Shown: piece after piece, positions 1 to 59,223 of the stretch
Position numbering within the stretch: the stretch's first letter is position 1
How the letters are laid out: each line of letters begins with the position of its first letter
From: a phage
Length of the DNA stretch: 59,223 nt
NCBI GenBank assembly: GCA_025276375.1
Contig: GCA_025276375.1_3645.1
Strand: one strand, 5' to 3'
Position numbers and translations under genes: made by a program
The notes under the pieces: generated by a model
Databases searched by the model: none
Told to the model about the DNA's origin: nothing
What the model saw: only the letters and a program-made list of their open reading frames with translations

Positions 1-561
1 ATTTCTAAGATGATTAGAGCGCCATTAGATAATTTATTTCTTGAAAGGCTGGAGCTTGATGGTGTTGAGATCTTAATTGCTGCAAAGCTGGAGCTACCGA
101 CAGGAACTGTCAGGGTGTGCTCAGGCACCGGTGTTGTAGTAATTGAGGGGCAACATTTTATAGGGATAGGTGGGTCAGCAACATTAACCGCTGTGTCTGA
201 GAAAGATGCCACCAACTTCGGATCTGTGGTAGCGACATTGAACGGGTTTGATCCTAAGTATGTTGGTGATCTGCTGAAGACGGAGTATTCTGGTTGTCGT
301 GCCACGTTGTACATTACCGCTATGGAGAATGGTCTGCCTGTTACAACTAATGGCCTGTTTGACGGCCTTATAACAGATATGGCTATTCAGACAGGTGAGA
401 ATAGTGCTTTGTCCATATCCATATCTTCCATCTTCAACAGTTGGTTAAGAGGTTTTCCTTATCGGTACACGGAGGAAAGCCACAGCTCAAGAAACGATAA
501 TGACAGATTTTTTAAATATGTGGATCAGGTGGCGAGCCGCCCGATCATTTGGGAGGTTTAA
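1..561 (+). CDS. tail tip assembly protein (lambda gpL / GTA g13-like), probably 5'-partial
   Basis: ORF open to window start with no SD before ATG at 10; sits directly upstream of NlpC/P60 and gpJ-like genes as in lambda L-K-I-J order; assignment by synteny only. Confidence 0.35.
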   Translation: MSKMIRAPLDNLFLERLELDGVEILIAAKLELPTGTVRVCSGTGVVVIEGQHFIGIGGSATLTAVSEKDATNFGSVVATLNGFDPKYVGDLLKTEYSGCRATLYITAMENGLPVTTNGLFDGLITDMAIQTGENSALSISISSIFNSWLRGFPYRYTEESHSSRNDNDRFFKYVDQVASRPIIWEV

Positions 562-986
562 TGAGCACACACCCTCGCTTAGTGGATTGGCAAGAAAGAT
601 TGTGGAAAGTGTTTGACGAAGAGGCCACCATACCTTTTGAATGGGGATTCCACGATTGTTGCACCTTTGCAGCTAAGTGTGTTGATGCCCAGTACGGAAC
701 AGATTTTCTTTCTAACTTCGAAGGAACGTATAAAACAGAGTTGGAAAGCAAAAGATGGTGCATGCTTCGTTTCAAAACCACACACCTGCCTACTATTTTT
801 GATTTCTTTATGACTCGGCTGGATACTCCTAAGCAGGTTCAGCGTGGAGATATTGTTATTTTCGAAGGTCTGAACGGGCTCACCGCTGGTGTGTTCTGGA
901 ACAACCAGATTTGGGCGAAAGGTGATAAAGGGGTCTTTATGTTTGACATGAAAGATTCTATAGTTGTTGATGTCTGGAGGTATTAA
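561..986 (+). CDS. NlpC/P60-family tail-associated peptidase (gpK-like)
   Basis: ATG 561 after GGGAGG (551-556); Cys/His-containing stretch 'FHDCCTFAAKC'; position between gpL-like and gpJ-like genes. Confidence 0.55.
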   Translation: MSTHPRLVDWQERLWKVFDEEATIPFEWGFHDCCTFAAKCVDAQYGTDFLSNFEGTYKTELESKRWCMLRFKTTHLPTIFDFFMTRLDTPKQVQRGDIVIFEGLNGLTAGVFWNNQIWAKGDKGVFMFDMKDSIVVDVWRY

Positions 987-3900
987 TGCCAATTGCAATG
1001 ATTGATAACATCGTTGCTTCTGCAAGATCTTCAAGTTATGACTGGAACGCATCCAAGGCAGCTCTGGCTGACAGCCTGAACACTGTTACCACCAGAACTC
1101 TGGATAAGATTTTTGAGGGCAACAAATCTTACAGAAGTCAGCAAGATAGACAAAAGCTTCTCAGATCTTCTGCTGCACCTTGCTCTGTAGTGTATGGAAA
1201 GACACGCACATCTGGATTGCTTGCGTTTTTGGAGCAGGATAGAGACAAAACCCTCCATTGTGCTATTGTTCTTGCCAATCACCCTCTGGAAGGTATAGAA
1301 GATATACTTATCGATGGTAATCCTATTTCCTCGTATGGAGATTTGGTATCGTGGGAATTACATAACGACAGAAAAACGGCTGATCCTTTCATGGGGACAC
1401 ACTGCCCATCGTGGTCACCAGACATGATAGGTAGAGGGATCAGTTGGCTACGTGCCAGCTTCAAGTTCGACCCTAACAAGTTTCCTTTTGGGTTGCCAAA
1501 CGTTACACTCGTCAAGGTTGGTAAAAAATGCTATGATCCTCGTATCAGTAAAGAGGTGTATACCAATAACGCTGCCTTGGTGATCCTGGACTATTTAAGA
1601 ACGTACCTTAAATGTCCTGACGAAACCATCAACTGGGAGTCCTTTAAGGAGGCTGCCAACATATGCGACGAGGCGGTAAAAAACGCTGACGGAACCAGTG
1701 AGCGACGTTACACCATTAACGGTGAGTTTGACATGGATGAGGCCCCAGCAAGTATTATGGCAGAAATGCTGAAAGCTTGCGGTGCAGACCTTAGTTATGT
1801 TGCTGGTAAGTATGGTTTGCTGGTTGGTGCATACTATGGTCCGGCAACAATGACATTGAGTGAGGACTGTGTCTGTGGTGAGGTTAAGATCTATCCGGAA
1901 GCCTCATTTGACAAAAGATCTAACACAATAACTGGCAGATTCACTAGTCCGACCAAAGGGTATTCTGAAACAGATTTCCCATCAGTGTTTGTCCCAGAGT
2001 GGATAGAGAAGGATGGAGAAAGAAAGATAATCGATATAGACTATCGCTTTGTTACCAGTCCTTATCAAGCTCAACGTGTTTCTGCAATCTTCTTAAGACG
2101 TGCTAGAGCTGGCAGGATTATTGAAGTCACCTGCAATATGCGAGGTTTTAAATTTAAGCCTGGCCGTTACGTTACAATGAATCTCCCAAGTATTGGTATA
2201 GTAGGCCAAGAAATGAGGGTTCTTGAATGGGAGTTCACCAAAAAGGGTGGTGTCAAGGTAAAACTTCGTCAAGATGCTAAAGAGTGGAATGATGCCACAG
2301 GGCAACTTCCGGATTCTGGTGATGTAGATATTCCGATATCTCCATCTGGTGTAGCTCAACCGCAAAACTTCAGATACTCCGTCCTCCAAGCTGGGGAAAT
2401 AACTCACGGTGTTCTGGCTTGGGACAACGTTGGGACTTACGCTCAAAATATTGTGCAGGTAAGAAAGAACGGAGAGATTGTTTGGACAGCACAGACAGTT
2501 GAGCAGTTTGTCCGAGTAGAAGGCTTGACCAAAGGGTCATACACAGCAACCGTGGTTGCAACATCTTATAAAGGTGGTGTATCTCCAGAAGCGTACTGCG
2601 AGTTTAACATTCAGGCACCTGAAGCTCCTGTTTCTGTAGAGGTTAAGCAGGGATACTTTGCTATCACCTTGATTCCACACAGCAGGGATTTAGCAAGTGT
2701 AAGCACCCAGTATGACTTTTGGACATCTGGTATGACAAGGTTGCCCGACACCAGCGATGCAACCGTTACTTCAAACGCCACCCGTATGGGTGTTGGTTCA
2801 ACTTGGACATCCGAAGGTCTGCAGAACGATAAGGTTTATTATTGGTATATTCGAACCACAAACGCTTTTGGTAGCTCTCAGTTTGTAGAGTGTGCTGCAC
2901 GCTGCTATACCTCCATTGAGGATTTGATGCCTCAGATAGATGCTGAATTCAAAAAGACAGAAACTTATAAAGAGTTGATGAGCACTTTAGATTCCTCTAT
3001 TGAAGAGGTTGAAAATCGTGTCACAGAACTTAACAGGTACATGGATGGTAGAGTTGACGAGGCTTTTGACCACATGGAAGGTGAGTTCTCTAGAGTAGAC
3101 AAGCTGTATGCTCAGTTGGGAGATAGGGTTGGAATATTCATCCAAGAAACCCACGACAACTTCCAGGACGTTAATGGAACGCTTACCACTCTAGATCAGA
3201 AACTGGTAGCCACTCAGAACAAGTTTGCAGATGATCTTTCTAAAGAAAGTGGCAAGCTTGCTTCTCTAATCCAGACCACTAACAAAGCTACAACCGATCT
3301 GTTGAATCAGAAAACTGAAGCTTTGGACGAGAAGATTGTTTCAACCAGGGGTGAGTTGGAAGATGCTTTAGCGCAGGAAAGCTCTGAGCTGAACTCCCTG
3401 ATTGTATCAACCAATAAAACGACTACAGATCTCCTTAATCGGAAAACCGAGGCTTTAGACAATAAGCTGACGGCAACGAAAGGTGAGTTGACCAACAATC
3501 TGCAGAATGAGAGTGCTAAACTATCGTCCTTGATTGAGTCAACCAACAAATCCACCACTGATCTTCTTAATAAGAAAACAGAGGCGTTGGATGAAAAACT
3601 GGTTGCTGCACAGGGCGAGTTGACTGAGCAGATCGGAGATGTTGAAAAAGGCTATCTGGCTGGTGATAAGAGCCTAGAGGGCAAGTTGAATACTCAAAGA
3701 TCTGAGTTGGATGCGAGCATTCTGAGCACTAACCAGGCCACTGTGGACTTGCTGAACAGAACTTCTGAGACTCTTGACCAGAAGATTAGCCAGACCAACG
3801 CCACAGTGTCCAAAAACTACACCACGCTTGATGGTAAGATAAACACCGCCAAGTCTGATCTTAATACGTTGATTTCTACCACCAACAAGGCCACAACTGA

Positions 3901-5131
3901 CCTGTTGAATCAGAAAACGGCAGCTTTGACTGAGCAGTTAACCACTGCTAAAGGGCAGATTACAACCAACACCAATAATATTACTGGGTTGGACAATAAG
4001 CTGACTCAGACGAAGAAAGACTTGTCTGCGAATATTTCTGAAACTAATAACGCCACTGTTGATCTGATTAACGGCACAGCGTCAGCTATTCGTCAAGAAC
4101 TTGCTGTTGCTAAGCAGGAGATCATTGATGGTGTTGGTGATGTGTCCGAGATCAGGGCTGCAGTAGCTACAACAGCTAAGGCTGTGACCGACTTAGAGGG
4201 TAAAGTAAATGCTCAGTGGGGTACAAAAATACAGGTAGACTCCGCAGGGAATAAATATGTTGCAGGTATCCAGTTGGGGATGGAAGGGTCTGGAGGCCAA
4301 GTTCAATCCTACTTCATGGTTAGTGCAAACAATTTTGCGGTATACAACCCAGGAAATGGAACAGCAACCCTTGCTTTCGCAATCAAGAACAACCAAGCGT
4401 TCTTGAAAGACGCTTTTATAGAGAATGGCACGATCTCCTCTGCCAAGATCGCACAAGAAATCTCGTCAAACAACTACGATGGCAACGGGTACCATAAATA
4501 CGGTTGGTATATTAACAAGAACGGGCACGCCCAATTTATGGATGTGTGGGTGAAAGGCAACATCAACGCTAGTTCTGGTAACTTCACAGGGGCAGTTAAC
4601 GCCACTAGTGGTACCTTCCGTGGGGATGTTTATGCCAATAATGGTAGCTTTAGGGGCACCATAGATGCAACCGGAGGTACCTTCCGTGGTCGTGTAGAAG
4701 CTTCTGTTATCCGTGCCAACCAGTTCGAAGGTGCAATTGTTGCACACAGGACTTACGGGGATTGTGCTCCAGTATATAACTCTCGGCAAAGGGTTTGCCG
4801 TTGGAGGTGGAGATACGTAGATAACGTTTCAGGTCAGGGTAAGAACGTAACATTCTTCTTTAAACTGAACGGTACTCTTGCCAGCTCCCAACTGAATGCA
4901 TGGATAGCTGGTCATCAGATCCTTGCTGGCAAGAAGTATTTTAACGACAACAACGGCATGTGTGCGGTAGGGATAACAGGTCTGGGTGAACAAACTATAG
5001 ACATTGTTATCGAGATTTACACACCGTGGTCAACGTCGAGCGTGACAGGTGTCACAATCTCCTGTCCCACTGTGATAGTAAGTCGTTCAAACTCTAGCTT
5101 CCAGGGACCTTGGAACGAGTCTCACGACTAA
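986..5131 (+). CDS. host specificity protein J-like central tail fiber (1381 aa)
   Basis: N-terminal gpJ-type motifs ('VVYGKTRTSGL', 'IVLANHPLEGIEDILIDGNPI', 'YDPRIS'); internal FN3-like segments; coiled-coil tandem repeats; C-terminal GxFxG-type repeats ('GTFRGDV','GSFRGTI','GTFRGRV'). Confidence 0.75.
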   Translation: MPIAMIDNIVASARSSSYDWNASKAALADSLNTVTTRTLDKIFEGNKSYRSQQDRQKLLRSSAAPCSVVYGKTRTSGLLAFLEQDRDKTLHCAIVLANHPLEGIEDILIDGNPISSYGDLVSWELHNDRKTADPFMGTHCPSWSPDMIGRGISWLRASFKFDPNKFPFGLPNVTLVKVGKKCYDPRISKEVYTNNAALVILDYLRTYLKCPDETINWESFKEAANICDEAVKNADGTSERRYTINGEFDMDEAPASIMAEMLKACGADLSYVAGKYGLLVGAYYGPATMTLSEDCVCGEVKIYPEASFDKRSNTITGRFTSPTKGYSETDFPSVFVPEWIEKDGERKIIDIDYRFVTSPYQAQRVSAIFLRRARAGRIIEVTCNMRGFKFKPGRYVTMNLPSIGIVGQEMRVLEWEFTKKGGVKVKLRQDAKEWNDATGQLPDSGDVDIPISPSGVAQPQNFRYSVLQAGEITHGVLAWDNVGTYAQNIVQVRKNGEIVWTAQTVEQFVRVEGLTKGSYTATVVATSYKGGVSPEAYCEFNIQAPEAPVSVEVKQGYFAITLIPHSRDLASVSTQYDFWTSGMTRLPDTSDATVTSNATRMGVGSTWTSEGLQNDKVYYWYIRTTNAFGSSQFVECAARCYTSIEDLMPQIDAEFKKTETYKELMSTLDSSIEEVENRVTELNRYMDGRVDEAFDHMEGEFSRVDKLYAQLGDRVGIFIQETHDNFQDVNGTLTTLDQKLVATQNKFADDLSKESGKLASLIQTTNKATTDLLNQKTEALDEKIVSTRGELEDALAQESSELNSLIVSTNKTTTDLLNRKTEALDNKLTATKGELTNNLQNESAKLSSLIESTNKSTTDLLNKKTEALDEKLVAAQGELTEQIGDVEKGYLAGDKSLEGKLNTQRSELDASILSTNQATVDLLNRTSETLDQKISQTNATVSKNYTTLDGKINTAKSDLNTLISTTNKATTDLLNQKTAALTEQLTTAKGQITTNTNNITGLDNKLTQTKKDLSANISETNNATVDLINGTASAIRQELAVAKQEIIDGVGDVSEIRAAVATTAKAVTDLEGKVNAQWGTKIQVDSAGNKYVAGIQLGMEGSGGQVQSYFMVSANNFAVYNPGNGTATLAFAIKNNQAFLKDAFIENGTISSAKIAQEISSNNYDGNGYHKYGWYINKNGHAQFMDVWVKGNINASSGNFTGAVNATSGTFRGDVYANNGSFRGTIDATGGTFRGRVEASVIRANQFEGAIVAHRTYGDCAPVYNSRQRVCRWRWRYVDNVSGQGKNVTFFFKLNGTLASSQLNAWIAGHQILAGKKYFNDNNGMCAVGITGLGEQTIDIVIEIYTPWSTSSVTGVTISCPTVIVSRSNSSFQGPWNESHD
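3271..4130 (+). repeat. intragenic tandem repeats (about 114-135 nt units) encoding 'STNKATTDLLNQKTEALDEKL...' coiled-coil heptads
   Basis: at least 6 consecutive diverged copies visible in DNA and protein (TTDLLN[QRK]KTEALD[EN]K). Confidence 0.7.
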
Positions 5132-5139
5132 CCTTTAAA

Positions 5140-5165
5140 GCCCCGCTTCGGCGGGGTTTATTTTT
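5140..5165 (+). terminator. intrinsic terminator, GCCCCGC-UUCG-GCGGGG hairpin plus U-tract
   Basis: perfect 6-7 bp GC stem, UUCG tetraloop, followed by TTTATTTTT, 9 nt after stop of gpJ-like gene. Confidence 0.8.
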
Positions 5166-5174
5166 ATGCTCAGA

Positions 5175-5203
5175 TTGACTATTGTTACAAAATTTGGTAA
5201 AAT
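5175..5203 (+). promoter_or_regulatory. sigma70-like promoter TTGACT-N17-TAAAAT
   Basis: -35 at 5175-5180, 17-nt spacer, -10 at 5198-5203; upstream of baseplate-J-like gene. Confidence 0.5.
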
Positions 5204-5236
5204 ACCTTGTAGAGATTTTCATACCGGAGGAGTGAC

Positions 5237-6727
5237 GTGGCTAAGTATGGATTGACAGAGGCTGGTTTCGTTATACCAACCCTAAATGACCTAATCGTTG
5301 AAACTAAGCAAAGCCTGATCCGTGCTTTTGGCGAAAACTTCAACGTACAGAGTAACTCCGTTGCAGATAAGCTGACCACTATCTTCAACGAGCGAGAGTA
5401 TCAACTTATTCTTATGGCAGCATCTGTATACGCATCACAGACGCTGTATGGGGCAGAAGGTATTTACCTAGATGAGCTTCTTGGAAGACAGGGTATTTAC
5501 CGAAGAGGCCGTTCTAAATCATCAGGTACCTGCCAGTTGACAATCAACACAACTGTGCCGTACAATATGATTTATGATTCCAAAACTTATACGCTGGACA
5601 GTGGCAACTTTGTTCTTAGCAACGATGTGCAAGTAGCAGGGAATCTTATTGCTCACAGAATAAATGCTCCAGACCTAAGGATTGGGAAATACAACTTCCA
5701 AATTACCAACCAGACAGATGGAAGTATCAAAACAAAAAGCCTGGTTTTAACAGATAAGTCTCTGGACTCTTCTGATTTGCCAAGCTTTTACGGAGAGATT
5801 AAGCAATTCATTGTCGATAATACAACCCTGTTGAACGACGATTTGATTCAGATCGATATGTTGACAGGGACGTTGTGGATAGGGTACAATTCAAATCTTG
5901 ATCAAGTTGGACTTAATAGCAGAGTAGATTTCAGAGTATCCCCGATTGTAGGGGAAAGAACTATCACACTGGATGTTATCGCTAACGAGGCTGGTGAGCT
6001 GTCAAGAGAAGCAGAAACCGTGACAACAATGTCGCCTACTCCTAGTGGATTTATCAAGCTTACCAACCGAGAAAGATTCAATGAGGGCAGGGATGTTGAG
6101 AAAGACTCAGAGTATCGCTTAAGAGCTTCCAGCACAAAACAGTTAACATCGAAGGCTACCCGTCCTGCAATCCTTAGCGCTGTAAGCGAGGTAAAAGGTG
6201 TTGAGAAAGTGAGAGTGTTCTCCAACAACACCGATAAAACTGATGCTAAAGGTATACCTCCTTACAAGTTCCAAGTGGTTGTGTTTGGTGGTGCAACGGA
6301 GGACATTTGCCAAGCACTTTACCAAACTATAGCCTGTACGAACAGGACTTATGGTAATATTTTCTACGATATCGCTACATCTGACGGTCAAACTGAAAGA
6401 ATTTATTACTCCAGGGCAAATACCTACCGCCTAGATGTAAGAATTACCTATTCCGGCGCTGCGCTTTCCACAACCGAAAAAGATGCCATTGTAGAGGCTC
6501 TTTTGCAGGTTGTTAACGGACTTGATGTTGCAGATACGTTGTACAATATCCAATTGGTCGGTGCTGCATCCGCTGCTGTGTCGATAGGTAGATTTAATAG
6601 ACTGGTAATTCAAGTTAAACCAGTAGGAGCTTCTGATGAAGCTTACACGACAAACGATATTGTTGCGAACATGACCGAGGTGTTTGACCTCGACGAAAGT
6701 AATATAACTTTCCAACAAACTATTTAA
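5237..6727 (+). CDS. baseplate J-like protein
   Basis: GTG start 6 nt after GGAGG; N-terminal region resembles Baseplate_J/gp47 family ('ASQTLYGAEGIYLDELLGRQGIYRRG'); assignment from recalled family features. Confidence 0.45.
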   Translation: MAKYGLTEAGFVIPTLNDLIVETKQSLIRAFGENFNVQSNSVADKLTTIFNEREYQLILMAASVYASQTLYGAEGIYLDELLGRQGIYRRGRSKSSGTCQLTINTTVPYNMIYDSKTYTLDSGNFVLSNDVQVAGNLIAHRINAPDLRIGKYNFQITNQTDGSIKTKSLVLTDKSLDSSDLPSFYGEIKQFIVDNTTLLNDDLIQIDMLTGTLWIGYNSNLDQVGLNSRVDFRVSPIVGERTITLDVIANEAGELSREAETVTTMSPTPSGFIKLTNRERFNEGRDVEKDSEYRLRASSTKQLTSKATRPAILSAVSEVKGVEKVRVFSNNTDKTDAKGIPPYKFQVVVFGGATEDICQALYQTIACTNRTYGNIFYDIATSDGQTERIYYSRANTYRLDVRITYSGAALSTTEKDAIVEALLQVVNGLDVADTLYNIQLVGAASAAVSIGRFNRLVIQVKPVGASDEAYTTNDIVANMTEVFDLDESNITFQQTI

Positions 6728-6738
6728 GGCGGCGAGAT

Positions 6739-7425
6739 ATGGCAGAGATTAAGTCGGATGTTAACCACATCCACACTCTGCCAGATTTTGTTCAGGGAGG
6801 TCTTGACTACCTACCTGGAGATTTTCTGGCTGAGAAGGTTAATTTAGTCACATTCTTAACCGTATACCTTAAAAGGTTGGAGGATGTTGATAAGATGCTG
6901 GTAGGTTTGGCTGAAGGAAGATTGCTTAACAATGCCAGCGGAAGATACCTTGACGAAGTTGGTAATCAACTTGGTATTCTTAGGAATGGACTTTCAGATG
7001 CTGATTTTCGTGCCACACTAATTATTCAGCAGGCCGCAGCATCAAGGGGCGGGACTCGCGAAGATGTCATCTCCACCTTGCGACAATTGTTCGGAAGAGA
7101 CAATTTCGATACGTGGAAAGGAGACAACTTCAGGTTTGACATAAATATTAGAAAAACTTGCTTTGACATATTGCAGTCTATCGATCAGATCTTAGATATG
7201 CTACCATTGCCTTGTCATTTGCGTCTTACAGAATCGCAAGGGCAAGCTTTTGGTTTTGAAGGGGACTCTACAGCTCTTGGCTTCGGATCGGTGTGGGAAG
7301 AAAACCAATTCGGAGTTGGTGGGCTGGCTACTTTGCTGTATGTTCCTGACGTAAGACCTGATTGGGACACCACAACCATTTATTGTGAAAGTATTACAGT
7401 AAACGCAACTAGACAGGAGGGTTAA
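6739..7425 (+). CDS. tail/baseplate protein (possible P2 gpI-like)
   Basis: follows baseplate-J-like gene; 228 aa; weak similarity by recall only. Confidence 0.3.
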   Translation: MAEIKSDVNHIHTLPDFVQGGLDYLPGDFLAEKVNLVTFLTVYLKRLEDVDKMLVGLAEGRLLNNASGRYLDEVGNQLGILRNGLSDADFRATLIIQQAAASRGGTREDVISTLRQLFGRDNFDTWKGDNFRFDINIRKTCFDILQSIDQILDMLPLPCHLRLTESQGQAFGFEGDSTALGFGSVWEENQFGVGGLATLLYVPDVRPDWDTTTIYCESITVNATRQEG

Positions 7426-9497
7426 TGGCAACAGCTGTTTTTAAACCTTACCGTGATTACTCTACAATGGCTGCACAGTTTCATTACCGAACAGTTCAGG
7501 ATACTGCCGTTCCTGGTAGGGATTATAATCATGTTGAGGGCGATGTAACTATCCCAATTGGGGCAACCAGTATTGAAATCCCAGTGGAAATTGTTGACAA
7601 ATTACCCAACAGGTTACCAAGAAGCTTCTTTATGGAGTTTTCATCAAAATCTCAAGGGGTGATGATTGGGACACAAAGGGCAAAATGTACAATAGTTTCA
7701 GATGAGAATCTTGACAGGATATCTTGGGATACTGTTGAGGAGAAAATGTTTCACCCAAGATATTGGGTTACAAATACTCAGCAGACTGAAAGTACCTGTA
7801 TTGTTGCAGATGACAACTGTTGTATTAACCGTTTAGTGTCAAGAACATATGGAGGTATGGCTGGGTGCATTTGGGAAACAGTTGACAAGTATGACCATTT
7901 CGGTATTGGGTTTGATGATCACTATGAGATGAGAAACACCAAGCTTTGGTTCAGAATGTCAATAACCAATGCCAGCAACTTCTCCACCCCTGAAAAGATG
8001 ATTATGACTGTAGACCTTGTCGATGGCACAATCATCTATGTTCCTTTAGCTCAATATGCTGTCAGCATCTCAGAGGATAAGAATGTTGCAGAAATTCATA
8101 TTGATTTTGAGGACTGCGTCGGGATGGACCAGAACAACAACATGATGGGTGTTGATCCTCGGCAGGTTAGAAGGATTTTAATACCACTCATGCCTAAAGA
8201 CTGGGTAAGTAATAGCACAGACCCGAGAACGGAAAATGTAGAGTGTGAGTTGCGCCTAGATTTGCTTCAGCCAGACACAGGCTGGAAAATGATGCAACTT
8301 AACAATATTCAGGTGAGAGAGCACGACGTTGGGATCTGCACTGCATATGACGATATGTGGAACGTATCCCCTTTAAGGGTGTTGAACAATATCAAGCGTC
8401 TGGGCTATACCGGAACCATAAACCATTATGTTGGTATGAGTCATTATTATGACTACACGTGGTCAGGAACCCAATGGTCTATAAACAGAACAGGGGCGCT
8501 AAACGCTGCAGCTTATAAATGGCATGATGATTTTATGTACAATGCCAAACGACATAACTTCGACGTTATGCAGTCTGTAAGTTTTGAGCTTTACAGCGAT
8601 GCCTGCCCGTTGGAATGGACCCAAAGAGACTGGAACGATAACTACGCTAAAACAGGGTATACACCTTGTAGCTACCTCCTGTCTCCAACCATTGAAGAGG
8701 GTATGAATTTCCTTACTGCAGTATTTAAGAATTTTGCATCAGCCGCTATGAGAAACAACCTGCCAGTGATTATGCAGGTTGGTGAACCGTGGTGGTGGTA
8801 CAATACCGATACTCGTAGACCTTGTATTTATGATTACCCTACAAAACAGGCGTTTTATGATGAGACAGGCGAGTATGCATTAGATATTGGGACTATTGAC
8901 GATCCTAAAACTGGCGGTGTTTACGATAAGTATGTAGCATTTTGTCGTGGTAAGCTTGGCGCTCGTATTGCGGCTATTTCAAAGGCAATAAAGGCACACG
9001 CTGCATCAGCTCAGATGACAGCTCTGCTGTTTTTCCCAACCATTATGGAAACCGAGCTTACGCAAAAGCTTAACCTTGCTGACCAATATAAAAAGGAAGC
9101 AGGTGCTCTTGATTTCTTCTGCACCGAGTGCTACGATTGGGTGATGCAGGGAGGTATTGAAAAGGCAAAAGAGTCTGTAAACATACCTATCGTTAAGTTA
9201 GGTTGGCAACCGTCTGAAATACAATACCTTGCAGGGTTCGTTCCTAGTAAAGAGCTTGCTCCGGTATATGGCTACGACCCAACCAGGAATTACCAAGAAT
9301 TTTTATGGAGATGTATTTGCGGAAACATGGCAACTATAGAGTATAGATACCCTGAGGTAAAACAGTATGTGTGGGCATACCCGCAAGTAATGTCTGACAG
9401 CATCACTGTTACCGCTAGAGATTCTACCGTGCTTCATATGGGGCAGGTTGCTCTGAAAGGGTATGTAGAAGATGTTGTCCCGCCAGACTTCTCATAA
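7425..9497 (+). CDS. tail-associated protein with Calx-beta-like N-terminal segment
   Basis: AGGAGG SD; 'DYNHVEGDVTIPIGATSIEIPVEIVD' resembles Calx-beta; aromatic-rich central region suggests a carbohydrate-active fold (unverified). Confidence 0.3.
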   Translation: MATAVFKPYRDYSTMAAQFHYRTVQDTAVPGRDYNHVEGDVTIPIGATSIEIPVEIVDKLPNRLPRSFFMEFSSKSQGVMIGTQRAKCTIVSDENLDRISWDTVEEKMFHPRYWVTNTQQTESTCIVADDNCCINRLVSRTYGGMAGCIWETVDKYDHFGIGFDDHYEMRNTKLWFRMSITNASNFSTPEKMIMTVDLVDGTIIYVPLAQYAVSISEDKNVAEIHIDFEDCVGMDQNNNMMGVDPRQVRRILIPLMPKDWVSNSTDPRTENVECELRLDLLQPDTGWKMMQLNNIQVREHDVGICTAYDDMWNVSPLRVLNNIKRLGYTGTINHYVGMSHYYDYTWSGTQWSINRTGALNAAAYKWHDDFMYNAKRHNFDVMQSVSFELYSDACPLEWTQRDWNDNYAKTGYTPCSYLLSPTIEEGMNFLTAVFKNFASAAMRNNLPVIMQVGEPWWWYNTDTRRPCIYDYPTKQAFYDETGEYALDIGTIDDPKTGGVYDKYVAFCRGKLGARIAAISKAIKAHAASAQMTALLFFPTIMETELTQKLNLADQYKKEAGALDFFCTECYDWVMQGGIEKAKESVNIPIVKLGWQPSEIQYLAGFVPSKELAPVYGYDPTRNYQEFLWRCICGNMATIEYRYPEVKQYVWAYPQVMSDSITVTARDSTVLHMGQVALKGYVEDVVPPDFS

Positions 9498-9509
9498 TCA
9501 GGAGATAAA

Positions 9510-10550
9510 ATGTCAAAACCTAGTTTTCCATTAGAGATTTGGGCAGAGGAGGATCAGGTTCTGCCTAACACCCACAGACAGAACAGGCTACGCCCGATTG
9601 ATGATTTGTGGAGAAAAGGTTGGGATCTTGGTCAAAAGCCCTCATGTGAAGAACTTAACTATATTTTCAATATGCTCGGAACTTGGGCAAAATACATTGC
9701 TGACGAGCAGATCCCCGCTCAAGAAGGCCGTTATCTGGTACGTGATAATAACTTGAGTGATCTTTTGAACATCCCTGTTGCCCGTAGAAACCTTGGGATT
9801 ATTACCAAGGAAGAGGCAGACGCCAGGTATGTAAAAGTTACAGGTGATACAATGACAGGCCCATTGGGTTTGCAACGTATCAACTTTAAAGCTGCCGAGA
9901 CAGATAAGGCTTGGATAGAGACAACTATTGGCCCAGATAAGACAACTCTCGACTTCGGGTTAAGTGATAATATTGGGTCGTTTGATGATGGTGGTACATC
10001 TACAGTAGATGCGTTTCGTTGGAGATTCCAGCCAACTCAGCCGGATATTAATCCAGAGTTCACTTTGATGTACCTTAACGCGATCACGGCTAACCGTGCG
10101 CTGTTGAAAGTGGTCGGCAATGTTGAAGTTGTCGATAACATGAGGTGCAATAACCTTACTATCAGCAATACAGCAACATTCACCAACTGTAATGTGGCTA
10201 GTCAGTTGACGGCTGGGTCAGTATATGTTAATGGTGGTGCAAGTTGTGACAGCATGGTTGTAAGAAGCCAGCACTGTGTTGTCGGTAACAGAAATGTGGT
10301 GCGATCTGTGAACGGAGTTACGGCTAACGGTAACGGTGATGTAACAATCACTATCCCGCAGACAGGTGTGCAAGACATCAGAATCGGTGCAAGACTTGTT
10401 GACGGCGTTTCTGAATCCCCAATTCGCAACGGCTACGTTGTCACAGGCTGGCATTTCGGTGACAAAAAAGAGATGCGTGGTTCAACCTACTGGGCAGGAC
10501 CTTTACAAAAACTTGTAAATGGTCAATGGATCACTGTTAATTATGCATAG
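9510..10550 (+). CDS. side tail fiber protein, copy 1
   Basis: AGGAG SD; paralog of 11565-12608 (shared N-terminus 'P[SV][FI]PL[ED]IWA' and C-terminus 'VNGQWITVNYA'); immediately upstream of Tfa homolog. Confidence 0.6.
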   Translation: MSKPSFPLEIWAEEDQVLPNTHRQNRLRPIDDLWRKGWDLGQKPSCEELNYIFNMLGTWAKYIADEQIPAQEGRYLVRDNNLSDLLNIPVARRNLGIITKEEADARYVKVTGDTMTGPLGLQRINFKAAETDKAWIETTIGPDKTTLDFGLSDNIGSFDDGGTSTVDAFRWRFQPTQPDINPEFTLMYLNAITANRALLKVVGNVEVVDNMRCNNLTISNTATFTNCNVASQLTAGSVYVNGGASCDSMVVRSQHCVVGNRNVVRSVNGVTANGNGDVTITIPQTGVQDIRIGARLVDGVSESPIRNGYVVTGWHFGDKKEMRGSTYWAGPLQKLVNGQWITVNYA

Positions 10551-10564
10551 ATCGGAGGACTAGC

Positions 10565-11149
10565 ATGAAAATACTTCAAGAGTTTAAACTTTACCAACCG
10601 GGATCTGGCGAATACCACGCCAACAAGGAAACCAAAGAGCTGACCCCTCAAGAGGTTGAGGATTACACCGCATACACTGGGTATTTTTTACGTAATGATG
10701 ATGGCGATTGGTATGTGCAGTCACGAACATTACGACAAGAAAATCCGGGTTGTATCTTCCTACTTGTTGACGAGAAGGGAATTCTTAAGACATCTACAGA
10801 AGAACCTGATGCCTTATGGCCTGCTCCAGGTCTTCGTGTGGTTATCGCCAAAAAAGAAGAGGTACCAGAAAACATTATGCTTCACCACGACGCTTTGCGT
10901 TTAGTTGGTGATGAATTTGTCACAGATAATGAATTCTTTGTTCAACAGGCAGAGGGTGTCATAGAGACAGAACTTGCTTGGGCTACTGCTAGAATTGGTG
11001 CCTATCAAGACATGATTGACCTTGAATATGATCTTACTGATGACCAGAAACGTAACATCAGGGATTTGAAAATGTACAGGGTAAAACTTCTTGAAATAGA
11101 TACATCTAAAGCCCCTGACATTTTCTTCCCGGAGCGACCTACCCTCTAA
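10565..11149 (+). CDS. tfa: tail fiber assembly protein (lambda Tfa homolog, 194 aa)
   Basis: C-terminus 'KMYRVKLLEIDTSKAPDIFFPERP' matches lambda Tfa '[24 protein letters not shown]' (from memory); same length as lambda Tfa; follows a fiber gene. Confidence 0.8.
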   Translation: MKILQEFKLYQPGSGEYHANKETKELTPQEVEDYTAYTGYFLRNDDGDWYVQSRTLRQENPGCIFLLVDEKGILKTSTEEPDALWPAPGLRVVIAKKEEVPENIMLHHDALRLVGDEFVTDNEFFVQQAEGVIETELAWATARIGAYQDMIDLEYDLTDDQKRNIRDLKMYRVKLLEIDTSKAPDIFFPERPTL

Positions 11150-11160
11150 GAGGAGGTGTT

Positions 11161-11475
11161 GTGGAGTTGGATTTGGCGGCATTGTACGGTATCTGCATGG
11201 GTACCGTTGTCCCGATCTGTGTATGGGCTTTCAACCAGTGGCACACCAAATGGAAAGGCATTTCCAAGAGGCTGGATGAACTGGAGAAAGACCTCATCTT
11301 AGTGAAAAACAGTATGGTTACAAAAGATAAACTTGATTCCGTTATCGAGACCCGGTTAAGCAAGCTAGAGGCCGATATTAACGACCTTAAGCAGGATGTC
11401 AGGACAGATGTCTCCGGCATCAGAGCTGATGTACAAAAGATTTTGCACATGCTTGTAGAGCATAGTAAAAGGTAA
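11161..11475 (+). CDS. small membrane protein with C-terminal coiled coil
   Basis: GTG start after AAGAGGAGG; hydrophobic helix 'LAALYGICMGTVVPICVWAF' then heptad-rich tail. Confidence 0.4.
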   Translation: MELDLAALYGICMGTVVPICVWAFNQWHTKWKGISKRLDELEKDLILVKNSMVTKDKLDSVIETRLSKLEADINDLKQDVRTDVSGIRADVQKILHMLVEHSKR

Positions 11476-11484
11476 ACAAAGGTC

Positions 11485-11516
11485 AGAACGGAAAGGACTC
11501 CGTTCTTGCATTTTGT
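11485..11516 (+). terminator. intrinsic terminator (AGAACGG/CCGTTCT stem plus U-rich tail)
   Basis: 7-bp stem with 8-nt loop followed by TGCATTTTGTTCTC. Confidence 0.55.
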
Positions 11517-11534
11517 TCTCTAAAGTGTTAAAAT
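11506..11534 (+). promoter_or_regulatory. sigma70-like promoter TTGCAT-N17-TAAAAT
   Basis: -35 at 11506-11511, 17-nt spacer, -10 at 11529-11534; 31 nt upstream of second fiber gene. Confidence 0.5.
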
Positions 11535-11564
11535 AGTCCTAAGGAATTTTCTCAGGAGAACGTG

Positions 11565-12608
11565 ATGACTAAACCAGTTATCCCTCTTGATATTTGGGCC
11601 AATCAGGATGTTGTGCTTGAAAATACGGGAGAGTTGAATAAATCTCAACCAAAAAAAGAAGAGAGATTGAAAGGTTGGGATATGACACAAAGAATGGCAT
11701 GTGAAGTTGTTAACTTTGAACTTCACATGCTTTCTGCGTGGTTGAAGCATTTAACAGAAGATGTTGTCCCAGGATGGGATAATAGATTCTTAAGGGTCAC
11801 TAATAATCTAGCAGACGTTCCAGACAAAGCTGCTGCACGTCAAGTTCTCAATGTATACTCGCCTGAAGAAATGGACGATCTATATGTTGACAAGTCTGGA
11901 GACATAATGACTCAGACTCAAACTTTAGGTCTCCAAAGAATCGAGTTTGCATCTGCGTCAACAGACAATGCGGCAATATATACTACCATAACTCCAGACA
12001 AGACGACGATGGACTTCTGGATTATGGACAACATCGGTGGTGCTGACGGCACAGACCTTGATGATCCTTCTCACCAAATAGATGGGTTCCGTTGGAGATT
12101 TCAACCTTCTGGTGGGCAGCCTGTGTTTTCGGCTATGAAGCTCAATGCTATAACTGCCAACCGTGCAAGACTGGCTATCCAAGGAAATCTTGAATGCAAC
12201 GATGCAAAAAGTTCCTCTGCAAATGCTAATGCGGTAACGATACCTAGAGCCACTGTTAATGGACAACAATCCTGCGGCAGCGCTCAAATAGGCGGAAGAG
12301 TAGATTGTAACGATAAAACCGCCAGGGGTCAATATGCAACAGTTGGTGGAAGAAACGTGGTCCGCAGGGTAAATGGTAGTAGCGCAGACAGTAGTGGTAA
12401 CCTTACTATTCCTATGCCTAGTAGGGGTGTTGAAGATGTAAGGATAGCAAACCGTTTCAGAACCACCTACAGAGAATCAAGAGTATACCCTGGGCATGTA
12501 ATGTGCTCCGGCAATTACGCCTATAAACACCCGTATCAGGGCGACTATTGGACTGGAGCCATTCAAAAATTTGTAAATGGTCAATGGATCACTATATCTT
12601 ATGCTTAA
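11565..12608 (+). CDS. side tail fiber protein, copy 2 (paralog)
   Basis: ATG 11565 after AGGAG; paralog of 9510-10550 with divergent central region and near-identical termini ('VNGQWITISYA'). Confidence 0.6.
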   Translation: MTKPVIPLDIWANQDVVLENTGELNKSQPKKEERLKGWDMTQRMACEVVNFELHMLSAWLKHLTEDVVPGWDNRFLRVTNNLADVPDKAAARQVLNVYSPEEMDDLYVDKSGDIMTQTQTLGLQRIEFASASTDNAAIYTTITPDKTTMDFWIMDNIGGADGTDLDDPSHQIDGFRWRFQPSGGQPVFSAMKLNAITANRARLAIQGNLECNDAKSSSANANAVTIPRATVNGQQSCGSAQIGGRVDCNDKTARGQYATVGGRNVVRRVNGSSADSSGNLTIPMPSRGVEDVRIANRFRTTYRESRVYPGHVMCSGNYAYKHPYQGDYWTGAIQKFVNGQWITISYA

Positions 12609-12619
12609 AAAGAGGGTAA

Positions 12620-12886
12620 ATGAAACTAACTCAGTTTTTATGGGGACTGGTTGCGGCATCTGATGACCCTACGAAAGTGTCCCAATCTAAGCTATGGTCG
12701 AATATAGGCATGGCGGTGATGACTGGGGTGTTTATTCATATGGGGTATAATGATACGCTTCCGGAATGGTATGCGTGGATATACGCACCTTCAGTAGCCT
12801 GCCCCCAGCTTATTAGCAAATTCATCTCGCTCCGGTGGGGTTGCCAGCACCCTGACCACGTTAAAAACGAAGAGCAAAAAGCTTAA
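12620..12886 (+). CDS. hypothetical protein (88 aa)
   Basis: ATG with AGAGGG SD; one hydrophobic segment. Confidence 0.35.
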   Translation: MKLTQFLWGLVAASDDPTKVSQSKLWSNIGMAVMTGVFIHMGYNDTLPEWYAWIYAPSVACPQLISKFISLRWGCQHPDHVKNEEQKA

Positions 12887-12895
12887 GGAGAAATC

Positions 12896-14641
12896 ATGGC
12901 GCAAGACATGACAAGCTTTGAGCAGGCGGTAGATCAAGTAATTGTTGATTCTGAACGTTTGCACCTGATTGTCAACGGTAACGCTGTGGATGAAGTTGTC
13001 GTAGAGGATGGGACCACCATCCCTACGGTACGAAAAGCCATGCTTGACACCCTTTATTTTAAAACGCCACCAATCCCTTGGGCGTATGGTGCATCCACAA
13101 CAGTTTTTAACCAGTTGTATGAGTTTAAAGGGGATACAGGCACTCAGTGGTGGTATGCCCCAGCAGCATCAAAATCTAACCCGGTTAGGATGCCAGCAGA
13201 TCCTTCACAATCTCCGAACTGGAGATTATATACCGATTCTGCTGTAATGGCAAAATACTACGCAAAACTTAACAGCCCAAGGTTCGAAGGTGACCCGCGA
13301 GCACCTACACCTCCAATGGACGATAAGTCTGAGTCCATAGCAAACACAGAGTTTGTTGTTGACTATGTGGATAGTATATTCAAAGCCATGGAGGGGATGA
13401 AAGTAACTGTAGGGTCTTTGGTAGTAAAAGGTCTTACAGAACTGGCTAACACCATAGTTGGTGGCACCCTTACCATACACGGGCCTGTTAATGGAGCGGA
13501 TTCTACTGCACGCTTCAGGAACCTAATCCTTACTGCAAATACTTCTACACTAACTTTTGCGTGGAGCGATCCTAAGCATGCAGACTGGAGAAGCACAGAG
13601 CTGCAACCTCATGAAGTATCCACCCACAGAGTTATAGCCGACACTATAACTTCTGGGAAACCAGTGGCTAATAACAACGATGTACATTTTGACGGTCTAG
13701 GTAATAACTTTTTTGACTACGTGTACATTCGTGGTAATGCCATGAAGGCAGCAACCGAACCGACATTGCAGGTCGATGGGACCACTAGGGTTAAGAACCT
13801 TGAGGTGACAGGTACCGTTACAGGGATAACCTACTCTGTCGATGGCACCATGATCTACCCTAGCTATATTGAAAGCACGGGTGACGCATTAATAAATGGT
13901 GATTTGGAGGTTGGCGGGTCTGTAGTTATTCGAGGTACGGCCTCTATCCAAAACATAGCTCTGAATACTCTCAGAGTCAATGAGCGTGCAACTTTTGAAG
14001 GGGAAGGGCTTACAGCCAACAAAGGTGTAATTACCGAGCTGACAACCACCACTTTAACTGCAACAACTGCAAACTCTGAAAACTGCAACGTTACCAGAAA
14101 CTTGCAGGTAAATGGGGATGTTAGTTTAAACGCAGCAGGTACGGGCACCACCTACCTTCACAACCTTGAAATATCCGGCACAGTGACTGGTTGGCTGCCA
14201 GACTTCTCTAATGTCAACTTTGTCTGTAATGGTATTAACTCTAGTGGTAAGATAACCACCTCTCAAGAAATTGAGGCTGGTAAAACCATCACTGCCCCTA
14301 CTTTCCACGCAGGGAAGGTAGATTTCGATTTAGAGGAGGTTGACGCGTCCAGTGGGACATGGACACCTAACGGGCAGGCCAGTATGTATGTTGTCCACGC
14401 TAAAGGGGATTTTACAATAGGCCAATGGCCTGGAACATCGGCTGAAGATAAACCTTACCCGTTTACTGCAATCATCTATGTCATTCAAGATGCCGTAGGC
14501 CACAACGTGACTTTGCACGATAAATATGCCATACTGTCGGCTACCCCTGTTATTAACAACAAAGCCAACAGCGTCACCTTGCTACAATTGACATATTGTG
14601 GTGTTGGTGATATCGTAGATGTGGTTATTGCACAACGTTAA
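12896..14641 (+). CDS. tail fiber / tailspike-like protein (581 aa)
   Basis: AAGGAG SD; Thr/Gly/Asn-rich beta-strand repeats typical of fiber shafts. Confidence 0.45.
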   Translation: MAQDMTSFEQAVDQVIVDSERLHLIVNGNAVDEVVVEDGTTIPTVRKAMLDTLYFKTPPIPWAYGASTTVFNQLYEFKGDTGTQWWYAPAASKSNPVRMPADPSQSPNWRLYTDSAVMAKYYAKLNSPRFEGDPRAPTPPMDDKSESIANTEFVVDYVDSIFKAMEGMKVTVGSLVVKGLTELANTIVGGTLTIHGPVNGADSTARFRNLILTANTSTLTFAWSDPKHADWRSTELQPHEVSTHRVIADTITSGKPVANNNDVHFDGLGNNFFDYVYIRGNAMKAATEPTLQVDGTTRVKNLEVTGTVTGITYSVDGTMIYPSYIESTGDALINGDLEVGGSVVIRGTASIQNIALNTLRVNERATFEGEGLTANKGVITELTTTTLTATTANSENCNVTRNLQVNGDVSLNAAGTGTTYLHNLEISGTVTGWLPDFSNVNFVCNGINSSGKITTSQEIEAGKTITAPTFHAGKVDFDLEEVDASSGTWTPNGQASMYVVHAKGDFTIGQWPGTSAEDKPYPFTAIIYVIQDAVGHNVTLHDKYAILSATPVINNKANSVTLLQLTYCGVGDIVDVVIAQR

Positions 14642-14650
14642 TATATCTGA

Positions 14651-14675
14651 CCGCTCCTGACGGGGCGGTTTTCTT
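14651..14675 (+). terminator. intrinsic terminator (CCGCUCC-UGAC-GGGGCGG plus UUUUCUU)
   Basis: 7-bp stem including one G-U pair, 4-nt loop, T-tract. Confidence 0.6.
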
Positions 14676-14689
14676 ATCTGGAGAACACA

Positions 14690-17600
14690 ATGCTTCCAAT
14701 CCCTTTGCTAAAACTTGGTCGTCATTTCCTCGATAAGAGGGGTGGAGTTAAGGAACTTGCTGTTCTGTCATACCCAATAGACAACAGTGACGGTACAAGC
14801 ACTACAGTGCCATATGTAAATAGCTTAGCCATACTTTTTGACGACGGTCAACTCAATATTACAGGTTACAACAGGTTCGGGGAGTGCAGGACTGGAGATC
14901 TTGACACGATAAACTACCCAAATGAGGCTGCCTGGAACGTTGATCATGTGTGGAGAGCAGACCGTGCGTTTGTGATCCGAACTTTTGATAATCAGTTTTT
15001 CTACATCGGCTGCACTGCAGGGCTTATTGGATCTGATGCTGCAGGTGGTAATGATGTTTGTGTAAGGGAGTGGACACCTCTTCCTGAACAGATTGTTAAA
15101 GGGTTGCACCTTGACACCCACCCGGAGCGCCTTGTTGAGGTGATGGGTGGTATTAACAACACTGTCTGGGTTATTGCAGAGGCAGAAGGCACAGGCATAC
15201 TGAATCTGTATGGGTCTGGTAACAACACCTACGGATCTTTGCATGTAGATAAAAATCAGCATGCAACCCCTGTAAAGATCGGTGAGACATCGGAAAATCC
15301 TGAAACAGGCCCTTGGAAAAACCCAAGCATTAACTGCGAGGTGCATGACAACTCTGTTATTTTCGGTGGTCCTAGAGGTTTCTGGATTGCTGGATACGAC
15401 TTTCTGAGAAATAACAGTAGAAACGACCTTGTTTGGCCTCCTGTGCAGATTACTCGTAACGATTTGAGGGGCATTCCTGCAGATGAGGAGTGGAAAGGGT
15501 TTATGTGCGGTCCTAACGGGGCAATAATTGCCACACAGAGGATGCATAGACCCGATGACCAGCAGCTTGTTAACGTATTTTATGGTCAAAACATTTGGGG
15601 AGATGATACATGGCGGGAACTGAATATCACCTACACCCATGAGGTAATAATGGCTCGTGGGTACGGCACAAGTGGCATTTTCTTCAATAATGGCACCAAG
15701 CAGTATCGTGGATTCTCTCGCAACTTGTGTAATGATATTGGTGCACAATCTGCAAACAATAGTCCTAGGTCCGATTTTATCCACTATCAAGCTCTTGCTA
15801 CAGCTAAATATGTTGAGCAACGCCTGCCAGTTAGCTGGACAGAGAGTGTTTATTTCCAAGGCATCCACAGAGAAGGTTTCTTAGGTACCTTTACTGTTGT
15901 TAATGGTAAACTTTGGTGGTCAGGTATCCCAAGGGGAAGTTTTACAGGATCTAATAACCTCTTTGGCGGCAGACTTAACAGCCAAGGGTTCACAGAGATT
16001 CCGGAGAATTGGTATAAAAATGTCCCGGTAGACAGTTGGGGTGTTGAGGATATTTTCGACGTTAACGGTGTTAGCAGCGTTAGCAATATTTACATTGGTG
16101 ACACGGTCAAGATGAAATTGAAGCCTCAGCCAGAGGGGGCTACGTTCATTATTGACAAGATTGAACTGGTAAATGCTGCAGGCACGGTTGTTACAGATGC
16201 AAACTATCAGTTCTCCACTAACTGGAACCATGGTGGGGCCAATGAAGTTGTTGTCACCCAGTATAACAGAAATGTTAACAGACGTGGCCTGTACTCTGTA
16301 AAAATAACCTATCATGACAAGCATGGCACAGGCAGAACCCATACGACAAGGACTTTGAACTGGAACACCATAGTTCCTGCGTACCCGTCTGATGGTAAAT
16401 GGCATACTGTCGGTAGAAACAAACAGTTCCATGTTAATGATACTGTATACTTTGGGCTGAATGGGACCCAGCCTGCAGTAGAAGGGGATACATCGTATAT
16501 GGTCAGACTCCACAGAATGGATGCTGGATCAGTCACTTATGATGTGACCCAAGAGATCTACGATCAAAGACGCGCCACGTATGACAATATTGTGAAAACA
16601 CAAGCCTTGTGGGAGTTCAATCCTAATGGCAAGGGTGGTAAAATGTTGCAGGTTAATGAGCAGAACGGAACGTCGTTGACTGTTCACGAACACCCAGACC
16701 CTTGGCCTGATCCTGGAAAACCTCACCCAGGAGCTCGTACACTGAAAATTGTCAGCCATGATGCAGGGTATTTCGGAATACGCTGGGAAGCTACAGTAAG
16801 ATATGTCGACGGGACAACAAACAACATAGGGATTACACTTGGCGGCACTAGTGAAGATAACTCGCTGAAAATTGCCTACACGCCTAGAGGTATCTCTATT
16901 GATAATATGGATGTTGTTCGCAATGGTTACGGCGATGTGAATGTAAAAGTTACTCTTGGCGAACATCTTGGTGGGGAAAGGATCATCATGTATGCCTTTG
17001 ATCATGATCCACGCACCAATGGAACTTATGCAAATCAGGCATGGAGTTACCTGATAAATGCACCTGAGCCGAATACTAAAGAGTTCTACTATGGTATGAA
17101 GCGAGATGTGTGCAAGAAAACAGGAACACATGACTGGATTGCTATCTGCGTTAAAGATGAGCGCACAGCTTGGGATGAGCCTGTTAACAGATGGTTCATA
17201 GGTATTCCTACCAGAAGTGATAAGTATGTCGCAGAATATATTGTATGCATGGGCGGTACCAACCTAAACATGTGTTGGAACGAAGATGTAAACAAATACT
17301 CTGATTATGACTATATGAGGGATTACTCTTGTAATTTGTGGTTTAACCAAACTACAGGTTACCCTCCAAGACAGGCGAGAGTAAACCCTGCAATCTTCAC
17401 AGACACGCAGGTTTTCTTGACAAAACAGGCCAACGAGGTTCAGACCTTCAAGAATAAATACGATCCTAACAAGTGGTTCTACAACTGTTACGGCGCATTT
17501 TTCTGGGGACCTGGTGAACTGCCTGACAGCGGTTCTTGCTTCGAGGCTGCAACCTACGGCAGCGACTATATTATGGGACAGGTCAAGAAGTACAAGATGA

Positions 17601-19759
17601 TCCCAGGGCCTGAAACTTTAGGTAACGCTGTTGACCCATACATAAATTTCTCAGCTTTGCATGCGAATATGGATGGTGCGAGGTATCCGTTCGACGTTCC
17701 AGTTGCCTATGGATACAGACGTGTCGTGATGATTATTAAATGCGATCTGATCGGGAAGCAAGTTCTTGCAGAAAACGGAACATCCACACATCCTTTTGAA
17801 GTTGCTCTGCACTACCAGTTTGCAGACTCACCATATGCAGGGGATAAAAGAATCTCCGACACAGACTCCAAGCGCTGTAAGAAAGTTTTACTTGGAGCCG
17901 GGTGGTGGTGGTACGAGTTTGATTTGACAGATAAGTTCACAGATGATACCAAAACTCTCACAGGTATCCGTCTGGACCTTGGTGAAAACATGCACAAAGC
18001 TGTTTGTGATGGCACCTACGGTGATCCTACAGTATACTTGAAGTATGTTTCTTTTGAGCATCCGGAAGATGTTGTCTACGGTCCAAAACTGAGATTGTTT
18101 GGCAGCTGGATTGCAAAAGATAGGGTAGGCATGGGTAAGAAGGTAAGAGGGTTCTTGGTTGATGCAGGAACAGAAGACATGCTGGTTAATGCAGTATGGC
18201 CTGAATTACCTGGGACTCAGTGGGACAACTCAGCCAAATCTATAAACTGGTTTAACATTCATAGGGCCATGTGGACCACTAACTGCTACTTGTGGAGAGA
18301 GCTTAACGATTTAGGCAGAAGGATGGCGATCATTTGCTGGACAACATTGCAAAGATGTTATGACCATGACTACGAGATTGGCGGTAGAGCATGGAAAGAT
18401 ATCAGAGATAGGGTTATATACAATTTTGCAGACGACAACGGTGGTGGAGCATATAACTTTGGCACAAGCCGACTCATCCATTTGAACGGATCCTCAGCCT
18501 ACAAGAAAGAAGGTTACTCCGGGTCCATGATCGAGTGGGGTCTGGTGAAAGATGCTCGTGTATTGATGGGCCAGCAACTTGCTGCTGCAATAGGTCCTAG
18601 TGCAGTGCAGTCTGCTAAACCAGCGTGGTTCGATATCCCATTATGGTCCTCTGGAACACCAGGAGCTGCTGCAATCAACCCTACCACTGAGGATCTAGAA
18701 ATCTCCTGGGAAGACCTGAAGCAGGTCGGTGGTTGGGACAAAACAGGGTATCAGGTTCAATGGTGGAGGGCTGACGGATCTTTAGCCGCTGATGAGTTTG
18801 TTAAGGACAATTTCTACACCATGTCCTCTGCAAAAGCACAGCAATTGTTCGGACAGGCTACTCCGTCAACAATCACCATGTCTATGTGCTGTAAAGACAA
18901 CAGAACTGGAGCTCTGGGGCCAAGGGTTGCTAAAGTTTTCTCAGGTATTAAATGGAGTCTACCTGTCCAAAGTATTTCATGGAAGCAAATAGGTGATAAC
19001 AAGCTGCTGGTTACCCCTGCCTGTCAGTTCAACGCAACTCTTAACGTTGATCCTGCTGTTGCGGCAAACTCAGCTAAAGCTTCTGACTTCTCTGTGTCTA
19101 ACACTGCTATGGCAGATGTGAGGAAGATTGACACACTGAACGCCAGAATTACCTGTAAAAACACTTATGGCACATTCCAAATCATCAACAACTTCACAGA
19201 TGCTGATTCTAAGGTAGTAAGGACAGCAAGCCAGACTCTGAGTTTAGGGACTCTGGCCTATGCGGCCCTGATCACCGAACAGTCGGCAACACTCCAAGGA
19301 GGCGGTGTAGGCAAGTCCATTGCAACACCTGTGTGGAAGCCGAATGAGTGGGTTGTGTTTGATTTGACTGTGGACTTCTCCAGTGATAATAACTGGACAT
19401 GGGTAAGGAATTGTTTGTCACAGTTGATGGGCGGTCCAAGCTCCGTTAGTGATAGTCACGACTCTACTGACCCGAGTGTGTTCCAGGTAGGTAAAACTCA
19501 CCCAGAGACTGGAGAAACGTTGCCTGACAGGAAGTATGCGTTGGTTTGCATCTCTTACGGGAAGGCAGATGTCACCTTCTCAGGGACACACACTTATAAC
19601 GGAACCTACAATTTCTCAAGGAAGTATAGTCTCAAAGCAGGGAACATTATAGACGAGGTTGGTGCACTGTATAATCCTGGTAACGGCATAGGGATTGTGG
19701 GCGGTAAACTGCAGATGCAGGAACCTTCTATTACCCCCTTCCAACGTATCTGGGATTAG
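14690..19759 (+). CDS. large tail fiber / structural protein (1689 aa) with N-terminal RCC1-like repeats
   Basis: GGAG SD; 'YGSGNNTYGSLHVD'-type repeats at N-terminus; size and position in tail module. Confidence 0.5.
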   Translation: MLPIPLLKLGRHFLDKRGGVKELAVLSYPIDNSDGTSTTVPYVNSLAILFDDGQLNITGYNRFGECRTGDLDTINYPNEAAWNVDHVWRADRAFVIRTFDNQFFYIGCTAGLIGSDAAGGNDVCVREWTPLPEQIVKGLHLDTHPERLVEVMGGINNTVWVIAEAEGTGILNLYGSGNNTYGSLHVDKNQHATPVKIGETSENPETGPWKNPSINCEVHDNSVIFGGPRGFWIAGYDFLRNNSRNDLVWPPVQITRNDLRGIPADEEWKGFMCGPNGAIIATQRMHRPDDQQLVNVFYGQNIWGDDTWRELNITYTHEVIMARGYGTSGIFFNNGTKQYRGFSRNLCNDIGAQSANNSPRSDFIHYQALATAKYVEQRLPVSWTESVYFQGIHREGFLGTFTVVNGKLWWSGIPRGSFTGSNNLFGGRLNSQGFTEIPENWYKNVPVDSWGVEDIFDVNGVSSVSNIYIGDTVKMKLKPQPEGATFIIDKIELVNAAGTVVTDANYQFSTNWNHGGANEVVVTQYNRNVNRRGLYSVKITYHDKHGTGRTHTTRTLNWNTIVPAYPSDGKWHTVGRNKQFHVNDTVYFGLNGTQPAVEGDTSYMVRLHRMDAGSVTYDVTQEIYDQRRATYDNIVKTQALWEFNPNGKGGKMLQVNEQNGTSLTVHEHPDPWPDPGKPHPGARTLKIVSHDAGYFGIRWEATVRYVDGTTNNIGITLGGTSEDNSLKIAYTPRGISIDNMDVVRNGYGDVNVKVTLGEHLGGERIIMYAFDHDPRTNGTYANQAWSYLINAPEPNTKEFYYGMKRDVCKKTGTHDWIAICVKDERTAWDEPVNRWFIGIPTRSDKYVAEYIVCMGGTNLNMCWNEDVNKYSDYDYMRDYSCNLWFNQTTGYPPRQARVNPAIFTDTQVFLTKQANEVQTFKNKYDPNKWFYNCYGAFFWGPGELPDSGSCFEAATYGSDYIMGQVKKYKMIPGPETLGNAVDPYINFSALHANMDGARYPFDVPVAYGYRRVVMIIKCDLIGKQVLAENGTSTHPFEVALHYQFADSPYAGDKRISDTDSKRCKKVLLGAGWWWYEFDLTDKFTDDTKTLTGIRLDLGENMHKAVCDGTYGDPTVYLKYVSFEHPEDVVYGPKLRLFGSWIAKDRVGMGKKVRGFLVDAGTEDMLVNAVWPELPGTQWDNSAKSINWFNIHRAMWTTNCYLWRELNDLGRRMAIICWTTLQRCYDHDYEIGGRAWKDIRDRVIYNFADDNGGGAYNFGTSRLIHLNGSSAYKKEGYSGSMIEWGLVKDARVLMGQQLAAAIGPSAVQSAKPAWFDIPLWSSGTPGAAAINPTTEDLEISWEDLKQVGGWDKTGYQVQWWRADGSLAADEFVKDNFYTMSSAKAQQLFGQATPSTITMSMCCKDNRTGALGPRVAKVFSGIKWSLPVQSISWKQIGDNKLLVTPACQFNATLNVDPAVAANSAKASDFSVSNTAMADVRKIDTLNARITCKNTYGTFQIINNFTDADSKVVRTASQTLSLGTLAYAALITEQSATLQGGGVGKSIATPVWKPNEWVVFDLTVDFSSDNNWTWVRNCLSQLMGGPSSVSDSHDSTDPSVFQVGKTHPETGETLPDRKYALVCISYGKADVTFSGTHTYNGTYNFSRKYSLKAGNIIDEVGALYNPGNGIGIVGGKLQMQEPSITPFQRIWD

Positions 19760-20300
19760 AAAGACTTGGGAAAGTAGCAATACCAACGTTGCAACAGTGG
19801 ATGCCACCACAGGACTGGTAACATTTAAAGCTACTGGGAATGTTACCATAAAGTTTGTAGTTACAGATGATGCAGGCCGCAAAACGTCTTCAACATCGTT
19901 TACTGTCAGACAGATGGCACCTCAGTGGTTTATTTGGGAAGGAAATCCTCTTGACGGGGCTTACCCTAGACCTGCAGGAACGTCCAATATGAGGGTCTTT
20001 ACCGGTCCGGTCATGGACAATCCGACCACAACCACCAACCCTACATTTTTTGGTGCTTACATACCTGAAATTATTGGCCTACCAAGGAACCAGATACAAC
20101 TGCTTTTCGGAGCAGGTGTTGATGGCCTAGCCACTTTTGGGTACAGTGACAACATTGATGCAGCCAGAAGCTCGGGTTGGATTGGATTTAAGTTCCAGTG
20201 GAACCCTGGTGGTAGAACATTAGGTCTTGCAAGCATAGGTGTTATGCTACCTGGTAACCAGCAATACCATCTCGAAGCTTATACAAACTTCCCTAGTTAA
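19695..20300 (+). CDS. Big_2 (bacterial Ig-like) domain ORF in the +1 frame overlapping the 3' end of the 1689-aa gene
   Basis: 'WESSNTNVATVDATTGLVTFKATGNVTIKFVVTDDAGRKTSSTSFTV' is a Big_2 signature; no SD or ATG start, only TTG at 19695. Confidence 0.4.
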   Translation: MWAVNCRCRNLLLPPSNVSGIRKTWESSNTNVATVDATTGLVTFKATGNVTIKFVVTDDAGRKTSSTSFTVRQMAPQWFIWEGNPLDGAYPRPAGTSNMRVFTGPVMDNPTTTTNPTFFGAYIPEIIGLPRNQIQLLFGAGVDGLATFGYSDNIDAARSSGWIGFKFQWNPGGRTLGLASIGVMLPGNQQYHLEAYTNFPS

Positions 20301-20310
20301 CAGGAGGCAA

Positions 20311-20343
20311 ATAAAAAGGGGCCGTTTGGCCCCTTTCTTTTTA
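20311..20343. terminator. bidirectional intrinsic terminator between convergent units
   Basis: AAAAA-GGGGCC-GTTT-GGCCCC-TTTCTTTTT: perfect 6-bp GC stem with A-run on the 5' side and T-run on the 3' side. Confidence 0.8.
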
Positions 20344-20346
20344 TAA

Positions 20347-20547
20347 TTAGTAATATTCCCAACACGACCCATCTTCAGACGGCTGGACACGCTTACCTTT
20401 ATGGTCAACATAGGTATAGCCACAACCTTCACAAATAACAGGTGCCGCATAACCTTCCTTCCACTGCTTCTCCGTGATCAATCCTTTCAGATCTCCGCAG
20501 TCACGACCAAACAACTCTTCAGAACAGTCTTTACAAAAATCAGCCAT
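20347..20547 (-). CDS. small zinc-ribbon protein (66 aa)
   Basis: GGAG SD; two CxxC pairs ('CKDC', 'CEGC'). Confidence 0.45.
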   Translation of the reverse strand: MADFCKDCSEELFGRDCGDLKGLITEKQWKEGYAAPVICEGCGYTYVDHKGKRVQPSEDGSCWEYY

Positions 20548-20613
20548 CTCTATCAGTCTCCATATTTAACCAATCTATATTACATATTGCCGAAGAAACA
20601 GTATTTCATTTCA

Positions 20614-20832
20614 TCACAGATCTCCAACAACTTCCCAAATACCCCAGTGAGCATCTACATCCTTGATAAAGTATCTTTCTCCACGGTTTGTCCACACACC
20701 TACCCCAACTTTACCATCTATCCCATTGTATACATCTGCCTCATACTCTTTGCCCGGTGTAAAGTGTACACCCATCATAAGGGCTGTTATTCCGTTAGGA
20801 TTTTTAAATTTAACAAATTTTACTTTGCTCAT
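20614..20832 (-). CDS. hypothetical protein (72 aa)
   Basis: ATG with AAGGA SD. Confidence 0.45.
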   Translation of the reverse strand: MSKVKFVKFKNPNGITALMMGVHFTPGKEYEADVYNGIDGKVGVGVWTNRGERYFIKDVDAHWGIWEVVGDL

Positions 20833-20833
20833 A

Positions 20834-21163
20834 TTACTTAATCCTTGCAGTTACAGTAGCGCTATACCCCATATAGTTATGAGACATAAAGAATGTAAGC
20901 CCTTTAAGTTCAGGATTCTTTCTAAGAAATCGTTTCAATTTTCGAATGCAATTAACACCATGATCATAGTTTGAGAAATTAAATTTAATACCCTGCTCCA
21001 TCATAGTGCACACTTCTTCATGGGTATGCCATTGTCTATCGTGGTCACAAAACCAGTAACCAATACCTTCTTTTTCTTGGATATGCAACCCCCAAAATAC
21101 TTTATGCATTGGATATTTTGGTTTTCTACCATGATAATGTAGTTTAATATTCACATGTGCCAT
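20834..21163 (-). CDS. hypothetical protein (109 aa)
   Basis: ATG with GGAG SD; His/Cys-rich. Confidence 0.45.
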   Translation of the reverse strand: MAHVNIKLHYHGRKPKYPMHKVFWGLHIQEKEGIGYWFCDHDRQWHTHEEVCTMMEQGIKFNFSNYDHGVNCIRKLKRFLRKNPELKGLTFFMSHNYMGYSATVTARIK

Positions 21164-21196
21164 TTTTTGTTACTCCGTTCTGTATCTGTGATAATG

Positions 21197-21226
21197 AGAA
21201 TAGCAAACTGGGGTGTGTGCTGTCAA
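21197..21226 (-). promoter_or_regulatory. possible sigma70-like promoter on minus strand (TTGACA-N18-TATTCT)
   Basis: read as reverse complement of 21197-21226; 18-nt spacer is suboptimal. Confidence 0.3.
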
Positions 21227-21332
21227 CAACATTTTTTAAGCGTTTTGGGGAAGTTTTTTGAAAGGTGGGTGTAATCACAAGAGAGGGTGGAGTTATTGAA
21301 GGCACAGGCCTCGTTTGAGGCCTTAAATTCTA

Positions 21333-21713
21333 TTATGACACTTTGACATAGCGCTCTGACAAAGCTGGGAAGCCAAAAGCAGTACCTATACTACCGTACG
21401 CTACCCACCATTGAAGTTCATCGTGACACCATTTTCCGATCAGGAAGGTGCTGGGGTAGCGGGTCAGTATTTTGGCATAAGCTTTAGGGTCTGCATCTTC
21501 TGGGATAATGATACTTGGAACATCTTTGTTATGACCACAGCAGCAGTTTAGAGTTTTCAATCCTGCCGCCCATAGACTCATGATAGGCTTAACCATGCAC
21601 TTATCAAGGCACACACGTTTTTTGCCGTCACGGAGCTTTTTAGGCACATCAACGATAACATTTTGATGCTTGGCACCTTTCACTTTCCAATTATAGGATT
21701 TACACTTGCACAT
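21333..21713 (-). CDS. Cys-rich hypothetical protein (126 aa)
   Basis: ATG with GGAG SD; 'CKCK', 'CLDKC', 'NCCCGH' clusters. Confidence 0.45.
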   Translation of the reverse strand: MCKCKSYNWKVKGAKHQNVIVDVPKKLRDGKKRVCLDKCMVKPIMSLWAAGLKTLNCCCGHNKDVPSIIIPEDADPKAYAKILTRYPSTFLIGKWCHDELQWWVAYGSIGTAFGFPALSERYVKVS

Positions 21714-21733
21714 TTAATCAGTCTCCATCTAGA

Positions 21734-21904
21734 AAGCAATACTTTACTTAAAATCTTTGTCACCTATTACGATTGCACGAATCCACTCATTGTGATGTTC
21801 AATGGCGGCAAGGCGTAACATAATGCAGTGATTGTCATTACTAAACACGGTGCGGTAAGCTTTAGCAGCACCATGATATAACTTCCACATCAGGTAATGA
21901 TATC
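21734..21904 (-). CDS. small ORF (56 aa), not in supplied ORF track
   Basis: hand-translated: MRRRYHYLMWKLYHGAAKAY...GDKDFK; GGAG 9 nt upstream; fills an otherwise empty 200-nt gap. Confidence 0.3.
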
Positions 21905-21919
21905 TTCGCCTCATGGCTC

Positions 21920-22384
21920 TTACTCCGGTTCAGGATCTGGGTAATCTTCAATAATAAAAGGCCATCCGTTCCGCTTAGCCTCAGACTTATACTCGATCTC
22001 CTTCATTGCAAACTCTAACTGATTTTTAGCCGGAATACATGCCGGAGAATCATCAATCCAAATATCTGGGTAGATATCAAACTGCGCCAGATAGGCTGCC
22101 TTCTGAACACCTCCAGTATAAAACACACCAACATCAAGCTCCTTGCGCCAATACTCAATGTCTACATTGTCTTGAGTAATGAATCGGAAAGTCACAAGGT
22201 AGACTGTCCACCCCTCCTTCTTCAGATCCCTGATCAGGCGGGAGAAGATGAAAGGGCTCGCATTAAATGTTCCATCAAAGTCAATGGCAATGATGTGTGT
22301 GCCGTGGCGTGTCTCATATGGATTGCTTGTGGTAAGATTGCTGTAGTTAAAAGGGACCTCTTCCCCGCAGTAGCTGTAGTCCAT
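21920..22384 (-). CDS. HAD-superfamily hydrolase (nucleotidase/phosphatase-like)
   Basis: 'IIAIDFDGTF' (HAD motif I DxDGT) and 'IWIDDS' (motif IV); start moved to ATG 22384 with GAAGG SD (ORF track gives GTG 22390). Confidence 0.5.
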   Translation of the reverse strand: MDYSYCGEEVPFNYSNLTTSNPYETRHGTHIIAIDFDGTFNASPFIFSRLIRDLKKEGWTVYLVTFRFITQDNVDIEYWRKELDVGVFYTGGVQKAAYLAQFDIYPDIWIDDSPACIPAKNQLEFAMKEIEYKSEAKRNGWPFIIEDYPDPEPE

Positions 22385-22386
22385 AT

Positions 22387-22662
22387 TCACACCTTCTCGT
22401 TGATAAATTTACGGGCGGTTTGGTGAGTTGTTTCTGCTGTCTTCAGAATGATATTAATTTTATCGTCAAGATCATTCATCTCAGCAGTTAATTCAGGAAT
22501 CTCTCCGGCATGCATGGTGAAATCATACATAGACATGCCCAGAATCTCATTGATTCGGCGGTTGCATTCTGCAGCACGCTGGTTCATTTTCCAAGCCAAC
22601 ACCAGAGCCTCTTGCGTAGCCTCCAGTGCAAAGTCTAATACGTCAGCTTCTTCTTTCGTCAT
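22387..22662 (-). CDS. hypothetical protein (91 aa)
   Basis: ORF with ATG; weak SD. Confidence 0.4.
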   Translation of the reverse strand: MTKEEADVLDFALEATQEALVLAWKMNQRAAECNRRINEILGMSMYDFTMHAGEIPELTAEMNDLDDKINIILKTAETTHQTARKFINEKV

Positions 22663-22717
22663 CTCAGTCTCTCTTGTTGTATTGTTAGTAGGTGCATGAA
22701 CACCTTATATCTCACTT

Positions 22718-23284
22718 TTATTCAAACTGCAATAGCAAGTCCACCACCGCGCTAGGTCTGTCAACAAATTCCCCAGGTCCACATGCCCACAGAGGGTATC
22801 CGTCCACATACCGCCAAATCCAACCTGCAGTGTGGAGTTCGAGCAGGGCAGTACCGTCCTTACTGTCAACCACTCTTTCCCACAGTGTTGGGCAGCGAAG
22901 CTTGAGAATCGGATCACCTCCCTTATACCCGTCCATGTAGATACCCATTGCAAAGTTCAGCATCATCTTTTTGTGCACTGATCTCTTACTGAGGGTGCTC
23001 ATCACTTCCTCTTTGTGAATGTTTGTAAGCTTCTCTTTGGCTACCCGCAGATCGTTGCAACCATTGTTCAGAAGATCTTCCAGGCACTTGATCCGAAGGT
23101 CGTGAATGTCTTTGTCGTGTACCGTTGGCACAGGGTCGTAGCGGTATAGCACTGTTGATACAAGATTGCTCGGGTGTGGGTCTGACAGCAACCCATAACC
23201 CCAATACTCTTCTGTATCTGAAAGGACAAGACACCCAATATCTCTGTCAAGCTTTCCTGTGTTGTAAGCCACATTGACAGCCAT
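22718..23284 (-). CDS. hypothetical protein (188 aa)
   Basis: ATG with GGAG SD. Confidence 0.45.
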   Translation of the reverse strand: MAVNVAYNTGKLDRDIGCLVLSDTEEYWGYGLLSDPHPSNLVSTVLYRYDPVPTVHDKDIHDLRIKCLEDLLNNGCNDLRVAKEKLTNIHKEEVMSTLSKRSVHKKMMLNFAMGIYMDGYKGGDPILKLRCPTLWERVVDSKDGTALLELHTAGWIWRYVDGYPLWACGPGEFVDRPSAVVDLLLQFE

Positions 23285-23286
23285 GG

Positions 23287-23532
23287 CTATAGCTCCACTA
23301 GCAAAGTGCTTTCAAAGTGCCGTTCATGCAAACCGTTGTAAGGGACCACTTCTACAACGCCATCACGGACATATGGGGCCATCATGGTGGTATAATCTCC
23401 AAACGGGTTGGTATTGTCACTAACCACAACCACCTTCTGCCCTTCCTTGGCAGAGTGCCAAATAGATCTGCACTTCATCAGGTGTTCGAGAGCTCCAGGT
23501 AAAATTTTGTTACGTTCTTTACGGGTCTTCAT
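23287..23532 (-). CDS. hypothetical protein (81 aa)
   Basis: ATG; AAGGAG 11 nt upstream. Confidence 0.4.
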   Translation of the reverse strand: MKTRKERNKILPGALEHLMKCRSIWHSAKEGQKVVVVSDNTNPFGDYTTMMAPYVRDGVVEVVPYNGLHERHFESTLLVEL

Positions 23533-23978
23533 AACAGATATAGCTCCTTATGAAAGTGGTCTTTTAATTTCTCACTGAGAAACTTCTTGATACCTTCCTC
23601 TAAAGTGTTTTCGATGTAGTCCAGCTTAACTGCCTCGATGGACATATCATAGATCGCCAGCTCTAAGCTGTCAAGTCCCATCATAGCATGAACCATAAGA
23701 TTTTCATCTTCAGATACATTCAGGGGACTCCCTATAACATCTGTAGGTAGGATAGTTTCCCAATTATTCTGGGGGGTAGTTCTCCCGCCATCCACTTTAC
23801 GGCGCAGTTCGAAGGTGTTTTTAGTGTAGAACACTTCATAGGAAACGATACGACTGTCGCTCTCATAATAAACGAAGTTCAGGTAGGAGCCTAGCCGCAG
23901 TCGGCAAACTTCTACCCCAAACCATTGTTTCTTATAAGAATTCAGGCTAATGCTGTCGCATTCACGCTTGCTCAACAC
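23529..23978 (-). CDS. hypothetical protein (149 aa)
   Basis: GTG start 6 nt after AAGGAG. Confidence 0.45.
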   Translation of the reverse strand: MLSKRECDSISLNSYKKQWFGVEVCRLRLGSYLNFVYYESDSRIVSYEVFYTKNTFELRRKVDGGRTTPQNNWETILPTDVIGSPLNVSEDENLMVHAMMGLDSLELAIYDMSIEAVKLDYIENTLEEGIKKFLSEKLKDHFHKELYLL

Positions 23979-23994
23979 GGCTATCTCCTTTTTG

Positions 23995-24228
23995 TTAATC
24001 TTCGTAAATCAGGATTTCTGCTTTAGGTTTTCGTGCTTTCAGGTCCAGCTCTATCCAGTGCACCATAGCTGTTTCAAGAAAAACAGCTTGGATGCATCCG
24101 TCCTCAGCGTGCCCCACCAACATAACAAGATCTTCACATTCGTCATCTGCATCACGAACATACAGAATCTCTCCAGATTCAAAGTCTTTCACAACCTGAT
24201 TGCTGGATAATTTACGAATTTTTGCCAT
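23995..24228 (-). CDS. hypothetical protein (77 aa)
   Basis: ATG with AGAGGG SD. Confidence 0.4.
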   Translation of the reverse strand: MAKIRKLSSNQVVKDFESGEILYVRDADDECEDLVMLVGHAEDGCIQAVFLETAMVHWIELDLKARKPKAEILIYED

Positions 24229-24229
24229 A

Positions 24230-24493
24230 TCAGAAACCCTCTAAAAAGCTCTTGTAGAAAATAATTTCAGTGTCCACACCTGTCACGATCTTATCGTTTC
24301 GGATCTCATCTGTGAGGTAGGTATCGAAACGTAGTACTTGTGTAGTATTGTCACACATCCACTCAGCTGTGACCATTGCGAAAATCTTAGCATCTTCATT
24401 ATCTGGTGTGAATGTTACCACCTCGCCGCACTTAAACTTTTCGATAGGTTGAGTGTTAGCTTTCGGTTCTGCGATAGTGATTTTCGTGGTCAT
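24230..24493 (-). CDS. hypothetical protein (87 aa)
   Basis: ATG with GGAGGAAGAG SD. Confidence 0.45.
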   Translation of the reverse strand: MTTKITIAEPKANTQPIEKFKCGEVVTFTPDNEDAKIFAMVTAEWMCDNTTQVLRFDTYLTDEIRNDKIVTGVDTEIIFYKSFLEGF

Positions 24494-24750
24494 TACTCTT
24501 CCTCCATAGTTTCACCAAATACTTCGATACGAGCATCGAGCTCGGTTGCTTTCAGCTCCCCAACAAAATATTTTAGTTCTTTCTCTTCCAGATCGTAAGC
24601 CCACACACAAGAAGAACATGCAGATTTCACAATCAGCAGCGTAGATACACGACCTGACTCTGTGATCATGCTCACAATGGTTCCCACAGGGAACGTGTTG
24701 ATAGCTTTTTTAACTGGGCGTTCAGCTTTAATTACTACCTCTGTTGCCAT
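24493..24750 (-). CDS. hypothetical protein (85 aa)
   Basis: start moved to ATG 24750 (GAGAGGA SD at 8 nt); ORF-track start 24759 has no spacer. Confidence 0.4.
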   Translation of the reverse strand: MATEVVIKAERPVKKAINTFPVGTIVSMITESGRVSTLLIVKSACSSCVWAYDLEEKELKYFVGELKATELDARIEVFGETMEEE

Positions 24751-24765
24751 AAATAACATCCTCTC

Positions 24766-26226
24766 TTACTTAGCGTACTCGATTAATTCCACAGTTTTCC
24801 CAAAGCTCGGGATATAATTTTTATTATACCCTTCAGTGAGAACCCATAAAGTATCGTACTTTTTCCACTTGTTGTCAACAGCCTTTTGTTCAAAGTTATG
24901 CTCAAAGTATAGGTCGGTCAGGACGATGACATCTTTCGCATTCGGTATGTTGGCATCCAGATACTCGAACACGCAAGCAGCTGTTGTGCCCCATGTTGAG
25001 TGGACCTCATAGTTGATCATTTCGTCTATGTTGCCGCGAGTATATACTTTAACCTCTCCGACTTCAGTTGACCAACAGAACATTGTAACCTTAAACTCTT
25101 TGTACAGATTGCACAATCCGGTGATTTCATTGAACATTTTCTTTAAAGTTCTTTGAGAGATCGAGCCAGAAACGTCTAAAGCCACCACAATATCTATAGT
25201 GTTTTCCGGATTACGACCAGGAACAATAACGTGCTGGTTCTTGTTTATAGCCCCAACTTTTCGCATTGTGCTGGTCAAAGATCCAGATCGACGACCAGGT
25301 TTTCTGTAGGTCAGTTCAGCCTTTCGTTTAGACAACATGCGTTGCTTAATGATGTCTATATAGTTGATTACAGGCTTACCTCTGTTCTTGACAAACTCAC
25401 GCACCGCCTCAGGGCAACGGCCTCCGGACGCTTGCATTGCTGCCTCCAGCATATCACCAGAGTCCTGCATGGCCTGATCTTTATCAGATTGGCTGATTAC
25501 AGGTTGTGGCTGATCATACCCCATAGCCTTTCCAAGATTATCACTGGTGCCACCGTTCCCACTCATGTGATCATCGGTTTGTCGCTTATCACCTTGAGAG
25601 TTCTCACCTTTACCGTTCTTACTTTTACCACTATTCTGATCTCTTTGCTTATCAAGAACTGCATAGACGTTCTCAGCAATCCATCCATGAAACCTCATGT
25701 CGCAGTAGCAGCTGGCTAAGAAACCAAAAGGTTTACCTTTTACGAACGTAGTGCTTTTCCCTTTTGGGAAGAAAACACAAGGAGGCTTGCTAAAGTCAAC
25801 CACAAGGCCTGTGTTGATGACGTGATCACAAGCAATGTTGAACAGTTCCGGTTCAAAGCTTTTACCACGGACCAGGTGATCACAGATAATATGTCCCACC
25901 TCATGTGACAGAAGAAAGGCCACCTCTTTCACAGATTTGGGGGAATAGAAAACCTCAGCCATCTCAAACTGCCCGTCAGTTAGAGAAGCCTTAAGAATAG
26001 CCTTGCGTTCATCAGCCAACCCCATAATGAACTCAGGACTGTAATAGATGCGTTTATGGTCGGTTGCCATGGTGGAGCACCATGTGTGGTTTTCTACGAA
26101 CTGCAACCCTGACAGTAGCGTGCCATAAAACGGCAGCTTTTCAAGAAGATACATACGTGCAGCTTGCAACATTCTCAGGGCATCATCTTTCTGTGAGGCA
26201 ATGATTTCTGAACTTCTGCTATCCAT
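24766..26226 (-). CDS. zincin-like metallopeptidase / von Willebrand factor A domain protein
   Basis: 'HEVGHIICDH' (HExxH) in N-terminal half; 'VVALDVSGSIS' (MIDAS DxSxS) in C-terminal half; start moved to ATG 26226 (GGAG at 5 nt) because ATG 26247 lies in a hairpin loop without SD. Confidence 0.65.
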   Translation of the reverse strand: MDSRSSEIIASQKDDALRMLQAARMYLLEKLPFYGTLLSGLQFVENHTWCSTMATDHKRIYYSPEFIMGLADERKAILKASLTDGQFEMAEVFYSPKSVKEVAFLLSHEVGHIICDHLVRGKSFEPELFNIACDHVINTGLVVDFSKPPCVFFPKGKSTTFVKGKPFGFLASCYCDMRFHGWIAENVYAVLDKQRDQNSGKSKNGKGENSQGDKRQTDDHMSGNGGTSDNLGKAMGYDQPQPVISQSDKDQAMQDSGDMLEAAMQASGGRCPEAVREFVKNRGKPVINYIDIIKQRMLSKRKAELTYRKPGRRSGSLTSTMRKVGAINKNQHVIVPGRNPENTIDIVVALDVSGSISQRTLKKMFNEITGLCNLYKEFKVTMFCWSTEVGEVKVYTRGNIDEMINYEVHSTWGTTAACVFEYLDANIPNAKDVIVLTDLYFEHNFEQKAVDNKWKKYDTLWVLTEGYNKNYIPSFGKTVELIEYAK

Positions 26227-26259
26227 TAAAACTCCAGAAGGGGCCATTGGCCCCTGTCA

Positions 26260-27237
26260 TTATTTAACGTGTTTGAAAATACCTGCCAACTCGGTCATTG
26301 TCATGCGGGTGGTCTTCATAAGATCTGTCATAGCTTTCTCCATAAGTGGAGATACTACCATAAAGTTTCCTTTAGTGAAACCTTTATTCCAGTCGGTCAC
26401 CAACAGTGGTTTAAGTCCAGCTCCGAGACGTTCACCAGTTAAAGCACAGCATTTGCGAATATACGAACTCTTAAATTGGCTGAACGACAGATCAACTTTC
26501 ATACCTGCATCGTAGAACGTTTGACAATAGAAAGTGTAAGCCTTAGCAATCTCAACATCATCAGGCAGTGCAGGAACTTCTTCTGCAATACCCTCTTCGA
26601 CCTCCTGAGGATCTTTTTCCTCTTCAGAGTTCTGTTCTTCAATTTCTTCTGTCACAGTCTCGTTTACGATGTCTGAAATGTGTTTGTTGGCTGCACGATC
26701 AGCCATGAAATTTTTAAAGTCCTGCATTGGTGACATATCTTCCTCCTCTTCGTCAAATAGTGCTAGTTTATCTTCTTCTGTCCCGTATTGCAAGATGAAA
26801 TCTTCAAAAGTATAATCACCTTTCAATTTCTCCATACGCTCTTCGCTCAGGTGGAGCATCATCTGCTGGACAATTTTTCGATCAGTTTTGTCTTTTATCA
26901 AGATTGCAGTCTTTTTATCTACCAGACAGTCCTTCAGAGCGTTGCACCTCAATCCCACCACACAACAATTATCAATTGAGTAAGGACCTTCATCATCTAT
27001 CCGCTCCAGAGATGGATAGAAAGGATTTCCCAGCCCGTTTTCATCTGTGTGCATGTCAAAAGGTATAAGGGTGTAATCGCACACTCCATCTCCTAAAAGT
27101 TTTTTACCAAATAGGAGGTATTCTTCCCATGACAGGTTGAACTCTATATCCCGTTTCCGTGCATTATTCTGTTTGCGTCTATATTTTTTGAGCAGGCGCT
27201 CTAACTCTTCTGGTGTATAATATTTTTCAAGATTCAT
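26260..27237 (-). CDS. hypothetical protein with degenerate HNH-like modules and acidic linker
   Basis: 'ERIDDEGPYSIDNCCVVGLRCNALK' resembles an HNH core with His replaced; Glu-rich central region; start set to ATG 27237 because ORF-track TTG 27303 lies upstream of the inferred promoter. Confidence 0.4.
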   Translation of the reverse strand: MNLEKYYTPEELERLLKKYRRKQNNARKRDIEFNLSWEEYLLFGKKLLGDGVCDYTLIPFDMHTDENGLGNPFYPSLERIDDEGPYSIDNCCVVGLRCNALKDCLVDKKTAILIKDKTDRKIVQQMMLHLSEERMEKLKGDYTFEDFILQYGTEEDKLALFDEEEEDMSPMQDFKNFMADRAANKHISDIVNETVTEEIEEQNSEEEKDPQEVEEGIAEEVPALPDDVEIAKAYTFYCQTFYDAGMKVDLSFSQFKSSYIRKCCALTGERLGAGLKPLLVTDWNKGFTKGNFMVVSPLMEKAMTDLMKTTRMTMTELAGIFKHVK

Positions 27238-27268
27238 GAGTTGTCTCTTGTGCTCTGTAGGTGAAGAA

Positions 27269-27297
27269 ATCTTATCAAGTGCCTCAACAGATGTCAA
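27269..27297 (-). promoter_or_regulatory. sigma70-like promoter for leftward block (TTGACA-N17-TAAGAT on minus strand)
   Basis: reverse complement of 27269-27297; positioned about 30 nt upstream of ATG 27237. Confidence 0.5.
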
Positions 27298-27310
27298 CCT
27301 CAAAAACGTG

Positions 27311-27339
27311 TTGACTTTACCCTAAATCCACGATATAGT
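27311..27339 (+). promoter_or_regulatory. sigma70-like promoter TTGACT-N17-TATAGT for rightward genes
   Basis: -35 at 27311-27316, 17-nt spacer, -10 at 27334-27339; back-to-back with the minus-strand promoter. Confidence 0.6.
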
Positions 27340-27379
27340 GCACCCATTCGAAAGAAAACGAACACAGGAGTACTTAATC

Positions 27380-28279
27380 ATGGCAAATCTTAACAGCTTT
27401 AGCACTCGGTGGAAACAAGATATCACAACCAATCTCTCAGCAGGCGATATCCTTTCTGCAATTTACGAGGCTTTGGATGATAAAGCTACTTCAAAAGCGG
27501 TTTGTACCAACCCACTAATTCCTGTAGTGATGAAGGTTATTGAGCGTAGATTGGTATCTGGGTCTGATAAGTGGACATATTTAGATAATGAAGGACACAC
27601 CTATTCCAATGGGTACGTCGATATAAAAGTAGAATACGCGGTATCATACCGCCGGAGCGGTTCTGTAACTTTCAACTTCTCTGGAGGTTTTCGATCTCTG
27701 GCTACCTCACCTTTTGTTTCCTCAGAGGAGAAGTATGAGCTTCCATTTCTTTGGATGATGGCTAACGCGACAGGAAAAACCCCCGTTAGCATCCGAGTAA
27801 AATACAACTACAACGGATCTAGTAAGATCTATGCCGAGAGTGTCTCAGCAAGTTTTTATTTTGTGATGGGGGATGGAATCCTCAAACATATAAAGATGTG
27901 CGATATGCATGATGTTATAAATGAAGTGACTGATAAGAATGTTCTGGTGAAGGATCTCAACAATTTTTATACACCCGGAGACTATTACGTCAGCCGTCCA
28001 CTGTGCATCTTTAATGCCGCACACCCTCTAGGTGAGTATTTGATCGCCAATAGCGATATTGCCAATAACCGCTTCGAGGTAGCAAGAGTACAGAATGAGG
28101 TATTGACATCTTGCAAGAGCGGTGATAAGTTTACCGAAGAAGAGATGGGTGTTTTAGAAATGATGGGATATAAGTGTAGCCTTTGGGTAGATGAGGTGTT
28201 TAATGATTGCATCTATGGACAGGATATTTACCCATTAAAGAAGTATACTGATTCCAGTTTAATTTACGCGGAGATTTGA
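27380..28279 (+). CDS. hypothetical protein (299 aa)
   Basis: ATG 27380 after AGGAG; ORF-track GTG 27338 overlaps the -10 element and was rejected. Confidence 0.45.
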   Translation: MANLNSFSTRWKQDITTNLSAGDILSAIYEALDDKATSKAVCTNPLIPVVMKVIERRLVSGSDKWTYLDNEGHTYSNGYVDIKVEYAVSYRRSGSVTFNFSGGFRSLATSPFVSSEEKYELPFLWMMANATGKTPVSIRVKYNYNGSSKIYAESVSASFYFVMGDGILKHIKMCDMHDVINEVTDKNVLVKDLNNFYTPGDYYVSRPLCIFNAAHPLGEYLIANSDIANNRFEVARVQNEVLTSCKSGDKFTEEEMGVLEMMGYKCSLWVDEVFNDCIYGQDIYPLKKYTDSSLIYAEI

Positions 28280-28281
28280 CT

Positions 28282-28554
28282 ATGATGAAGTCATGTGGTA
28301 GTGTATATTATGTTGGTGAGAATGTTCAGGCAGATAGTGTGTGGAAATCCATTAAGTCCACCACCGATGATGCCTTTCTGAGCGGGTTATGCTTTCCCAG
28401 CCCAGGGGACACTCTCCCTTACCCTGGAGATTTTGTTGTCAACAAGATGGACGGTTATACCGTGTGCCTGATGGTTGAAAAAATCTTTTTAGACACTAGA
28501 CACAATCACCGTCTTGTGTTAAAATTTCAAGAATGTAAAATGACAATTGCCTAA
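28282..28554 (+). CDS. hypothetical protein (90 aa)
   Basis: ATG with GGAG SD. Confidence 0.4.
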   Translation: MMKSCGSVYYVGENVQADSVWKSIKSTTDDAFLSGLCFPSPGDTLPYPGDFVVNKMDGYTVCLMVEKIFLDTRHNHRLVLKFQECKMTIA

Positions 28555-28567
28555 GGAGACCTTGCCG

Positions 28568-28924
28568 ATGTCTAAAGTTACTTATCGTGCAGCTATTTAC
28601 TGCAATGAACACCCAATCTATAATGATGGTCACTGCCTTTTTAAAGAAAATCAATTGGGCTGTATTGTCCTCCCTGATGAAGGTGAAGGTTATCTGATTG
28701 CGTTGACAGGGTTTGAACCTGAAGCTCTGGAAGCCAATCTTGACTACCTGGTAGAAGAGGGTGCTGCAGACCTGGTTGCCAATGGCCTATCCGTAAGCCT
28801 TGATGAAGTGGAGCGCTTCATGGGCAATTACCGTGTAGTGCGTGAGTTTACTATCGAGGTGGAAACTCCAGAGTGGGGTAGCACTGAAACTAATGCCGAA
28901 GAAAAAGAAGAGGAGGTAGAATAA
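28568..28924 (+). CDS. hypothetical protein with acidic C-terminus
   Basis: ATG 28568, AAGGAG at 9 nt. Confidence 0.45.
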   Translation: MSKVTYRAAIYCNEHPIYNDGHCLFKENQLGCIVLPDEGEGYLIALTGFEPEALEANLDYLVEEGAADLVANGLSVSLDEVERFMGNYRVVREFTIEVETPEWGSTETNAEEKEEEVE

Positions 28925-29181
28925 TGAAAGTGCAGATCTTGACTAATGCCGAGAAGATGTTTATTGAAGATACACCTTTTGAAGCTGGTGAGCTACAGTT
29001 CGTTTATTTTGTTGACTTAGATAAGGTGTTCCCTGCACTGAATCTGGGTCTGGATGAAGTTCCTCATAAGGTTTTGTGCCAAGTTGTTCGTGCCTTAGCG
29101 GCAGAGGGGGAGTTCCACACCCTTCAAGATATCCAGACCTACGGGTATCTTGAACTACAACGAGAAGAAGAGGTGGACTGA
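28924..29181 (+). CDS. hypothetical protein (85 aa)
   Basis: ATG overlapping upstream stop. Confidence 0.4.
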   Translation: MKVQILTNAEKMFIEDTPFEAGELQFVYFVDLDKVFPALNLGLDEVPHKVLCQVVRALAAEGEFHTLQDIQTYGYLELQREEEVD

Positions 29182-29183
29182 TA

Positions 29184-29564
29184 ATGGCTCAGTGGAAGAC
29201 AACAGTTGACCTTCATGATCAGTGGTTAGGACGCATCACTGAAGACGGGAAGTTAGTTGAGTGGGACAATAAGCATGTTAGCGAGTTGGCAAGTATTGTG
29301 GCTGGCAAGTTACGATCCAAGTTCCCTGAACAACTGGATCCTGATAGTTCAAAGTTCGATCCTGAGTTGGAGGATGTTGTATACTACTTCGACACCGTGG
29401 ATGACTACGATGCGTGGTTTGCAGCACGGGAGCTTTACCCACAAGGATCTGCTATGCGCCAGATGGAAGAAGATTATCCTCCGTGCGAGCAATTCAATAG
29501 TGCAATGACTTGCCTCTACGATTGGGCAGATAAGAACCTTGTCTGGATTCGGACTGCATTTTAG
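29184..29564 (+). CDS. hypothetical protein (126 aa)
   Basis: ORF with ATG. Confidence 0.4.
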   Translation: MAQWKTTVDLHDQWLGRITEDGKLVEWDNKHVSELASIVAGKLRSKFPEQLDPDSSKFDPELEDVVYYFDTVDDYDAWFAARELYPQGSAMRQMEEDYPPCEQFNSAMTCLYDWADKNLVWIRTAF

Positions 29565-29608
29565 TGGGCAGGAATGGCGGCAAGGATGCTGCTTAAGGAG
29601 TAGTAGAG

Positions 29609-29878
29609 ATGTTATACCAGCAATATGAACTTCGTGCAGAAAAAGAGTTAAATTTTGACAAAGATATTCACAGATATTATTATGGGAAAGTTAGAGGGCA
29701 AGCAAGAAAGTGTACTCCAACACTCTTTTATGCCAGCAGACGACTAGCGCCAGAAGAGGCAACAGCAGAAAGGGTTGCGTACAACTGGAGAGTCACGTAT
29801 GATATTGACAGATCCGATGTGATATCTGTTTTGGAAAACTTTGAAAACACTTACACACAAGTAGAGGACTTTTACTAA
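29609..29878 (+). CDS. hypothetical protein (89 aa)
   Basis: ATG with AAGGAG SD. Confidence 0.4.
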   Translation: MLYQQYELRAEKELNFDKDIHRYYYGKVRGQARKCTPTLFYASRRLAPEEATAERVAYNWRVTYDIDRSDVISVLENFENTYTQVEDFY

Positions 29879-31062
29879 TGTCAAGAAACGTATTTGAAAG
29901 TGGTCAAATCACTGTCCGTGAGTTGCCAGCTATCATTCAGTTTGCCCAGCGTCATAACCGATCTGTCCTGATTTTAGGACCAATGGGCGTGGGAAAGAGC
30001 CAGGTGATGAAGCAGATCGCTGATAATATGTTCGGTGAGCGAGATGACAACCTTGTTGACGTGCGACTGTCAGATAAAGATCCTGCCGACTTATCTGGGC
30101 TACCTATTCCTGTAGAAGCGGATGGAACTACACGTACAGTGTTTGCAATTCCAGAATTTTGGCCTGCGGATCCTGACTGGAGCGGAATTATCTTTCTGGA
30201 TGAGCTCACTCATGCAGATAACTACCTGCAAAAGGTTGCAATGCAAATTATGCTCGACCACAAGTGCGGTACCTATGCATTCCCTAAAGGTTCTGTTTTT
30301 GTGGCTGCTGGTAACCGTTCTACAGATGGTGCGGTTCTTTCGGCGCTCGAAGCCCCTCTGGCTAACCGTTTTATCATTGTAGAAGTTACAAGCAATGCAG
30401 AGGTGTTTATTGAGGACTACGCATTCCTTAATGGGGTGCACTCCTCTGTAATTGGATATTTGAAAAGAGTTCCATCAGCTATCGATAATTATGAGGCTAT
30501 GGCTGAGATTAATTGTCCATCTTTTGCCACACCACGATCTTGGGTTGCTGCATCTGACATCTTGCACGATTTTGACAGCGGTATTATTTCTGACGCTATG
30601 GCCCGTGTTCTTCTGCAAGGTGCTATTGGTCACACTGCAGCGGTAGAGATCTGGACTTACCACACCAAGAAACGTAACTTACCGGAAATCGGTCGGATTA
30701 TGGCAGGAGGTTGCAAAGAATATGTAGGTCCTAAACAGCCAGACATCTTGTGGATTCTTGGATCTGAAGGTTGTATCGCTATTCGTAATATGATGGAAAA
30801 TGCAAGTATCTCCGACGAAGATCTTGTTAGCTGTGTGGCAAACTTCCTCGATTTCCTTTGGGAAAATTTCAAGGACGAGAACCGAGATTTTGTATTCTCA
30901 GTCTTTATGGCGATGATGAAACCTAATGCCTTAGGAAATGCCTTGCTTATCGGTAAAGGGCGTGACAAGATTGTTGCTCAGCTGATCAAAGCATACCCAA
31001 ACCTAATGAAGATTGTAAAAGAGTTTGGTGAAGAGTTTAGCGCCATTTTGGCTAAAGCTTGA
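29878..31062 (+). CDS. MoxR-like AAA+ ATPase (CbbQ/NorQ/CobS-type)
   Basis: Walker A 'GPMGVGKSQ', Walker B 'IIFLDELTHA', sensor 'AAGNRS'. Confidence 0.7.
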   Translation: MSRNVFESGQITVRELPAIIQFAQRHNRSVLILGPMGVGKSQVMKQIADNMFGERDDNLVDVRLSDKDPADLSGLPIPVEADGTTRTVFAIPEFWPADPDWSGIIFLDELTHADNYLQKVAMQIMLDHKCGTYAFPKGSVFVAAGNRSTDGAVLSALEAPLANRFIIVEVTSNAEVFIEDYAFLNGVHSSVIGYLKRVPSAIDNYEAMAEINCPSFATPRSWVAASDILHDFDSGIISDAMARVLLQGAIGHTAAVEIWTYHTKKRNLPEIGRIMAGGCKEYVGPKQPDILWILGSEGCIAIRNMMENASISDEDLVSCVANFLDFLWENFKDENRDFVFSVFMAMMKPNALGNALLIGKGRDKIVAQLIKAYPNLMKIVKEFGEEFSAILAKA

Positions 31063-31071
31063 GGAGGTTGT

Positions 31072-31452
31072 ATGGCTAAAGTAGGTAAGCGGGGAAACTA
31101 CTTGGTAGTATTGACCGAGGAGCCGGAGAAGGAGTACGAATGCAGCTCCACTTGCGTGATCGATATCCGAGAAAAAGATGTAGATGAAATTTGGTTTGAA
31201 ATATTAGACGCTTGCGACAGCAGTGATTATTTCTTCATCTATGTCAACGATAAAGCCGGGTTCTTCCATGACGACGGAGAGTTGCCGTATGAAATCTATG
31301 AGCTTGTAGAGGCTTGCCATCGTGGAGATGCGGAGTTGTTTGGCTTACGGCTGAAAAGCGGTAAATTCTTCTATCAAGATGAGTGCATGAATCTTCATAA
31401 CTTTGTAGAGGGAACTTGCAACGATGGAGAGATTTTGGTACACTACGATTAA
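31072..31452 (+). CDS. hypothetical protein (126 aa), Cys-containing
   Basis: ATG after GAGGAGG. Confidence 0.45.
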   Translation: MAKVGKRGNYLVVLTEEPEKEYECSSTCVIDIREKDVDEIWFEILDACDSSDYFFIYVNDKAGFFHDDGELPYEIYELVEACHRGDAELFGLRLKSGKFFYQDECMNLHNFVEGTCNDGEILVHYD

Positions 31453-31463
31453 TTTCTAAGACA

Positions 31464-31490
31464 CCCCCGCTTCGGCGGGGATTTTCTATT
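31464..31490 (+). terminator. intrinsic terminator, CCCCGC-UUCG-GCGGGG hairpin plus U-tract
   Basis: same stem-loop as the 5140 terminator, followed by ATTTTCTATTT. Confidence 0.75.
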
Positions 31491-31500
31491 TGGAGTTATT

Positions 31501-32001
31501 GTGAAAATTAAGATCTTTGCTATTATTTTGAGCGCACTTTTATCGCTGCCTGTTGTTGCAGCACCAAAACAAAAAGTATATCATACTTGCAAGCCATCGG
31601 ATACTAAGGAAAACATTCTGGCATGCAATATCTACAGGGAAGCTAGAGGAGATGGCACGATGGGTATGCTGGCATCTGGGTTTGCCACCCTAAACAGGAA
31701 ATCTCATCCCAAATACCCGGACACTATAAGAAAGATTGTCTACCAACCTAATCAGTTTTCGTGGACAAACTACGGCAAAACTTTTAAGGTGACAGAAAAA
31801 GATTCATGGGATCACGCTAAAAGTCTTGCAAAGATGCTTCTAAAGGTCTATAATAACAACCATGTTGCATACATGGCTATGGATATAACAGGTGGAGCAA
31901 CACACTACCATACGACCAAAGTACGACCGAAATGGGCAAAAAAGATGCAGAGGACAGCTCAATTCGGGAGTCATATCTACTACAAGGAGCGCAATAAATG
32001 A
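31501..32001 (+). CDS. secreted SleB-like cell wall hydrolase
   Basis: signal-peptide-like N-terminus 'MKIKIFAIILSALLSLPVVAAP'; 'NIYREARGDG...ATLNR...QFSW' resembles the SleB/Hydrolase_2 core. Confidence 0.45.
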   Translation: MKIKIFAIILSALLSLPVVAAPKQKVYHTCKPSDTKENILACNIYREARGDGTMGMLASGFATLNRKSHPKYPDTIRKIVYQPNQFSWTNYGKTFKVTEKDSWDHAKSLAKMLLKVYNNNHVAYMAMDITGGATHYHTTKVRPKWAKKMQRTAQFGSHIYYKERNK

Positions 32002-33980
32002 TTGTAAACAGTAATGAAACTAAAGCAGTGCTAACTGGAAATATGGAGGTCACCAGGGGCTCAATTTCTCTGAACAAAGAGACTTTTGGGCTAATCATTA
32101 AAGGGATTTACGAAGATAAGGTGCTGGCAAGCTGCCGTGAACCAATCTTCAATGCTGTGGACTCTCATGTTGAGTCTGGACGGGGTGATGTACCGATCAT
32201 CATTCACTCTCCTACAGACCTTGAACCATACTTCTTTGTGCAGGACGTTGGATTAGGCATGTCAGAAGAGATGGTCCGCAACACTTTCATGAACCTCGGA
32301 GAGTCAACCAAGCGCAACAGCAACGCTCTGGTGGGTAATAAAGGTGTTGGTTCAAAGGCCCCGTTCAGCATGGTGGACACTTTCGATGTGATCAGTGTAC
32401 ACAATGGTGTTGAAAGCACATATCTATTGTTCTTGGATCAGGGTATCCCAAACGTTACCAAAATCCGCGAGCGGAAGACCGAAGAGCACAATGGGGTAAA
32501 AGTTCAGTTCCATGTTAAGAAAGAGCATGTTCTGAAATATCGCACTGCTATTGCATCATGCCTACGCTATGCAAAGTTTCCGTTTACCGTTACCGATCCT
32601 ATGACCAATAAGATGCTGGAAGGTGACAAGGTTGAGGCGCAGTATCGCTACGAGAAAGATGGTTGGAAAATGACCATCCTAAAGGGCTATACCAGCTCTG
32701 ACGAGAGTCGCGTGGTAATGGGTCACCAACCTTACCGTTCTAAGTTCCTGGAGACATTAACAGACTACCCTGCAATCTGTGTAGAGATCCCTATCGGGGA
32801 TTGCAATATTAACCCTGGGCGCGAATGGACCATAGAGGGGCACGACGATGGTGGATTCCAAGAGCGGTTGGAGGCCTTTGTCAAAGAAGGTATACGTCTT
32901 CGCGGGGCAGAAGTTGTTGCAGAACTGGAGACGGCAAAAACCTCCGCAGAAGCACGTGAAATGATGAAGAATAGTGGAGTGTTCGGGCACATCTTCGGTA
33001 AGAATTTTATGTATGACCGCTGGGAAGAAACAGGGCTAGGGAATTTGGGGGACTGCGAGATCTTCGCTGGCGGCTTAAATAAAGGCCGCATAGGTTACGC
33101 CTGCTACGGAAAGGTAGAATTCTTACGGGGAGTTTATTTAGTATTTAACGACGGAGACGGCAAATATAACCGGAATAAGTGTAACTACTTAAGCGAGATC
33201 ACCGGACGCAACGTTTTCTATTGCCGTAACACGGATCTGGTGAAAGAGTTTAAAGAGGCGGCACACCATCCGTTTTTTGCAGATACGGTCAAATTGTTAT
33301 CTGAGCTTCCACGCCGACCTACGAAGAAAGGTGAAACCAAAACCCGTTACGAACCAGGCTATTGGGTTAAAAAACTTGAGAAGGATGGTTACTTCCGGCG
33401 TGAGCGTATTACTAAGGCAGAGTTCAGGAAGATTAAGTACTGCATTCCCTACGAGGGGGATATCCAACGTGGAAGTTGTTGGCTGGGACAGCTGAGTAAC
33501 ATCTACCAGCAAAATTATGACCGTGTGCGTGCGGCACTCCAGATTCCTGAAGGGGAAGATCTGTACCTGGTATCGGAATCTCGTCTGCTTTGGACTGATC
33601 CTGATTGCCAGTATGTTACAGAGAAGAATGTGGAACATTTGTTGAAAGAGGATGCTTGGAAATTCTTACTGACTCGCGCAGCAAATGAAACTTCATATGA
33701 CAGCCTGTATAGACAATTAGGGAAAATTATTCCCATGCAAGATTTTGGAAATTATCGGCCACATTTCCACAAGTGGGAAGGTAACACCGCGTGGAAGCAC
33801 AGTGAGCTAAATCATCGTGCCAAAATCTTAATCGCCAACCGAGTTAAATGCGGGAAGGCCTATATTGCAAGATTGGAAAAGAAATACCCACTTTTGAAGC
33901 ATGTAGGCTTGAAATATTGGGACACTCCTGCTATGATTGAATACCGTGAACTGATCGATACAAAGAATAACATCAAATAA
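31998..33980 (+). CDS. rIIA-like protein with GHKL-type ATPase domain
   Basis: Bergerat-fold motifs 'FNAVDS' (N box), 'VQDVGLGM' (G1), 'GNKGVGSKAPF' (G2); 660 aa; phage context. Confidence 0.5.
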   Translation: MIVNSNETKAVLTGNMEVTRGSISLNKETFGLIIKGIYEDKVLASCREPIFNAVDSHVESGRGDVPIIIHSPTDLEPYFFVQDVGLGMSEEMVRNTFMNLGESTKRNSNALVGNKGVGSKAPFSMVDTFDVISVHNGVESTYLLFLDQGIPNVTKIRERKTEEHNGVKVQFHVKKEHVLKYRTAIASCLRYAKFPFTVTDPMTNKMLEGDKVEAQYRYEKDGWKMTILKGYTSSDESRVVMGHQPYRSKFLETLTDYPAICVEIPIGDCNINPGREWTIEGHDDGGFQERLEAFVKEGIRLRGAEVVAELETAKTSAEAREMMKNSGVFGHIFGKNFMYDRWEETGLGNLGDCEIFAGGLNKGRIGYACYGKVEFLRGVYLVFNDGDGKYNRNKCNYLSEITGRNVFYCRNTDLVKEFKEAAHHPFFADTVKLLSELPRRPTKKGETKTRYEPGYWVKKLEKDGYFRRERITKAEFRKIKYCIPYEGDIQRGSCWLGQLSNIYQQNYDRVRAALQIPEGEDLYLVSESRLLWTDPDCQYVTEKNVEHLLKEDAWKFLLTRAANETSYDSLYRQLGKIIPMQDFGNYRPHFHKWEGNTAWKHSELNHRAKILIANRVKCGKAYIARLEKKYPLLKHVGLKYWDTPAMIEYRELIDTKNNIK

Positions 33981-33990
33981 GGAGACCAAG

Positions 33991-35196
33991 ATGATTTTCA
34001 TCTACGAACATTTCAAAACCCGTAAAGAAGCACGAGACCGCCGTGCAGAACTTGAGAAGAAGGGTTTCACATGTGCCATTGAGAAAGGCGACACAACCTG
34101 GACACTGGCAGTTGGTGCCCCAGAGTTGTTCGATCCTGACCGTGACAGCGTCTGCTACACCCGTGAAGATTTTGAAACCCGCGAAGAGGCCCGTTTATTT
34201 CGATACGGTCTGGAAGATAACGGTAAGTACGCCATGATCTTAGATTTAGGCGAAGGGTCCGTTAAACGTTGGGGCGTGGTATACCCACTGTGTGTTGTTC
34301 ATGGTGTGGGGTTCACTGGGGTAGCAATCAAGTCAGAAGAACCTTTAGTAGAAGTCAAAGATCCGGTGCTGGAGGTGGTGAGCAGTGTATCTCAGCAACA
34401 GACTCGAAGTATTGAGCCTTTGGTAGTTATTTGTGGGGAACTCCTCCAGATCACCTGCAACGAAGGCATTTTTGAAATTCGCCGCAGCGAAAGTGAGGAA
34501 GTTTACCAGAAAGTCTTCGACCATATCTCTGTTCAGGAATATGATGAGGCAATTGGTGAAATCCTTGTCTGGCTGGAACGCAAGAATGAGTTCACCACAC
34601 TTGCAGACAACCTGGTCATGAAAGATGGTAAGCTCTACTACTACGGTGTAGAGATGCGATCCACCATTGCAAAGAAAATTGAGAAAGATTATGCAGACGG
34701 AACACTGGATGACCGCTATGTGAAATTCCTCGTTCGCCTGCTGCGCAATCCTTCTGCAAAATCTGTAAACATGCTCTACGATTTTATGCAGGCCAACGAT
34801 ATCCAGATTGCAGAAGATGGTCGAATCATTTGCTACAAAGGGGTTCAGTTTAACGGCAGCAAGTGGGTGGATTGGCACAGTGGTAAAGTTCCACAATACC
34901 AGGGGGCTTTTGTATCCATGCCTCGTAACTTTGTAGAGGATGATCCGGAAGCTGCGTGCTCCTATGGCTTACACTGCGCCAGCAAAGAGTATGCAAAGAG
35001 CTACGGCACTGTAATGACTGTTATGGTTGACCCTGCAGATGTGGTTAGTGTGCCATACCAACACAATGGCGCTAAGTGCCGTGCATGCCGCTATGAGATT
35101 GTGGTAGCTCCGGAAGCACGCAAAGATGGAGACCCTATTGAATATGTAGTTGATCGTGACGGTAACACTATCGACATTCTTTACGAGGAGGCGTAA
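33991..35196 (+). CDS. hypothetical protein (possible rIIB-like partner), duplicated ~40-aa N-terminal module
   Basis: adjacent to rIIA-like gene; internal repeat 'F[KE]TR[KE]EAR...G...' seen twice; no diagnostic motif. Confidence 0.3.
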   Translation: MIFIYEHFKTRKEARDRRAELEKKGFTCAIEKGDTTWTLAVGAPELFDPDRDSVCYTREDFETREEARLFRYGLEDNGKYAMILDLGEGSVKRWGVVYPLCVVHGVGFTGVAIKSEEPLVEVKDPVLEVVSSVSQQQTRSIEPLVVICGELLQITCNEGIFEIRRSESEEVYQKVFDHISVQEYDEAIGEILVWLERKNEFTTLADNLVMKDGKLYYYGVEMRSTIAKKIEKDYADGTLDDRYVKFLVRLLRNPSAKSVNMLYDFMQANDIQIAEDGRIICYKGVQFNGSKWVDWHSGKVPQYQGAFVSMPRNFVEDDPEAACSYGLHCASKEYAKSYGTVMTVMVDPADVVSVPYQHNGAKCRACRYEIVVAPEARKDGDPIEYVVDRDGNTIDILYEEA

Positions 35197-36566
35197 TGGA
35201 AAAAGGGCAGTATGATGTAGGCACAGATGCTGCCCTCGTTGCAATCATGAGTGGTGAGAATGTCTTCGTTTCAGGACCTGCAGGTTGTGGGAAGACGTAT
35301 CTCATCAACATGATCCAGTCAATGTATGGAGACTCTTGCATAACGGTTGCCCCGACAGGGGTAGCCGCTTTAAACGTTAATGGAGCAACAGCACACCGAA
35401 CCTTCGATCTTGCAGCAGGTGTGAGCATGGAGTCAGACTGGACCGCAATAAGGGCAAAAACAGCAAAGCCTTTGAAAAGCAAGGCATTTACCATCCTGAT
35501 TATCGATGAAATCTCTATGATCCGTGCTGATAAGTTTATAGAGATGGATAGGAAACTCCGCTTCCTTCGAAAAAATGACAAACCTTTCGGAGGCATACAG
35601 GTAATATTGTTTGGCGATTTTTACCAGGCACCTCCTGTTGTCTCTTCTATGGAGAAGGAAGCCTACTTCAACTTCTACCATACGGACCTGTGTTGCTATA
35701 CCGAATCTTGGAAAGAGCTTGACCTCCACAACATAGCCCTAGTAGATCAGTTCCGACAGGAGTCTATTCGATTTGCCACAATGCTCAACTGTGTTCGTGA
35801 GGGTCGTCGCATAAAAGAGGTTGTAGCAGAACTTAATGCTCGCTGTTACAAAGGCGGCGTACCAACAGATGCTCTCACAATTTGCGCCACCAACAAACAA
35901 GCAGAGGAAGTAAACAGAAGGTTCTATGATGCCATCAACGCCCCAGAGAAGGTATACACTGGTGAAATGAAGGGTAAGTTTCCCTCCACCCTGCCAGTTG
36001 AGCAGGAGATGAAGTTGAAAATTGGTATGAAAGTTATGATAACCGCCAACGATGTTGACCCGACGCACAAGGTACCTTATTATGTTAACGGAACACGTGC
36101 CACAATTGTTAAATTTAAGAACAAGGCGGTGGTGGTAGAGCTTGAAGATGGAACACAGGTTGACATAGAGCAGAGGTTGTGGGAGAATAACGAGTATAAG
36201 CCATCTCAGAGATACAACATTGCAGAAAGGAAGATGGAGAAGTTTATAGAGAGGGTAGTGATTGGGTCATACAAGCAACTTCCTCTGAAATCTGGGTACG
36301 CCGTAACATCTCATAAAAGTCAAGGGCTTACGCTAGATTGTTACAACCTAGACCTTGGAAAGAACGGAGCTTTCTCTCCTGGGATGACGTATGTCGCTTT
36401 GAGTAGAGTTAAGACAATACAAGGAATAAACTTGTTGCGTCCACTAAGAGAAGTTGACATTATTGTTGACCCGCGAGTCGTAGAGTTTTACAATACAACA
36501 TTCCCTGACTTAGACAAAATTGTCAGGAAAGATTTTGAAACCAGAGCAGAAGAGGGGGACGTATGA
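35196..36566 (+). CDS. dda: Dda-like SF1B DNA helicase
   Basis: Walker A 'GPAGCGKT', Walker B 'IIDEISM', 'GDFYQ', 'YAVTSHKSQGLT', 'YVALSRVK'. Confidence 0.75.
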   Translation: MEKGQYDVGTDAALVAIMSGENVFVSGPAGCGKTYLINMIQSMYGDSCITVAPTGVAALNVNGATAHRTFDLAAGVSMESDWTAIRAKTAKPLKSKAFTILIIDEISMIRADKFIEMDRKLRFLRKNDKPFGGIQVILFGDFYQAPPVVSSMEKEAYFNFYHTDLCCYTESWKELDLHNIALVDQFRQESIRFATMLNCVREGRRIKEVVAELNARCYKGGVPTDALTICATNKQAEEVNRRFYDAINAPEKVYTGEMKGKFPSTLPVEQEMKLKIGMKVMITANDVDPTHKVPYYVNGTRATIVKFKNKAVVVELEDGTQVDIEQRLWENNEYKPSQRYNIAERKMEKFIERVVIGSYKQLPLKSGYAVTSHKSQGLTLDCYNLDLGKNGAFSPGMTYVALSRVKTIQGINLLRPLREVDIIVDPRVVEFYNTTFPDLDKIVRKDFETRAEEGDV

Positions 36567-36904
36567 GTTTGTGGAGAAATATCGTTAACTACGTGTGTGG
36601 CAATCCGACTCCTGAAGAGAAGGATGTTGTGATTCACGATTTTACTAAAAGATCTCGTGAAAAAGATCTACTGCTAACAAAGGTGACTGATAAAGATCCT
36701 GCAGTAGGGGACTGGGCAGGTTTTGCGTTTACATCGGACAAATACACCTTTAACAAAGGTGACTACCTTGTTGTAGATTTTAACGAAGACATTGAGGGTG
36801 CTGAACCTTACTATCAAACCCTTATTGTTGCAGGGTGTGTTAATCTCTCTGCAAGCATGCACAGTTTGATTCTTTTTGAGCTTGACTCTGAAGACCTTGA
36901 GTAG
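36563..36904 (+). CDS. hypothetical protein (113 aa)
   Basis: ATG overlapping upstream stop. Confidence 0.4.
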   Translation: MSLWRNIVNYVCGNPTPEEKDVVIHDFTKRSREKDLLLTKVTDKDPAVGDWAGFAFTSDKYTFNKGDYLVVDFNEDIEGAEPYYQTLIVAGCVNLSASMHSLILFELDSEDLE

Positions 36905-36965
36905 TAAGATGTGAGTATAAAGGGGAGGCACTCCTCCCCACAAAAACTAAGGAGAGCACCAAACG

Positions 36966-38291
36966 ATGAGTAAAACCAAATTAGAACTTACCTGGATAGG
37001 TAAAAACGAGCGCAAAAAGTTAGAGCCGCACATTTTGTTAGAAGATTCTAGCAAATCTTACCACAGCCAGAAAGTGACCGAAAACGATATTTTTGATAAT
37101 AAACTGATTTTTGGAGATAACTTATTAGCATTGAAGGCGCTAGAGCAAGAGTATGCAGGCAAAGTGAAGTGTGTTTACATAGACCCACCATTCAATACCG
37201 GGAGGGCTTTTGAGCACTACGATGATAGCCTAGAGCATTCCATTTGGCTGGGCTTAATGAGGGATAGGTTAGAAATAATTCGTAATCTTCTGAGTGATGA
37301 TGGGGTAATATTCGTTCACTTAGATGGTTGCGAAATGGCGTATTTAAAAGTTTTGATGGACGAGATTTTTGGTCGTGCAAATCAGTTAAATACCATCTCG
37401 ATGACCACAAATTCCCCTTCAGGATTTAAGGCAACAGGAGCCACAGTTTTCTCCACAGCAAACTTTTTGCTTGTATATGCAAAAGATCGCAACCAGAAAC
37501 CGCTTAACAAAATCTATATACCTAAAGGGTATGATACAGGATATAACAAATACCTATTAAACCCGGATGACCATTATAAAAATTGGACGTGGTGTGGTAT
37601 TGCCGATGCGTTTGCAAAGGCCAATGGCTATAAAGATGCAAAAGAAGCCAAGAAAAAACTGCCTGACACATTCGATGATGAATTGGCACAATTCGCAATT
37701 GATAATGCAGAACGTGTATTTCAATCTGTTGCAATTGGTGGTGGTGCTAAAATAAAGAGAAAAGAAACTATCGAGAAGTCAAAGAAAGATAGGGATAAGG
37801 TTTATGTACATCCAAATGAGGATGTTGAAGGATTTTATATCGCAAATGGTAGGCAAATGGTCTTTTACTCCAACAGGCTTTTGGAAATTGACGGTGAGAT
37901 GCAGCCTGCGGAACTAATAACTGATGTTTGGACAGATATTAGTTGGAATGGAATAGCAAATGAAGGTGGCGTTAGTTTCAAAAATGGTAAAAAACCAGAA
38001 GCGCTTTTGAAGCGGATTTTCGAAATGTGTACGCGAGAAGGCGATTTGGTATTGGATTCATTCGGTGGTTCGGGAACTACTGCTGCTGTAGCTCACAAAA
38101 TGAAAAGACGTTGGATCTTGATCGAACTGGGTGATCATTGTCATACCCATATTATTCCGCGCTTGGAAAAAGTGATCGATGGCGAAGATCAAGGTGGTAT
38201 TTCTAAGTCTGTAAACTGGCAAGGTGGTGGTGGCTTCCGTTATTACAAACTTACCCCGGCCTTAATTGCGAAAGATATGTCTGATCAATAA
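36966..38291 (+). CDS. DNA methyltransferase, N6-adenine/N4-cytosine beta-class (Type III Mod-like, orphan)
   Basis: 'YIDPPFN' (motif IV DPPF) followed much later by 'LDSFGGSGTT' (motif I); no adjacent restriction subunit. Confidence 0.75.
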   Translation: MSKTKLELTWIGKNERKKLEPHILLEDSSKSYHSQKVTENDIFDNKLIFGDNLLALKALEQEYAGKVKCVYIDPPFNTGRAFEHYDDSLEHSIWLGLMRDRLEIIRNLLSDDGVIFVHLDGCEMAYLKVLMDEIFGRANQLNTISMTTNSPSGFKATGATVFSTANFLLVYAKDRNQKPLNKIYIPKGYDTGYNKYLLNPDDHYKNWTWCGIADAFAKANGYKDAKEAKKKLPDTFDDELAQFAIDNAERVFQSVAIGGGAKIKRKETIEKSKKDRDKVYVHPNEDVEGFYIANGRQMVFYSNRLLEIDGEMQPAELITDVWTDISWNGIANEGGVSFKNGKKPEALLKRIFEMCTREGDLVLDSFGGSGTTAAVAHKMKRRWILIELGDHCHTHIIPRLEKVIDGEDQGGISKSVNWQGGGGFRYYKLTPALIAKDMSDQ

Positions 38292-38304
38292 AGAGTACAA
38301 TCAA

Positions 38305-38610
38305 ATGATGAAACGTTATAAACCATACACTTTTGAAATCGATTTCGAACTTGACGATATGTTTACTGTAGAAGCTCAGGCAGTTGTCCAGTTGCCAGAC
38401 CCGGAGTGCCGTGATTCTGATGTTGACTATTACGGATTTAGACAAATTACCGATGTGCATGTTTACCACAACGGTGAAGAGGTGGACTTCCACCAACTGC
38501 CAAACGATTTGCGACACTCAATTTACAAACGTGCAGCCCGTGAACTAGAGTCCTATCTGGATGCAGCGACGACAGCAGCTGCATTTGCTGAAGAAGTGGG
38601 AGGTTTCTGA
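38305..38610 (+). CDS. hypothetical protein
   Basis: first ATG downstream of the methyltransferase stop; weak SD. Confidence 0.35.
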   Translation: MMKRYKPYTFEIDFELDDMFTVEAQAVVQLPDPECRDSDVDYYGFRQITDVHVYHNGEEVDFHQLPNDLRHSIYKRAARELESYLDAATTAAAFAEEVGGF

Positions 38611-39008
38611 TGATTACAGGTGTGAAGATTATACAATACCACTTAACTAAATTGGAAGACGCTGAAAAAGAGCTTGCAGAAGTTCTGAATAGTGGATATA
38701 CTTTGCTATCATGCGCCTGCTCAGATACCTACGCTGTGTGGACACTTATCCGGAAGGAAGAGCCTGCGGGGATCTTGGTGCCAAACCCTAAGATCATTAG
38801 TGAGGTGGATGACTATGCTCAGGACGGCCTGCCAGAAGGCTGGGAAGTATGGGAAGGTGGTGAAAACCCTGCACCAGGTAAGTGGGTAAAATACAAACTA
38901 CGTAGCGGTGCACAGTACGCTGACTACTCTGATGACCTGGATTGGAGTCATTCTTCACCAGGATCATCTGCAAGTTCATATGATATCATAGCTTTTCAGG
39001 AAGAATAA
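38610..39008 (+). CDS. hypothetical protein (132 aa)
   Basis: ATG overlapping upstream stop. Confidence 0.4.
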   Translation: MITGVKIIQYHLTKLEDAEKELAEVLNSGYTLLSCACSDTYAVWTLIRKEEPAGILVPNPKIISEVDDYAQDGLPEGWEVWEGGENPAPGKWVKYKLRSGAQYADYSDDLDWSHSSPGSSASSYDIIAFQEE

Positions 39009-39020
39009 GGAGATAGTGTT

Positions 39021-39503
39021 ATGTCAGATTTTATGTGGAAAGTAGGTTACGCAGCTCCTGAAATGTGTGAGGCTTGCTTTGTGAAAATAGGCCGCGAGGA
39101 TATCGACAAAGTGATCCTTAAGTTTCGTGATGTGGCTGTGATCGGCAACCGAGTGCTTAAGCACTTAAAGAATCTGAAGCTCACTAAAAAGAAGTTCTTC
39201 GGACTTTTCGAAGAGAAAGTTGATGCTTGGACCCATTGCATCCAGGAAGCTAAATCTCACTACAGTGCTATCGTTACTCCAGAACGGGTAGCCAAGATGG
39301 AAGGATTCATCAACAGCACAGAATTTGAGTGTCTGAAAGCTGCACTCGATAGTTATCCGAAATGCCTCAAGCACTTGGACAAGTATGTAGAAAAGGATGG
39401 GGAAATGTATCTCACCCTGGACGCATACTATGAGATGCAAGAAATTTTAAATTTAGATTTGACATTGGTATCCACCGAGTATACAATAGGTATCCGGGTT
39501 TAA
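39021..39503 (+). CDS. hypothetical protein (160 aa)
   Basis: AAGGAG SD. Confidence 0.45.
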   Translation: MSDFMWKVGYAAPEMCEACFVKIGREDIDKVILKFRDVAVIGNRVLKHLKNLKLTKKKFFGLFEEKVDAWTHCIQEAKSHYSAIVTPERVAKMEGFINSTEFECLKAALDSYPKCLKHLDKYVEKDGEMYLTLDAYYEMQEILNLDLTLVSTEYTIGIRV

Positions 39504-39509
39504 CACTAG

Positions 39510-39536
39510 GCCCTGCCCGAAAGGGTGGGGCTTTTT
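39510..39536 (+). terminator. intrinsic terminator, GCCCUGCCC-GAAA-GGGUGGGGC plus UUUUU
   Basis: 9-bp stem with two G-U pairs, GNRA tetraloop, T-tract. Confidence 0.75.
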
Positions 39537-39554
39537 GCATTAGGAGACAGCAAA

Positions 39555-40319
39555 TTGAAATTCATCTACAAAGAACACTACCACAAAGGTGTTGTGTGGA
39601 GTCTATTTGACGGGTCTGGTGGTGCAGTTATTGACTGGGCAAAAGCTGGGTACCTGTGCCTGTGCTTTAATGCAGAAGGTGCTGACCACGGCAGTTATGC
39701 AGAGGTGATAACCGATCATCCTAACATTCACTATGTGGATTATTGGATTGACCCATGGTTCCCTCAAGAAACTTTTTGCATGTATCCAGCTCCAGACTTT
39801 ATTCTTGCATTTCCTCCGTGCACGCATTTAGCGGTATCAGGAGCTGCACACTTTAAGAAAAAGCTGGCTAAGGACCCACTGATCCAAATTAATGCTGTAA
39901 AGGATGCTCGGGTTGCGGAAGAGTTGGGAGAGATTTACGATTGCCCGTGGCATGTAGAGAATCCTGTAGGTGTTATGTCCACACTGTGGCGCAAACCTGA
40001 TTACCGTTTTCATCCTTCTGACTATGGCGGGTATTTACCGGAGGATGATGTAAACCCCTGGTTTCCTGAATTTATAGCTCCACGTGATGCCTATCCAAAA
40101 ATAACTTGCGGCTGGATAGGTAATGGATTTATAATCCCGGCCACAAAACCTGTCCCGCAAATAGTTGACGCGGTTAGCGGGTATTCCATGCAACACGCCA
40201 AGCTGGGTGGAAAGAGTGCAAGAACAAAGATGATTCGAAGCCTCACACCACGTGGCTGGGCAAAAGCCGTATTCTTAGCAAACGAGCCTGTAGTAAGGAG
40301 CAGAATTAATGGGAAGTAA
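39555..40319 (+). CDS. putative DNA cytosine-5 methyltransferase-like protein (short)
   Basis: 'LFDGSGG' (motif I FxGxGG), 'FPPCTHLAVSG' (PC motif IV), 'HVENPVG' (ENV motif VI) in canonical order; TTG start after AGGAG; only 254 aa so target-recognition region is atypical. Confidence 0.4.
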   Translation: MKFIYKEHYHKGVVWSLFDGSGGAVIDWAKAGYLCLCFNAEGADHGSYAEVITDHPNIHYVDYWIDPWFPQETFCMYPAPDFILAFPPCTHLAVSGAAHFKKKLAKDPLIQINAVKDARVAEELGEIYDCPWHVENPVGVMSTLWRKPDYRFHPSDYGGYLPEDDVNPWFPEFIAPRDAYPKITCGWIGNGFIIPATKPVPQIVDAVSGYSMQHAKLGGKSARTKMIRSLTPRGWAKAVFLANEPVVRSRINGK

Positions 40320-42387
40320 ATTTATGGCATCTGCATACAACCGTTTCGGTGAGCCAAACCCGAAAGCAACTAAGTATAAAAGTGGGGGAAGTGTGAAACG
40401 AGACTATCGTGATGAAAAAGAGGTTGAAACTGTAGAGACTGTTTTAGAAAATACTAAAATCGTCCCTGTCCCACAACAAAATATCGGTCTGATGGCTGCA
40501 CAATATTTTGGTGTGCGATCAGCATTGTCCCAAGAAGACGGTGTGACAGTTACTGCAACATATTTCCCATATTACGACCGCTACGGGAATCTGTCAGGTT
40601 TCAAAAAGCGTGACTGGACGATCCCCAAAGAGCAACGTGGGCACTTTACGACGGTTGGGATCGTAAAGGCTAACTCCCAAATGTTTGGGCAAAAGCTGTG
40701 TGCATCTTCTAACAACCGTAAGCAGATTAACGTTTGTGAGGGAGAAGGCGATGTTATTGCAGCATGGCAGGCTGCATATCAGATACAAGTAAAAGGGATT
40801 CTCACCAACGCTAAAGCCCCGGCAAAGGTGAAACAGTGGGCTAAAGAGGTCCAGGACGGGATCGATGCAGTTATCAACGGGGGCGATCTGGCAGGAAAAC
40901 CCTGCCTGCCTTTTGTTGGAATTAACTGTGGATGTGCAAACGCAGTAGATACTTTTGCAAACAATGAGAAATTTATCCGTAGCTATGGAACAGTTGTGCT
41001 GGCAATGGATAACGATGCAGCTAACGAGGTAGAGAAGCAAAAACACGTCATTAAAGGTGTTGAGGCCACGCACAATATCGCAGCATTTTTGATGGCTGAT
41101 AACGTTTACCACGTGGAATATCCTGGCGAGGTAAACGACCCTGATGGTGTAAAAGATATCCGTGACATGCTGAAGGCTAAAAAGCTGGAAGATATTGTAA
41201 ACATGTTCCGGCATCCTGTTAAGTATGTGCCGGATGCTGTGTCGGATTTAGAAGACTTCTCTATCGAATCTTTGCGGAAAAAGACTTCCAACGGGGTAGA
41301 TATCAGCGCAGAGTTCCCAAAACTGCAAAAAATGCTGAAAGGCTTGCACAAAGGGACACTTGTAATGCTTACAGGTCCATCAGGAGGCGGTAAAACAACT
41401 GTAGCTAAAAAACTGGAACACTGTATTGCAAGATACCTAATGGACCCGACATGTCCAAAGGCTGATGATTACGAAGAGGATGATCGTCTATGCATGATTC
41501 ATCTTGAGGAGGACCCAGAGGAAGCAATTAACTCCTTGTATGCAAACCAGTTAGGGTTTGATGTTAAAGAGTTTGTTGAAGATCCTAGCCAGTTTTTAAC
41601 TGATCAAGAACACGCAGAGATTCACCAATCATGGGCAAAAGCTGGAAAAATCAAAGTGTTCAAACATTTCGGATCTATTCCGGTGGACGAGTTGATTACC
41701 AAGCTTAAGCAAATGGTTTGCCTGTACCATTGCCGTTATATTGTGCTGGATCACCTGTCCATGGTAATTTCAGGGCTTAATGTTAAGGATGAGCGAAAAG
41801 AGCTGGATATGGCTATGACTCAACTGGCTGCGTTTTGTAAGCAGTTTAACGTGTTTATCCTAGTGATCGCTCACCTCAAACGTACAGAGATTGTGCCTCC
41901 TAAGGACAAGGATGGTAACCCGTTACCTTTCTGGTATCCTGTGCGAAAAGAGAATTTGCGAGGATCGGCTGGGCTTGAACAGTTGAGTTGGGTAGTCATA
42001 GGTGTTGAGGCTGAAGAAATGGTAGATCGTTCTCGTGGTCGTGTCCGTTTAGTAGGTCTTAAAAACCGTCCAGCAAAAACATTGGGTATTGCGGATACTT
42101 TGGTTATGGACCCACATACAGGTAAGTTCCATGATGCCAGTAATTGGTACTGGGACAAAGAAATGCAGATGTTTACAGACGGAGAAGGTGGGGAGGTTGT
42201 TTGGAGACCTCAGGCCATGTTTGAGGACCAAGAGCATGCAGTTGTAGAAACACCTATGGGCAAGGTTGTAGCTGATAAGGTTGTAACTCCTACTATTAAG
42301 CCTGTTGACACGCAGGAAGACCTCCAGTACGATGATCCATCTTCTGATCCGGTCCCCGGTTTTGAAGATGATGAAACACCTTTTTAA
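40309..42387 (+). CDS. DNA primase-helicase (T7 gp4-like: TOPRIM plus DnaB-family helicase)
   Basis: TOPRIM 'VCEGEGD' and 'LAMDNDAANE'; helicase Walker A 'GPSGGGKTT', Walker B 'YIVLDHLS'. Confidence 0.8.
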   Translation: MGSKFMASAYNRFGEPNPKATKYKSGGSVKRDYRDEKEVETVETVLENTKIVPVPQQNIGLMAAQYFGVRSALSQEDGVTVTATYFPYYDRYGNLSGFKKRDWTIPKEQRGHFTTVGIVKANSQMFGQKLCASSNNRKQINVCEGEGDVIAAWQAAYQIQVKGILTNAKAPAKVKQWAKEVQDGIDAVINGGDLAGKPCLPFVGINCGCANAVDTFANNEKFIRSYGTVVLAMDNDAANEVEKQKHVIKGVEATHNIAAFLMADNVYHVEYPGEVNDPDGVKDIRDMLKAKKLEDIVNMFRHPVKYVPDAVSDLEDFSIESLRKKTSNGVDISAEFPKLQKMLKGLHKGTLVMLTGPSGGGKTTVAKKLEHCIARYLMDPTCPKADDYEEDDRLCMIHLEEDPEEAINSLYANQLGFDVKEFVEDPSQFLTDQEHAEIHQSWAKAGKIKVFKHFGSIPVDELITKLKQMVCLYHCRYIVLDHLSMVISGLNVKDERKELDMAMTQLAAFCKQFNVFILVIAHLKRTEIVPPKDKDGNPLPFWYPVRKENLRGSAGLEQLSWVVIGVEAEEMVDRSRGRVRLVGLKNRPAKTLGIADTLVMDPHTGKFHDASNWYWDKEMQMFTDGEGGEVVWRPQAMFEDQEHAVVETPMGKVVADKVVTPTIKPVDTQEDLQYDDPSSDPVPGFEDDETPF

Positions 42388-42445
42388 TGTTTAACAAAGA
42401 GTGGGAGGGGTAGTACAACCGCCTCCCCTTTAAGGAGAACACTTT

Positions 42446-44875
42446 ATGAGCATGTATAGCTTCGATTTTGAGGCCTCCGGGCTTTTGGAAGACCCAGATC
42501 TTTATTATCACTGCGGCCTGTTTAAAGAGCTGAATAAGAACCGTTTTATGCTGTTCCTCCCTCTAAATGACCGCACACACTACTCCGAGGAGGATATAGA
42601 GAAGGCTAAGAACTTTATTCTGGCAAAGAAAGCTCTTTATAAAGATTTTGAAGTTCGCATAGCAGATTTTTCGGAGTTGGAAGGTTGGCTTACAGGCAAT
42701 TCCGACTGGTCACCAACAGCTTTGAACTGCCATAACTGCTATAGTTATGACTTTATGCTGATGGAGAGATTATCCGGTATTCATTTTGATATGTTCCGTG
42801 ATCCTAAATGTATGGGGACTATCAACGACCACCAGGTTAACCTGTTTGATACGTTGGCGATGAGCCGAATCTTGTGGCCTGATCGCCCTTTACCAAAAGG
42901 TTGTCCGGACGCTGTATTCAACCCGGTTACTAAGAAAATGCAGCCTGTTGGTCCTCACGGCCTTATGGCATGGGGCTACGCCCTTGGTAACCAGAAAGTT
43001 CAAATTGATGACTGGCGCGATCTTCCGTTATGGAAGTATGTGGATCGTGTATTTGAGGACGTTATCATCCAGGAGCTGCTCTGGAAAGAGCTGGTAGCGG
43101 AATCAAAAGGTGTATTCTACGGCAAATCTGACATGCAGAACTTTATGTACGATCCTGCCAAAGAGAAGCCGAAAGGGTTCAAGAAGATTACCTGGAAGAA
43201 TGCATTACGCCGAGGCATGCTGCAGCATTTCCTGATGGAGCTGCAGGCTCGACAGGGTGTGTATTTCGACATAGATGGGGCTATTGCTTTACGTGACCGC
43301 TGCGATGCGTGGATGAAAGAGATCGCTGATCGTGTTGAACCACAACTTCCTTTAAAAGAGTTATCAATGTCTCAGCGGCCTAAGTTCCCTGAAAAGCCGT
43401 TTAACCAGGATGGGACAATCTCCAATAATGGTTGGAAATGGTTAAAAGACAAGCTTGGCTATCCTGTGGACATGAGCGCTTTAGAGTTCAAAGCTCCTCC
43501 TAAGCGAGCATTTACCTCCACAGGGGATGTCAGCAAAATGGGGATAAAATGGTGTGAAGAGATGGGCTGCAAAGACCCCGATAAGATGGCTGATTTCTTA
43601 AGGGGGTATATTAAAGGGACCTCTACACCACATCCTTTACCTAAAGAGCTAATGGATCAGGCAATAAGTGATCTACAGCAGAAGCGGATGCCTGACTGCA
43701 AGATACCTATGAAGATCAGCAACCAGGACGATATTAAGAGATACCTGATCAGTGCTGGTTGGCTCCCAACAATGTGGAGAACTAAGGATGTAACTAAAGA
43801 CAGCAAGAAGAAAGCTCTACCTGATGCAGATGTTGATGCACGAGTATATGCATATATGGACGAGCTTTTAGAGTCAGAGTATTGTGACCTGATTATCAAC
43901 TTCTGGAACAAAACTGATGCTAAGTTCCAGACAACCGTGCACAAGTTCCGAAGCTTTCCTAACTCCGAAAGGATTAAAAAGGAAGTATTCGGGAAAATAC
44001 GTAGAAAAGCCAGGGCACTTATTACTTCTCCGCAACTGAAAGATACGTTTGGACACCTATGTCCGAATCTTGAAAAATTGAACGGAGAGATGGCTAAAGA
44101 TATCGTCTTGTGGTTATCATTGCGAAACCGCAGATCGGTCCTTGATCCAATTAAGGAGGATAAGGTTGATACTGGTCTTCTTAATCACCCACGTTTGAAG
44201 ATTGACCATAAGCTTCCTGCTAAAAGCTCTGGATTAACAAACACTTCCAGACAGAAACACAGTATTTGTGCAAACATGCCTAAACCATCTCCTAAAGTGG
44301 TTATGGGTAAAGAGATGCGTAGTCTGTGGGGTGTTCCTCCAGGATACTTTGAGATCGGTATTGACGGGTCCAACTTAGAGCAGCTTATCGGGGCTTGGGG
44401 TGCCTTTGAGTTCGACAACGGCTTGTATTATGATGTTGTAAGTAACGGGGACGCACACCAAAACAATGCTGAGGCATATACAAAAGTAGCAGGCAGAGAG
44501 GTGTCTCGTAACGACGGTAAACCTATCACGTATGGGGTTATGTACGGGGCACAAAAAGATAAAGTTGCAGATATGCTGGACATCTCTCCAGAGTTGGGAC
44601 AAAGGGTAATCGATGCACTTTGGGATGCCAACCCTGGTCTTAAGGGGCGTAAAGAGGATCTGGAGAAATTCTGGGAAGCAACGGGTAAGAAGTTTATCTA
44701 CTCTTTTGATGGTCATGCCATCTGGACCCGATCTAAACACTCTTTACTTAATGCATACCAACAGAATGGTGGTGCATCGCTGTGTGACTTAGTTGGGATA
44801 CTCATGCACCACCAAATGGTGAAGCGTGGGTGGTACGATGAAGGTGTTCGTCGTATTATTTATTACCATAAATAA
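42446..44875 (+). CDS. family A DNA polymerase, exon 1 ORF (conserved sequence ends at about 44809-44812)
   Basis: exo motif 'FDFEASG', motif A 'DGSNLEQ', motif B 'RNDGKPITYGVMYG'; last 21-22 codons look like intron read-through. Confidence 0.8.
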   Translation: MSMYSFDFEASGLLEDPDLYYHCGLFKELNKNRFMLFLPLNDRTHYSEEDIEKAKNFILAKKALYKDFEVRIADFSELEGWLTGNSDWSPTALNCHNCYSYDFMLMERLSGIHFDMFRDPKCMGTINDHQVNLFDTLAMSRILWPDRPLPKGCPDAVFNPVTKKMQPVGPHGLMAWGYALGNQKVQIDDWRDLPLWKYVDRVFEDVIIQELLWKELVAESKGVFYGKSDMQNFMYDPAKEKPKGFKKITWKNALRRGMLQHFLMELQARQGVYFDIDGAIALRDRCDAWMKEIADRVEPQLPLKELSMSQRPKFPEKPFNQDGTISNNGWKWLKDKLGYPVDMSALEFKAPPKRAFTSTGDVSKMGIKWCEEMGCKDPDKMADFLRGYIKGTSTPHPLPKELMDQAISDLQQKRMPDCKIPMKISNQDDIKRYLISAGWLPTMWRTKDVTKDSKKKALPDADVDARVYAYMDELLESEYCDLIINFWNKTDAKFQTTVHKFRSFPNSERIKKEVFGKIRRKARALITSPQLKDTFGHLCPNLEKLNGEMAKDIVLWLSLRNRRSVLDPIKEDKVDTGLLNHPRLKIDHKLPAKSSGLTNTSRQKHSICANMPKPSPKVVMGKEMRSLWGVPPGYFEIGIDGSNLEQLIGAWGAFEFDNGLYYDVVSNGDAHQNNAEAYTKVAGREVSRNDGKPITYGVMYGAQKDKVADMLDISPELGQRVIDALWDANPGLKGRKEDLEKFWEATGKKFIYSFDGHAIWTRSKHSLLNAYQQNGGASLCDLVGILMHHQMVKRGWYDEGVRRIIYYHK

Positions 44876-45712
44876 CATTGTGGCTTCATAGAGTGATCTA
44901 TGTCGAATAACCTCTTTAATTGACGGGAAAGCTAAGTTGACTTTTACACCTGAGTATGGTAAAAGCTCAATATGCTAATCCGCAGCGAAGACTAAAGGGG
45001 TGTAGTTAAAATGGCTAGAACAGCTGATTATCACGGGTATACCGTGTTTGATGATGGAACAATACCTTTATCGAAACGTGATCATACAACAATGTTTTGT
45101 TTTGATAATGGTAGAGGTTACCTTTGCGTAACCATGCTAATCGAGGGGAAGCAGTGCACAAAAGGTGTCCACCACCTGGTTGCTGAATGCTTTGTATCAA
45201 ACCCAGATCCTGAAAGGCTCACATGGGTGAACCATAAGGATGGGAATAAGTACAACAATGCATACTGGAACCTGGAATGGACCACCCCTGGTGGAAATAT
45301 CAAGCACGCCTATGATAATGACCTCAGAGTAAGGCCAGTTGGTGAGTATAATGCCAACGCTGTGCTGACAGAAGATGAGGTAATAGAGATTTGCGAACTG
45401 TTGCAGAGTGGTCTACGACAATGCGAGATTAGGGATCTTGGATATCCTTATGAGACCGTCAGGGCTATAAAGCAAAGAAGACAGTGGAAACATATCTCTA
45501 AAAACTACACCTGGTAGTAACGTTCAGAGACTATCGAAAGCATAGCTCCAACACAGGTTGGTGTGAAGAAGCGAGTAGAGTAGGCCAGCAAGTGCGGTCG
45601 AAATGGGAGGTGCCTTGGTAACAAGGCAGTGAGGTAGTCCGATCCATACAGGAAACTGTATGGCTATGCACGTAATGGTGCGGGGTAGCTTAACGACCTA
45701 CCTGAACAGATG
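44810..45712 (+). mobile_element. putative group I intron carrying an HNH homing endonuclease ORF, inserted in DNA polymerase motif C
   Basis: joining 44809 to 45713 restores '...GILMH|DEYQLQV...' (motif C HDE); intron ends in G (45712); no SD before exon 2; GC-rich structured 3' region with 'CAGAGACTATCG' (P7-like). Confidence 0.55.
45011..45517 (+). CDS. HNH homing endonuclease (I-HmuI-like)
   Basis: 'VHHLVAECFVSNPDPERLTWVNHKDGNKYNNAYWNLEWTT' HNH core; AAAGGGG SD. Confidence 0.75.
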   Translation: MARTADYHGYTVFDDGTIPLSKRDHTTMFCFDNGRGYLCVTMLIEGKQCTKGVHHLVAECFVSNPDPERLTWVNHKDGNKYNNAYWNLEWTTPGGNIKHAYDNDLRVRPVGEYNANAVLTEDEVIEICELLQSGLRQCEIRDLGYPYETVRAIKQRRQWKHISKNYTW

Positions 45713-46066
45713 GATGAGTACCAACTTCAGGTTCCTGACACGCCTAAGTATAAGACTGTGTACACCTTCGACACAATTGAAGAATTGGAAGCATTTAAGG
45801 CAGAGCAGGAGGCCAAACTTCATGTGTTCGACGGTCATAAGTACAAAAAGGCACGCAAGGATGAAAACGGAAACGAAGTGGTTGACAGAGACGGAAACAC
45901 GGTGTACGATCCTATCTTGAACGATGACGGAAAGCTTGAACTTATCTGGAGCCCTGTGGGTGAAATGGTGGTGCATTGCTTCTGGCAAGCTTCTAAAATG
46001 ATGGGAGTCCCGTTCCAGATCACAGGTGAATACTTGTGTGGTCGTAACTGGGGTGATTGTCACTAA
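45710..46066 (+). CDS. family A DNA polymerase, exon 2 (C-terminal segment; coding probably begins at 45713)
   Basis: begins 'DEYQLQV' and ends 'GRNWGDCH', matching the Pol A C-terminal '...NW...H' end (T7 gp5, Klenow). Confidence 0.6.
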   Translation: MDEYQLQVPDTPKYKTVYTFDTIEELEAFKAEQEAKLHVFDGHKYKKARKDENGNEVVDRDGNTVYDPILNDDGKLELIWSPVGEMVVHCFWQASKMMGVPFQITGEYLCGRNWGDCH

Positions 46067-46115
46067 TGTAAACTATCAGCACAGGGAGGTGCTGTTAAGC
46101 AAAGAGGAGACTTTT

Positions 46116-46400
46116 ATGGTAGTAGAACCAACAAAAACATTTACATCAATGACTATTCCTGTTATTATGCAGGTGGAATGTGTTCAGGTATCTCAAGTGT
46201 GGCCTGGAACCAAAATCCCAACAGGACCTGATTTCTTTCAGGTTGGGAAAGTGTACAATGTCTGGAAGGCACCAGATTGTTACCCTTTCATTAAAGATGA
46301 CCGTGGGATGCTGTGGTATCTTGGAAATGACTTGACACTGCACCTTGGGAATGCTATTATTGCAGTATTCAGACTTAACAAGAAGGAGACCGATCAATGA
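46116..46400 (+). CDS. hypothetical protein (94 aa)
   Basis: ATG 46116 after AAAGAGGAG; ORF-track start 46026 overlaps Pol exon 2. Confidence 0.45.
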   Translation: MVVEPTKTFTSMTIPVIMQVECVQVSQVWPGTKIPTGPDFFQVGKVYNVWKAPDCYPFIKDDRGMLWYLGNDLTLHLGNAIIAVFRLNKKETDQ

Positions 46401-46624
46401 CGACTTTGGTTAAAGCTACCTTTGTAGAAGAAAAGATGACAGACCTGTCATTCTTTAAAGAAGGAAAGACCTACGAGGTTTATTACGATAAAGCTCGTGC
46501 AAACAAAATGATTAAAGACGAGGAAGGGGTTGCCTGGTATATCTCTCACCTGGCAAACGGTGAGTATCATATCTACGGAACCACTTTGCTTGCCAAGTTT
46601 GTAGTTGTTGAAGAGGACCTATGA
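46397..46624 (+). CDS. hypothetical small protein (75 aa)
   Basis: AAGGAG SD. Confidence 0.45.
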   Translation: MTTLVKATFVEEKMTDLSFFKEGKTYEVYYDKARANKMIKDEEGVAWYISHLANGEYHIYGTTLLAKFVVVEEDL

Positions 46625-46815
46625 AAGTAAAGTATCTGGCTGATGGTATGAGTAGGTATTTCACCCTTGGTGAAGAATATTGGCCCTTTACAAGCAACGG
46701 CGATGTCTACGTGAAAGATAATTTCGGCACGCCGTGGTTTCTGCACTCTAATGGGCTGGGATACTCCATTTACTGCGGTGCAGTGAACAACACAACCCTT
46801 GCAGAGTTCGTTTAG
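46621..46815 (+). CDS. hypothetical small protein (64 aa)
   Basis: ATG with GAAGAGGA SD. Confidence 0.4.
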   Translation: MKVKYLADGMSRYFTLGEEYWPFTSNGDVYVKDNFGTPWFLHSNGLGYSIYCGAVNNTTLAEFV

Positions 46816-46825
46816 AGGAGGTAGG

Positions 46826-47197
46826 ATGTTAGTAAAAGGTACCCACACAGTCAAACAACGTATTGAAGTTGAGATTGATGATTGTGAGCTGAAGCATATT
46901 CTACGGTCATGTTCTAACGTTTTGCTCCTTAGTATTCTCCAAGAGCGAGCGGAGAACGAGTTCTTAAATGCATTGGCAGGCCGTCCCGGTGACTTCTGTG
47001 TGCGTAAGCGTGGTGACAACAAGTCATGGCTGTGGGAAATCGATGCCGACTGGGATTACCACAAAAATGAGGGTATAGATGAGCCTATTCGTGAACTGAC
47101 GGACAAAGAGATTCAGATGTACAATGAAGTTTGTCATTGGGCAACACGCCAACAAATTTACCTCGACCCTGTGTGGCTGATTGAAAATAGCCATTGA
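46826..47197 (+). CDS. hypothetical protein (123 aa)
   Basis: ATG 46826 after GAGGAGG. Confidence 0.45.
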   Translation: MLVKGTHTVKQRIEVEIDDCELKHILRSCSNVLLLSILQERAENEFLNALAGRPGDFCVRKRGDNKSWLWEIDADWDYHKNEGIDEPIRELTDKEIQMYNEVCHWATRQQIYLDPVWLIENSH

Positions 47198-47273
47198 CAA
47201 GAAGTAAGATTAGATATAAGATGCTTCACACAAACAGATCGGTGATTTTTAAATAACTAAGGGGACTGCCAAG

Positions 47274-47528
47274 ATGAAAATTACTTTGAAGCCAGAATGC
47301 GTTGCAAATGACCGAGCTTTTAAAGATTGCACAGTAGGTGCAATTTATGAAGCAGAGTTTTGTGAGAACCCTCTGGTAAAAGCCCTTCTGGAAGAAGGGG
47401 CCCCTTTATCACAAGAAGAGATTGATGAGCTGGAAAACTCAGCACAGTGCCTTACCTTTAAAGATGATGAAGGAGACTCTGTCTGGTGCACTGTTAATGA
47501 AGTAGTTTTTGTAAAACCTGAACATTAA
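47274..47528 (+). CDS. hypothetical small protein, paralog family member
   Basis: AAGGGGA SD; shares 'FKDCT...DDEGDSVWCT' pattern with 47592-47864. Confidence 0.45.
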   Translation: MKITLKPECVANDRAFKDCTVGAIYEAEFCENPLVKALLEEGAPLSQEEIDELENSAQCLTFKDDEGDSVWCTVNEVVFVKPEH

Positions 47529-47531
47529 TAC

Positions 47532-47560
47532 TTGACAACAGTGATAGGGCCTAATATAAT
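47532..47560 (+). promoter_or_regulatory. consensus sigma70 promoter TTGACA-N17-TATAAT with -10 inside a perfect 8-bp inverted repeat
   Basis: -35 at 47532-47537, -10 at 47555-47560; inverted repeat ATAGGGCC (47544-47551) / GGCCCTAT (47561-47568). Confidence 0.65.
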
Positions 47561-47591
47561 GGCCCTATCAAAACGAAAGGGGACCACAGCA

Positions 47592-47864
47592 ATGACCAAA
47601 CAATATCAACGAATTAAAGCCAAGGTTAAGCCAGACTATCTGGAAATGGACTCTGCTTTTCGGGACTGCACGGCTGACAAAGTTTACACAGGGGCCGTCC
47701 TGTTGAACGATGAATTTAAAGTAGATGTTCTGGGTAAAGAGGCCACTATTAAGGACGACCAAGGCGATTATGTTTGCTGCACCACACGCGAGCTAGAAAT
47801 CTTAGAATACTTCGGTGAAATCTTCACCTCTCTTGATGATTACTTAGATGATGAGGCAGAGTGA
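47592..47864 (+). CDS. hypothetical small protein, paralog of 47274-47528
   Basis: ATG 47592 after AAAGGGGA; 'FRDCTADKVY...DDQGDYVCCT'. Confidence 0.45.
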   Translation: MTKQYQRIKAKVKPDYLEMDSAFRDCTADKVYTGAVLLNDEFKVDVLGKEATIKDDQGDYVCCTTRELEILEYFGEIFTSLDDYLDDEAE

Positions 47865-48265
47865 TGAAAAACATTTGGGATATCAATATCTTTGAAGCCT
47901 CTGAGCTTGACGGTGCCGATGGGGTTATTATAGTTTCTGATGGAAAGGCAACACTGACCTCTGGACTGACCTATGAGGACACTACCTACGCATTGGGCGA
48001 TCTTGCCTTGTTGAAATCAACAGGCGACTCTCTGGAAGAACGTCTGCAAGGATTTGCCTTTAAAGAAGGCACAAACACCACACTGATGTGCACTACACGC
48101 ACTGTTCAGTTGGGCAACGGGGTATATATGGTCATTGCAGTGTGCCCCAAATTCAGCAACATTAATAAAGATGATGCTGACGCTGTCAACGACGTGGTTG
48201 TCCTATTCGTGGGTGACGCTATGGCAGATCTGATGAATGCAGGAGAAGCAGCAAATGAAGACTGA
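47861..48265 (+). CDS. hypothetical protein (134 aa)
   Basis: ATG overlapping upstream stop. Confidence 0.4.
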   Translation: MMKNIWDINIFEASELDGADGVIIVSDGKATLTSGLTYEDTTYALGDLALLKSTGDSLEERLQGFAFKEGTNTTLMCTTRTVQLGNGVYMVIAVCPKFSNINKDDADAVNDVVVLFVGDAMADLMNAGEAANED

Positions 48266-48557
48266 AAACATTACACCAGAAGGATTCCTGAAAGTATACC
48301 GTGAACTATTGTATACCACAGAGGATAGTGTTCTAGAGTACCCAGAATATCTTTTGCTGTATAAGTATCTGCAGGAAGCTGGTGAAAATCTTCCAATTAG
48401 CGCAGAAGGTGGTCCAAACTGGGTCTACAGTGCATGGAGAAAGGTTGACATTCTCCCAGATCCCGGTAAAGATATGGTAGTTTGGCAGCTTATCAACAAC
48501 ATCGGGATTCCAATCTTTGATGAAGCTGTTAAAATCTATTTTGAACTTGACGATTAA
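48255..48557 (+). CDS. hypothetical protein (100 aa)
   Basis: ATG 48255 after AGGAG at 8 nt. Confidence 0.4.
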   Translation: MKTENITPEGFLKVYRELLYTTEDSVLEYPEYLLLYKYLQEAGENLPISAEGGPNWVYSAWRKVDILPDPGKDMVVWQLINNIGIPIFDEAVKIYFELDD

Positions 48558-48574
48558 TATCAGGAGACCTTAAG

Positions 48575-48820
48575 ATGACTGAAGTAGTTGCTCGCGCAGG
48601 ACAGAAAGTACGTTGTGTTGAAGTAGGTTTTGGTGGCAAAGGGTGTCAAAACTTGACTCAAGGTAAGGAATACGCTGTTATCTCTGGTGGTGGCGACGAA
48701 AGTATTGTGTTCGAGGGCCACACCCTGGATGCTGAAAACTTTGAAATCTTTGACGACGATGGGGATCCGATCACCTGCCTGCTGGACGGGAATTGGGGAA
48801 CTTTCGAAGTGATTGGCTAA
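48575..48820 (+). CDS. hypothetical small protein (81 aa)
   Basis: AGGAG SD. Confidence 0.45.
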   Translation: MTEVVARAGQKVRCVEVGFGGKGCQNLTQGKEYAVISGGGDESIVFEGHTLDAENFEIFDDDGDPITCLLDGNWGTFEVIG

Positions 48821-48903
48821 CAAATACCTATTGTAATTTACAGAAGGGGATGCTAAAATAGTGTCTCCTTCTATGTTGTTCAAATAAAATCGGAGATTCC
48901 ATA

Positions 48904-49269
48904 ATGGAACAAATGAACGATCAAGCGTCGGTTGCGATGAACGAGCAAGAACAACCTCAAGAATTTTTCTTAGGGTTAAGTAAAGATCAAGTGTCTCTTC
49001 TGCTAGTGCTTTCTTCTTTCATGGGAAGACTTCAGGAGCTCACACAACAGCCAGAGGCTGAACAATTATTCCAAGCTTTGCGTGAAGAAGAAAAATATCG
49101 TCGTTTGGACTATGCCTTAGGTTGGGTAGCTCAACAACGAGATATGCTAATGGCCCTCTCTGGGACTACAAGTTTTGCAATGGGCCTGTTAGCTCAAGTT
49201 CAAGACAAATTAATTCAAGCAGGGTTTGCACACACGGCAAACACTAACGAAGAACAAGGAGATAAATAA
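48904..49269 (+). CDS. hypothetical protein (121 aa)
   Basis: GGAG SD. Confidence 0.4.
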   Translation: MEQMNDQASVAMNEQEQPQEFFLGLSKDQVSLLLVLSSFMGRLQELTQQPEAEQLFQALREEEKYRRLDYALGWVAQQRDMLMALSGTTSFAMGLLAQVQDKLIQAGFAHTANTNEEQGDK

Positions 49270-50540
49270 TGAGCGTTATTCAACAATTCGCTAACCCGAT
49301 GAATCCGCGTGAAACTGTTTTACTGGCTCACGGCATGATCAAGCGTGTTAGCATTAAACCTATTAAAGGGGCTGATCCTGCAACAGGTATTAAAACCACC
49401 GTGTGGCAAGGTAAGAAAATTGAATCCAGCCACACTATCTCTTTACTGATTTCTGAACTGGATTCCTCTGATAACCTGCTTCAAGGCGGTGAAGAAGTCT
49501 GGATCAGCATGGGTGATAAGCTGCTTAAACCGGGGCATCAAGACTCTGTCTCTGTTAAGATTGATGACAAGTGGGAAACCGTAACGCCAGGATGGATCGT
49601 AAATATTCCTTTGAAGGCAAACGAGCATAACGGTAAGACCTATTACAAAGGCTCACTGGCTAAGATGGTTAAGCTGGGTGTAGGAGAGGCTCCAGCAGCG
49701 ACTCAGCAGCAAAAACAGCAACAAGGTGCACAATCACAAGGCCAGAAGCAGAAACCTCAGCAGAATGCCAATCAGGACGTTTTACGCATCTATGGTGATG
49801 TGACTCAGATTGTTGGCAACGTGGTTACTGTCAATGACCACAAGATTGGCGAAGGTGCTATGGTTGTCACCGATGAGCAGCTTAAAGATCTGGTGGTAGG
49901 TGGTCGTGTTGCAGCCATTGTTGACAAAGACACCGGAAACATTATCAGTGGTTTCAAAGCCTATCCACCTAAGGCAGAGAACGGCACCCAAGGTTCTGGT
50001 GGCAAGCGTAAATCCTCTTACGACCCTATTGGTGTGGAGACGGGGCATAGCATCAATGCGTTGCAGATCATCCTGGATCGTGGGTTTAAGGTAGACGACC
50101 CACTAGGTGTGGCTAAAGCACTGCACGTAGTCACCATTGAGCTTAAGAAAGAGTATGCTCAAGCCACCAACCGAACTGAAGATGAAGTAGGTGCCAGTGT
50201 CGGTAATGCGGTGTTGAACGCTTGTCGCCGTATTGACAAGAAAACGAAAGTTGATGATTTTGCAGCGGCAATTACTGCAGAAGCAAAAGATGTGTTGACT
50301 AATCTGGCTGAGCCGTTGTACGATTGGATCAAGAACGGTGCTGGGTCAACTGACCATCAAGAACCTCAGGCTGCCAAACAGGAAGCAGCTCCACAGCAAA
50401 ACACTGTAGACGCTCCTCCTGTAAATGATGGGGAAGACGACCCGATGGATCAGAATCCGGCACAGTATGAGTTCTGTGATGACATACCTTTCGCTCCGGT
50501 GGGTTTGCAATATGGCAAAAGCAGAATCCACGCATTGTAA
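49269..50540 (+). CDS. putative ssDNA-binding protein (SSB-like acidic tail with DDIPF motif)
   Basis: Gln-rich linker, acidic C-terminal region containing 'DDIPF' (E. coli SSB ends DDDIPF); next to replication genes; no fold evidence. Confidence 0.35.
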
Positions 50541-51135
50541 GAGGTGCATCAAGTGCGGAGAGGTGAAAAACCTCTCCGAGTTCTACAAACACCCAAAGAT
50601 GTCTGACGGTCATCTTAATAAGTGCAAAGAGTGTTGCAAGAAGGCCAGCAGGGAGGCTGACCAATTTTCCCACGACTCTTCAGAAAAAGGTGTAATACGC
50701 GTGCTGTACAAGGCTCAAAAGTGCAACAGCAAGCAAAGAGGCCACCCTCCTCCGACTTACACCAAAAAAGAGTTTAAGGAGTGGCTATACCTGAACGGTT
50801 ACAAAGAGTTGTATGATCAGTGGGTAGCCAGCGGATACGACAAAAGGAAAAAGCCTTCTTGTGACAGGATAGACGATTTCAAAGGGTACTCTTTTGATAA
50901 TATCCGTTTAACGACCTGGGGAGAAAATAAAGACAAGCAGACGGAGGATATTCTATTGCATAGAAGCACCAGCGGTAGACGGTGTAAAAATGTAAGGAGG
51001 CTGGACATGAATGGAAACGTTCTTAAAGAATGGGTATCCCACAATTCTTGTAGAAGAGAAACCGGAATATGTGTTGATTACTACATTCATGAAAAAATTC
51101 CAGCCCCCGATGGATACCTCTACGAATACTTTTAA
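50512..51135 (+). CDS. zinc-ribbon / degenerate HNH-like protein
   Basis: ATG 50512 overlapping upstream gene; '[16 protein letters not shown]...CKEC' zinc ribbon; '[23 protein letters not shown]' HNH-like core lacking the first His. Confidence 0.4.
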
Positions 51136-51150
51136 CATCTAGTTAACATA

Positions 51151-51178
51151 GCCCTGCCCGAAAGGGTGGGGCATTTTT
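51151..51178 (+). terminator. intrinsic terminator, second copy of GCCCUGCCC-GAAA-GGGUGGGGC hairpin
   Basis: stem-loop identical to 39510-39531, followed by ATTTTTG. Confidence 0.7.
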
Positions 51179-51197
51179 GTATAAGGAGATCTGAAAA

Positions 51198-51614
51198 ATG
51201 ACATTAGAAGATATCATTGTTAAACCTGAGAACTATGACCAATACAACCTGTCAACTCAATCTGTAGACCTTGGATGCGCCACGGTCAGTGCGTGGCTGG
51301 TTAACGGAAAAGAGCTAGATAAATGCTTAGAAGCTCACATGTCTATTAACAAGTTTCTGGATGAAAATACTCACTGGCTTGAGGGTGCAGGAGTATATGC
51401 TTCATGGTTGGAGAGTATGGGATTTGACTACCAATCTGAAGAAGGGTGGTGGAGCTATTTAGCTATCTGCCCCGAGACGCTGCAATGCTTCATGAAATAT
51501 TCTGAAGATTTGGAGTACCGGGCGGTGGTTGATAGTGCTATTGCCCGTTATAGCCGTAAACCTTTTTCCCACGACATTAAAACTGTGGAAGAATTTGTTG
51601 AAGTTTTCTGTTGA
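51198..51614 (+). CDS. hypothetical protein (138 aa)
   Basis: AAGGAG SD. Confidence 0.45.
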   Translation: MTLEDIIVKPENYDQYNLSTQSVDLGCATVSAWLVNGKELDKCLEAHMSINKFLDENTHWLEGAGVYASWLESMGFDYQSEEGWWSYLAICPETLQCFMKYSEDLEYRAVVDSAIARYSRKPFSHDIKTVEEFVEVFC

Positions 51615-51710
51615 CACAGGTTGAAAGGTGTGCAATTATAACTTCATATAACGGGAGGACGCGATGAACGAAGAAAACTGGGATGTATAACTAACAGGAG
51701 GCCACTGCCC

Positions 51711-51908
51711 ATGATTTATCGAATCCGTGTAAGAGAAGATGCACCAGGCTGTTACTTTGACTGGCGTGGGTGGTGGTTTCTCCACCCAATGGATGGACTC
51801 ACAGATAGAATGCTGGATGCTGCCCTTTATACAGATACCGATATAGAATATAATCTCTATCTGAAGGACGGTATAGATAACGGCCTATTTGAAGCAATTC
51901 CTGTGTAA
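51711..51908 (+). CDS. hypothetical small protein (65 aa)
   Basis: AGGAGG SD. Confidence 0.45.
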   Translation: MIYRIRVREDAPGCYFDWRGWWFLHPMDGLTDRMLDAALYTDTDIEYNLYLKDGIDNGLFEAIPV

Positions 51909-51976
51909 GAGGCTGTGATAGCTATGTTTTATGATCTTCCTGTAGCACCACCACCTGTTGAACCCGGAGAACTAAG

Positions 51977-52402
51977 ATGATCTATGAAATGCCAAAACTG
52001 ATTCGCGACGATGCCCAAAACGCTCACACCATTATTATGGGCAAACGCATGGATATTATTTGTCATAGAGATTTCTGGGAAGGAAGTTACTTCACAGAGT
52101 ATTTTGGTAAACTGGACAATGGTCTGCTGATCCAGTTCTACACCGATGCGGAAAACAACATTCACTGGGAGTTCGAAACTGAAGATATTCATAAACTTTT
52201 CACCTTCCTCGGTATTAAGGTTGAGGCCAAGTTTGAAGAAGGCGAGTGCGACGATTGTGGATTCTACGAGGTAACAGATTTCTATCTCCCAAGTGGTGAG
52301 AACCTTTACTATGAAAGCCACTTCGGCAACTCAAATATGCCACAAGGTTGGGATGAGTTTTTTGAAATTGCGGAAGAGGAGCTGGCATACCGTGATTATT
52401 GA
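51977..52402 (+). CDS. hypothetical protein (141 aa)
   Basis: GGAG SD. Confidence 0.4.
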   Translation: MIYEMPKLIRDDAQNAHTIIMGKRMDIICHRDFWEGSYFTEYFGKLDNGLLIQFYTDAENNIHWEFETEDIHKLFTFLGIKVEAKFEEGECDDCGFYEVTDFYLPSGENLYYESHFGNSNMPQGWDEFFEIAEEELAYRDY

Positions 52403-52850
52403 TACTGTAGAGGGAGATTTAATCTCCCTTTTTAAGAGCGGTGCTGGTCACCTGATCCACGGTTGTAACTGCTTCCACACAATGGGCAAGGGGATAGCAA
52501 AACAGATTGCCCGTGAGTTCCCTCAAGCACTGGCAGCTGACAAAGAGACCAGACACGGTTGCCTAAGTAAACTGGGTGCGTTCTCCCGATGGGAGCACTT
52601 ATCTCCGAGAGGTATTGTCTACGGAATCAATCTGTATACTCAGTTCTACCCAGGACCTAATGCTGAATATTTCTCAATCCTGAAAGGCTTTGAGCTAGTC
52701 AATGAGGTATTCAGTGGATCGACTTTACCATTCTACATCCCTAAGATCGGGTGCGGCATAGGCGGTTTGAAGTGGGAGCACGTAGAGGACGTTATTAACC
52801 TTGCCACTTTTGATATGAATATTATCGTGGTGGAGTACAAAAAGTGTTGA
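52392..52850 (+). CDS. macro-domain-like protein (putative ADP-ribose binding/processing)
   Basis: 'GDLISLFKSGAGHLIHGCNCFHTMGKGIAKQIAREFP' and 'PKIGCGIGGL' match the two macro-domain glycine-rich motifs in the right order; GTG start after GAGGAG (uncertain). Confidence 0.45.
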   Translation: MIIDTVEGDLISLFKSGAGHLIHGCNCFHTMGKGIAKQIAREFPQALAADKETRHGCLSKLGAFSRWEHLSPRGIVYGINLYTQFYPGPNAEYFSILKGFELVNEVFSGSTLPFYIPKIGCGIGGLKWEHVEDVINLATFDMNIIVVEYKKC

Positions 52851-52875
52851 CAGCGGGTTTTTGAGATGGTATAGT
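52847..52875 (+). promoter_or_regulatory. sigma70-like promoter TTGACA-N17-TATAGT
   Basis: -35 at 52847-52852, -10 at 52870-52875. Confidence 0.6.
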
Positions 52876-52903
52876 CACCACAACGATTGAGAGAGGGAGC
52901 ACT

Positions 52904-53074
52904 ATGGAGACTAAAATCTTAATTCTGGCTGTGATAGATACAACCGAAGGGGCTGTGTTCGAATCTGCAGGAGGGTATTTCTACCTACCCTACGGAAAAA
53001 GAACTGCTGAACCAGGTAAAGATTCAATCATCAAAGTGTTCCCGTGTGCTTTCTGGCTGGAGATTTTGGTATAA
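52904..53074 (+). CDS. small ORF (56 aa), not in supplied ORF track
   Basis: hand-translated METKILILAVIDTTEGAVFE...; GAGAGGGAG SD; directly downstream of promoter 52847. Confidence 0.35.
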   Translation: METKILILAVIDTTEGAVFESAGGYFYLPYGKRTAEPGKDSIIKVFPCAFWLEILV

Positions 53075-53100
53075 GATTGCAGAGGATTTGGGAGAGAATT

Positions 53101-53295
53101 ATGAGAAACAAGAGAGAGCTTTACTCTGGCGAGTGGATAAACGATCAACAGGTTGGAGAGGTAACCTGCTTCCGGTGTTTTACTCGGTACAATCTTAAAA
53201 CTGCACCAAAAAGTGTTCCAAAGACTGATGGTTATTACATAAAAGAGCCTCATTGCCCGAAATGTAAATGCCGAGTATACTGGAGTAACCTGTAA
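53101..53295 (+). CDS. small zinc-ribbon protein (64 aa)
   Basis: ATG 53101 after GGAGAG; 'CFRC...CPKCKC'. Confidence 0.4.
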   Translation: MRNKRELYSGEWINDQQVGEVTCFRCFTRYNLKTAPKSVPKTDGYYIKEPHCPKCKCRVYWSNL

Positions 53296-53299
53296 AAGA

Positions 53300-53327
53300 T
53301 TGACATCTGAAAACTACAGTGTATAAT
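53300..53327 (+). promoter_or_regulatory. sigma70-like promoter TTGACA-N16-TATAAT
   Basis: -35 at 53300-53305, -10 at 53322-53327. Confidence 0.6.
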
Positions 53328-53358
53328 ATACGCACAGACTAACAGAGAGCGACGTATT

Positions 53359-53550
53359 ATGGTAATTTTTAACCGGGATGGCATCATAGTTAGACAGCAC
53401 CCCTTCCTTGAATACTATCAAATTGAGCAATGGTGCTACGGAGATTGCAGTCACTCCTATGGGCAAAGTTGGGGATATCGCACAGTTTTTGAATCAACAG
53501 ACCTTGACAAAGTAAGACAGAAAGTTTTAGAACTTATTAACAACAAGTGA
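53359..53550 (+). CDS. hypothetical small protein (63 aa)
   Basis: ATG downstream of promoter 53300. Confidence 0.4.
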   Translation: MVIFNRDGIIVRQHPFLEYYQIEQWCYGDCSHSYGQSWGYRTVFESTDLDKVRQKVLELINNK

Positions 53551-53560
53551 GTATCGTGCC

Positions 53561-53893
53561 ATGGTAACATTGGAAAGACGTAAAGCTATCGCCGCCACAC
53601 TGGCAGACATCTTTTGGGATTGCAACTTAAAAGATACCCGAAATTGTGGCGCATCTGTAGATGTATTATTCCCACGGCCCACCATTGTTGCAATGGGAAA
53701 CCTGTTAAACGTAGTGTACGGAGCATGGGACAAAGAAGGTGGATTCTATATCTGGCAACCTGACTACGGAGCCTGGAAAGAGGTAAGGGGTGCGGATGAC
53801 TTTGGGCCTACAGTTGCTAAGATGGATGGCTGGGAAATTTATGTTGGAAACGACATGAAGCTGAAAGGAGAGATTGTTTACTGGTTACCTTAA
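53561..53893 (+). CDS. hypothetical protein (110 aa)
   Basis: ORF with ATG. Confidence 0.4.
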   Translation: MVTLERRKAIAATLADIFWDCNLKDTRNCGASVDVLFPRPTIVAMGNLLNVVYGAWDKEGGFYIWQPDYGAWKEVRGADDFGPTVAKMDGWEIYVGNDMKLKGEIVYWLP

Positions 53894-53913
53894 GAAAGTG
53901 CAGGAGATAAAGT

Positions 53914-54159
53914 ATGAACAAAGGGTGGACATTTGTAGACGGCGTTAAAAACATGCCTCTAGGAAAGTATATCGTAGCCATGGCTGATGAGGATGGCAAT
54001 GTAGATTTCGGAGCTTGCGAGGTTGTTCTTGCAGGATCTGGTAACTATGTGAGTAAAACCGGGATAATTAACGGTCAGTTCTACTTTGATCACAACCCTG
54101 TTGTAGCGTATATGGCTATGCCAGAGTTCAAGTTCCCAAAGGAGGGTGCAGATGTTTAA
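53914..54159 (+). CDS. hypothetical small protein (81 aa)
   Basis: AGGAG SD. Confidence 0.45.
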   Translation: MNKGWTFVDGVKNMPLGKYIVAMADEDGNVDFGACEVVLAGSGNYVSKTGIINGQFYFDHNPVVAYMAMPEFKFPKEGADV

Positions 54160-54349
54160 GCTTAAATCTGCATGGAACATCGCTGTAGGGGACGAGATCC
54201 GTATCCCAGGTGGAAAGACCATTATGAAGATATCTCGTATTGAGTACGAAGGTGACCGTGTATTCCACATCTTCGCAGAAGATGGTCGAGAAATTTATAT
54301 ACAGGCAGGTTCTCACATCTATATCCGTAAGAAAGGGGACGACAAATGA
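54152..54349 (+). CDS. hypothetical small protein (65 aa)
   Basis: ATG 54152 after AAGGAGGG. Confidence 0.4.
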   Translation: MFKLKSAWNIAVGDEIRIPGGKTIMKISRIEYEGDRVFHIFAEDGREIYIQAGSHIYIRKKGDDK

Positions 54350-54675
54350 CAGAGATCATCATTTCAACTGCAGGGTATGTGTTCCTGACAATCATTGCAC
54401 TGACTATTTTGGTGACAGTGTATGGGTTTGTTATCCTTCCTATCCTTGAGACATTTAGTTTGTGTCGGTGTTGGAGAAAAGCTTACGGTCCACAACCATG
54501 GAAGGACTGGCCCCACCTGTTACGCATAGCGTTCTCTTATGCTTACGATCACTCCAGTAGTGCATGCATAACCGGATACCACGCCCACAACTGGAGCTGG
54601 GAAGGATTGAGGAAATGGAATGTTACAAAGACCATACCTCTACGCATGTACAAACCTAAAAACAAAGACAGCTGA
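54346..54675 (+). CDS. small membrane protein (109 aa)
   Basis: AAAGGGGA SD; hydrophobic helix 'GYVFLTIIALTILVTVYGFVILPIL'. Confidence 0.45.
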   Translation: MTEIIISTAGYVFLTIIALTILVTVYGFVILPILETFSLCRCWRKAYGPQPWKDWPHLLRIAFSYAYDHSSSACITGYHAHNWSWEGLRKWNVTKTIPLRMYKPKNKDS

Positions 54676-54987
54676 TACTTGAAAATTCCTGGCATATCAA
54701 GTGTAAGGGGGATTTCTAAAATGGATTTCCTCCTTTTGATATTTCACCGGGCTGGATATTTTAAAATTCTTAGAAAATCAGAAAATGGATCGAAAACTAA
54801 AATGGATTTTTCAGAGTAGGCGCGACAAGCTGAATAACTCATCCTATCGTTTGCACCATATTCCAGGCCACCATTATAGATTTCCCACACATGCTAACCT
54901 CCCTCTACTAGAACTTCCTCCACTTGCCCTTAACCTTCTATGGTAACAATCTAACCACTATCTTGAAGTTGCGGTGCAGCTTTCCAA

Positions 54988-55116
54988 GTACTCGATCTAC
55001 TTTTCATTTCATGGCTTGGATTTTCTGAAAATTTTTCTCGATAAATTTCTCAGTACTCGATCTGTTTTTCGTTTTCTGAATCGGATTTTCTGGAAATCGT
55101 TCCGGATCTCGACCTG
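54988..55116 (+). repeat. tandem direct repeat, two ~64-bp units (AGTACTCGATCT...GGATTTTCTG...)
   Basis: unit 1 at 54988-55051, unit 2 at 55052-55116, roughly 75 percent identical by eye. Confidence 0.6.
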
Positions 55117-55277
55117 AAATTTTTGGGGACGAAATCGATTTTTCGTTTTCAGAAATGGATTTTTAAAATTTCTATATGGGAATATTTTATGGTATACTGT
55201 TTTATAGGAAATTGTTACGGAGGGTAATTAGCATGCTAATTAAATTTATTAAATGCGAGGAGTTCTCATTTAGAATT

Positions 55278-55296
55278 TTGAATGATAATCATTCTC
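55278..55296. promoter_or_regulatory. Fur-box-like palindrome, site 1 (TTGAATGATAATCATTCTC)
   Basis: 15/19 match to GATAATGATAATCATTATC; core AATGAT-A-ATCATT is a perfect inverted repeat. Confidence 0.45.
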
Positions 55297-55413
55297 GTTT
55301 GCAGAATAACGGGCAGGCCCGGTGATTGTCTCCCGGCCCCTGTTGCCCCGGCTTGTTATTATAGTATCACACAGGACAAAGAAAGCAAGGATTTTTTGCA
55401 TAAATTTTTAAAT

Positions 55414-55432
55414 GATAATGATAACCGTTCTC
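55414..55432. promoter_or_regulatory. Fur-box-like palindrome, site 2 (GATAATGATAACCGTTCTC)
   Basis: 16/19 match to the Fur-box consensus; followed by sequence related to that after site 1. Confidence 0.4.
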
Positions 55433-55869
55433 ATTTTATGCAGCGCCCATCCCCGGTGGTTGTCTCCCCCGTCACCGGTGCCTGCCGTCCTTTCGATAGG
55501 TATATTGTGCCACCTGGCGGGGCCGCTGTCAACACTTTTCAAAAAATTTTTCTAACCTGATGCGCTAACCGCTGCAACCTGGCGGGGCCAGCCTGGCAGT
55601 ACCTAACTGACCAGGTAGGAGAGAATGAAGGCTTGTAAACCTGGTGGGCCTATGCTATAGGACAGGTAACAATTGAAGAGGAGGTACAAAAATAAAAGGT
55701 AATATGATCCCCTGGAAAATGTAGCTATTAATGACGCTGAGGCTATCGCCCTGGTAGAAAAGGCCATGGCGGGAGCGTTGGAACATAAAGAAGAGTACGA
55801 AAAAATGATGGTTAACCTGGCAGGGCGGCGGCAGGTGGATTCTATCATAAAAATAATTTAAAATAATTG

Positions 55870-55897
55870 TTGACAACCGGGGGAGTCCTGCTATTCT
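55870..55897 (+). promoter_or_regulatory. sigma70-like promoter TTGACA-N16-TATTCT
   Basis: -35 at 55870-55875; upstream of gene 55950. Confidence 0.45.
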
Positions 55898-55949
55898 TAC
55901 CCTACAAGGTGAACAACACCGCACTAACTAGTAAAGAGGATAAAAAATC

Positions 55950-56147
55950 ATGAACGCATACGGAATCAAAGTACGTCGCAACACTCGCCAGGCGGTCACC
56001 GATCAAGTGGTTTGCCTGGTGGATGTAACCATCAACAACGGGCAAGGCCTTTATAAATTTCGTCGCGGTCATAGCTATACCCTGCAACAGCTTAATCGTT
56101 GCGCCCTGACAAAAGGTCAGATCAATCACTGGTTTAATAAAAAATAA
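55950..56147 (+). CDS. hypothetical early protein (65 aa)
   Basis: AAAGAGGA SD. Confidence 0.45.
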   Translation: MNAYGIKVRRNTRQAVTDQVVCLVDVTINNGQGLYKFRRGHSYTLQQLNRCALTKGQINHWFNKK

Positions 56148-56150
56148 GTA

Positions 56151-56179
56151 TTGACATACGCCCCGACACAAAATATACT
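56151..56179 (+). promoter_or_regulatory. sigma70-like promoter TTGACA-N17-TATACT
   Basis: -35 at 56151-56156, -10 at 56174-56179. Confidence 0.65.
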
Positions 56180-56211
56180 GAAATCACAAAAGACACTAAG
56201 AGGATAAAATC

Positions 56212-56610
56212 ATGAAAACCACAACCTTTAATTTTGACAATGCCGACTTCTCTTTTTCTGATGTCAAGAACTGCCGCCGTGATCGTGGATTTTACAAGGC
56301 TTATAATCTGGTTGGCCTGGACGATGATAATAATTTGCACGAAGTAGCTGAGATCCGGTATTATGCCGCCGCCAGTGGGAACACTCATTATTGCGTTTTT
56401 TGGATACACGACAACAAGAACAATAAGTACGGTTATACTGGTGGCAAAGCGAGCGGTCACGGTTATGATAAGGCCAATGCAGCACTTGAAAGCGCGTTAA
56501 ATGCTATGGGGATCACTGCCAACGGCTGGATCTATGAAGAAGAGTTTTTGTCGGCACTTGCTGATCATCTAGGCTATAAAAAGCACATTGTAACATGCGC
56601 CCACGAATAA
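56212..56610 (+). CDS. hypothetical early protein (132 aa)
   Basis: AAGAGGA SD. Confidence 0.45.
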   Translation: MKTTTFNFDNADFSFSDVKNCRRDRGFYKAYNLVGLDDDNNLHEVAEIRYYAAASGNTHYCVFWIHDNKNNKYGYTGGKASGHGYDKANAALESALNAMGITANGWIYEEEFLSALADHLGYKKHIVTCAHE

Positions 56611-56616
56611 AAATCA

Positions 56617-56644
56617 TTGACACGCTGCAAAATTCAAGTAAACT
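56617..56644 (+). promoter_or_regulatory. sigma70-like promoter TTGACA-N16-TAAACT followed by 5'UTR hairpin GGCGGGA/TCCCGCC
   Basis: -35 at 56617-56622, -10 at 56639-56644; leader hairpin at 56655-56673. Confidence 0.55.
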
Positions 56645-56692
56645 AGGCACAAAAGGCGGGAATGTTTCCCGCCAACACGAAGGAAAAAGATC

Positions 56693-57097
56693 ATGAATAA
56701 GAACGTACGCCGTATCATGAACGAACTGGCAAACGATGAAAAAATTATTGACATGCATTTAGTCAACATTTGCCGCCGTTGTGTAACATATAACAACCGC
56801 GCCGCAAAAGCGCGTGGGATGAACGCAAAAGGCACCTTAAAGCCCTTCCAGGTGGTGGTAAAGGCCATTAAAGATGTAACTAATACAGCAAACCAGGTAC
56901 AGGGGAACACCAACGAGAGTACCAATATTGATCCGGCTTACATCATGAAACGGATCCGGACCTGCAAGAACAAAGAGCAAGTGTATAACGTCATAGACTG
57001 GTTGGATTCTATGGGCGACGTGGTGTACAATAGGTTTTCTGCAGCTATCGAGATCCAGCTTGACAGGTTGGACGGGAAAGTACTGAAAACTTATTAA
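56693..57097 (+). CDS. hypothetical early protein (134 aa)
   Basis: AAGGAAAAAG SD. Confidence 0.45.
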   Translation: MNKNVRRIMNELANDEKIIDMHLVNICRRCVTYNNRAAKARGMNAKGTLKPFQVVVKAIKDVTNTANQVQGNTNESTNIDPAYIMKRIRTCKNKEQVYNVIDWLDSMGDVVYNRFSAAIEIQLDRLDGKVLKTY

Positions 57098-57098
57098 G

Positions 57099-57144
57099 TT
57101 TATTTTCAGATGGCCTTGACTCCAGGGCCATCAATAAAGTAAAC
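57099..57144 (+). repeat. 46-nt repeated hairpin element, copy 1 (TTTATTTTCAGATGGCCTTGACTCCAGGGCCATCAATAAAGTAAAC)
   Basis: identical to 57722-57767; 6-bp stem ATGGCC/GGCCAT with 10-nt loop; begins 2 nt after a stop codon. Confidence 0.7.
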
Positions 57145-57178
57145 TAGTCTCAACTAAGCGAAAAAAGGGGGCTTTAAG

Positions 57179-57298
57179 ATGAGCACTGCACGCCAATACA
57201 CAAAGGTAACTATTATCGTTTGCGTTGTCGGTTACATCCTGGCGCAAATGTTAATGAGTAGCGCCAACAGTTTTGCAAAATTTTTCTTAAATTTTTAA
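57179..57298 (+). CDS. small hydrophobic ORF (39 aa), not in supplied ORF track
   Basis: hand-translated MSTARQYTKVTIIVCVVGYILAQMLMSSANSFAKFFLNF; AAGGGGG SD at 7-8 nt. Confidence 0.3.
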   Translation: MSTARQYTKVTIIVCVVGYILAQMLMSSANSFAKFFLNF

Positions 57299-57326
57299 TT
57301 GACAAGCTAACCCAAATCGGTATACT
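57299..57326 (+). promoter_or_regulatory. sigma70-like promoter TTGACA-N16-TATACT
   Basis: -35 at 57299-57304, -10 at 57321-57326; TATACTTAAACAC shared with promoter 59137. Confidence 0.65.
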
Positions 57327-57377
57327 TAAACACGTAAACGGGAAAACTTCCCAGAACACACAAAAGGAGAAAACACC

Positions 57378-57719
57378 ATGACTACTATGACCGCCGCAGA
57401 AAAAGCTATGCAGATCTCCGCGCTGAAAAAACAGATCGCAGACCTTGAGAACAAGATCGATAACTTTGAAATCGACGAGGACAAGTACGACGAAAACTAT
57501 GATGAATGGTTAGACGAGATCTACGGCGAAATTATGATCGGAAACATTTCTTTTCTTCCGTCGCGTATCCTCAAGGAGTTAGATCCTATCGCTTACCGCT
57601 GCGGATTTAGCGACTACATCGACAGCCTGGATATTGAGGACGATGAAGAATACCAGGAATTGCAGACAGAGCTGGAAGAAGTGAAAGAAGAGCTTTCAGA
57701 GCTGGAAGAAAACGAGTAA
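57378..57719 (+). CDS. highly acidic coiled-coil protein (113 aa)
   Basis: AAGGAG SD; Asp/Glu-rich throughout ('DEDKYDENYDEWLDEIYGE', 'DIEDDEEYQELQTELEEVKEELSELEENE'). Confidence 0.5.
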   Translation: MTTMTAAEKAMQISALKKQIADLENKIDNFEIDEDKYDENYDEWLDEIYGEIMIGNISFLPSRILKELDPIAYRCGFSDYIDSLDIEDDEEYQELQTELEEVKEELSELEENE

Positions 57720-57721
57720 AA

Positions 57722-57767
57722 TTTATTTTCAGATGGCCTTGACTCCAGGGCCATCAATAAAGTAAAC
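57722..57767 (+). repeat. 46-nt repeated hairpin element, copy 2
   Basis: identical to 57099-57144; begins 3 nt after stop of 57378-57719. Confidence 0.7.
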
Positions 57768-57806
57768 TTTACACTGTTAACACTGAACTAATGAGGAGTT
57801 AAAACC

Positions 57807-58052
57807 ATGGCAGCACTAATCACAAAATATTATGCGCCCACCAACACTAAAAGCGCCCGGATCATGGTAAAAGGCTTCGGACGTAAAAAGGTTTACACCT
57901 GGGATTATTCCCTGGACATGGAAGACAACTACACCAACGCGATGACCGATTTTATTAACGAGCTGAATACGCGGATCTTAACAAATTATAAAATTACCGA
58001 CATTGCTTATATAGGTGAAGGCGGGATCTGTTTTGTAGGCATTGTGAAATAG
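57807..58052 (+). CDS. hypothetical early protein (81 aa)
   Basis: GAGGAG SD. Confidence 0.45.
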   Translation: MAALITKYYAPTNTKSARIMVKGFGRKKVYTWDYSLDMEDNYTNAMTDFINELNTRILTNYKITDIAYIGEGGICFVGIVK

Positions 58053-58125
58053 TTATTTTTCGGTGGTCCTGGCTGCAGGGCCATCTATAAAGATAATTTA
58101 TTAACACCATGAAAGGAGAAAGTAC

Positions 58126-58473
58126 ATGATCAGCGGGGCTAGTTTTATTATTGGCGCTATTGCTACGGCTTTAATTGTAAACAAGATCCAATCTAAAAAC
58201 GAAAAAGATAGCAACGCGCTCACAGAATACCCATTTTGGGTATTCAACGACAACGAAGACTACATAATCAAGTACAAAGATGAGAGAGGCGACCAGGTAA
58301 CACCGCGACCGATCCCAGCTTACAAGATGCAAGAAACACTATACCGCCTAAAGGCCGGAGGCGCAAAGATCGTAGACTTTTGGGGATATGATTGCAAGGA
58401 TCAGGAGGTTATAAAACGGCGTATCCGGGCGATTCAGGCAAATATTGAAATCAGTAAAGGGGGAAATTTATGA
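58126..58473 (+). CDS. hypothetical early protein with N-terminal hydrophobic helix (115 aa)
   Basis: AAAGGAG SD; 'ISGASFIIGAIATALIV'. Confidence 0.45.
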   Translation: MISGASFIIGAIATALIVNKIQSKNEKDSNALTEYPFWVFNDNEDYIIKYKDERGDQVTPRPIPAYKMQETLYRLKAGGAKIVDFWGYDCKDQEVIKRRIRAIQANIEISKGGNL

Positions 58474-58667
58474 AAATTAATTTCGAAAAAATTGTAAAGC
58501 GCCCCCACGATTCCGAAGAGCTGCCGGAACGCCGCCAGCGTAACAATAAACTGAATAAGCCGAAAAGGTTCGGGAAGATCTGGAGGAATCACTATGATCG
58601 CAAATTACCGGGCCTGCTTTTGGAACGTGAACGACAGGCAGAACGATACCGCCATAAAGACAAATAA
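58470..58667 (+). CDS. small basic protein (65 aa)
   Basis: AAAGGGGGA SD; Arg/Lys-rich. Confidence 0.4.
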   Translation: MKINFEKIVKRPHDSEELPERRQRNNKLNKPKRFGKIWRNHYDRKLPGLLLERERQAERYRHKDK

Positions 58668-58675
58668 CAACCAAC

Positions 58676-58703
58676 GCCCCGCCATTGTGCGGGGCTTTTT
58701 ATT
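58676..58703 (+). terminator. intrinsic terminator GCCCCGC-CATTGT-GCGGGGC plus UUUUUAUUUC
   Basis: 7-bp GC stem followed by T-tract, 9 nt after stop. Confidence 0.75.
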
Positions 58704-58826
58704 TCTATCCTACGAATAGCGCCCCTGGTTGGCCCTATAAGTGCCAAAAAGGCCCCCACCTATGCAATCGCCCCCCTTTAACCTGAAAACATCGCCCAGG
58801 GCCGTTTTATGGCGTTAAAAATATCA

Positions 58827-58854
58827 TTGACATCGTCAACAGGTTAGCTATACT
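58827..58854 (+). promoter_or_regulatory. sigma70-like promoter TTGACA-N16-TATACT
   Basis: -35 at 58827-58832, -10 at 58849-58854. Confidence 0.65.
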
Positions 58855-58886
58855 AACCACATCAAAGAGAGAAAGGAGTAAACGCC

Positions 58887-59147
58887 ATGCGTAAATTAAA
58901 AAATTTTGATAAAGTCGATATTGTCCTGAATAATTTTTACTACTGCAATAATAAAGCCGTTTGGTGGCGTGATAGTTCCACCGATAAAGTTAAAGCGCGC
59001 TTTCTCCAGGGGCACTGGCAAGGCCGCCCAGTGATTAAAATCTTAGGGCAATTGGTAGCGTTTAAAAATTGCCGCCGTGTTGATGACGTTGAAGATATTC
59101 TAAACATTTTACGCCACAATAATTTAAAAAATAGTGTTGACAAGTAA
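58887..59147 (+). CDS. hypothetical early protein (86 aa)
   Basis: AAAGGAG SD. Confidence 0.45.
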   Translation: MRKLKNFDKVDIVLNNFYYCNNKAVWWRDSSTDKVKARFLQGHWQGRPVIKILGQLVAFKNCRRVDDVEDILNILRHNNLKNSVDK

Positions 59148-59164
59148 ATCTCGATAAGTATACT
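59137..59164 (+). promoter_or_regulatory. sigma70-like promoter TTGACA-N16-TATACT followed by 5'UTR hairpin GGCGGGA/TCCCGCC
   Basis: -35 at 59137-59142, -10 at 59159-59164; leader hairpin at 59176-59194; AGGAG at 59209-59213 implies a gene starting at the window edge. Confidence 0.6.
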
Positions 59165-59223
59165 TAAACACACAGGCGGGAAAACTTCCCGCCACTAACA
59201 AAGAAAATAGGAGAAAATATCAT

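Follow-up and report, generated by a model that had tools for sequence, protein, structure and literature searches.

Fur-box-like palindromes between leftward promoters and iteron-like repeats in a conserved non-coding region of rV5-like phages

Introduction

A conserved non-coding module in an rV5-like Escherichia coli phage carries palindromes that, in their sequence, match Fur boxes at the level of known sites, and we tentatively propose, with somewhat less than even confidence, that they are operators through which host Fur controls whether leftward transcription enters a probable replication origin. It is a common view that lytic phages disregard the transcription factors of their host, RNA polymerase excepted. 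Laboratory media and the infected host or gut differ sharply in iron status. The consensus-grade quality of the sites suggests that these phages may read or manipulate host iron status, and if the Fur array is what it appears to be, this would hold for broad-host-range therapy and biocontrol phages, namely relatives of rV5, PVP-SE1, CR3, and phAPEC8.

Temperate phages are known to carry cargo under Fur control, the stx1 promoter being one case. The sitABCD genes found on lambdoid phages are likewise Fur-regulated prophage cargo (PMC6969025). As is proposed for the present case, a phage genome is thereby wired into the host Fur regulon, but stx1 and sitABCD each have a single box at a prophage cargo operon, whereas here an array lies in the non-coding core region of lytic phages and is conserved across subfamilies. 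Fur control of prophage cargo is already known; an array of this kind, conserved in the non-coding core DNA of lytic phages, would be a further form of it. In the literature that we searched, we found no description of Fur boxes in rV5-like phages, of the box sequence in a phage context, or of the hairpin core described below, and nothing relevant on Vequintavirinae transcriptomes.

Results and discussion

A gene-poor region in a Vequintavirus genome

The DNA analyzed here is a single stretch of 59,223 nucleotides, referred to as the window. Over the 1.4 kb around the boxes, its identity to many E. coli myoviruses of the rV5 type, for example, MaxTheCat, ECML-10, and FFH2, is 93-97%, and by sequence the 59-kb window is that of a lytic rV5-like E. 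coli phage of the genus Vequintavirus. The boxes are found in an ORF-poor stretch of ~1.25 kb (54680-55950) flanked by small genes on the plus strand; the equivalent stretch of MaxTheCat lies ~8 kb downstream of the genes for a helicase, a primase/helicase, and the DNA polymerase. Within Vequintavirus, positions 55245-55530 are almost invariant, and the flanks vary. In the rV5 genome paper, the region is only labelled "non-coding", and the origin could not be located by skew analysis (PMC3606486). As an origin marker, GC skew tracks gene orientation only. A second stretch of 2.5 kb without annotated genes occurs in MaxTheCat (90,052-92,583; locus L383, 4953-7484), at the convergence of plus- and minus-strand gene blocks.

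The non-coding character assumed in the original prediction was borne out by closer inspection of the one ORF that covers the boxes. This 92-aa ORF (55282-55560, plus strand) is annotated in the records of several relatives, and its single family match is phrog_14993, a PHROG of unknown function. It shrinks to 7 aa in MiataMamis and in Mydovirus, and spans 18-194 aa elsewhere. Because its ATG lies inside a Fur palindrome and it is cut to 7 codons in a close relative, we judge it spurious. A 48-aa minus-strand ORF (54744-54890) was rejected for lack of conservation. Two tRNAs, tRNA-Met and tRNA-Ile, that the record of Klebsiella phage K45PH128C2 places on the Fur box and hairpin module (L005, 1511-1664) were also rejected, as ARAGORN finds none there, or anywhere in the window or in seven homologous loci. 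Spurious gene and tRNA annotations in many records are corrected accordingly. To the right of the module, at 55694-55861, a 60-aa gene of the relatives (bas57_0100 in MaxTheCat) is broken in the window: its start reads ATA in place of ATG, the C-run at 55711-55714 is one C short, and a 31-aa ORF remains (55766-55861).

Palindromes matching Fur boxes

Both sites of the original prediction were recovered when we re-read the sequence. Site 1, TTGAATGATAATCATTCTC (55278-55296), agrees with the E. coli Fur 19-mer at 15/19 positions, and site 2, GATAATGATAACCGTTCTC (55414-55432), at 16/19; the latter is the sole match with three or fewer mismatches in the window, where 0.03 would be expected. The perfect core attributed to site 1 is present as the exact 13-mer AATGATAATCATT at 55281-55293, despite the four mismatches to the 19-mer. 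A better register for the palindromes is 9-1-9, in which 16/18 positions match the E. coli consensus; the Fur boxes of Xanthomonas, Shewanella, and Bacillus have been published in this form (PMC1790865). Fur box 1 is then the palindrome AATGATAAT-C-ATTCTCGTT at 55281-55299, within a 25-mer at 55278-55302, and Fur box 2 (55411-55435) consists of two overlapping 9-1-9 sites, 2a (55411-55429) and 2b (55417-55435), offset by 6 bp. A degenerate box 0, AATGCGAGG-A-GTTCTCATT (55252-55270), is centered 29 bp from box 1.

For scoring, we built a Fur matrix from 22 Acinetobacter baumannii Fur sites (PMC3055841), which are predicted sites rather than footprinted E. coli ones and themselves score 18.3-31.3 bits. 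Box 1 reaches 24.0 bits (55278-55302), the best match in the window, with 12.8 bits in a shifted register; the two sites of box 2 score 16.6 and 15.1 bits, and box 0, which occupies the position of the second box in the 29-bp arrays of other genera, just 1.7 bits. Outside these sites, no position of the window scores above 10.9, and the maxima of 200 random windows average 10.4 bits (sd 3.0). Box 1 falls within the range of the training sites and above the average random-window maximum, and the Fur assignment came through the matrix scoring that had been proposed as its check. The four best matches of the window all lie within 170 bp (55272-55438), and the three best in the complete 135-kb genome of MaxTheCat are all at the equivalent locus. 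These phages encode no Fur homolog of their own.

Duplicated units and their leftward promoters

The boxes had been described as heading a duplicated unit of ~65 nt. The duplication itself is well founded: a local alignment of 55281-55334 with 55417-55468 has 41 of 57 columns identical and scores 36, compared with 14.9 +/- 2.1 for shuffles, the copies are 134-136 nt apart, and a repeat search recovers them as families D6 and D11. The length, however, is closer to ~54 nt. Read on the minus strand, unit 1 is a leader with a possible hairpin at 55300-55354, comprising the core GAGACAATCACC (55332->55321) and CCTGCCCG; this core and the 3' arm are common to several genera. Unit 2, its duplicate, spans 55436-55497 on the same strand with the core GAGACAACCACC (55466->55455), and has a homolog in contig L181. 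In the related phages that share the module, the boxes lie 30 nt from a conserved core, GGTGWTTGTCTC, and the invariant part of the element reads, in RNA sense, GAGACAAWCACC-N-CCUGCCYG.

Each unit is preceded on the minus strand by a predicted sigma-70 promoter. P_L1 (55388->55361) has the -35 element TTGCTT (55388->55383), a 16-nt spacer, and TG-n-TACTAT (-10 at 55366->55361), with a predicted start site near 55354; P_L2 (55532->55504) reads TTGACA-17-CACAAT with a TG extension, matches 10/12 positions plus TG in the promoter scan, and would start near 55497. P_L1 is weak in the window (score 7.5), and its homologs in other genera (TTGCAA-17-TATATT, TTGATC-16-TATTAT, and similar) score 9-10 at the same distance; P_L2 scores 11. 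When a fixed 63-nt interval was scanned at 24 instances of the element, an opposite-strand sigma-70 promoter scoring at least 9 was present in 67%, as against 4% of random windows; the -10 of these promoters ends 25-37 nt ahead of the core. The only plus-strand promoter-like site that box 1 overlaps (55278-55307) consists of TTGAAT (55278-55283), an 18-nt spacer, and CAGAAT (55302-55307), and scores 7.5; its -10 lacks the critical -11 A in other genera (CTGAAT, CGGAAT), as in Mydovirus and phiTE, and reading of the sequences revealed no plus-strand promoter at the homologs of the GC-rich segment that lack a Fur box.

The original prediction that the boxes head rightward small transcripts is not supported by these observations: with conserved promoters on the opposite strand and only a weak, unconserved site on the plus strand, the boxes trail the units rather than head them. 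Read leftward, the order is promoter, GC-rich segment, Fur boxes, AT-rich patch, and iterons. The box centers lie at least ~70 nt past the predicted start sites, away from the classical position of Fur over -35 and -10, and no overlap with the -35/-10 of a regulated promoter was found beyond that single weak, unconserved site.

A sequence of the form ACCTGG(C/T)(G/A)GGGC(C/G) occurs four times in the window (55512-55526, 55577-55591, 55638-55651, and 55815-55829); one copy forms the spacer of P_L2, and the corresponding promoter of phage UPEC06 has a counterpart. The poly-A tract that separates P_L2 from the next segment (55542-55547) varies from 6 to 14 A among close relatives.

A hairpin in the GC-rich segment is plausible. 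Folding energies are ordinary overall (z = -0.1 to -2.7). The proposed folding of the plus-strand segments as RNA gave unremarkable values (z = -0.1 and -1.1), and the minus strand of unit 2 gave z = -2.25. A possible long-range helix would pair AUAGCGGG with CCCGCUAU in phiTE; in the window, the pairing segments would be AUAAC and GUUAU. An inner helix is possible as well. Helix A has 17 GU pairs and 16 mismatches on the minus strand compared with 9 and 24 on the plus strand; 87.5% of its cells are paired, with double changes at two pairs, which is not better than shuffles (87/500). No Rfam family matches the window at E <= 10 or seven homologous loci at E <= 1, neither strand of 55250-55560 contains an intrinsic terminator, and searching bacterial genomes with the hairpin core yielded matches at chance level only. 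Capture of the segment from the host was discarded as an origin, there being no similar DNA in 5,426 E. coli genomes. In phiTE, an annotated "terminator" falls within the conserved GC-rich segment, just upstream of the core; the pseudo-ToxI of this phage is a separate feature, at 106.7 kb, whereas the homolog of the module is at 39.6 kb.

AT-rich DNA and iteron-like repeats

Beyond the boxes in the leftward direction, an AT-rich patch (55160-55250; ~70-80% A+T in a 40-nt composition profile) separates them from iteron-like direct repeats at 54713-55163, which comprise three ~65-nt units at 54978-55163 and a AAATGGATTT family starting at 54713, and which the repeat search recovers as families D1-D4. 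Homologous iterons occupy the same position in SSE121, CR3, and Avunavirus, Enterobacter phage EC152 also has iterons at that position, and two unrelated-looking contigs (L229 and L232) preserve the order of promoter, core, and iterons. At least three direct repeats beside an AT-rich stretch, the arrangement typical of iteron origins, are thus present. DnaA sites and IHF sites or cores were absent from the region, and no conserved initiator gene adjoins the iterons, the neighbors differing among genera (unknown function, HNH, NADAR). From this analysis the region is probably a phage replication origin or an origin-like regulatory hub, and it offers, for these phages, a first concrete candidate for an origin or control region. 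The deposited genomes of EC152 (L259, 1-330) and Campylobacter phage C2 (at the record end) start or end inside the iteron and Fur-box region; these may be assembly breaks at the repeats rather than physical ends.

Conservation across genera

Box 1 and the GC-rich segment share 70-87% DNA identity with Phapecoctavirus, Mydovirus, Certrevirus, Seunavirus, Avunavirus, and the Aeromonas genus Plateaulakevirus, and the surrounding DNA in these six genera is unrelated. The module is common to Vequintavirinae, Stephanstirmvirinae, and an Aeromonas phage. Its conserved blocks are the Fur box, GAAT(A/G)(A/G)C(G/A)GGCA, and GGTG(A/T)TTGTCTC, followed to the right by a -10-like block and a TTGCAA block; on the opposite strand, these two right-hand blocks make up a sigma-70 promoter such as TTGCAA-17-TATATT. 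Box 1 is kept in all homologous loci. The number of boxes per phage ranges from one to four, with a strict 29-bp period for up to three, and at each main-locus homolog that bears boxes the first begins 30 nt after the core does.

The consensus of 31 distinct phage boxes is AAATGA(G/T)AAT(C/G)ATT(C/A)TCATTT, and the Xanthomonas Fur consensus is the same sequence (PMC1790865). Positions that vary among the phage boxes are the low-information positions of the Fur motif (r = 0.89 for frequencies), a comparison that is partly circular in that the boxes were picked with the same matrix. The motif is unchanged in phages of Escherichia, Klebsiella, Pectobacterium, Salmonella, Cronobacter, and Aeromonas, and it also occurs in environmental contigs of very different G+C content; its constancy across phages of six host genera fits a host factor with conserved specificity.

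In other genera, a different module of ~110 nt (CCGGCGATCCACCTTCCGACC...GTTAGCCCCGCCTTTTCGCCGTGGGGTGGCG), itself highly conserved, replaces unit 2 at its position; it is found at L003 1660-1830, L006 1640-1790, L007 1640-1790, L008, L010, and L256-L261. It has its own strong promoter on the P_L strand, for example, TTGACA-17-TATACT in phAPEC8, and matches no Rfam family.

Alternative explanations

Several other readings of the palindromes have to be weighed. The boxes might have no role in cis and act as decoys, sequestering Fur as the genome is amplified to hundreds of copies with three or four sites each, and so derepressing host iron uptake to feed the iron-dependent ribonucleotide reductases of the phage. 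The Fur titration assay works with multicopy single boxes, and the consensus-grade, arrayed boxes, the absence of a conserved promoter overlapped by them, the class I and class III ribonucleotide reductases encoded by the phage, and similar arrays in many unrelated viral contigs all agree with such a role. However, titration would leave the invariant 30-nt distance from the core and the 29-bp period across genera unexplained, Vequintavirus keeps just one strong site and one composite site, and arithmetic on copy numbers is not evidence; we consider it unlikely that the boxes serve as decoys alone. We also find it rather unlikely that the palindromes only look like Fur boxes and are in fact sites for a phage-encoded origin-binding or regulatory protein. 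A model for this would be the lambda ori, with its four 19-bp inverted-repeat iterons, and the arrays of two to four palindromes, as many as three at a regular 29-bp period, adjoin an AT-rich patch and other iterons in non-coding DNA near replication genes. Yet phage-specific iterons normally diverge together with their protein, whereas this motif stays constant over phages of six host genera and over environmental contigs that differ widely in G+C, and equals published bacterial Fur consensus sequences; in addition, no conserved neighboring gene for a DNA-binding protein was found.

The earlier model, in which a rightward Fur-repressed promoter at each box produces a small RNA or leader from the plus strand of the GC-rich segment, appears improbable. 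It can draw on the TTGAAT-18-CAGAAT site under box 1, whose TTGAAT hexamer recurs in most Vequintavirinae, and on a few G-U pairs that favor the plus strand, for example, in the phiTE inner helix, as read from the sequence. Against it stand promoter scores of 6-8, which are at background level, the loss of the essential -11 A from the -10 in Mydovirus and phiTE, the unremarkable plus-strand folds (z = -0.1 and -1.1), the lack of a terminator or an Rfam match, and the lack of a visible plus-strand promoter in box-less homologs. That the region encodes the 92-aa protein and that the motifs are incidental is hardly credible: although the ORF is annotated in several records and matches phrog_14993, it has 7 codons in a 92%-identical relative and unrelated lengths elsewhere, its start codon belongs to the palindrome, the stretch is near-invariant at every codon position, and the poly-A tract near its 3' end varies in length.

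A proposed model for Fur control of leftward transcription

The reading that we favor, that host Fur acts on this module in cis, draws on the fixed 30-nt and 29-bp spacings, which argue for a cis-acting nucleoprotein arrangement. On the minus strand, each tandem unit would provide a sigma-70 promoter, a G-rich leader capable of forming a hairpin, and a Fur box 30 nt past the start of the core. In an iron-replete cell, Fe2+-Fur bound to the boxes would block or occlude leftward transcription short of the AT-rich patch and the iterons; under iron scarcity, Fur would leave, and transcription from P_L1 and P_L2 could run through. Such a roadblock would couple host iron status to activation or priming of the origin, or to antisense control of the region.

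Comparison with known systems helps to place this model. The boxes share with those of gamma-proteobacteria (E. coli GATAATGATAATCATTATC; 9-1-9 form AATGAgAATcATTctCATT) the same palindrome and the same tolerated variable positions, and an overlapping or tandem arrangement of sites is common to both. In contrast to them, the phage boxes belong to a virulent phage, overlap no conserved -35/-10, lie downstream of promoters and beside iterons, and have no iron-related gene nearby. RyhB and the tandem PrrF1/PrrF2 likewise combine a Fur box with a short non-coding unit, structured in their case and possibly so here, and duplicated in tandem in PrrF1/PrrF2 as in the window, but they have no sequence or Rfam relationship to the phage module, which lacks an intrinsic terminator and carries its box at the 3' side of the unit, whereas the RyhB and PrrF boxes lie over the promoter. 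Finally, the lambda ori with pR, T4 oriE and oriF, and ColE1 RNA II also have a promoter directed into AT-rich and iteron DNA and a G-rich initial transcript, and the combination of a leftward promoter, an AT-rich patch, and iterons makes the phage locus resemble transcription-activated or transcription-primed origins; it differs from these in having no conserved adjacent initiator gene, and its origin function is one that we infer. To our knowledge, there is no precedent for a host metal sensor placed between a promoter and iterons.

A wider proposal, which we regard as doubtful in its full extent, is that several virulent phage families share an ordered Fur array between origin-directed promoters and iterons that serves as an iron checkpoint for replication or early transcription, that the array may double as a Fur sponge upon genome amplification, and that the promoter-hairpin element with the core GAGACAAWCACC represents an undescribed phage non-coding RNA or DNA signal.

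Further copies of the element and of the boxes

Each genome has two or three copies of the promoter-hairpin element, which occurs in jumbo-phage contigs as well. In MaxTheCat, an extra copy with the core GAGACAATCACC is found at 88.76 kb (88,700-88,900; L382-L384). This third copy, 9.6 kb further along the Vequintavirus genome, lacks a Fur box and is oriented in the same sense as the genes. The core also occurs without a Fur box in contigs of 183 and 328 kb, and, as in the MaxTheCat copy, a same-strand promoter precedes it each time. Further copies of the element are seen in L238, L244, and L255, and CR3-like phages have a second copy, whose single Fur box follows the core at 60 nt.

The exact box GAATGA(G/T)AATCATTCTC is found in at least 120 viral contigs (IMG/VR loci L011-L130, for example, L040, L091, L094, L103, and L111). 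Among the matches listed, 28 of 120 loci have two to five boxes within 300 bp, often as tandem arrays in the non-coding DNA of unrelated-looking phages. A general rule that phage Fur boxes sit at promoters was dismissed, since strong promoters are not enriched near 69 boxes in unrelated viral contigs. In one unrelated viral contig (L017, ~10165-10245), two perfect DnaA boxes (TTATCCACA) lie immediately upstream of a Fur box, a further case of a phage Fur box in an origin-like or promoter setting.

What the first reader, a model, noticed from the sequence alone, without database searches (positions are those of the whole stretch)
56617..59223. Reiterated early cassette: consensus promoter, conserved leader hairpin, SD and a small gene
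Promoters at 56617, 57299 and 59137 are each followed by a 5'UTR hairpin built on GGCGGGA...TCCCGCC (56655-56673, 59176-59194; a weaker version at 57331-57347). Promoters 57299 and 59137 share the extended -10 context TATACTTAAACAC. A conserved leader structure across independent units suggests common post-transcriptional control (stability or regulated translation) of the host-takeover genes.
Basis: seen in the sequence. Interest (0 to 1): 0.45.

Follow-up and report, generated by a model that had tools for sequence, protein, structure and literature searches.

The report
Early promoter cassettes with leader hairpins
This stretch of an rV5-like E. coli phage is a row of small early genes, each with its own host-type promoter; two promoters carry the same conserved hairpin at the predicted start of the mRNA, an ordinary layout already described in T4-like phages but not, in the papers I searched, in this phage group.

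Summary
The window is a Vequintavirus (rV5-like) genome, 97.8% identical to phiWec193/196. Strong sigma-70 promoters lie at 56617, 57299 and 59137. The "weaker version" is a 5-bp GGGAA-AAC-TTCCC at 57340-57352, not 57331-47, and is not significantly stable on its own.

Across 12 relatives the stems are as conserved as the promoter hexamers (1/28 variable columns against 41/109 in other non-coding columns). The loops vary freely. The same hairpin sits behind promoters in four other ~150-kb phage contigs.

Three nearby consensus promoters (55870, 56151, 58827) lack a significant hairpin. The downstream genes have no known function.

Covariation and wobble changes show they fold as + strand RNA.

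Best reading: T4 "PeSL"-like promoter/stem-loop cassettes. The leader hairpin most likely acts as a 5'-proximal mRNA-protecting stem-loop. There is no evidence for regulated translation. Transcription starts are unmapped.

The parts
56617..56644 (+). Promoter C1: -35 TTGACA (56617-22), 16-nt spacer, -10 TAAACT (56639-44), A-rich upstream
   Evidence: Invariant hexamers in 12 relatives. Listed as predicted promoter P194 in rV5 Table S4.
56655..56673 (+). Leader hairpin C1: GGCGGGAA-TGT-TTCCCGCC, starts 10 nt after the -10, ends 20 nt before the ATG
   Evidence: -14.6 kcal/mol, z -2.8. The 7-bp GC stem is invariant in 12 relatives; the loop and closing pair vary.
56693..57097 (+). Gene of unit C1, 134 aa, phrog_13245, unknown function (SD AAGGA 56680-84)
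57098..57146 (+). Type B element 1: 47-nt extended hairpin directly after the stop codon. U-rich arm, GC core GAUGGCCUUG-ACUC-CAGGGCCAUC, A-rich arm. Contains TTGACT...TAAACT.
   Evidence: D1; -24 kcal/mol, z -5.8
57179..57298 (+). 39-aa ORF (phrog_16391); its stop overlaps the next -35
57299..57326 (+). Promoter C2: TTGACA-16-TATACT
   Evidence: rV5 P192.
57340..57352 (+). Eroded leader hairpin C2: GGGAA-AAC-TTCCC (5 bp), 13 nt after the -10
   Evidence: z -0.29. Homologous to C3 (D6, D10). The orthologous gene in L089 carries the full GGCGGGAA-TAG-TTCCCGCC.
57378..57719 (+). Gene of unit C2, 113 aa, acidic coiled-coil, phrog_9294
57721..57769 (+). Type B element 2 (extended hairpin after the stop codon)
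   Evidence: (-20 kcal/mol, z -4.7)
57807..58052 (+). 81-aa ORF, phrog_3199
58051..58099 (+). Type B element 3: the same fold is kept through three wobble changes and two A-U/U-A swaps; the -35-like TTGACT is lost (CTGGCT)
   Evidence: (-21 kcal/mol, z -3.35)
58126..58667 (+). Two overlapping ORFs (115 aa; 65 aa = T7 gp1.1-like, PF08200)
58676..58700 (+). Intrinsic terminator GCCCCGC-CATTGT-GCGGGGC + TTTTTATTT, closing the C2 operon
   Evidence: Stem conserved in relatives; phiWec196 has the loop inverted.
58827..58854 (+). Promoter TTGACA-16-TATACT with no hairpin, followed by the 86-aa gene 58887-59147. This is the site of a 585-nt gene-module indel in relative L008.
   Evidence: rV5 P186.
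59137..59164 (+). Promoter C3: TTGACA-16-TATACT, overlapping the stop of the preceding gene
   Evidence: rV5 P185.
59175..59193 (+). Leader hairpin C3: GGCGGGAA-AAC-TTCCCGCC, 10 nt after the -10. SD AGGAG at 59209-13; the ATG at 59222 runs off the window.
   Evidence: -14.6 kcal/mol, z -5.2. Invariant in 11 relatives. L008 has GGTGGGAA (a G.U wobble on the + strand) and loop CAA.

Best explanation
The interval belongs to the early region of an rV5-like phage, rich in small genes of unknown function. Short operons of one to four genes each start with a host sigma-70 promoter. The promoter-plus-leader segment is a small regulatory cassette that has been copied within the genome. Related cassettes occur in other large phages, in the manner of the promoter/stem-loop ('PeSL') cassettes of T4-type phages.

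In two cassettes, with an eroded third, the first transcribed bases form an 8-bp GC-rich stem with a free triloop, beginning about +4. I infer that this is a 5'-proximal RNA stem-loop. It would shield these early mRNAs from 5'-end-dependent decay (RppH followed by RNase E), raising their yield. It leaves the CA-rich leader and the SD unstructured.

A second repeated element, the 47-nt hairpins directly after stop codons, is a + strand RNA structure. It most likely serves as an intercistronic processing or 3'-protecting site (RNase III-like, as in the T7 early region). In three of the four copies found in the closest relative it also carries a weak internal promoter.

Shown: the sequences, folds, positions, conservation, covariation and recurrence in other phages. 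Inferred: the transcription start, RNA-level action for the leader hairpin, and the effect on stability.
For: - The hairpin is tied to the promoter, not the RBS. It starts 10 nt after the -10 in both full copies and 9-13 nt after it in L082, L089, L106, L110 and phiKp_21. It ends 20-29 nt before the ATG.
- It is strong and non-random: -14.6 kcal/mol, z -2.8 and -5.2; zero matches expected by chance.
- It is under purifying selection. 1 of 28 stem columns varies against 41 of 109 other non-coding columns (Fisher P = 2e-4). That equals the promoter hexamers at 2 of 24.
- Loop sequence and length are free: TGT, AAC, ACA, CAA, TAG and CGG. isim has a 1-nt deletion that changes the spacing between the arms. 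Av-05 paralogues have 4- and 5-nt loops on the same stem. This fits a hairpin better than a dimeric DNA operator.
- The one stem substitution in aligned relatives, C to T in L008, gives a G.U pair on the + strand.
- Structure recurs with unrelated sequences. In Av-05, GACGGGGA..TCCCCGTC (twice) and GGGGAGA..TCTCCCC lie 11-12 nt after the -10. Promoter-proximal hairpins number 3 observed against 0.4 expected in each of two regions.
- No U tract follows either full copy, so they are not + strand terminators.
- rV5 is reported to encode a probable Srd homologue (PMC3606486). From my own knowledge, T4 Srd stimulates RNase E (Qi et al., Genetics 2015), which would make 5' protection useful.
- Established knowledge: a 5'-terminal stem-loop stabilises E. 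coli mRNAs such as ompA and papA (Emory 1992; Bouvet and Belasco 1992; listed in PMC3997798). The T7 gene 10 leader is another example (my own knowledge).
- Cassette behaviour: the 66-nt C2/C3 repeat, and a 585-nt gene module in L008 bounded by promoter TTGACA repeats.
- Type B elements: 98.5% of cells are paired against 39-58% when the partners are slid. Two pairs change on both sides and five change on one side to G.U.
Against: - No transcription start is mapped. The predicted 5' tail of 2-5 unpaired nt is at the edge of what protects against RppH/RNase E.
- Only 2-3 of about 17 promoters in the cluster carry the hairpin.
- The third copy is eroded and 55870 keeps only a vestige, so the hairpin is dispensable for some genes.
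- The stem is conserved in sequence, not only in structure. No fully compensatory change was seen in the leader hairpin, so RNA-level action is not demonstrated.
- One variant (EPFV3) opens the closing pair. One metagenome contig (L150) has an uncompensated G.A mismatch.
- The same 19-mer is mostly an ordinary terminator stem elsewhere. 76 of 115 IMG/VR hits have a T run beside it.
- The C1 copy has TTTTGTG on the - strand.
Confidence: 0.45

Rival explanations
1. Attenuator or terminator, the function proposed for PeSL stem-loops. The hairpin would stop or damp transcription arriving from upstream promoters, or antisense transcription entering the promoter, so that each cassette is insulated.
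For: - PeSL stem-loops reduced read-through like a strong terminator in a lacZ test (PMC2839356).
- The same 19-mer is a terminator stem in most other phage contigs.
- The annotators of phage Alma labelled both hairpins 'terminator'.
- On the - strand the C1 copy is followed by TTTTGTG.
Against: - On the + strand the stems are followed by AACACGAAGG and ACTAACAAAG, with no U tract.
- The - strand tail of C3 is TGTGTGTTTA.
- There are no - strand genes in this cluster.
- A real terminator with a U tract exists at 58676-58700 for comparison.
Confidence: 0.15
2. Double-stranded DNA operator. The 19-bp palindrome at +4 to +22 would bind a dimeric phage or host protein that shuts off, or activates, a small regulon of early promoters.
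For: - It is a perfect 8+8 palindrome placed where a bound protein would block promoter clearance.
- The stem sequence, not merely the pairing, is conserved in rV5-like phages and recurs in four other ~150-kb phage contigs behind promoters.
- There are only three copies per genome.
Against: - Half-site spacing changes in isim (1-nt deletion) and between Av-05 paralogues with 4- and 5-nt loops.
- L008 breaks the symmetry with a change that is a G.U wobble in RNA.
- Analogous positions in Av-05 and phiKp_21 carry unrelated stems.
- The recurrence in other contigs was found by searching for the exact stem, so it is biased.
Confidence: 0.12
3. Translational or RNA-protein operator, the first reader's 'regulated translation'. 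A phage RNA-binding protein would bind the hairpin to tune ribosome loading.
For: The hairpin ends at -20 relative to the C1 ATG, at the edge of the 30S footprint. The stem sequence is conserved.
Against: - The distance to the ATG varies (-20, -26, -29) while the distance to the -10 is fixed.
- The SD and start codon are never in the stem.
- The loop, the usual protein contact, is hypervariable.
Confidence: 0.08
4. Antitermination signal (lambda nut- or HK022 put-like) that lets RNA polymerase started at these promoters read through downstream terminators such as 58676-58700.
For: The hairpin is a promoter-proximal RNA structure upstream of operons that contain or precede terminators.
Against: - There is no boxA-like element.
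- The triloop is variable, whereas boxB function depends on its loop.
- A single 8-bp stem is far smaller than put.
- No Rfam family matches.
Confidence: 0.05
5. No function of its own: a former terminator stem carried along when promoter segments were duplicated.
For: The C2 and 55870 copies are eroded. The stem is a common terminator sequence.
Against: Stem columns are as conserved as the -35 and -10 hexamers while adjacent columns and the loop vary. The constant 10-nt offset is also hard to explain.
Confidence: 0.07

Closest known systems
PeSL (promoter-early stem-loop) cassettes of T4-type phages RB49/phi1, PST and nt-1 (Arbiol et al. 2010, PMC2839356; Comeau et al. 2014, PMC4122927)
   Same: - A consensus sigma-70 early promoter with an A/T-rich upstream tract.
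- An adjacent stable stem-loop with a G run followed by a C run.
- A position between a stop codon and the SD/ATG of small genes of unknown function.
- Many related copies per genome. One described subclass has the stem-loop downstream of the -10, another overlapping the -35; the window's type A and type B elements match these.
- Gene-module indels bounded by the cassettes.
   Different: - The host phage is a Vequintavirus, not a T4-type phage.
- There are only 2-3 copies of the leader-hairpin type, against about 50 PeSLs.
- The hairpin lies after the predicted start, so it is in the cassette's own transcript.
- No terminator activity or mini-circle formation has been shown.
- The one indel I found is bounded by promoter hexamers, not by stem-loops.
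5'-terminal stabilising stem-loops of E. coli mRNAs (ompA hp1, papA) and the T7 gene 10 leader stem-loop
   Same: A short GC-rich hairpin within a few nucleotides of the predicted 5' end, with no requirement on the loop sequence, followed by an unstructured leader and a strong SD.
   Different: The 5' end and the half-life are unmeasured here. The predicted unpaired tail (2-5 nt) may be too long for full protection. The stem sequence is conserved more than the structural role requires.
RNase III processing sites between T7 early genes (R0.3 to R1.3), for the type B element
   Same: An intercistronic hairpin of about 19 bp in two helices separated by an asymmetric internal loop, repeated between small early genes transcribed by host polymerase. 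A T7 gp1.1-like gene lies in the same operon.
   Different: There is no sequence similarity and cleavage is untested. Three of the four copies in the closest relative also contain a -35/-10-like pair, which T7 sites do not.
The conserved sigma-70-like early promoter of Certrevirus phages, AAAA(N3-4)TGTTGAC(N17-19)TATAAT (PMC7344957), and the 33 predicted promoters of rV5 (PMC3606486)
   Same: The same subfamily and the same promoter type, concentrated among short hypothetical ORFs. The four promoters in this interval correspond to P185, P186, P192 and P194 of rV5 Table S4.
   Different: Those papers describe promoters only. The strings GGCGGGAA, TTCCCGCC and GATGGCC are absent from the rV5 supplementary files, which include the promoter and terminator table, and 'stem-loop' and 'PeSL' do not occur in the Certrevirus paper.

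Membership tests
PeSL cassette (T4-type phages) | Consensus sigma-70 early promoter with an A/T-rich tract upstream of the -35 | tested here: met
   10-11 of 12 hexamer matches. Upstream tracts are AAAAATCA, TTTTTAA and AAAAAATAGTG.
PeSL cassette (T4-type phages) | Adjacent stable stem-loop, often a G run then a C run, at a defined place relative to the promoter | tested here: met
   GGCGGGAA/TTCCCGCC lies 10 nt after the -10. Type B stems overlap the -35.
PeSL cassette (T4-type phages) | Located between a stop codon and the SD/ATG of small genes of unknown function, in a variable region | tested here: met
PeSL cassette (T4-type phages) | The stem-loop acts as a terminator or attenuator | not testable with these tools
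   No U tract follows on the + strand. The function needs a read-through assay.
PeSL cassette (T4-type phages) | Cassettes bound gene-module insertions and deletions between close relatives | tested here: inconclusive
   I found one case. A 585-nt module in L008 is inserted at the -35 of promoter 58827, with a 23-nt remnant in three phages. That promoter has no stem-loop.
PeSL cassette (T4-type phages) | Carried by a T4-type (Tevenvirinae-like) genome | tested here: not met
   The window is a Vequintavirus. It is therefore an analogue, not a member by descent.
5'-terminal stabilising stem-loop (ompA type) | Hairpin within about 0-4 unpaired nt of the true 5' end | not testable with these tools
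   Predicted start is 6-8 nt after the -10, giving a 2-5 nt tail. No mapped starts were found.
5'-terminal stabilising stem-loop (ompA type) | Structure, not loop sequence, is what is kept | tested here: met
   Six different triloops, a loop-length change, and conserved stems.
5'-terminal stabilising stem-loop (ompA type) | Lengthens mRNA half-life in an RppH/RNase E-dependent way | not testable with these tools
   Needs a rifampicin chase of wild-type and mutant leaders.
Intrinsic (rho-independent) terminator | GC-rich hairpin followed directly by a U run on the transcribed strand | tested here: not met
   The + strand tails are AACACGAAGG and ACTAACAAAG. Only the C1 copy has TTTTGTG, and on the - strand.
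lambda nut (boxA + boxB) or HK022 put antitermination site | boxA element plus a hairpin with a conserved loop, or a two-hairpin ~70-nt RNA | tested here: not met
   No boxA, a variable triloop, and a single 8-bp stem. No Rfam match at E <= 5.
RNase III processing site (T7 early type), type B element | An intercistronic helix of about 20 bp interrupted by an internal loop | tested here: met
   7-9 bp + 10 bp helices, a 2/3-nt internal loop and a tetraloop. -20 to -24 kcal/mol, supported by covariation.
RNase III processing site (T7 early type), type B element | Cleaved by host RNase III in vivo | not testable with these tools
   Needs a northern blot or 5'/3'-end mapping in rnc+ and rnc- hosts.

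The most novel reading that the evidence does not exclude
The 19-nt element GGCGGGAA-N3-TTCCCGCC is a specific recognition site rather than a generic hairpin. A phage-encoded or host protein would read the conserved stem, as RNA or as a DNA palindrome, just after the start of a handful of early operons in several genera of ~150-kb phages. This would define a small, conserved early regulon with its own switch (shut-off, antitermination or selective stabilisation).
Probability: 0.12. Interest if true: 0.55.

Novelty: new member of a known kind. Interest (0 to 1): 0.28.

Why it matters
If the leader hairpin protects early mRNAs, it would show that rV5-like phages tune individual early genes after transcription. 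These phages rely wholly on host polymerase and reportedly encode an Srd-like factor. The hairpin would also offer a compact, portable promoter-plus-stabiliser module for expression design.

The cassettes and the indel at promoter 58827 extend the idea that promoter/stem-loop units drive gene shuffling, so far described for T4-type phages, to a second large group of therapeutic E. coli phages. The type B hairpins predict T7-style processing of early transcripts in this group.

None of this overturns current understanding. It fills in unannotated regulatory anatomy.

Tried and rejected
- Exact-stem scan of IMG/VR: 115 hits. 76 have a T run beside the stem, so they are ordinary terminators. Only L081 (the same contig as L008), L082, L089, L106 and L110 are in a promoter-leader context. 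The scan cannot measure conservation because it required the exact stem.
- Metagenome scan with the C3 promoter 17-mer: mostly chance hits, including a promoter in front of a tRNA gene. It added only three rV5-like contigs, two identical and one (L150) with an uncompensated mismatch.
- Distant relatives of the C2 gene in IMG/VR (L009-L015): unrelated phages with no comparable upstream region.
- Rfam at E <= 5: only sub-threshold chance matches.
- Pfam and PHROGs: no functions, apart from the T7 gp1.1-like peptide.
- Search of the window and phiWec196 for the '-10-spanning' cassette seen in Av-05, L089 and Klebsiella phages: absent.
- 'G-rich arm first' as a strand argument: rejected, because a perfect palindrome reads the same on both strands.
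- RNase III site for the 8-bp leader hairpin: rejected as too short.
- SD sequestration: rejected, because the MFE structures leave the SD and AUG unpaired.
- Covariation analysis of the leader hairpin: not possible. There is only one stem substitution among the 12 aligned sequences.
- Literature searches for mapped transcription starts in Vequintavirinae found none.


Full report
**Identity and context**

The 2.8-kb interval matches 121 phage records. The best are Escherichia phages phiWec193 and phiWec196 at 97.8% identity, followed by FV3, Murica, APECc02 and others at 90-95%. All are Vequintavirus (rV5-like myoviruses).

In annotated relatives the interval lies inside a roughly 20-kb run of small + strand genes, almost all 'hypothetical protein'. 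This run converges on a second, - strand cluster of small genes.

The nine products in and next to the interval belong to PHROG families of unknown function. One 65-aa peptide is T7 gp1.1-like (PF08200). 'Early' and 'host-takeover' are therefore inferences from gene size and promoter type, not findings.

**Checking the observation**

The three promoters are real consensus matches:
- TTGACA-16-TAAACT at 56617
- TTGACA-16-TATACT at 57299
- TTGACA-16-TATACT at 59137

They correspond to predicted promoters P194, P192 and P185 of the rV5 genome paper, so the promoters themselves are not new.

The pattern GGCGGGA-N3-7-TCCCGCC occurs exactly twice in the window, at 56655-56673 and 59175-59193, with none expected from shuffles.

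Each is an 8-bp stem with a 3-nt loop. Each folds at -14.6 kcal/mol and dominates the fold of the predicted leader (z = -2.8 and -5.2).

The 'weaker version' is GGGAA-AAC-TTCCC at 57340-57352, not 57331-57347. With five pairs it is no more stable than shuffled sequence (z = -0.29). It is nevertheless homologous to the third unit. In phiWec196 the orthologues of the second and third units (L002 15943 and 17782) form a 66-nt direct repeat at 74% identity, running from the -35 through the hairpin (D6 and D10).

The shared TATACTTAAACAC is present in this genome but differs in relatives. It is therefore not a conserved functional context.

Three further consensus promoters in or next to the interval do not fit the cassette. 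Those at 56151 and 58827 have no hairpin, and 55870 has a 4-bp vestige at the same 10-nt offset.

In the complete genome of phiWec196, GGGAA-N3-5-TTCCC occurs three times only, all at these units. Of about 17 gene-proximal + strand promoters in the cluster, two have the strong hairpin and three or four have weaker, unrelated ones. The hairpin is thus a feature of a few units, not of the early class.

**Is the hairpin selected?**

I aligned eleven Vequintavirus genomes (A1) and added an IMG/VR relative, L008.

| Column class | Variable columns |
|---|---|
| Outer stem of the two full hairpins | 1 of 28 |
| Spacer, discriminator, loop and leader | 41 of 109 |
| -35 and -10 hexamers | 2 of 24 |

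The stem-versus-other difference gives Fisher P = 2e-4.

The changes that do occur fall in the loop or the loop-closing pair:
- Loop TGT becomes ACA in L008.
- Loop AAC becomes CAA in L008.
- EPFV3 has T to C in the closing pair.
- isim has a 1-nt deletion that makes a 4-nt loop.

The single stem change (GGCGGGAA to GGTGGGAA in L008) gives a G.U pair on the + strand. One metagenome contig carries an uncompensated G.A mismatch.

The stem is therefore under purifying selection and the loop is free. There is too little stem variation to prove RNA pairing by covariation.

**Other phages**

In Av-05 (Avunavirus, same subfamily) several early promoters are followed 11-12 nt after the -10 by unrelated G-then-C hairpins. 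These are GACGGGGA-TCGC-TCCCCGTC and GACGGGGA-GCGGT-TCCCCGTC (same stem, loops of 4 and 5 nt) and GGGGAGA-GATTGAC-TCTCCCC.

Perfect stems of at least 6 bp starting 3-18 nt after a strong -10 number three against 0.4 expected, both in the Av-05 region and in phiWec196 (P about 0.007 each).

The exact 19-mer also sits behind promoter-like sequences and in front of an SD-ATG in four uncultivated ~150-kb phage contigs (L082, L089, L106, L110). The loops there are TAG, TAG, CGG and TGT.

In L089 the downstream gene is the homologue of the window's second-unit gene; both share the motif DP[VI]AYRCGxSDY. The eroded copy at 57340 therefore descends from a full hairpin.

In the jumbo Klebsiella phage phiKp_21, the homologue of the gene after the third unit follows TTGACA-16-TATAAT and a 9-bp hairpin 13 nt after the -10.

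This recurrence is real but partly biased, because the IMG/VR scan demanded the exact stem. 76 of its 115 hits have a T run beside the stem, so they are ordinary terminators.

**Mechanism**

The hairpin keeps a constant distance to the -10 (10 nt) and a variable distance to the ATG (it ends at -20, -26 and -29). It never includes the SD or start codon. It is followed by a CA-rich, unpaired leader. This points to a role tied to the start of the transcript rather than to ribosome binding.

With a start 6-8 nt after the -10, the stem begins at about +3 to +5. No U run follows on the + strand, so it is not a terminator for its own strand. Changes in loop length alter the spacing of the two arms, which a dimeric DNA-binding protein would tolerate poorly.

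It is established that 5'-terminal stem-loops stabilise E. coli mRNAs by hindering 5'-end-dependent RNase E attack. Examples are ompA and papA, with references listed in PMC3997798. The T7 gene 10 leader is another case, from my own knowledge.

rV5 is reported to encode a probable Srd homologue. From my own knowledge, T4 Srd stimulates RNase E (Qi et al., Genetics 2015).

I therefore favour a 5'-proximal protective stem-loop (confidence 0.45). The rivals, with their tests, are listed separately:
- attenuator or terminator
- DNA operator
- translational operator
- antitermination signal
- functionless relic

**The second element**

Directly after the stop codons at 57097, 57719 and 58052 lie three copies of a 47-nt element. 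phiWec196 has four copies in its genome (D1).

Each folds into a 7-9-bp A/U helix, a 2/3-nt internal loop, a 10-bp GC-rich helix and a tetraloop. Energies are -20 to -24 kcal/mol, with z from -3.4 to -5.8.

On 20 distinct variants, 98.5% of cells pair against 39-58% when the partners are slid. Two pairs show changes on both sides (U-A/A-U swaps). Five change on one side only, always to G.U or U.G.

On the opposite strand those 50 wobble cells would be A.C mismatches. The structure is therefore selected on the + strand, as RNA.

The third copy has lost the -35-like TTGACT yet keeps the fold. The other copies keep TTGAC while the neighbouring loop bases vary. The fold is the common denominator, and a weak internal promoter is an extra in some copies.

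The shape and intercistronic position resemble the RNase III sites between T7 early genes. Murica's annotators called the third copy (window 58051) and a fourth copy downstream of the window terminators, but no U run follows them.

**Cassette behaviour**

Relative L008 carries a 585-nt block of small ORFs. It is inserted exactly after the -35 of promoter 58827 and ends at a second TTGACA. Three other phages keep a 23-nt remnant with a duplicated TTGACA.

This, together with the paralogous promoter-leader units, is what Arbiol et al. described for T4-type PeSLs. PeSLs are strong sigma-70 promoters joined to G-run/C-run stem-loops that flank small genes of unknown function and mediate modular shuffling. 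Their stem-loops sit within, upstream of or just downstream of the promoter.

The match is one of kind, not of descent. Terminator activity and mini-circles are untested here.

**Novelty and verdict**

The promoters were already predicted for rV5, and the promoter type is known for Certrevirus. Neither the leader hairpin nor the post-stop hairpin appears in those papers or in Rfam.

This is a new member of a known kind of architecture, and of modest interest.

Noticed in passing
window 54700-55860: An ORF-free stretch, called 'non-coding' in the rV5 paper. It has three 47-62-nt direct repeats spaced 65 and 74 nt apart (54978-55024, 55043-55089, 55117-55163) and further short repeat pairs (55318/55452; 55508/55573). 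It looks iteron- or origin-like.
   Followed up: partly
window 58826-58849; L008 4445-5031: Relative L008 has a 585-nt module of small ORFs inserted exactly after the -35 of promoter 58827 and ending at a second TTGACA. Phages nom, Mangalyan and rV5_ev158 keep a 23-nt remnant with a duplicated -35.
   Followed up: partly
L025 (Av-05) about 6340 and 10580; L089 3673-3717 (- strand): A third cassette type has its stem-loop spanning the -10 (TTGACT-N7-ATGCCCTG-t-TAGAAT-a-CAGGGCAT). It is shared by Av-05, an uncultivated 153-kb phage and Klebsiella Mydovirus phages, where it is annotated 'promoter'. It shows compensatory changes (C-G to G-C; G-C to A-T). It is absent from the window and from the 38.7-kb early-region part of phiWec196 that was searched (L002).
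   Followed up: partly
window 59194-59199, 55921-55926; L025 units upstream of 4965 and 9996: The hexamer ACTAAC directly follows the leader hairpin, or its vestige, in four cassettes from two genera. Its meaning is unknown.
   Followed up: no
L002 17867-18490 (the gene that starts at window 59222): The 207-aa product (phrog_5162) has homologues at 44-61% identity in jumbo phages (Asteriusvirus, RaK2-like), in Av-05 and in more distant phages. This suggests a widely exchanged early gene.
   Followed up: partly
window 58470-58667: A 65-aa ORF matches Pfam Phage_1_1 (T7 gp1.1) at E = 2.6e-11. It sits in an operon with T7-like intercistronic hairpins.
   Followed up: no
window 58683-58688 versus L002 (A1 columns 2168-2173): The loop of the terminator at 58676-58695 is CATTGT in the window and its reverse complement ACAATG in phiWec196 and L008. 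The loop is inverted between identical stem arms.
   Followed up: no
L156, L158, L160, L172, L192, L212: The 17-mer ATAGTGTTGACAAGTAA also heads a promoter in front of a tRNA-like gene in several metagenome contigs, four of them labelled human-gut. These are unrelated to the finding.
   Followed up: no

What the first reader, a model, noticed from the sequence alone, without database searches (positions are those of the whole stretch)
57099..58083. Identical 46-nt hairpin element repeated after two early genes, with a diverged third copy
TTTATTTTCAGATGGCCTTGACTCCAGGGCCATCAATAAAGTAAAC occurs at 57099-57144 and 57722-57767, each starting 2-3 nt after a stop codon. A related hairpin (UGGUCCUG-GCUG-CAGGGCCA) lies at 58064-58083 after the next gene. 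None is followed by a U-tract, so they are not canonical intrinsic terminators; the loop holds a TTGACT hexamer but no -10 at correct spacing. They could be RNA processing or stability elements, factor-dependent terminators, or protein-binding sites.
Basis: seen in the sequence. Interest (0 to 1): 0.45.

Follow-up and report, generated by a model that had tools for sequence, protein, structure and literature searches.

The report
T7-style RNase III hairpins in rV5-like phage
Three copies of a conserved two-tier RNA hairpin sit between early genes of an rV5-like coliphage; they are built like the RNase III cutting sites of phage T7 early mRNA and also act as recombination joints, so they are a new example of a known kind of element, not a new kind.

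Summary
The 46-mer is exact at 57099-57144 and 57722-57767, with a diverged copy at 58051-58098. The window is an rV5-like Vequintavirus. Relatives carry four copies, all in one early region; the fourth lies beyond the window end.

Each copy folds on the sense strand into a 10-bp A/U lower stem, a 2x3 or 1x3 internal loop, a 10-bp G/C upper stem and a tetraloop. All upper-stem substitutions keep pairing through G.U, so selection acts on RNA.

They are not terminators: there is no U-tract. A primary promoter role is unlikely, because the -35-like bases lie in the most variable part and the "spacer" is invariant.

The architecture matches T7 RNase III sites. A covariance model built only from seven T7 sites ranks these elements first across the phage genome, although E-values are marginal. 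The canonical UA/UG distal box is in register.

Best reading (about 0.55): RNase III processing sites cut after 57135, 57758 and 58088. This is untested experimentally.

The repeats also mediate recombination: gene conversion, a 623-bp deletion, and cassette transfer into a phi92-like phage.

The parts
57097..57145 (+). Element E1, a two-tier RNA hairpin. Lower stem 57097-57106 pairs with 57136-57145. Internal loop is CA (57107-57108) opposite AAU (57133-57135). Upper stem 57109-57118 pairs with 57123-57132. Tetraloop ACUC is 57119-57122. It lies between ORF 56693-57097 and the 39-aa ORF 57179-57298.
   Evidence: Pair probabilities are at least 0.95 with 100-200 nt of flanking sequence.
57135..57136 (+). 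Predicted RNase III cleavage in E1, after the third base of the 3' internal loop (AAU^A). This corresponds to UAU^G in the T7 sites.
   Evidence: Inference from the T7 folds, the covariance-model alignment and the box geometry described in PMC1540722.
57720..57768 (+). Element E2, with a core identical to E1. Upper stem 57732-57741 pairs with 57746-57755. Loop is 57742-57745. The 3' internal loop is 57756-57758. It lies between ORF 57378-57719 and ORF 57807-58052.
57758..57759 (+). Predicted RNase III cleavage in E2.
   Evidence: Inference, on the same basis as for E1.
58051..58098 (+). Element E3, the diverged copy. Lower stem 58051-58060 pairs with 58089-58098. Internal loop is C (58061) opposite UAU (58086-58088). 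Upper stem 58062-58071 pairs with 58076-58085. Loop GCUG is 58072-58075. It lies between ORF 57807-58052 and ORF 58126-58473.
58088..58089 (+). Predicted RNase III cleavage in E3 (UAU^A).
   Evidence: Inference, on the same basis as for E1.
56617..56644 (+). Context: early promoter TTGACA-N16-TAAACT driving the operon that contains E1. It is followed by a 5' hairpin at 56655-56673.
57299..57326 (+). Context: early promoter TTGACA-N16-TATACT driving gene-E2-gene-E3-gene-gene. It is also the left end of the cassette found in phage KKE7M.
58676..58700 (+). Context: canonical intrinsic terminator (a 7-bp G/C stem followed by TTTTTATTTC) that ends the operon. It shows what a real terminator looks like in this phage.

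Best explanation
Each element is an RNA hairpin of about 49 nt that forms in the sense-strand polycistronic early transcripts, between cistrons that have no promoter of their own. It is built like the RNase III processing sites of phage T7 early mRNA. The parts are a lower stem of about 10 bp, a small asymmetric internal loop with 3 nt on the 3' side, a 10-bp upper stem carrying a UA/UG distal box next to the loop-closing pair, and a tetraloop.

I propose that host E. coli RNase III binds the roughly 20-bp coaxial helix and cuts once, in the 3' side of the internal loop (after 57135, 57758 and 58088). The upstream mRNA would then end in the complete upper hairpin, a barrier to 3' exonucleases. 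The downstream mRNA would get a new 5'-monophosphate end 38-49 nt before its start codon. That would uncouple the stability and translation of neighbouring early genes.

What is shown: the repeat, the sense-strand structure, its conservation pattern, the architectural match to T7 sites, and the intercistronic position. What is inferred: that RNase III is the enzyme, that cleavage is single, the exact cut position, and the effect on mRNA fate.

At the DNA level the same repeats serve as short homology patches for recombination. This is shown by a hybrid copy, a cassette transfer and shared derived bases.
For: - Structure and strand. The + strand folds to -24.7, -24.8 and -22.4 kcal/mol (z -7.1, -6.7, -4.5). 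The - strand gives only -17.2 and -10.6. Pair probabilities are 0.92-1.00 with 100-200 nt of flanking sequence.
- Conservation. In 28 copies from 11 genomes, 279 of 280 upper-stem cells pair. All five variable pairs change on one side only and stay paired through G.U (A-U/G.U, U-A/U.G, C-G/U.G, U.G/C-G, G-C/G.U). The loop is the most variable part (0.98 bits), against 0.07-0.26 bits in the upper stem. E3 lower stems differ in sequence between genomes but fold fully in most of them (10-14 pairs); the V18 and L028 copies carry a one-position mismatch.
- T7 comparison. Seven T7 RNase III sites fold to the same two-tier plan, with cleavage in a 3-nt 3' loop. Their alignment is 90.6% paired. A model built only from them finds, in 197,896 bases of rV5-like DNA, only the elements, full length and on the correct strand. 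With filters off, the top six hits are all elements at 14.6-22.2 bits, against a background of at most 13 bits. The KKE7M copy scores 22.1 bits, E 0.0064.
- Box geometry from PMC1540722. Counting the non-Watson-Crick A x A position, 11 pair positions separate loop and cut. The distal box is U-A then U.G, exactly in register, in E1 and E2. Proximal-box position 2 is A-U. Position 4 is non-Watson-Crick, as in R1.1.
- Location. The elements lie inside operons P56617-gene-E1-ORF and P57299-gene-E2-gene-E3-gene-gene-terminator.
Against: - There is no experimental end-mapping for any rV5-like phage. No paper in the library links RNase III with this group.
- E-values from the T7-derived model are marginal (0.006-0.8).
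- The reverse search, rV5 model against the T7 genome, finds nothing. The likeness is architectural, not sequence homology.
- Proximal-box positions 1 (U-A) and 3 (G-C) differ from the T7 consensus (G-C and A-U).
- E3 has G.U at position 2 and C-G at distal-box position 2.
- The internal loop (2x3) is smaller than in T7, so cleavage could be double, or binding could occur without cleavage.
- Gotham has lost E1 through a 5-nt deletion, and phiWec193 E2 has U.U at the distal box. Individual copies are therefore dispensable.
- The T7 site coordinates come from my own knowledge of Dunn and Studier 1983. They are not annotated in the records fetched.
Confidence: 0.55

Rival explanations
1. Composite sigma-70 promoter. 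TTGACT in the hairpin top acts as -35, TAAACT in the 3' arm as -10 at 18 nt, and the T-rich 5' arm as an UP element. On this reading the element starts transcription of the next gene, and the hairpin is secondary, as in T4-type PeSL cassettes.
For: - The hexamers score 9 of 12 at E1 and E2.
- PhagePromoter called copies E2 and E4 promoters in phage Gotham.
- The 3' arm AATAAAGTAAACT is identical to the spacer end plus -10 of a likely genuine promoter in phi92-like PD114 (TTGCAA-N16-TAAACT followed by a 5' hairpin). P56617 in the window also uses TAAACT.
- V18 copies have a perfect TTGACA.
Against: - A 9-of-12 match is chance level here: 27 were found against 12.4 expected.
- The real early promoters use 16-17 nt spacers.
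- E3 has no -35 (CTGGCT or CTGGTA) yet keeps the full RNA structure.
- The -35 3' half is the most variable part of the element, while the 'spacer' is invariant. That is the reverse of what a promoter shows.
- One natural copy has a 20-nt spacer but still folds.
- The 5' arm of the upper stem, upstream of the -35, is conserved with wobble-compatible changes. A promoter does not need that.
Confidence: 0.15
2. RNase III-independent stability element. The hairpin simply blocks 3' exonucleases after cleavage elsewhere, or directs RNase E to the adjacent A/U-rich tracts. Either would give the operon segments different half-lives, as REP or puf-type intercistronic hairpins do.
For: The elements are stable sense-strand hairpins in intercistronic positions. 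A/U-rich sequence next to a G/C hairpin is the usual RNase E context (established knowledge).
Against: - The A/U tracts are paired with each other at probability 0.92-0.96 and covary in E3, so they are not single-stranded.
- This reading does not explain the internal loop geometry, the 10+10 bp design or the in-register UA/UG pair, all of which the RNase III reading explains.
Confidence: 0.15
3. Transcription terminator or attenuator, either intrinsic without a U-tract or factor-dependent, as annotated for copies E3 and E4 in phage Murica.
For: The Murica record annotates the E3 and E4 copies as terminators. The elements have a G/C-rich hairpin just after a stop codon.
Against: - The stem is followed by CAAUAAAGUAAAC or CUAUAAAGAUAAU, which is A-rich with no U-tract. 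The terminator scan does not pick the elements up on either strand.
- The phage uses canonical terminators where operons end (58676-58700).
- The genes after E1-E3 have no strong promoter of their own, so termination here would silence them.
- There is no C-rich unstructured rut-like tract.
Confidence: 0.05
4. Binding site for a protein other than RNase III. Candidates are a phage RNA-binding translational regulator, or a dimeric DNA-binding protein recognising the palindrome ATGGCC...GGCCAT.
For: The upper stem is almost invariant in sequence, more than pairing alone requires. The element is repeated only in one early region.
Against: - The DNA palindrome is imperfect. All differences between E1 and E3 lie on the 5' arm and are wobble-compatible only as + strand RNA.
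- The loop, the usual protein contact, is the most variable part.
- No candidate protein was identified. The neighbouring ORFs have no known domains except a T7 gp1.1 homologue.
Confidence: 0.07
5. A selfish or neutral DNA repeat spread by recombination, with no function in RNA.
For: There is evidence of gene conversion, a deletion hybrid and a cassette transfer.
Against: - There are only four copies, always in the same orientation and always intercistronic.
- The strand-specific pairing is maintained across copies and genomes.
- The diverged E3 kept the structure while changing sequence.
Confidence: 0.03

Closest known systems
RNase III processing sites of phage T7 early mRNA (R0.3, R0.5, R1, R1.1, R1.3, R4.7, R18.5)
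   Same: - Both are two-tier hairpins: a lower stem of about 10 bp, an asymmetric internal loop with 3 nt on the 3' side, a 10-bp upper stem and a 3-5 nt loop.
- Both lie between cistrons of polycistronic early transcripts in an E. coli phage.
- The cut site falls 27-35 nt before the next start codon at four T7 sites (120 nt at R1.1), against 38-49 nt predicted here.
- The UA/UG distal box is in the same register as in R1.1, and proximal-box position 4 is non-Watson-Crick.
- The T7-derived covariance model ranks the elements first.
- A T7 gene 1.1 homologue lies in the same operon.
   Different: - There is no detectable sequence homology: the reverse model search is empty, and the shared GGYC...GGCC motif is one position out of register.
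- The internal loop is smaller (2x3 or 1x3).
- The lower stem is purely A/U.
- Proximal-box positions 1 and 3 differ from the T7 consensus.
- The host phage is a 137-kb myovirus that uses host RNA polymerase.
- Cleavage has not been demonstrated.
PeSL (promoter-early stem-loop) cassettes of T4-type phages (Arbiol et al. 2010, PMC2839356; Comeau et al. 2014, PMC4122927)
   Same: - Both are short conserved regulatory repeats between small early ORFs of unknown function.
- Both contain a G/C stem-loop, an A/T-rich tract and sigma-70-like hexamers.
- Both serve as recombination points that delete, insert or swap ORF cassettes, leaving chimeric repeats. Examples here are the L007 E1/E2 hybrid and the KKE7M cassette.
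   Different: - In PeSLs the order is stem-loop, then A/T-rich tract, then a strong consensus promoter, and the stem-loop was shown to terminate transcription.
- Here the hairpin overlaps the weak -35-like hexamer, the A/T tracts pair with each other, there is no terminator tail, and the strong promoters are separate elements.
- There are only four copies, not dozens.
Intrinsic (Rho-independent) terminators
   Same: Both have a G/C-rich hairpin immediately after a stop codon.
   Different: There is no U-tract. T-rich sequence lies before the hairpin and A-rich sequence after it, the reverse of a terminator.

Membership tests
E. coli RNase III hairpin substrate of the T7 type | About two helical turns (around 20 bp) of coaxial double-stranded RNA | tested here: met
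   E1 has 10 + 10 bp (E2 8-10 and E3 9-10 in the lower stem). The structure is stable with 100-200 nt of flanking sequence, with pair probabilities of 0.92-1.00.
E. coli RNase III hairpin substrate of the T7 type | Asymmetric internal loop at the cut site that limits cleavage to the 3' strand | tested here: met
   The loop is CA opposite AAU in E1 and E2, and C opposite UAU in E3. T7 sites fold with 1-3 nt opposite 3 nt. Single cleavage itself is inferred.
E. coli RNase III hairpin substrate of the T7 type | 11 bp between tetraloop and cut site, with a UA/UG distal box next to the loop-closing pair | tested here: met
   In E1 and E2 the order is closing G-C, then U-A, then U.G. In E3 it is U-A then C-G, a combination also seen in T7 sites. 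The rule comes from PMC1540722.
E. coli RNase III hairpin substrate of the T7 type | Proximal box: no G-C or C-G at positions 2 and 4, with consensus G-C, W-W', A-U, W-W' | tested here: inconclusive
   Position 2 is A-U and position 4 is non-Watson-Crick, both acceptable. Position 1 is U-A and position 3 is G-C, both off consensus. E3 has G.U at position 2.
E. coli RNase III hairpin substrate of the T7 type | Significant match to a covariance model of the T7 sites | tested here: inconclusive
   The elements are the top-ranked hits, full length and on the correct strand. Scores are 14.6-22.2 bits with E-values of 0.006-0.8. The reverse search is empty.
E. coli RNase III hairpin substrate of the T7 type | Cleavage that depends on rnc, in vivo or with purified enzyme | not testable with these tools
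   No transcript-end data are available, and no paper was found.
Intrinsic terminator | U-tract directly after a G/C hairpin | tested here: not met
   The tail is CAAUAAAG or CUAUAAAG. The elements are absent from the terminator scan, which does find 58676-58700.
Sigma-70 promoter | -35 and -10 hexamers conserved at 16-18 nt spacing, with a free spacer sequence | tested here: not met
   E1 and E2 score 9 of 12 at 18 nt, which is chance level. E3 lacks a -35. The -35 3' half is the most variable part and the spacer is invariant. One copy has a 20-nt spacer.
T4-type PeSL cassette | Repeat between small early ORFs that mediates indels and leaves chimeric repeats | tested here: met
   L007 carries an E1/E2 hybrid with a 623-bp deletion. 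The KKE7M cassette has one junction inside the element. E1 and E2 share derived bases.
T4-type PeSL cassette | Architecture of terminator stem-loop, then A/T tract, then a strong consensus sigma-70 promoter | tested here: not met
   The hairpin overlaps a weak -35-like hexamer, there is no terminator tail, and the strong promoters are separate.

The most novel reading that the evidence does not exclude
The element could be a dual-use module boundary. As RNA it would be an RNase III site that insulates each early cistron. As DNA its 3' arm copies the -10 region of the early promoters of these phages (AATAAAGTAAACT). That lets 'promoter-gene-hairpin' cassettes recombine into any early promoter and move between phage subfamilies while arriving with their own expression and processing signals. 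This would be a PeSL-like shuffling system built on a processing site instead of a terminator.
Probability: 0.3. Interest if true: 0.6.

Novelty: new member of a known kind. Interest (0 to 1): 0.45.

Why it matters
- RNase III processing of phage early mRNA is textbook for T7 and lambda, but has not been described for the large rV5-like myoviruses, which are widely used in phage therapy and biocontrol.
- Public records annotate the same element as "terminator" in one genome and "promoter" in another. A correct reading would fix these annotations.
- It gives three precise, testable cleavage coordinates.
- It would explain how promoter-less early genes are expressed as separate mRNAs.
- The recombination evidence shows how a 469-bp expression cassette moved between two phage subfamilies. 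That bears on how early "ORFan" regions are shuffled.

Tried and rejected
- Rfam (E up to 10) has no family at the elements.
- The rV5 genome paper lists 33 promoters and 20 terminators, but none of the core sequences I searched appear in its supplements.
- The model of the rV5 element finds nothing in T7, so common descent is not supported.
- Early regions of the more distant relatives Klebsiella phi1_175008 and Serratia ChuuTotoro have no analogous hairpin with either model.
- IMG/VR and metagenome scans gave only rV5-like contigs. The single hits in soil metagenomes and the five hits in bacterial MAGs do not match the model and are at the number expected by chance.
- A tblastn search with the gp1.1-like ORF found only Vequintavirus records, so there is no T7-like intermediate to test for joint transfer of site plus gene.
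- RNase III sites are not annotated in the T7 records available, and a literature search for their coordinates failed.
- Literature searches found no transcriptome or RNase III work on this phage group.
- The terminator, symmetric DNA operator and primary-promoter readings were considered and set aside, for the reasons given under the rival explanations.

Full report
**What is there**

The 46-mer TTTATTTTCAGATGGCCTTGACTCCAGGGCCATCAATAAAGTAAAC occurs exactly at 57099-57144 and 57722-57767. No match is expected by chance. The repeat finder adds a third copy at 58038-58098, at 64% identity.

The window is an rV5-like coliphage of the genus Vequintavirus. It is 98.9% identical to phiWec193 over this region, and about 120 related records exist.

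A covariance model built from ten copies finds exactly four copies in the whole 138.7-kb phiWec193 genome. All four are on the same strand within 4.4 kb of the early region. The model finds three copies in the window and nothing else. The fourth copy lies beyond the window end; in Murica it is at L001 7833-7877.

**Structure**

The T-rich 5' flank also pairs with the A-rich 3' flank. The resulting plan is:
- a 10-bp lower stem;
- an internal loop of CA opposite AAU in E1 and E2, or C opposite UAU in E3;
- a 10-bp upper stem;
- a tetraloop.

Free energies on the + strand are -24.7, -24.8 and -22.4 kcal/mol, with z-scores of -7.1, -6.7 and -4.5. The - strand gives only -17.2 and -10.6 kcal/mol. 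With 100-200 nt of natural flanks the upper pairs have probability 1.00 and the lower pairs 0.92-0.96.

I compared 28 copies from 11 genomes: the window, phiWec193, phiWec191, Murica, Gotham, APECc02, V18, KKE7M and metagenomic contigs.
- 279 of 280 upper-stem cells pair.
- Five pairs vary. Each varies on one side only and stays paired through G.U.
- These changes would be A.C mismatches on the other strand or in a DNA cruciform.
- The loop is the most variable part, at 0.98 bits. The upper stem is at 0.07-0.26 bits and the flanks at about 1.2 bits.
- E3 lower stems differ between genomes, for example GUUAUUUUUU/AAAGAUAAU against AUAAACUGUUUUUU/AAAGAUAGUUUAU. Most fold fully, at 10-14 pairs; the V18 and L028 copies carry a one-position mismatch.

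Selection therefore acts on a sense-strand RNA structure.

**Context**

The strong early promoters here are TTGACA-N16-TATACT or TAAACT, at 56151, 56617, 57299, 58827 and 59137. The one canonical terminator in this stretch is at 58676-58700.

The elements lie inside operons:
- P56617, 134-aa gene, E1, 39-aa ORF;
- P57299, 113-aa gene, E2, 81-aa gene, E3, 115-aa gene, 65-aa gene, terminator.

The genes after E1-E3 have no promoter of their own. The neighbouring ORFs have no known function, except the 65-aa ORF, which is a T7 gp1.1 homologue (PF08200, 44.2 bits).

**What it is not**

It is not an intrinsic terminator.
- The tail after the stem is A-rich.
- The terminator scan ignores the elements but finds the true terminator.
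- Murica's "terminator" labels on two copies are software calls.

It is not primarily a promoter.
- TTGACT-N18-TAAACT scores 9 of 12. The region has 27 such matches against 12.4 expected.
- E3 has no -35.
- The -35 3' half sits in the most variable positions, while the supposed spacer is invariant.
- One natural copy has a 20-nt spacer yet still folds.
- Gotham's "promoter" labels come from PhagePromoter.

Weak secondary promoter activity cannot be excluded.

**Comparison with T7**

I folded the ten T7 RNase III sites, using coordinates from my own knowledge of Dunn and Studier 1983. They are not annotated in the records fetched. The classical sites show the same plan, and the cut falls after the 3-nt 3' loop, UAU^G.

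An alignment of seven sites is 90.6% paired, and 11 pairs show changes on both sides. I built a covariance model from these seven sites alone and searched with it.
- In the window plus the whole phiWec193 genome (197,896 bases, both strands), it returned three hits. All are elements, full length and on the correct strand.
- With filters off, the top six hits are all elements at 14.6-22.2 bits. Background reaches at most 13 bits.
- The KKE7M copy scores 22.1 bits, E 0.0064.

The E-values are marginal (0.006-0.8). The reverse search, rV5 model against T7, is empty. The likeness is therefore architectural and does not demonstrate homology.

**RNase III recognition rules**

Pertzev and Nicholson (PMC1540722) report the following:
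- an 11-bp helix between cut and tetraloop is the minimum;
- a UA/UG distal box is a positive determinant, with a stringent U.G;
- G-C or C-G at proximal-box position 2 blocks binding;
- G-C or C-G at position 4 blocks catalysis;
- internal loops restrict cleavage to one strand and leave a protective 3' hairpin.

Mapped onto E1 and E2, from the loop downward, the pairs are:
- closing G-C;
- U-A and U.G, the distal box, in exact register;
- C-G, C-G, G-C, G-C;
- U-A at position 1, which is off consensus;
- A-U at position 2, which is acceptable;
- G-C at position 3, which is off consensus (T7 R1 has C-G there);
- A x A at position 4, which is non-Watson-Crick as in R1.1.

Two further bases follow, and then the predicted cut. 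This reading explains the otherwise odd conserved U.G in a G/C stem.

E3 has C x U at position 4, exactly as in R1.1. It also has C-G at distal-box position 2 and G.U at proximal-box position 2, so it may be a weaker site.

**Recombination**

Three observations show that the repeats are used as homology patches.
- Gene conversion. E1 and E2 share lineage-specific bases within a genome: UUUUCAG in the window and phiWec193, loop ACUU in APECc02, and loop ACAC plus GCUUAUU in V18. E4 of the same genome lacks them.
- Deletion. Contig L007 has one hybrid copy with the E1 left flank and the E2 right flank. The 623 bp between E1 and E2 are missing.
- Cassette transfer. KKE7M, a phi92-like Justusliebigvirus from another subfamily, carries window 57298-57766 at 97% identity. 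That stretch is promoter, 5' hairpin, 113-aa gene and E2. Its relative PD114 shows the alternative site. The left junction is inside the promoter spacer. The right junction is inside AATAAAGTAAA, a sequence shared by the element's 3' arm and the -10 region of a PD114 promoter.

This parallels PeSL-mediated shuffling in T4-type phages. The architecture differs, however: PeSLs are a terminator stem-loop followed by a strong promoter.

**Distribution**

The element is confined to Vequintavirus, plus the single KKE7M copy. The more distant relatives I examined have no analogue.

**Verdict**

The best explanation is a small family of T7-type RNase III processing hairpins in early operons, with confidence of about 0.55. 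The RNA-structure part alone is about 0.9. The elements double as recombination joints.

This is a new member of a known kind and is of moderate interest. The decisive test is rnc-dependent RNA end mapping at three stated coordinates.

Noticed in passing
window 56655-56673, 57340-57352, 59175-59193 (also L016 about 1029-1050 and L010 about 6073-6094): Most of the strong early promoters here (those at 56617, 57299 and 59137; P58827 has none) are followed, about 10 nt after the -10, by a short G/C hairpin such as GGCGGGAAUGUUUCCCGCC. This places a stem-loop at the very 5' end of the mRNA. The same design occurs in phi92-like phages. It is probably a 5' stabiliser against 5'-end-dependent decay.
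   Followed up: no
window about 54700-56150, with repeats at 54978-55163: This is an ORF-poor stretch with three diverged direct repeats of 47-62 nt (families D3 and D6). It probably corresponds to the 'non-coding' box on the rV5 genome map (PMC3606486). Tandem Repeats Finder found only a weak 12-nt array. Its function is unknown.
   Followed up: partly
window 58470-58667: This 65-aa ORF is a homologue of T7 gene 1.1 (Pfam PF08200, 44.2 bits against a cut-off of 21). It lies in the same operon as E2 and E3. In T7, gene 1.1 follows RNase III site R1.1. A tblastn search found no intermediate relatives.
   Followed up: partly
L010 5591-6058 (KKE7M) compared with L016 (PD114): A 469-bp cassette of promoter, gene and hairpin is shared at 97% identity between an rV5-like and a phi92-like phage. 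The junctions lie in a promoter spacer and in the 11-nt AATAAAGTAAA.
   Followed up: yes
L007 211-269: This metagenomic rV5-like contig has a single E1/E2 hybrid copy. It lacks the 39-aa ORF, promoter P57299 and the 113-aa gene.
   Followed up: yes
L002 3391-3444 (Gotham) and L005 25409-25467 (phiWec193): These are naturally damaged copies. Gotham E1 has lost 5 nt of the 3' arm, which weakens the fold to -8.9 kcal/mol. phiWec193 E2 has U.U in place of the U.G distal-box pair.
   Followed up: partly
GenBank MG0656xx records: Seventeen records named 'Campylobacter phage' are more than 93% identical to this coliphage region. They are probably coliphage genomes carrying the wrong host label.
   Followed up: no
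window 3275-3937: There are five diverged 60-nt direct repeats spaced 132-186 nt apart (family D1). They presumably encode a repeated protein domain in a structural gene.
   Followed up: no
window 39510-39536 and 51151-51177; 5141-5168 and 31465-31492: There are two pairs of near-identical canonical terminator hairpins with U-tracts at distant sites (families D15 and D17). They show that the phage reuses terminator sequences.
   Followed up: no
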